From: Candidatus Eiseniibacteriota bacterium
GTDB taxonomy: Bacteria > Eisenbacteria > RBG-16-71-46
DNA length: 12,577 nucleotides
Reading direction: 5' to 3'
NCBI GenBank assembly: GCA_031370785.1
Contig: JANMQY010000128.1
Location: forward strand, 1 to 12,577
Shown here: positions 1 through 12,577 of the stretch, piece by piece
How positions within the stretch are numbered: the stretch's first letter is position 1
Layout: every line of letters starts with the position of its first letter
Position numbers and translations under genes: made by a program
Notes under the pieces: generated by a model
Seen by the model: the letters and a program-made list of their open reading frames with translations, nothing else
Told to the model about the DNA's origin: nothing
Database searches by the model: none

Positions 1-86
1 GGGCTCTCGCCAGCGCGAACGAGCTCGATCAGCCGAGCTCGAAACTCATCCGGATACGGCGGCGGTGGTGCAGACTTCTTTGGCAT
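1..86 (-). CDS. IS3-family transposase OrfA, N-terminal part (cut by window edge; not in ORF track)
   Basis: ATG at 86 gives MPKKSAPPPPYPDEFRARLIELVRAGES..., matching the typical OrfA start 'PPYPxEFRxxxxELVRAGxSP'. Confidence 0.85.
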   Translation of the reverse strand, partial: MPKKSAPPPPYPDEFRARLIELVRAGES

Positions 87-140
87 CGTGGGACCCTCCG
101 ACCCAAATGGTCAGGTGTCCACGAAATCGGGTCAACTCCA
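1..140 (-). mobile_element. IS3-family insertion sequence, left end (runs off the window to the left)
   Basis: Minus strand from 140 reads TGGAGTTGACCCGATTTCGTGGACACC, an IS3-type terminal IR starting 5'-TG. It is followed by a GGAGG RBS and an OrfA-like start. Confidence 0.85.
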
Positions 141-253
141 AAAGGGTACCGACCGCGCGGGGGGACTTCGGCCGTTGGGGCAAGGGGACTAAGGAAAGCA
201 AAGAGGATACGCGACAAAGCGGAATGGGTACAGGGTATTCCCACGAAACCATC

Positions 254-276
254 TGGCGTCCCCAACGGGATTCGAA
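254..276 (-). other. att core-like site: isolated 3' fragment of a tRNA-Glu gene
   Basis: Minus strand TTCGAATCCCGTTGGGGACGCCA is a T-loop, 3' T-stem, acceptor strand and CCA, like the E. coli tRNA-Glu 3' end (TTCGAATCCCCTAGGGGACGCCA). The upstream sequence cannot form the 5' T-stem, so this is not a full tRNA. Confidence 0.75.
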
Positions 277-326
277 GCGGAGAAGCAGGGCGAACCAACG
301 TCGCAACCCGTCGACCAAACGCGCAA

Positions 327-339
327 AGACAACGACTTG
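327..339 (+). promoter_or_regulatory. possible IHF-binding site in the att arm
   Basis: AGACAACGACTTG partly matches WATCAANNNNTTR and lies between the att core and the arm repeats. Confidence 0.35.
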
Positions 340-384
340 CGCGAGGAGTCAGACGACGGTAGTGGACGGGAGTAGACGCAGGAC

Positions 385-417
385 GGGGACAGTTTGGGGA
401 CAATTGAGGGACAGTCT
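385..417 (+). repeat. three tandem 11-bp direct repeats, probable tyrosine-integrase arm-type sites
   Basis: GGGGACAGTTT / GGGGACAATTG / AGGGACAGTCT in perfect 11-bp register, about 110 bp from the att core. Confidence 0.65.
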
Positions 418-424
418 GAGGCCC

Positions 425-1420
425 TCAGGGCTCTGTGCGCGGAGAGCGAGGCGACCAGCTCAGAGTGAACACCAACGGTTGATCGCCCTGTTCGCCGCGC
501 ACCTTCGAGTAGATCGGAATGCCCACACTCAACGCCAGCGAACCGACGGGACCGATCGCGTGCCCGGCGCCAAGCGAGAGCAGTGCGTCCGTCCGGCCCA
601 GGTTTCCTTCCTCCTCAAGCCGTCCGTTCCAATGCTCCGCTTGTTCCCGCGTGATGTCGAGAGCGAGGCTTCCACTGCCCTGCCGAGGGAGCGAATGGGT
701 GAGGGTGAGATTCCCATTGAAGCGATCGCCAGCTTGGAAGCCGTGCGCGTTTTGGTTGAACACTAGGTGCGCCTGTGCGGTGGTCGAGAGCGTTCCGTGG
801 CCCAACTCACGTCCAGCGGCCACAGCAAGGACAGGATCCCAGGTGCCGGTGCCGAACTGGAAATGATCATGCGGCAGGCCAAGGCGTCCGAGCGCGAAAG
901 GATTCGGCTCAGTCCGGCCAATCGGAATGGATAGCCCCACTCGGCCGGCGAGACTCCAAACCTCACCGGCTCTCGCGATGTGCAGCGACAGCGTGGGGTC
1001 GGCTAGGCGCACCGGCGTCTCATTGCGGTGGTGACCATCCGGGTATTGGAGGGTGTAGGGCCGCCGAGCGACGTCCTCGTACCGGATGCGGCTGCGGATG
1101 AGCCGTAGGGGCACGAGCAGCTCAAGCCCGGCCCCCGGTCGAAACCCACGTGCCACGGTGAGATCAAGCTCGCCGACCGTGATCGTCTGGACGTGCCAGT
1201 AGTGAATCGACGAGTCCTGAAAGGCCGTCGTCGGGTGCTCGTTGTGAAAGCGGCCGCCGGTCAGGCTGGCGTTCCATCGCCACGCCGCAGGATCGGGCGG
1301 CAACAGCTCGAACCTGCCGACCGGCAGGTTGGGGTTGCTTCAGCCAGCTCAGGTCCAGCCGGTCGTCGGAGAGAACCCGAGGGCGACGACCGAGAGGATG
1401 ATGACGAGCGGACGCCTCAC
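425..1420 (-). CDS. predicted selenoprotein (Sec24, Sec27; UxxU motif): exported, His-rich, outer-membrane beta-barrel 'transporter'-like protein, 331 aa
   Basis: GTG at 1420 overlaps the upstream TGA (GTGA). Translation is MRRPLVIILSVVALGFSPTTGWT-TGA-AG-TGA-SNPNLPVGRFELLPPDP..., in frame with ORF 425..1303. The TGAs are at 1351-1349 and 1342-1340, followed by a SECIS-like hairpin. The body has amphipathic beta-strands and motifs LADPTL, GLSIPIG and QFGTGTWD, resembling PF13557-like barrels. Confidence 0.75.
1300..1339 (-). promoter_or_regulatory. bacterial SECIS-like element
   Basis: Perfect 8-bp stem AACCUGCC-GGUC-GGCAGGUU (1330..1311) starting 9 nt after the second UGA, with a G-first loop. 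Its core UGCcGGUCgGCA parallels fdhF UGCaGGUCuGCA. A lower stem GCAAC/GUUGC is possible. Confidence 0.7.
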
Positions 1421-2082
1421 CCTTTGATGCCGAGCGCAGCGTTGAGTTTCTTCGGGTCGTTCCCGCGGATGTCCGTGCGCTTGCCAGTTGGGTCGAAGAC
1501 CACGACGTAGGGCAGCGACTTCAGCTTGCCGCCGAGTTCGCGAGCAAGGCGTGACTCGAAGTCGACGACGTTGAGCTTGCGAATGGCGACATCCTTCCGT
1601 TCCGTCATGACTTCGCGCAGATGCTTGTCAACAACGTGGCAGGGTCCACACCAGTCGGCGTAGAAGTCGAGCACCGTGTACTTACCCGGTACGCGGAGCT
1701 TCTCGAGCGGCCCAACCGCGTCGCCCTTCGCGGTCACAACCATCATGTCCGCGCCTTCCGGATACGGCTCGGGCTGATAGGCGGCCGGCCTCGCGCCGTT
1801 GCCAGCGCCAACGAGAGCGCGATAGCAACCCTGACGCTCGAAAGCATCGATCACGACTCGGTCCGGAACATTGTCCGCCAGCGTGATGGTGAACTCGGAC
1901 TTCTTGGGATCGAAGGACCACTTCTTCACGCCCTTGAGCTTCTTGAGGTAGGGGGCGACCTCTTCCTCGCAGTTGCCGCAGTTTGACCCCTGGGCTGAGA
2001 ACACCTGCACACGGTCAGCCCAAGCCGAAGTCGCGATCACGAGAGAGAACAGTACTGTGAGACCGAGCCTGCACCGCATCAT
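1417..2082 (-). CDS. exported HMA (heavy-metal-associated) domain-thioredoxin fusion protein
   Basis: AAGGAG RBS before ATG ATG (2082/2079); signal peptide ending AWA; GSNCGNC HMA-like motif; C-terminal domain with VLDFYADWCGPC and the cis-Pro motif SLPYVVVFD. Confidence 0.85.
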   Translation of the reverse strand: MMRCRLGLTVLFSLVIATSAWADRVQVFSAQGSNCGNCEEEVAPYLKKLKGVKKWSFDPKKSEFTITLADNVPDRVVIDAFERQGCYRALVGAGNGARPAAYQPEPYPEGADMMVVTAKGDAVGPLEKLRVPGKYTVLDFYADWCGPCHVVDKHLREVMTERKDVAIRKLNVVDFESRLARELGGKLKSLPYVVVFDPTGKRTDIRGNDPKKLNAALGIKG

Positions 2083-2101
2083 GAGACTCCTTGTCGAAGT
2101 A

Positions 2102-2145
2102 GAACGAGCAAGGGGCCGAAACGCTCTCGGCCCCTCTCGCTGTTC
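2102..2145 (-). terminator. intergenic stem-loop (weak terminator or mRNA stability element)
   Basis: 9-bp perfect inverted repeat AGGGGCCGA (2111-2119) / TCGGCCCCT (2127-2135) with an imperfect outer stem. The minus-strand tail is pyrimidine-rich but not poly-U. Confidence 0.4.
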
Positions 2146-2156
2146 AGAGTGACTTC

Positions 2157-2267
2157 TTATGGGCAGAGCGGACACTTTCCAGGGCACCGCCACGAGGCCG
2201 CCCACGTGATGACACTAGGTGCAACCACGAGTACTGCACCAACGATTACAACCCAGAGACGCTTCAT
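2157..2267 (-). CDS. 36-aa signal/TM peptide with Cys-rich tail (not in ORF track)
   Basis: ATG overlaps the merR stop (ATGA), with AAGGAGG 8 nt upstream. Translation: MKRLWVVIVGAVLVVAPSVITWAASWRCPGKCPLCP*. Confidence 0.7.
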   Translation of the reverse strand: MKRLWVVIVGAVLVVAPSVITWAASWRCPGKCPLCP

Positions 2268-2698
2268 CGAGAGACCCTCCTTCCAGAGACGCGTTTGCTG
2301 ACCAGCTCTTCGATCACCGGGCATTCTCTAAGCGGCAGCACGTGCGGACAGGCGTCCCGCAGCGTTAGCAGCCGTCGGCGCTGCGCCCGAAGCTTGGCGA
2401 GTAGCTGATCCATGTGGTCGAGCTTGACCTGCACCGTTGCGCAAACGTCCTCGCAGTTCGCCCGCGAGTCGTTCATCGCATCGAGCAGCGCCGCGATCTC
2501 AGGCAAACTGAACCCGAGGGCTTGCGCTCGCTTGATGAGCTGGATCCGCTCGAGCGTTTCGGCCCCATAGCGGCGATGGCCGCTTACCGTACGACCTGGC
2601 TTCGGCAGAAGCCCCCGGCGCTCGTAGAACCGCAGGGTTTCCACGTTGACGCCAGCCACCCGAGCCAGCTCACCGCTACTCATCAATGCGCGGTCCAT
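2264..2698 (-). CDS. merR: MerR-family metal-responsive transcriptional regulator, 144 aa
   Basis: GGAGGAG RBS before ATG 2698; HTH GELARVAGVNVETLRFYERRGLL. Cys fall at 82, 117 and 126 (plus 86), the positions of the Hg(II) ligands in Tn21/Tn501 MerR. Confidence 0.9.
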   Translation of the reverse strand: MDRALMSSGELARVAGVNVETLRFYERRGLLPKPGRTVSGHRRYGAETLERIQLIKRAQALGFSLPEIAALLDAMNDSRANCEDVCATVQVKLDHMDQLLAKLRAQRRRLLTLRDACPHVLPLRECPVIEELVSKRVSGRRVSR

Positions 2699-2714
2699 CC
2701 CGACTCCTCCAGAT

Positions 2715-2746
2715 AGGATGCATCCAGTACTCAAGTACGGGTTCAA
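2715..2746 (-). promoter_or_regulatory. MerR-type promoter/operator
   Basis: -35 TTGAAC (2746-2741), a long 20-bp spacer containing the dyad CCGTAC-TTGA-GTACTGG (mer operator: CCGTAC-ATGA-GTACGG), and a candidate -10 CATCCT (2720-2715). Confidence 0.8.
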
Positions 2747-2822
2747 GGGGATTCTAGCAGCGTCGGGATCAGAGAGGTGGAGGCCGCACTCTAGGGTGTA
2801 AATGCATCAGCGGCAGCAGTTC

Positions 2823-2851
2823 TTGACCTTCTACGACGTGCGTCGTAGGTT
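2823..2851 (+). promoter_or_regulatory. sigma70-type promoter with overlapping BlaI/CopY-type operator; probably leaderless
   Basis: TTGACC-17 bp-TAGGTT; perfect palindrome CTACGACG-TG-CGTCGTAG (2831-2848); ATG 6 nt after the -10 with no RBS. Confidence 0.7.
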
Positions 2852-2857
2852 CGCTGC

Positions 2858-3256
2858 ATGATCACCCATCCGCAACTGCCGGGCGGCGCACTGGAATATG
2901 CGGTGCTGCTGACGATCCTTGATCTCGGCCGTGCATCGGCGCGCGAGATTCACGCGCGTGCTGGTGAGCCGAAGGGCTTGGTCTACACGACGACCGCCAA
3001 GGTGCTCGACCGGTTGCTCGCGAAACGGCTGGTCCGCCGCCAGCCGCACGGTCGAACGTTTCTCTACGAGCCCGCCATCGAGCGCGCGGTTCTCGAACGG
3101 GCCCGGGTTCGTGAAGCCCTTTCCCGGCTCTTCGGCGACGCCCCGTTGCCGGCGATGGCAACGCTGGTCGACGCCATGGAATCCCTGGATTCGGCGCTCT
3201 TGGACGAGCTCGCGCGGGAAGTCGCGGCGCGCAGAAGGCGGCGTCGTGGATCGTGA
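2858..3256 (+). CDS. BlaI/MecI/CopY family transcriptional repressor
   Basis: LEYAVLLTILDLGRASAREIH...LVYTTTAKVLDRLLAKRLVRRQPHGRTFLYEP, a winged-helix family pattern. Confidence 0.9.
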   Translation: MITHPQLPGGALEYAVLLTILDLGRASAREIHARAGEPKGLVYTTTAKVLDRLLAKRLVRRQPHGRTFLYEPAIERAVLERARVREALSRLFGDAPLPAMATLVDAMESLDSALLDELAREVAARRRRRRGS

Positions 3257-4082
3257 ACTCGTCTTGCTGATTCTCGTTCCATCAATCGCCGGACCGCTGA
3301 TGACTCTCGCGGGATGGTGGGCGCCTCGTCGGCCAGAAGGCACGTGCGCGACGCTCATGGAGCGGGTGCATTGGCGAGATCTCTGGATGCCCTGCGTTCC
3401 AGTCGCTGTGTTCGCGTCGTTGCTCATGGGATGGGCGATGACGGAGCCCGAACACGCTGAGGCCGCGCACGGACTGGTCGGAGTCCTGGCTACGGTGTTC
3501 ACGGCCGTGTGGGTCCGCGCGGTGTTCCGGGCGGCCTCGTCGCTGCTTCGCCGCCCGGTCGAGCAGCCGGCGTGCACGGTGGGTTTGCTGCGACCACGGG
3601 TCCGCCTGTCGCAGGCGTTGCTCGATACCCTTGATCCCGACGCCATCGAAGCGGCTCGGGCGCACGAGGAAGCACATGCCCGCCACTACGACCCGCTGCG
3701 TTTGTGGTTGGGTCAGCTCGTCACCGATCTCCAATGGCCGGCGGCCGCGCCGCGTGAACGACTGCGGGCCTGGCAGCGGACGCTGGAACTCGCGCGAGAC
3801 GAGGAGGCGCGACGGCATGGAGTGCGAGGCGACGATCTGGCGGCAGCAATCGTTGCAGCAGCGCGGCTCGGGGCGAGCATGTGTGCCTCGAGCGCGGCGT
3901 TGATGGGAAACGGTTCACGATTACGGGAGCGGATCCGCCGGGCACTCGCGCCGCTCACCTCACCGCCCGCCAAGGATTCGGGCCGTGTGCATCGCGCGAT
4001 CGCTCTACTGGTGATGTGCGTCGGCGCCGCCGTGGCTGGCCTTCATCTGGGCGAGTCGATGATGAGAGCGATTCTCCGTTGA
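3246..4082 (+). CDS. M56 (BlaR1/MecR1-like) membrane zinc metallopeptidase
   Basis: Probable GTG at 3246 overlapping the repressor end; N-terminal TM helices; ACTVGLLRPRVRLS, HEEAH (HExxH) and ELARDEEA motifs; no C-terminal penicillin-binding domain. Confidence 0.85.
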   Translation: MDRELVLLILVPSIAGPLMTLAGWWAPRRPEGTCATLMERVHWRDLWMPCVPVAVFASLLMGWAMTEPEHAEAAHGLVGVLATVFTAVWVRAVFRAASSLLRRPVEQPACTVGLLRPRVRLSQALLDTLDPDAIEAARAHEEAHARHYDPLRLWLGQLVTDLQWPAAAPRERLRAWQRTLELARDEEARRHGVRGDDLAAAIVAAARLGASMCASSAALMGNGSRLRERIRRALAPLTSPPAKDSGRVHRAIALLVMCVGAAVAGLHLGESMMRAILR

Positions 4083-4093
4083 GGGACGCAAAG

Positions 4094-5155
4094 ATGAGTG
4101 CACGAGTGAAGCAAGGCTTTCTCACTCTGATCGTGATTGCAGTCTTGGCGATCATGGTTTGGTTCTTCATGGAGCATCGCGAGGACCGCGAAAAAGAAGC
4201 AGAACGTGAGCGGCCCGCGACTGCCGAAGCTCCGGTGCGACGGTCGCCTAGTGGGGAGTCCGTGGTCACGCTCGACCTCGAGGCGCAGCAGCAGATCGGA
4301 CTGCGTGACACTCTGCTGGCCGTTCGCGGTGCAACTCCGGAAATGCTCGCCTTCGGCCAGGTCGTCGATCCATCGACGCTGGTAACCCTCGATGGTGACC
4401 TGTCGGCGGCGGAAGCGACCGCGCGTGCCTCACGGGCCATGTTTGAGCGGGCGAAGACACTTCGGCAGTCTGAGGTGTTCTCGCAGGCGGAGTTTGAGGC
4501 AGCCGAGGCCCACTACCGCGCGGACGAGTCCCGGCGTCGCCAGGCCGAGCAGCAGATGGCGGCCGAGTGGGGCGACTGGATCTCCGCGCAGTCACCGGCG
4601 GATCGCCACGCGCTGATCGAGCGGATCGCGGAGCGGAAGCTCGCATTGGCACGAGTGAGCCTGCCGCCCGGCGAGTCCGCGCGGCCTCGATTGGTGAATA
4701 CGCGGATCGAGGTTCTGGGCCAGGAAGCGAAGCCCCTCAAGCCCACTCGCATTCTCGAAGCGCCGTCGAGCGATCCGCGGACTCCGGGCGCGAGCTACTT
4801 CCTGCTATTCGCTCCCGCGAGTTTCGCGGTGAGGCCGGGCGATGCCGTCTCCGCGCGCTTCCCGGGAGCAGCCGCTCCGCTCCGCGGCCTCGTGGTTCCA
4901 CACGATGCCGCCGTTCGATACGGCGGCCAGGTCTGGGCCTACGTGCGAGTCGGACCCGAGCAGTTTGCCCGCCGAACCGTTTCGACGGAGCAGCCGACAG
5001 TAAATGGATGGCTCGTGAGTTCCGGATTCGCTTCGGGCGAGCGTCTGGTCGTCGTGGGAGCGCAGGCGCTGCTCTCTGAAGAGTTCAAGTCCCAGATTCA
5101 GGTTGGAGAAGAGGGCGACAAAGAGAAGGAGCGTGAGGGGAAAAAAAGCCGATGA
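4094..5155 (+). CDS. RND efflux periplasmic adaptor (membrane fusion protein)
   Basis: Probable ATG at 4094; N-terminal TM anchor, coiled coil, and C-terminal VVPHDAAVRYGGQVWAYV...GERLVVVGAQALLSEE; adjacent to the RND permease. Confidence 0.88.
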   Translation: MSARVKQGFLTLIVIAVLAIMVWFFMEHREDREKEAERERPATAEAPVRRSPSGESVVTLDLEAQQQIGLRDTLLAVRGATPEMLAFGQVVDPSTLVTLDGDLSAAEATARASRAMFERAKTLRQSEVFSQAEFEAAEAHYRADESRRRQAEQQMAAEWGDWISAQSPADRHALIERIAERKLALARVSLPPGESARPRLVNTRIEVLGQEAKPLKPTRILEAPSSDPRTPGASYFLLFAPASFAVRPGDAVSARFPGAAAPLRGLVVPHDAAVRYGGQVWAYVRVGPEQFARRTVSTEQPTVNGWLVSSGFASGERLVVVGAQALLSEEFKSQIQVGEEGDKEKEREGKKSR

Positions 5156-5198
5156 TCGCCCTCGTCGGCTACTGTAATCCTTCACGAAACGGCTCGGC

Positions 5199-8100
5199 AT
5201 GCTGACCGGCATCGTCGAGTTCTCACTCCGCTTTCGCGGAGTAGTCATCGCGCTCGCCGCAGCCATCGCCGGCTACGGAATCTACGTGGCGCTGCACGCC
5301 AAGCTTGATGTCTTTCCCGAGTTTGCGCCGCCGCTGGTGGTTGTTATGACCGAGGCTCCGGGCCTCTCACCCCCTGAGGTCGAGGCGCTGGTGACCGTGC
5401 CGGTCGAGAACGCGGTCAATGGCGTGCCGGGCTTGGAATCGATGCGCTCGCAGTCGATCCAGGGCGTCTCGGTGGTGACGGCGGTGTTCCAGCCATCGAC
5501 CGATCTGTTCCGCGCGCGTCAGATGGTGGGTGAACGATTGAGCGAAACTGCCGGCCGGTTGCCGATTGGAGTTGCGGCTCCCGCGATTGCGCCGTTGACC
5601 TCGTCCACCAGCGTGATCCTCGCGGTTGGGCTCACCTCGACCAAGCGATCGGCGATGGACGTGCGGAGCTTCGCCGATTGGGTCCTGCGGCCCCGTTTGC
5701 TGGGCGTGCCGGGGGTGGCCAAGGTCGCGATCTTTGGCGGCGAAGTGCGCCAGCTTCAGATCCAAGTGGACCCCGACCGGCTTACGAGCTATGGCCTGGC
5801 ATTGGACGATGTCCTCGCCGCCGCACGTAACGCTACCGGCGTGCGCGGCGCCGGATTCGTCGAGAACAACAATCAGCGAATCGTGCTGCGCACCGAAGGC
5901 CAAACCCTGACACCCGAAGCGCTGGGTGGAGTCGTCGTAGCGCATCACCAAGGGGTGAGCGTGCGGCTGAAGGACGTCGCGCGCGTCACGAACGCCGCCG
6001 CCCCTCGACTCGGCGATGCGGCCATCATGGGCGAGCCGGGCGTCGTGCTCGTCGTCTCGAGCCAGTACGGCGCGAACACCATGCGCGTGACGCAGGCCGT
6101 GGAGGCCGCCCTCCGGGAGCTTCAACCCAGTCTCGTGAGCGAACAGCTGACGCTCCATCCAGGCCTGTTTCGGCCGGCGAACTTCATCACCACCGCGACC
6201 GACAACGTGCGTGCGTCGCTCTTGCAAGGGGCGGTGCTGGTTTCCATCGTACTGCTGCTGTTCCTCTTCAATGTCCGCACCGCGTTCATCTCGCTCACGG
6301 CCATACCGCTCTCGCTCCTCGTGGCCGTCATTGGTCTCGATCGGATGGGGCTCAGCCTCAACACGCTCACGCTTGGCGGCCTTGCGATCGCCATAGGCGC
6401 CGTCGTGGACGACGCGATCATCGACGTCGAGAATATCTTTCGCCGGGTGCGCGAAGGCGGCGTCGGCACCAGCTCGACCGCGCACTTCCGCGTCGTGCGC
6501 GACGCGTCGATCGAAGTGCGAAGCGCCGTCGTATACGCCACCTTCATCGTGGCTCTGGTGTTCCTGCCGGTCCTCGCCATGTCGGGGGTGCAAGGACGCC
6601 TTTTCGCGCCGCTCGCGATCGCCTACATCTTGGCGATCCTCGCCTCGCTCATCGTGGCGCTCACCCTCATACCGGCATTGTGCATAGCGTTACTGCCATC
6701 GAGCGTGGTGCCGGAGGTCGAGCCGCCGCTCCTGCGGGTCCTCAAGCACCACTATGCGGCGCTGTTGTCGGCGATCAGCGCACGCCGACGTGCGGTGCTG
6801 GTAGTCGTTGGCGCCTTGTGCCTGGCCGCGGGCGCAATCGTCCCGTTCCTTGGCGGCTCATTCCTCCCGGAACTCCGCGAGGGGCACTTCATCATCCATA
6901 TGTCGGCAGTGCCCGGGACGTCGATCGAGGAGTCGATGCGTTTGGGAGGCGCCGTAACGCACGAGCTGCTCCGCAATCGACACATCCGCTCGGTGGCGCA
7001 GCGAGTGGGGCGTGCTGAGAAGTCGGACGACACCTGGGGCACGCACTACAGTGAGTTCGACGTCGACTTGAAGGGGCTGTCCGCCAAGGAGGCGGAGCAC
7101 GTCCCGGAGGAGATCGGCGAGGCGCTGGCCAAGATTCCTGGCGCGAGCTTTGCCGTCAAGCCATTCCTCACGGAACGCATCGAAGAGACCCTGTCGGGCG
7201 TCACCGCACAGGTCGCTATCAAGCTCTTCGGGGACAAGCTTGATGAGCTGGACGCAAAGGCCCACGAAGTCGCTCGCGTACTGGCGGAGACGCCCGGTTC
7301 GGCTGACGTAACCGTCGAGGCGCAACCCACCGTACCCGAGATCACGATCCGGTTGCGGCCCGATCGGCTCACGCAACTCGGTTTCCAGCCGGTCCAAGTG
7401 CTCGAAGCGGTCGAGGCCGCCTATCAAGGCGCTATTGTGGCCCAGACGTACCAGGGCACGAGGGTAACCGACGTGAGTGTGATTCTCGCCCCAGGCGGGC
7501 GCGAGCCCGAGAATATCGGCGCGCTCCTGCTGCGCAACTCAGAAGGTGCGGGGTTTCCGCTGCGCGAGCTGGCCGACATCGAGGCGACGACTGGATGGTA
7601 TGCGATCCTCCATGAGGACGGGCGCCGCCGCGTGCTCGCGACCTGCAACGTGCACGGGCGCGATGTGGAGTCCTTCGTCGCTGAGGCCCGGCGTCGGGTC
7701 GCCCGGGAAGTCCTCATGCCGGCTGGTGTGTACTCGGTCTTCAGCGGCGCGGCCGAAGCTCAGGCTGTGGCCCGCCGGGAGATCCTGCTCTACTCGTTGC
7801 TCGCCGGCGTCGGGATCGTGCTGCTCCTGGCAATCGTATTCCGGAGTGGGCGGAACCTGGCACTTGTGCTAGCGAATCTGCCGTTCGCGTTGGTCGGTGG
7901 CGTGCTTGCTGTGTTTCTCACCGGCGGCTGGCTCTCTGTCGGTTCACTGGTCGGTTTCGTCACGCTGTTCGGCATCAGCACCCGTAACTCGATCATGCTC
8001 ATCTCGCACTACGATCACATCGTGGCGCACGAGGGCATGGCCTGGGGACCAGACGCGGCGCTCCGCGGGGCGGCTGAGCGCTTCGCACCGATCGTGATGA

Positions 8101-8294
8101 CCGCACTGGTCACCGCGCTGGGGCTGCTGCCGCTCGCCATTGGCAGCGGAGCGCCAGGGCGAGAGATTGAGGGTCCGATGGCGATTGTCATCCTCGGTGG
8201 GCTCGTGACGTCCACGCTGCTCAACCTCCTCGTGCTGCCGACCCTGGCGCTCAGGTTCGGGCGATTTGAACACTCTGGGGTCACCGAGCGGTGA
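5199..8294 (+). CDS. CusA/CzcA-like (heavy-metal efflux) RND permease, 1031 aa
   Basis: LDVFPEFAPPLVVVMTEAPGLSP; TM4 LGGLAIAIGAVVDDAIIDVENI; ERFAPIVMTALVTALGLLPLA; 12-TM RND layout. Confidence 0.93.
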   Translation: MLTGIVEFSLRFRGVVIALAAAIAGYGIYVALHAKLDVFPEFAPPLVVVMTEAPGLSPPEVEALVTVPVENAVNGVPGLESMRSQSIQGVSVVTAVFQPSTDLFRARQMVGERLSETAGRLPIGVAAPAIAPLTSSTSVILAVGLTSTKRSAMDVRSFADWVLRPRLLGVPGVAKVAIFGGEVRQLQIQVDPDRLTSYGLALDDVLAAARNATGVRGAGFVENNNQRIVLRTEGQTLTPEALGGVVVAHHQGVSVRLKDVARVTNAAAPRLGDAAIMGEPGVVLVVSSQYGANTMRVTQAVEAALRELQPSLVSEQLTLHPGLFRPANFITTATDNVRASLLQGAVLVSIVLLLFLFNVRTAFISLTAIPLSLLVAVIGLDRMGLSLNTLTLGGLAIAIGAVVDDAIIDVENIFRRVREGGVGTSSTAHFRVVRDASIEVRSAVVYATFIVALVFLPVLAMSGVQGRLFAPLAIAYILAILASLIVALTLIPALCIALLPSSVVPEVEPPLLRVLKHHYAALLSAISARRRAVLVVVGALCLAAGAIVPFLGGSFLPELREGHFIIHMSAVPGTSIEESMRLGGAVTHELLRNRHIRSVAQRVGRAEKSDDTWGTHYSEFDVDLKGLSAKEAEHVPEEIGEALAKIPGASFAVKPFLTERIEETLSGVTAQVAIKLFGDKLDELDAKAHEVARVLAETPGSADVTVEAQPTVPEITIRLRPDRLTQLGFQPVQVLEAVEAAYQGAIVAQTYQGTRVTDVSVILAPGGREPENIGALLLRNSEGAGFPLRELADIEATTGWYAILHEDGRRRVLATCNVHGRDVESFVAEARRRVAREVLMPAGVYSVFSGAAEAQAVARREILLYSLLAGVGIVLLLAIVFRSGRNLALVLANLPFALVGGVLAVFLTGGWLSVGSLVGFVTLFGISTRNSIMLISHYDHIVAHEGMAWGPDAALRGAAERFAPIVMTALVTALGLLPLAIGSGAPGREIEGPMAIVILGGLVTSTLLNLLVLPTLALRFGRFEHSGVTER

Positions 8295-8358
8295 TCCGTA
8301 CCAAGTGACAGGCGAACTCTACTCAGAATGAAATTGCTCATGACCTCTGGTGCCATGG

Positions 8359-8484
8359 TCTCTACGCGCGGTTTGGCAGACCTCCATGTATGCGGTGGTC
8401 GACGGGGCACTAGCCGGACTGACCGGGGTCGCCGACCCGATCAAGGCCACGACATTGGACGCCATTCCGGATCTCCACGGCGAC
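8359..8484 (+). pseudogene. internal fragment of a P1B-type (CopA-like) heavy-metal ATPase
   Basis: A frame not in the ORF track reads SLRAVWQTSMYAVVDGALAGLTGVADPIKATTLDAIPDLHGD, matching the CopA-type 'LRxxGQTVMxVAVDGxLAGLxGVADPIKxTTxEAIxxLH' segment. It is bounded by stops at 8341 and 8506. Confidence 0.7.
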
Positions 8485-8557
8485 CGTACTGGACGGTTGC
8501 CGACGTAGAAGAGGGACAGTTAGGGCGCATTGGACCGGCGTCGAACCTTCAACCAAC

Positions 8558-8585
8558 TGGACTGGACTATCCTTCCTGCTAAGCT
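8558..8585 (+). promoter_or_regulatory. putative promoter for the riboswitch-crcB transcript
   Basis: TGGACT-16 bp-TAAGCT with an extended -10 TG, 13 nt upstream of the aptamer. Confidence 0.45.
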
Positions 8586-8598
8586 CTGGTCGCAAGAA

Positions 8599-8648
8599 GG
8601 CGATGGAGTTCGCCTGAACCGCCCGGCCCCCGGGCTGATGACTCCTAC
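8599..8648 (+). ncRNA. fluoride riboswitch (crcB motif)
   Basis: GGCGATGGAGTTCGCC-TGAACC-GCCCGG...CGGGC-TGATGACTCCTAC matches the consensus, including GGAGT/ACTCC pseudoknot pairing, and lies directly upstream of crcB. Confidence 0.95.
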
Positions 8649-8676
8649 CGAGTTCGGTGGGGGTCATTTCGTTTTT
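8638..8676 (+). terminator. riboswitch expression-platform intrinsic terminator
   Basis: ATGACTCCTACCGA pairs with TCGGTGGGGGTCAT, followed by TTCGTTTTT. The 5' arm is the aptamer 3' end, so the two structures are mutually exclusive. Confidence 0.85.
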
Positions 8677-8690
8677 CGGCGGGAGGTGAG

Positions 8691-9068
8691 ATGGAGAAGA
8701 TTCTGCTCGTCGGCCTTGGCGGCTTTCTGGGCTCGATCATGCGATACGGCGTCGGCGGACTAGTCGGTCGCCTTAAGGCAGGCTCGACGTTTCCGCTGGA
8801 GACGCTGCTTATCAACGTGGCCGGCTGTCTGGTGCTTGGGCTCTTGGCGGGTCTCAGTGAGTCACGAGGCGTCTTCTCCGCAACGACGCGGGCCTTTCTG
8901 TTCATCGGACTCTTGGGCGGGTTCACGACGTTTTCGACTTTTGGCTACGAGACGTTCCAGCTTTTGCGCGGTGGTCAATGGACCTCGGCGGCACTCTCGA
9001 CAACGCTACAGTTCGTTCTCGGGATCGGCGGTGTTTGGGCTGGCCACGCCCTGGCGCGGCTAGCGTGA
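8691..9068 (+). CDS. crcB: fluoride efflux channel FluC/CrcB
   Basis: GGAGG RBS; GGFLGSIMRY, FPLETLLINVAGC and GLLGGFTTFSTF motifs; 125 aa. Confidence 0.96.
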   Translation: MEKILLVGLGGFLGSIMRYGVGGLVGRLKAGSTFPLETLLINVAGCLVLGLLAGLSESRGVFSATTRAFLFIGLLGGFTTFSTFGYETFQLLRGGQWTSAALSTTLQFVLGIGGVWAGHALARLA

Positions 9069-9076
9069 GGTAAATC

Positions 9077-9425
9077 ATGACCATTCCAGAAGACGGGTAC
9101 CTGTTGAGGGTTTTCGTGGGGGAGAGCGACAAGCATGAGGGGAAGCCTCTCTACGAATGGCTCGTGCTGAAGGCCCGTGAAGCTGGTTTGGCGGGTGCCA
9201 CCGTCCTCCGGGGCATTGAAGGCTTTGGTGCGCACAGCCGGCTGCACACCGCGAAGATCCTGCGCCTCTCGGAAGATCTGCCGATCGTCGTGGAGATCGT
9301 CGACTCCCGGGAGAGGATTGAGGCCTTCATGCCCACTGTGGACCACGCGATCACGGAAGGGCTCGCGACGCTCGAGCGGGTCACCCGTGCGCTTCTACCG
9401 CGCCGGCTCCAAGGACAACTCATAA
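9077..9425 (+). pseudogene. DUF190 (PII-like) protein with an apparent +1 frameshift near the 3' end (or a sequencing error)
   Basis: LLRVFVGESDKHEGKPLYEWLV...AGATVLRGIEGFG...LSEDLPIVVEIVD. Removing one C from CCC at 9384-9386 gives the family-like end LERVTVRFYRAGSKDNS* (115 aa). Confidence 0.75.
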
Positions 9426-9576
9426 TCTTCCACAATGCGACCGCTGCCGTCGCAGAACGCCACTCGTCGGGCTGGCCCCGCCCTCTCCCCAAGGAGGCCA
9501 CGAGTACGAGCTTCTCCGCGCCATCGTCCTAGTCTCATAGAAACGCAGCCGTCAGCCGTGTCCCCCAGGAGACTCC

Positions 9577-10374
9577 GTGATCCAGAAGCGATCTTGGGCC
9601 GCCTTTGCCACCGGAGCAGGTGTCGGCACACTGGGAGGCTTGATCGGACTTGGCGGCGCTGAGTTTCGCCTGCCGTTGCTACTCGGTATTTTCGGATTTG
9701 CTCCCCTCGAAGCAGTCATCCTCAACAAGGCGATGAGCTTGATCGTCGTGGCGTCCGCGCTCCCATTCCGGGCGGCGACAGTGCCAATGTCTGCCGTGGT
9801 TCATGCTTGGCCAGTCATCGCGAATCTCCTGGCTGGTAGCCTCGTCGGAGCTTGGCTTGGGGCGGGGTTCGCGGTCCGGATCGAGGCCGCCACACTGCGA
9901 CGCATCATCGCCGGCTTGCTCGTAGCGATTGCCCTGGTCCTGCTCTTCGCGCACAACCCGTCCGGACAACGCTTCGCCGTATTAGGTGGTGGGCTTCTGT
10001 TCGGAGTCGGACTCATTGCTGGCTTCGGCATCGGTGCCGTGGCGGCACTGCTGGGCGTCGCCGGGGGAGAGCTCTTAATTCCGACACTCGTTCTGCTCTT
10101 CGGCGTCGACATCAAACTGGCGGGCAGCCTCTCGCTCGCGATCAGTCTTCCAACCATGGTGGTGGCATTTGCGCGATACAGCCAAGATCAGAGCTTCGTC
10201 GTGCTCCGCAGGAATCGTGCGTTCGTCTTCACCCTGGCCGCAGGGTCCGTGTTGGGGACCTTCATCGGTGGCCGCCTGTTAGGGATGGTGCCCTCGGGCT
10301 TGCTCCTGCCGATCTTGAGCGTGATCCTGCTCGTTTCAGCCTTCAAGACTTGGCGGCACTCACCCAGGCCTTGA
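9577..10374 (+). CDS. TauE/SafE (TSUP) family sulfite/anion exporter
   Basis: AGGAG RBS and GTG start; duplicated motifs GGLIGLGGAEFRLP and LLGVAGGELLIP; about 8 hydrophobic segments. Confidence 0.9.
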   Translation: MIQKRSWAAFATGAGVGTLGGLIGLGGAEFRLPLLLGIFGFAPLEAVILNKAMSLIVVASALPFRAATVPMSAVVHAWPVIANLLAGSLVGAWLGAGFAVRIEAATLRRIIAGLLVAIALVLLFAHNPSGQRFAVLGGGLLFGVGLIAGFGIGAVAALLGVAGGELLIPTLVLLFGVDIKLAGSLSLAISLPTMVVAFARYSQDQSFVVLRRNRAFVFTLAAGSVLGTFIGGRLLGMVPSGLLLPILSVILLVSAFKTWRHSPRP

Positions 10375-10400
10375 CGCATCAAGAACCGCTGATGTATCTC
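10371..10400 (+). promoter_or_regulatory. ars promoter with ArsR operator; probably leaderless
   Basis: -35 TTGACG overlapping the tauE stop; dyad CATCA-N8-TGATG (ATCAA-N6-CTGAT); weak -10 TATCTC; ATG 7 nt later with no RBS. Confidence 0.6.
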
Positions 10401-10407
10401 TGTCCGC

Positions 10408-10728
10408 ATGGCTCCCGCAACGCGGTCCTCGAGCGAACTGGCCAGCCAGTTCCACGCGCTCTCCGACGAGACGCGGGTGCGAATCGTGGACCTCCTTCGT
10501 GGCGGCGAGCACTGCGTCTGCGAGTTGACCGAGGCGCTCGACTTGTCGCAGCCGCTGCTCTCGTTCCACCTCAAGTCGCTCAAAGATGCTGGGCTCGTGC
10601 GCGACCGCCGGGAGGGGCGCTGGGCGTACTACGCTCTCAGTGTCGAGGCGATCGATGCGCTTGGGGGATTCATCCGCGATTTGGCGAAGTCGCCGCGACG
10701 TGGCAAGAACGTTCGCTGCTGCGATTGA
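10408..10728 (+). CDS. arsR: ArsR/SmtB family metalloregulator
   Basis: FHALSDETRVRIVDLL, GEHCVCEL (alpha3 As(III) site), SQPLLSFHLKSLKDAGLV, and C-terminal vicinal CC. Confidence 0.92.
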   Translation: MAPATRSSSELASQFHALSDETRVRIVDLLRGGEHCVCELTEALDLSQPLLSFHLKSLKDAGLVRDRREGRWAYYALSVEAIDALGGFIRDLAKSPRRGKNVRCCD

Positions 10729-10736
10729 GCGCGCGC

Positions 10737-11480
10737 ATGACCTTCTCCCTCTCGAAGCGCGCGGCGGCGGAAGGAATCGGTACAGCACTTCTGCTCGCGA
10801 CCGTCGTCGGTTCCGGGATCATGGCTGAGCGCCTGGCCGGCGGGAACGCTGCCATCGCGCTCCTCGCCAACACGCTCGCTACCGGTGCTGGGCTCGCCGC
10901 CCTCATTCTCACTTTCGGCCCGATCTCCGGTGCGCATTTCAATCCCGCGGTGACGCTCGCGTCCGCCTCGCAGCACGGATTGGCATGGCGGGACGTGCCG
11001 GTCTACTTGGCCGCGCAGTTTAGCGGCGCGTTCGCGGGAGTGTTGGCTGCGCACCTCATGTTCAGCATGCCGCTCTTGTCTCTCTCGCACCATGCGCGAT
11101 CTGGGAGCGGGCAGTTCTTCAGCGAAGTTGTCGCCACTTTTGGTCTGCTCGCGGTCATCTGGGGTTGCTCCCGGTACCGCGCGCCTGCCGTTCCGTTCGC
11201 CGTCGGCGCCTACATCACGGCTGCCTATTGGTTCACGGCCTCGACTTCGTTCGCGAATCCCGCCGTCACGCTCGCCCGCTCGGTCACGGACACCTTCGCC
11301 GGGATTCGGCCCATGGACGTGCCGGGCTTCATCGGTGCGCAGTTGGTGGGCGCCGCTGCAGCCACGATTCTCTTCCGGTGGCTCGGACCAGCTCGGAAGG
11401 AGGAGAGCGATGAAATACGCGTTGATCTCGGACATCCACGCCAATCTACCGGCGTTGGAAGCCGTGCTGCAGGACATTGA
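10737..11480 (+). CDS. MIP family aquaporin, AqpS-like arsenite channel
   Basis: Probable ATG at 10737; two NPA motifs (SGAHFNPAVT, FTASTSFANPAVT); directly follows arsR. Confidence 0.9.
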   Translation: MTFSLSKRAAAEGIGTALLLATVVGSGIMAERLAGGNAAIALLANTLATGAGLAALILTFGPISGAHFNPAVTLASASQHGLAWRDVPVYLAAQFSGAFAGVLAAHLMFSMPLLSLSHHARSGSGQFFSEVVATFGLLAVIWGCSRYRAPAVPFAVGAYITAAYWFTASTSFANPAVTLARSVTDTFAGIRPMDVPGFIGAQLVGAAAATILFRWLGPARKEESDEIRVDLGHPRQSTGVGSRAAGH

Positions 11481-12213
11481 CGGCCGAGCAGATGTAGCGG
11501 CCACGTATCATCTCGGCGATCTTGTCGGTTACTCGCCATGGCCTAACGAGGTAGTTGATCTACTGCGCCAGCGCGCGATGGCCGGGATCGCCGGCAACTA
11601 CGACTCGACGACCGGCACCGACTACAAGCATTGCGGCTGTAAGTACGAGAACCCTGAGCAAGAGGCGCTCTCACACCTCAGCTATGAGTGGACCCGCGCG
11701 CATGTCTCGCCGGAGACGAAGCGCTATCTCGCCGGGCTGCCGTTCCGGCTCGATCTCTGGCCGCTCGGTGGCCATATTTCCGGGGGGCCACGAGTCATCC
11801 TCGTCCACGGATCACCGATGCTGAACACCCTCTACTGGACCGAGGATCGGCCCGATTCATTCTGCACACAGATGGCTGGCATTGCCGGGGCGAAACCCGG
11901 TGACGTGATTGCGTTCGGCCACACGCACAAGCCATGGCACCGTGTCGTGGAGGGCGTGCACTTCCTCAACACCGGCTCGGTAGGCAAGCCGAAAGATGGT
12001 CACTGGCGAGCCGGGTACGTCCTCCTGTCGATCGGGGAGGGCGATCCGAAGCCGGAGTTCATTCGGGTCGATTACGACATCGAGCGAACCATGATGGCCA
12101 TCCAGTCGAGCGACCTGCCGGATGAGTTTGCGGAGCAGCTCCGCACCGGCGGCGTGCCGGGATCGCCGCAGGAGTACCAGACAGTTGGGGAGAACGGCGA
12201 ACAAGGTCCGTAG
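11410..12213 (+). CDS. calcineurin-like metallophosphoesterase family protein
   Basis: AGGAGGAG RBS, ATG 11410; motifs SDIHAN, GDLVGY, GNYD, HGSP, GHTH and NTGSVG, plus an HCGC insert. Confidence 0.9.
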   Translation: MKYALISDIHANLPALEAVLQDIDGRADVAATYHLGDLVGYSPWPNEVVDLLRQRAMAGIAGNYDSTTGTDYKHCGCKYENPEQEALSHLSYEWTRAHVSPETKRYLAGLPFRLDLWPLGGHISGGPRVILVHGSPMLNTLYWTEDRPDSFCTQMAGIAGAKPGDVIAFGHTHKPWHRVVEGVHFLNTGSVGKPKDGHWRAGYVLLSIGEGDPKPEFIRVDYDIERTMMAIQSSDLPDEFAEQLRTGGVPGSPQEYQTVGENGEQGP

Positions 12214-12223
12214 GAGAGACCAC

Positions 12224-12325
12224 ATGGAACGCCCATGCGTGCTGTTCTTGTGCGCCCACAACGCGGCGCGAAGCCACATCCAGAGCATCCACACAGAGGA
12301 GGAAGGGCAGAGCGCCATCCAATAG
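12224..12325 (+). pseudogene. arsC: truncated arsenate reductase ArsC (LMW-PTP type) fused to an unrelated tail
   Basis: AGGAG RBS; MERPCVLFLCAHNAARSHI contains the CX5R P-loop, then similarity stops and the frame ends after 33 aa. Confidence 0.8.
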
Positions 12326-12326
12326 A

Positions 12327-12437
12327 ATGCACGTACACAGCGACGGACATACTCACTCGCACGCACCCGCGAGTCGCTCGCGTGCTTTTGCCCTCGGCAT
12401 GGCGCTCAACGTCGCCTTCATCGCGGCCGAGGTCATC
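12327..12437 (+). pseudogene. 5' fragment of a cation diffusion facilitator (CzcD-like), interrupted by an IS
   Basis: MHVHSDGHTHSHAPASRSRAFALGMALNVAFIAAEVI is a His-rich N-terminus plus TM1 of a CDF transporter. Similarity ends just before the IS end, and the frame stops at 12488. Confidence 0.75.
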
Positions 12438-12444
12438 CCCTCTC

Positions 12445-12577
12445 TGCCAACGTGCGTGAGACACCGATCCCCCGGAAGTTTAGTGTAGAGGGCGAGTCGG
12501 GAAACGAAGATGTCGACCAGCCTGGAGGCCCCGCGGATGGCGGTGGAGACCGAGGTGGTGGCGAAGGCGGCGCGGCG
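12445..12577 (+). mobile_element. probable IS (IS3-family-like) left end, running off the window to the right; boundary uncertain (12438-12457)
   Basis: Abrupt truncation of the CDF gene, a candidate end TGCCAACGTGCGTGAGACACC, and a downstream OrfA-like start. Confidence 0.6.
12510..12577 (+). CDS. probable transposase OrfA N-terminus (partial)
   Basis: MSTSLEAPRMAVETEVVAKAAR... resembles the 'EVxxKAxRRxFTAEYK' starts of some IS3-like OrfAs. Only 22 full codons are visible. Confidence 0.55.
   Translation, partial: MSTSLEAPRMAVETEVVAKAAR

Follow-up and report, generated by a model that had tools for sequence, protein, structure and literature searches.

The gene described here very probably encodes an intact, exported beta-barrel protein of the PF13557/COG4313 type in which two in-frame UGA codons are both decoded as selenocysteine (Sec) with the help of one SECIS hairpin. 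The protein is partnered by a thioredoxin, and we infer for it a role in metal or redox chemistry. The gene lies on the minus strand of the window, by which we mean the entire stretch of 12,577 nucleotides that was analysed. Standard gene calling covers just 425..1303 of this gene. A preliminary description, made from the letters of the DNA, had extended this frame to a GTG start and had claimed a signal-peptide-like leader, the codons TGA-GCT-GGC-TGA and a SECIS-like hairpin. The sequence contains each of these elements, and those of the suggested checks that were carried out all speak for the interpretation given there. The features to which we refer are the following:

425..1420, minus strand: proposed full selenoprotein gene, with GTG start at 1420..1418, 331 codons and TGA stop at 427..425
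1352..1420, minus strand: signal-peptide-like leader of 23 codons, with two Arg, a hydrophobic core and a small-residue stretch
1349..1351, minus strand: first in-frame TGA, read as Sec (U24); TGA or Cys codon at the aligned position
1340..1342, minus strand: second in-frame TGA, read as Sec (U27); TGA or Cys codon at the aligned position
1311..1330, minus strand: candidate SECIS hairpin, an 8-bp stem with a GGUC apical loop, within the N-L-P-V-G-R codons
446..1291, minus strand: predicted beta-barrel domain, about residues 44-325 (PF13557, AlphaFold2, Foldseek, invariant His)
1417..2205, minus strand: upstream partner, a predicted exported HMA-like and thioredoxin protein; likely start ATG at 2082
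2264..2746, minus strand: putative MerR-family metal-responsive regulator, upstream and on the same strand (TIGR02051 match; local context)

Gene architecture and the paired TGA codons

Together with the TGA stop (1419..1417) that ends the upstream gene, the GTG start codon (1420..1418) forms the letters GTGA, and this overlap suggests that the two genes are translationally coupled. On the minus strand the motif codons are TGA (1351..1349), GCT, GGC and TGA (1342..1340), which reads U-A-G-U, and past the second TGA the frame stays open for 304 further codons until the TGA stop at 427..425. Read at full length, the protein can be aligned with CxxC homologues over its entire extent, and comparable leaders are found upstream of the U/C motif in all homologues. 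It had been proposed that the UxxU stands at the N-terminus of the mature protein. Its closeness to the cleavage site holds, but the U-A-G-U motif likely lies a few residues past the likely signal-peptidase site and not necessarily at residue +1. A lipoprotein reading of the first Cys or Sec was also considered and is unlikely, since most leaders, judged by eye, are without a lipobox before the first U.

The pattern at the two motif positions was surveyed in the best 80 of 423 related loci, taken from a species-wide genome collection. Among these 80 loci, 48 carry UxxU, 15 CxxU, 16 CxxC and one a single Cys, while UxxC does not occur, and all of these residues share identical aligned positions. 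Counted by position, the first is a TGA in 48/80 loci and a Cys codon in 31/80, and the second a TGA in 63/80 and a Cys codon in 17/80. Trp was never found at either position among the best 80 of the 423 loci. Homologues with UxxU, CxxU or CxxC are thus what the preliminary description had anticipated. The frame is kept as well, and at the protein level the motif U/C-x-x-U/C-[STRQA]-N-P-x-L-P is conserved. The family occurs in Eisenbacteria, Acidobacteriota, Myxococcota and others, with the CxxU form present in the cultured myxobacteria Archangium, Myxococcus and Pyxidicoccus. A representatives search at E up to 1e-30 gave 338 clusters (50% identity), and on a tree of 60 rows the Sec/Cys state has changed at least five times.

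The presence of stop codons is the sole point that speaks for a pseudogene, or for an assembly or sequencing error, in which the two TGAs would be nonsense changes. We assign next to no probability to this. The same two TGAs recur in 48/80 independent loci from several phyla (best 80 of 423 loci), and of 10 strong homologues found in related genomes nine have U-x-x-U and one is without the entire N-terminal region. Contigs from a second study hold a strain variant of about 96% identity (7 differing letters in 193) in which both TGAs are retained and the GCT codon between them is changed synonymously to GCG. The leader of this variant shows three differences, two of them synonymous and one a conservative Thr>Ser, as worked out by hand. 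There is no frameshift, and the remainder of the gene is strongly conserved. The recurrence of the paired TGAs goes well beyond chance, in agreement with the earlier argument against random nonsense mutations.

Gene callers annotate the family in a way that would match two separate units, namely a short upstream ORF or leader that ends at the first TGA and a barrel that starts from a TTG at 1303, with the hairpin serving as an attenuator or terminator. In public gene calls the start is placed past the motif and the signal peptide is missing, and the entries are hypothetical proteins. That standard pipelines truncate the protein had been predicted, and gene calls in the databases are indeed N-terminally short across the family. 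However, a barrel begun at 1303 would be without a signal peptide, the CxxC homologues are continuous proteins that align over the whole region, and both the frame and the extended U/C motif are conserved at the protein level. Furthermore, the hairpin is missing exactly where Cys stands for Sec, as detailed below. We consider an arrangement in two units extremely improbable.

The SECIS hairpin and the proposed decoding of the UGA codons

Positions 1330..1311 read AACCTGCC-GGTC-GGCAGGTT and fold with an MFE of -12.7 kcal/mol. The stem pairs 1330..1323 with 1318..1311, and the GGUC apical loop lies at 1322..1319. The distance to the apical loop is 26 nt from the first UGA and 17 nt from the second, and the spacers to the stem are 20 nt and 11 nt, respectively. 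The bSECIS criteria given in PMC13188914 are a loop of 3-9 nt with a G within its first two positions, a stem of 4-16 bp, a UGA-to-loop distance of 16-37 nt and an MFE at or below -7.5 kcal/mol. With a loop of 4 nt and a stem of 6-8 bp, the window hairpin falls within all four criteria as they are published there (PMC13188914). An MFE at or below -7.5 kcal/mol was found in 66/67 hairpin sequences of the family. A comparison of 1150..1450 with Rfam, run with an E limit of 10, gave no SECIS family and only a chance microRNA match (E 8.7).

In the alignment of the hairpin 90% of the cells are paired, and the covariation score is 0.320 versus 0.125 in shuffles, with 0/500 shuffles as high and slid controls at or below 0.058. 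The pair 27-36 is made by the third base of a Leu codon and the third base of a Gly codon, and it occurs as CG 37, GC 17, UA 6, UG 4 and GU 2 times, with one sequence unpaired. Judged from this alignment, the element is a hairpin with compensatory changes at synonymous sites. Thus, the SECIS-like hairpin that had been claimed both fits the published bacterial model and covaries. The Sec and Cys forms are separated by counting the specific hairpin pairs and not by mean MFE. At least 5/7 pairs form in 61/62 TGA-bearing genes versus 0/16 CxxC genes, where the maximum is 4/7, and the loop is GGTC in 61/62 TGA-bearing genes versus 1/16 CxxC genes. Folding energy was tried as a discriminator and rejected: the mean MFE of a 48-nt segment was -14.3 kcal/mol for the Sec forms versus -12.4 kcal/mol for the Cys forms and gave no separation.

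The minimal SECIS of E. coli has an 11-nt spacer (PMC8659212). The window hairpin is like the E. coli fdhF-type SECIS, as described there, in that the stem-loop begins 11 nt past the (second) UGA and the apical loop has a G and a U (PMC8659212). Unlike the fdhF-type element, a single hairpin apparently serves two UGAs that are 9 nt apart, and there is no bulged U in the 5' arm. The first UGA stands 20 nt from the stem, which is further than the preferred distance of 11 nt in E. coli.

The claim of Sec decoding had hinged on Sec machinery in the host, and selA (542.2 bits), selB, selD (354.7 bits, itself with an in-frame TGA) and tRNA-Sec (selC, 69.1 bits, with the anticodon TCA by ARAGORN) were all found. 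The selB match (348.1 bits) covers profile positions 2-351 of 581 and is cut by the contig end. We propose that SelB and tRNA-Sec would read both in-frame UGAs as selenocysteine and that the single GGUC-loop SECIS would guide the decoding at both. Comparing genomes, selA is present in 5/5 with a U form (one as a partial match at a contig end) versus 0/5 with CxxC, although gaps in the assemblies may account for part of its absence among the five CxxC genomes. The UGAs might be decoded other than as Sec, either through near-cognate readthrough with insertion of Trp or Cys, or through some local recoding that does not use SelB. We judge this highly improbable given that the host has a complete Sec machinery, that the hairpin fits the bSECIS model at canonical spacing, that homologues have Cys and never Trp at both positions (best 80 of 423 loci) and that the TGA forms track selA. 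Moreover, TGA is an ordinary stop locally and terminates both the upstream gene and the selenoprotein gene, which agrees with the earlier statement that there is no genome-wide recoding.

The barrel, its thioredoxin partner and known systems

The Pfam profile PF13557 (Phenol_MetA_deg) matches residues 134-302 only, with 26.7 bits against a cut-off of 22 bits (E 7.2e-06). The AlphaFold2 model has a pLDDT of 87.7 and a pTM of 0.84, with residues 11-30 at a pLDDT below 50. In Foldseek, the best match is FapF (5o67, 5o65; E 1.1e-10, TM 0.63 normalised to the target), and 4rl8_C is matched with E 2.7e-10 and TM 0.59 / 0.71, the value of 0.71 being normalised to the target. Pfam, AlphaFold2 and Foldseek thus agree with the barrel that had been proposed, and profile and model together support a predicted outer-membrane beta-barrel of the PF13557/COG4313 type. 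The barrel had also been called His-rich, and six His (H62, H76, H130, H131, H184 and H186) are invariant across 60 aligned sequences.

The COG4313 channel of Pseudomonas putida F1 (4rl8) is, like the window protein, an outer-membrane barrel of similar size, but the two share only 14% identity. The proposed substrates of the COG4313 channel are hydrophobic molecules. To our knowledge, no Sec/Cys pair, dedicated thioredoxin or conserved His set is on record for it. FapF is an amyloid secretion channel, a barrel in which an N-terminal segment plugs the pore. It differs from the window protein in its operon and in having no Sec/Cys motif, and the identity is 11-14% (5o67, 5o65).

Other proteins share single traits with the window protein. 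The UxxU metal-binding (seleno)protein NF041115 is listed in PMC13188914 as a small, HMA-like protein with two Sec at CxxC spacing that are presumed metal ligands. It is a small soluble protein of the HMA fold, whereas the window protein is a barrel that NF041115 does not match. Outer-membrane barrels predicted to contain Sec appear in the same source, namely the GSU2204 MtrB/PioB-family protein (NF041027) and the FCYXU-type TonB-dependent receptor (NF049945) (PMC13188914). These have one Sec each, placed elsewhere in the protein, and belong to different and much larger barrel families. In SelL-type proteins the UxxU belongs to a thioredoxin fold, whereas in the window it precedes a beta-barrel and the thioredoxin fold is found in a separate adjacent protein. 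An NCBIfam scan at E up to 0.01 gave no family that matches the window protein, including NF041115, NF041027 and NF049945. The family is absent from the 2026 list of 119 prokaryotic selenoprotein families as well as from NCBIfam, and no described selenoprotein family of such kind was found when the families of Haft and Tolstoy 2025 were compared as they appear in Table 1 of PMC13188914. The preliminary description knew of no similar family, and these comparisons bear it out.

The product of the upstream gene (1417..2205) has an HMA-like domain with a CxxC and a thioredoxin domain with WCGPC. The HMA match reaches 24.4 bits, just below the Pfam cut-off of 24.8, and NF041115 weakly touches this domain (E 0.0095). 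A thioredoxin relative adjoins the barrel gene in 74/80 loci (best 80 of 423). In-frame fusions also occur: in loci L073 and L110 the barrel is followed by a His-rich linker, a thioredoxin and Cupredoxin_1, and in L059 barrel and thioredoxin are fused. These fusions, together with the synteny, argue for a functional link between barrel and thioredoxin. The extra module of the partner varies by clade, being HMA in some and two Cys/His-rich repeats in others. Other neighbours differ between loci and include a CDF transporter, ArsR and a chromate transporter. For the MerR regulator of the window, the best NCBIfam match is TIGR02051 with 116.5 bits, below the cut-off of 150.85 bits. A MerR gene is adjacent in only 4/80 loci (best 80 of 423), and MerR is not a conserved companion of the family. 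A mercury-specific role of the family, which the adjacent MerR had suggested, was dropped on account of these counts and of the match below cut-off.

Possible functions and significance

We infer that the selenol pair acts on a metal or takes part in a redox step at a channel of the outer membrane, and the same strength applies to where the motif lies relative to the barrel, to whether its role is redox or metal and to the direction of any transport. The selenol pair would sit on a flexible N-terminal segment that either faces the periplasm or plugs the channel. Keeping the selenol pair reduced, or loading it, may be the task of the partner thioredoxin. The pair and the invariant His of the barrel could then bind or pass on a thiophilic metal ion of the Cu, Hg, Cd or Zn class. 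Alternatively to metal binding, the selenol pair might gate the channel by its redox state.

It might also be that the motif is purely redox and no metal ligand, which would make it a reductase driven by thioredoxin, a scavenger of peroxide or a redox switch for opening and closing the channel; the metal-binding modules of the partner would then have another purpose. Two points favour such a function: a thioredoxin with WCGPC/WCxPC is the only conserved partner (74/80 loci, best 80 of 423), and according to the review PMC13188914 the majority of the known UxxC and CxxU selenoproteins act in redox chemistry. However, the partner comes with HMA, Cys/His repeats, His-rich linkers or a cupredoxin-like domain depending on the clade, the barrel has six invariant His, and several neighbours are metal-related. 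A purely redox motif is unlikely in our view, though it keeps a substantial share of the probability. Redox and metal roles are not mutually exclusive. A broader proposal, which we put forward only tentatively, is that the family forms an unrecognised soft-metal or redox-gating system, made of a 12-strand-type channel in which an N-terminal diselenide/selenolate pair would work with the six invariant His at the lumen or rim, and of a dedicated periplasmic thioredoxin with a metal-binding module, sometimes fused to the barrel, that would service the pair. If this is true, the use of selenium would be explained by its affinity for Cu, Hg or Cd, or by the fact that it resists over-oxidation outside the cytoplasm, and the gene would be a natural example of one bacterial SECIS that decodes two UGAs, at spacings of 11 nt and 20 nt.

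The family would extend the prokaryotic selenoproteome by a widespread double-Sec protein, whose fold and cellular compartment are ones in which hardly any Sec is known. It would also uncover a systematic annotation error, in which database gene calls are N-terminally truncated across the family. The paired UGAs with one hairpin would offer a natural system in which to study the reach of SelB from the SECIS. The CxxU form in cultured myxobacteria makes selenium incorporation, the role of the thioredoxin and a metal phenotype directly testable.

The reading frame and the selenocysteine machinery of the host

The barrel gene on the minus strand (1420..425) contains two in-frame TGA codons, U24 and U27, that we read as selenocysteine (Sec). 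Its GTG start (1420..1418, minus strand) shares bases with the TGA that ends the upstream gene (GTGA) and opens a 23-residue leader with two arginines, followed by a hydrophobic core and a stretch of small residues. Behind the leader the minus strand reads TGA (1351..1349), GCT, GGC, TGA (1342..1340), and past the second TGA the frame remains open for 304 further codons until it closes at a TGA stop (427..425). The coupled GTG, the leader, the TGA-GCT-GGC-TGA motif and a hairpin are all present on this strand as the preliminary description had reported them. TGA terminates the upstream gene as well as the focal gene and is therefore an ordinary stop in the host genome, in agreement with the earlier view that the nearby genes use it normally.

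The preliminary description had made its proposal depend on selA, selB, selC and selD, and all four components were found in the window's own genome (147 contigs, 100% marker completeness). The selA match scores 542.2 bits, and selB, truncated by a contig end, reaches 348.1 bits (cut-off 242.25). The selD gene (354.7 bits) lies outside the window at G000:C73:99658-100812 of the host genome (loci L001 and L027) and is directly adjoined by a tRNA-Sec (Rfam RF01852, 69.1 bits) that ARAGORN calls tRNA-SeC with anticodon TCA. Host selD is a selenoprotein gene too, with one in-frame TGA of its own in a C-A-G-U context; the loop of its hairpin contains GG and differs from the focal one. Among genomes of relatives, selA was present in all five with a TGA-bearing motif (four above the cut-off, one a partial match at a contig end) and was found in none of five with the CxxC form, a small sample of genomes whose completeness was not reported.

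The family and its exchange of Sec and Cys

When 61 genomes, that of the window and 60 relatives, were searched in six frames, 12 of them gave family matches, with ten places at E <= 6.3e-17. When these ten strong relatives were translated, nine showed U-[AP]-[GA]-U-[ST]-N-P directly behind a signal-peptide-like leader; in the tenth, L015, a counterpart of this N-terminal region is missing altogether. The genome behind one of the nine, L020, carries an unpublished flag, and nothing claimed here relies on it. Scanning one genome per species for the pattern confirmed 423 relatives, and the best 80 of these 423 loci were used for tallies. They include Candidatus Eisenbacteria, the group nearest to the window on the tree, together with Acidobacteriota, many Myxococcota, Fibrobacteria and others; cultured carriers are Archangium gephyra, Archangium violaceum, a Myxococcus sp. 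and Pyxidicoccus.

Sec or Cys states at the two aligned motif positions (best 80 of 423 loci)
UxxU: 48/80
CxxU: 15/80
CxxC: 16/80
single Cys: 1/80
UxxC: 0/80

The prediction that homologues would show UxxU, CxxU or CxxC behind the leader was borne out in these best 80 of 423, and Trp occurred at neither motif position in any of them. Published SECIS-independent methods recognise selenoprotein genes by just such a Sec/Cys pattern, according to a May 2026 review (PMC13188914). On a tree of 60 rows, from which the N-terminal columns were excluded, at least five changes are required for the three states (mean of shuffles 25.6), and the CxxC forms fall into two clades that adjoin U-form clades. A shortened family member, L052:2842-3594 (the same sequence as L019), keeps U-A-G-U and lacks about 100 barrel residues; its hairpin is degenerate (2/7 pairs, MFE -1.6 kcal/mol), and the copy may be in decay.

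Over 1200..1500 the window was compared with contigs from public runs. One run is identical to the window over this stretch and may be where the window came from. Runs of a second study carry a variant that differs in 7 of 193 letters and keeps both TGAs. Between the two TGAs it has A>C at 1346, which turns GCT into GCG (Ala), and in the leader it has three differences, two of them synonymous at third positions and one exchanging Thr for Ser (by hand from coordinates); synonymous and conservative differences are the pattern expected of translated sequence. The possibility that the TGAs are errors, raised in the preliminary description, was rejected on the strength of this variant and of the TGAs found at the motif in 63 independent loci among the best 80 of 423.

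Standard gene calling truncates the protein, as had been anticipated: the Table-11 ORF listing holds only 425..1303, and close relatives in public protein collections lack the N-terminus, align over no more than 87% of the query and carry the names hypothetical protein, transporter or putative porin. The cultured Archangium and Hyalangium relatives are hypothetical proteins of 279-291 residues; there are also full-length relatives, with 340-360 residues. Searched with a profile, 1.84 billion cluster representatives yielded 1227 family members at E <= 0.001 and 338 at E <= 1e-30. Among the best 150 representatives, at least 13 have CxxC and 2 a lone Cys; the others, no more than 135, start behind the motif. 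Of 136 rows classed by script as starting downstream, 135 begin with M, V or L, which is the look of gene calls placed behind an in-frame stop, and some could be fragments.

Novelty, for which the preliminary description had asked for a search, held as far as our searches reach. None of the models in NCBIfam release 20 covers the focal protein. Table 1 of the review counts 119 prokaryotic selenoprotein families, among which no PF13557-type or comparable barrel appears (PMC13188914). Its only outer-membrane entries are the GSU2204 MtrB/PioB-family protein and a FCYXU-type TonB-dependent receptor, with one Sec each, whereas the focal barrel has two; its UxxU entries are a HMA-like metal-binding protein, a FmdB-family protein and Prx-like oxidoreductases. 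No such family turned up when a 2022 review, deep-Sep, BSepDB and the literature collection at hand were searched by term. An unnamed mention may still exist in Haft and Tolstoy 2025 or in survey supplements.

A SECIS hairpin that tracks the TGA codons

The hairpin AACCUGCC-GGUC-GGCAGGUU (1330..1311, minus strand; MFE -12.7 kcal/mol) begins 22 nt after the first base of the first TGA. The published bacterial SECIS model, as given in PMC13188914, demands a loop of 3-9 nt with G in its first two positions, a stem of 4-16 bp, a UGA-to-loop distance of 16-37 nt and an MFE <= -7.5 kcal/mol. The focal hairpin agrees with it in every point, its distances being 26 nt from the first UGA and 17 nt from the second, and 66 of 67 hairpin sequences of the family reach that energy.

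Covariation was tested on an ungapped alignment of 67 TGA-bearing genes, with a seven-pair stem that the analyst specified. Pairing was 90.0% vs 78.9% in shuffles, and the covariation score of 0.320 (0.125 in shuffles) was matched by none of 500 shuffles; sliding the stem by 1-3 columns lowered it to at most 0.058. The most informative pair, columns 27-36 (CG 37, GC 17, UA 6, UG 4, GU 2, one unpaired), joins the third bases of a Leu and a Gly codon, so the compensation takes place at synonymous sites. At least 5/7 stem pairs were found in 61 of 62 TGA-bearing genes, the sole exception being the shortened copy L052, and at most 4/7 in 16 CxxC genes; the GGTC loop occurs in 61/62 and 1/16, respectively. 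The protein over the hairpin reads P-V-G-[GRK] in Sec forms, whereas Cys forms vary at this place (P-T-A-R, P-V-T-R, P-I-T-R, P-M-V-R and similar), and hence part of the protein conservation is an RNA constraint. The SECIS-like element suspected earlier is thus substantiated by the model, by the covarying stem and by its linkage to TGA.

The stem starts 20 nt past the first UGA and 11 nt past the second; the E. coli minimal SECIS has the same 11-nt spacing, with G23 and U24 in its loop, according to a further review (PMC8659212). The second position would be better served than the first, and the existence of CxxU together with the absence of UxxC in the best 80 of 423 loci fits this. An intact two-UGA frame, a covarying UGA-linked SECIS, the full machinery and Sec/Cys exchange make it highly probable that this is a genuine selenoprotein gene, in which one canonical-looking SECIS serves both Sec codons.

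The barrel, its partner and a possible function

The proposed barrel is upheld by sequence and by structure prediction. PF13557 (Phenol_MetA_deg, Pfam) matches with 26.7 bits against a 22-bit cut-off, and AlphaFold2 with a 60-sequence alignment (pLDDT 87.7, pTM 0.84) gives nearly all beta-strand from residue 47, with residues 11-30, leader and motif, below a pLDDT of 50. Foldseek against the PDB ranks FapF first (5o67, E 1.1e-10) and the Pseudomonas putida COG4313 channel second (4rl8, E 2.7e-10, TM 0.71 on target), with general porins far lower. Invariant in 60 sequences are both Sec/Cys positions, P30, P33, D141, Q188, a few glycines and prolines, and six histidines (H62, H76, H130, H131, H184, H186).

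The upstream gene (1417..2205, minus strand) encodes an exported partner with a thioredoxin domain (WCGPC, E 4.6e-10) and a HMA-like domain that has CxxC and scores 24.4 bits, under the 24.8-bit cut-off. A relative of the thioredoxin part adjoins the barrel gene in 74 of the best 80 of 423 loci, in most just upstream. In a mostly Kofleriaceae-labelled group the barrel ORF continues in frame into thioredoxin. Among the fusions, L059:2935-4314 joins a UxxU barrel to a thioredoxin domain only, while L073:2914-4890 and L110:2989-5088 add a His/Glu- or His/Asp-rich linker before the thioredoxin and a Pro-rich linker and Cupredoxin_1 behind it. These fusions place the thioredoxin on the same membrane side as the barrel termini. 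In Myxococcota and the CxxC clades the partner is lipoprotein-like, with two Cys/His-rich repeats, found by eye, replacing the HMA domain (about C-x-H-x-V-P-x(3)-C-x(2)-C-x-P; L081:1892-2992, L090:2258-2956, L050:2330-2995, L056:2357-3001); the two such partners scanned, L050 and L056, have no Pfam match at E <= 1e-4.

Other neighbours vary across the family and are often metal-related. In the window they are a MerR-family regulator, which adjoins the barrel gene in only 4 of the best 80 of 423 loci, and a divergent CusA/CzcA-type RND pump with its adaptor; other loci have a CDF transporter, MerR with ArsR, or a chromate transporter.

Further features of the window
3881..5155, plus strand, RND adaptor of the efflux operon
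5199..8294, plus strand, CusA/CzcA-type pump of the efflux operon (695.4 bits vs 701.45-bit cut-off)
8590..8654, plus strand, fluoride riboswitch (Rfam RF01734, 61.5 bits vs 34-bit cut-off)

The heavy-metal efflux operon (2919..8294, plus strand) diverges from the MerR gene. Its overlapping 387-aa ORF (2919..4082, plus strand) has only sub-cut-off Pfam matches and no NCBIfam match, and is at most a possible outer-membrane factor. The riboswitch precedes crcB, a fluoride channel gene, and a DUF190 gene (8691..9068, 9077..9532), which are followed by a TauE/SafE-type exporter, a MIP-family channel and a metallophosphoesterase (9577..12213, plus strand); the MIP-family match spans only residues 298-439 of a long ORF, whose true start is thus probably later. 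The window opens inside a minus-strand ORF (1..86, start ATG at 86) whose first 28 residues we take to resemble the N-terminus of an IS3-type transposase OrfA, which may explain the contig end there.

The protein thus has a signal peptide followed by two Sec spaced as in CxxC and by a COG4313/FapF-like outer-membrane barrel; it is paired with a thioredoxin that bears a metal-binding module. A flexible segment at the N-terminus would hold the selenol pair, either within the channel or at its periplasmic mouth, where the partner might reduce the pair or exchange metal with it. Together with the invariant histidines the pair might bind a thiophilic metal or hand it on, or its diselenide might gate the pore. 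We hold a role for metal in the function only tentatively, at somewhat less than an even chance; its main rival is a purely redox role of the family. Decoding follows the standard mechanism, and the fold is a known one; the novelty lies in how these are combined, in the compartment and in the partner system.
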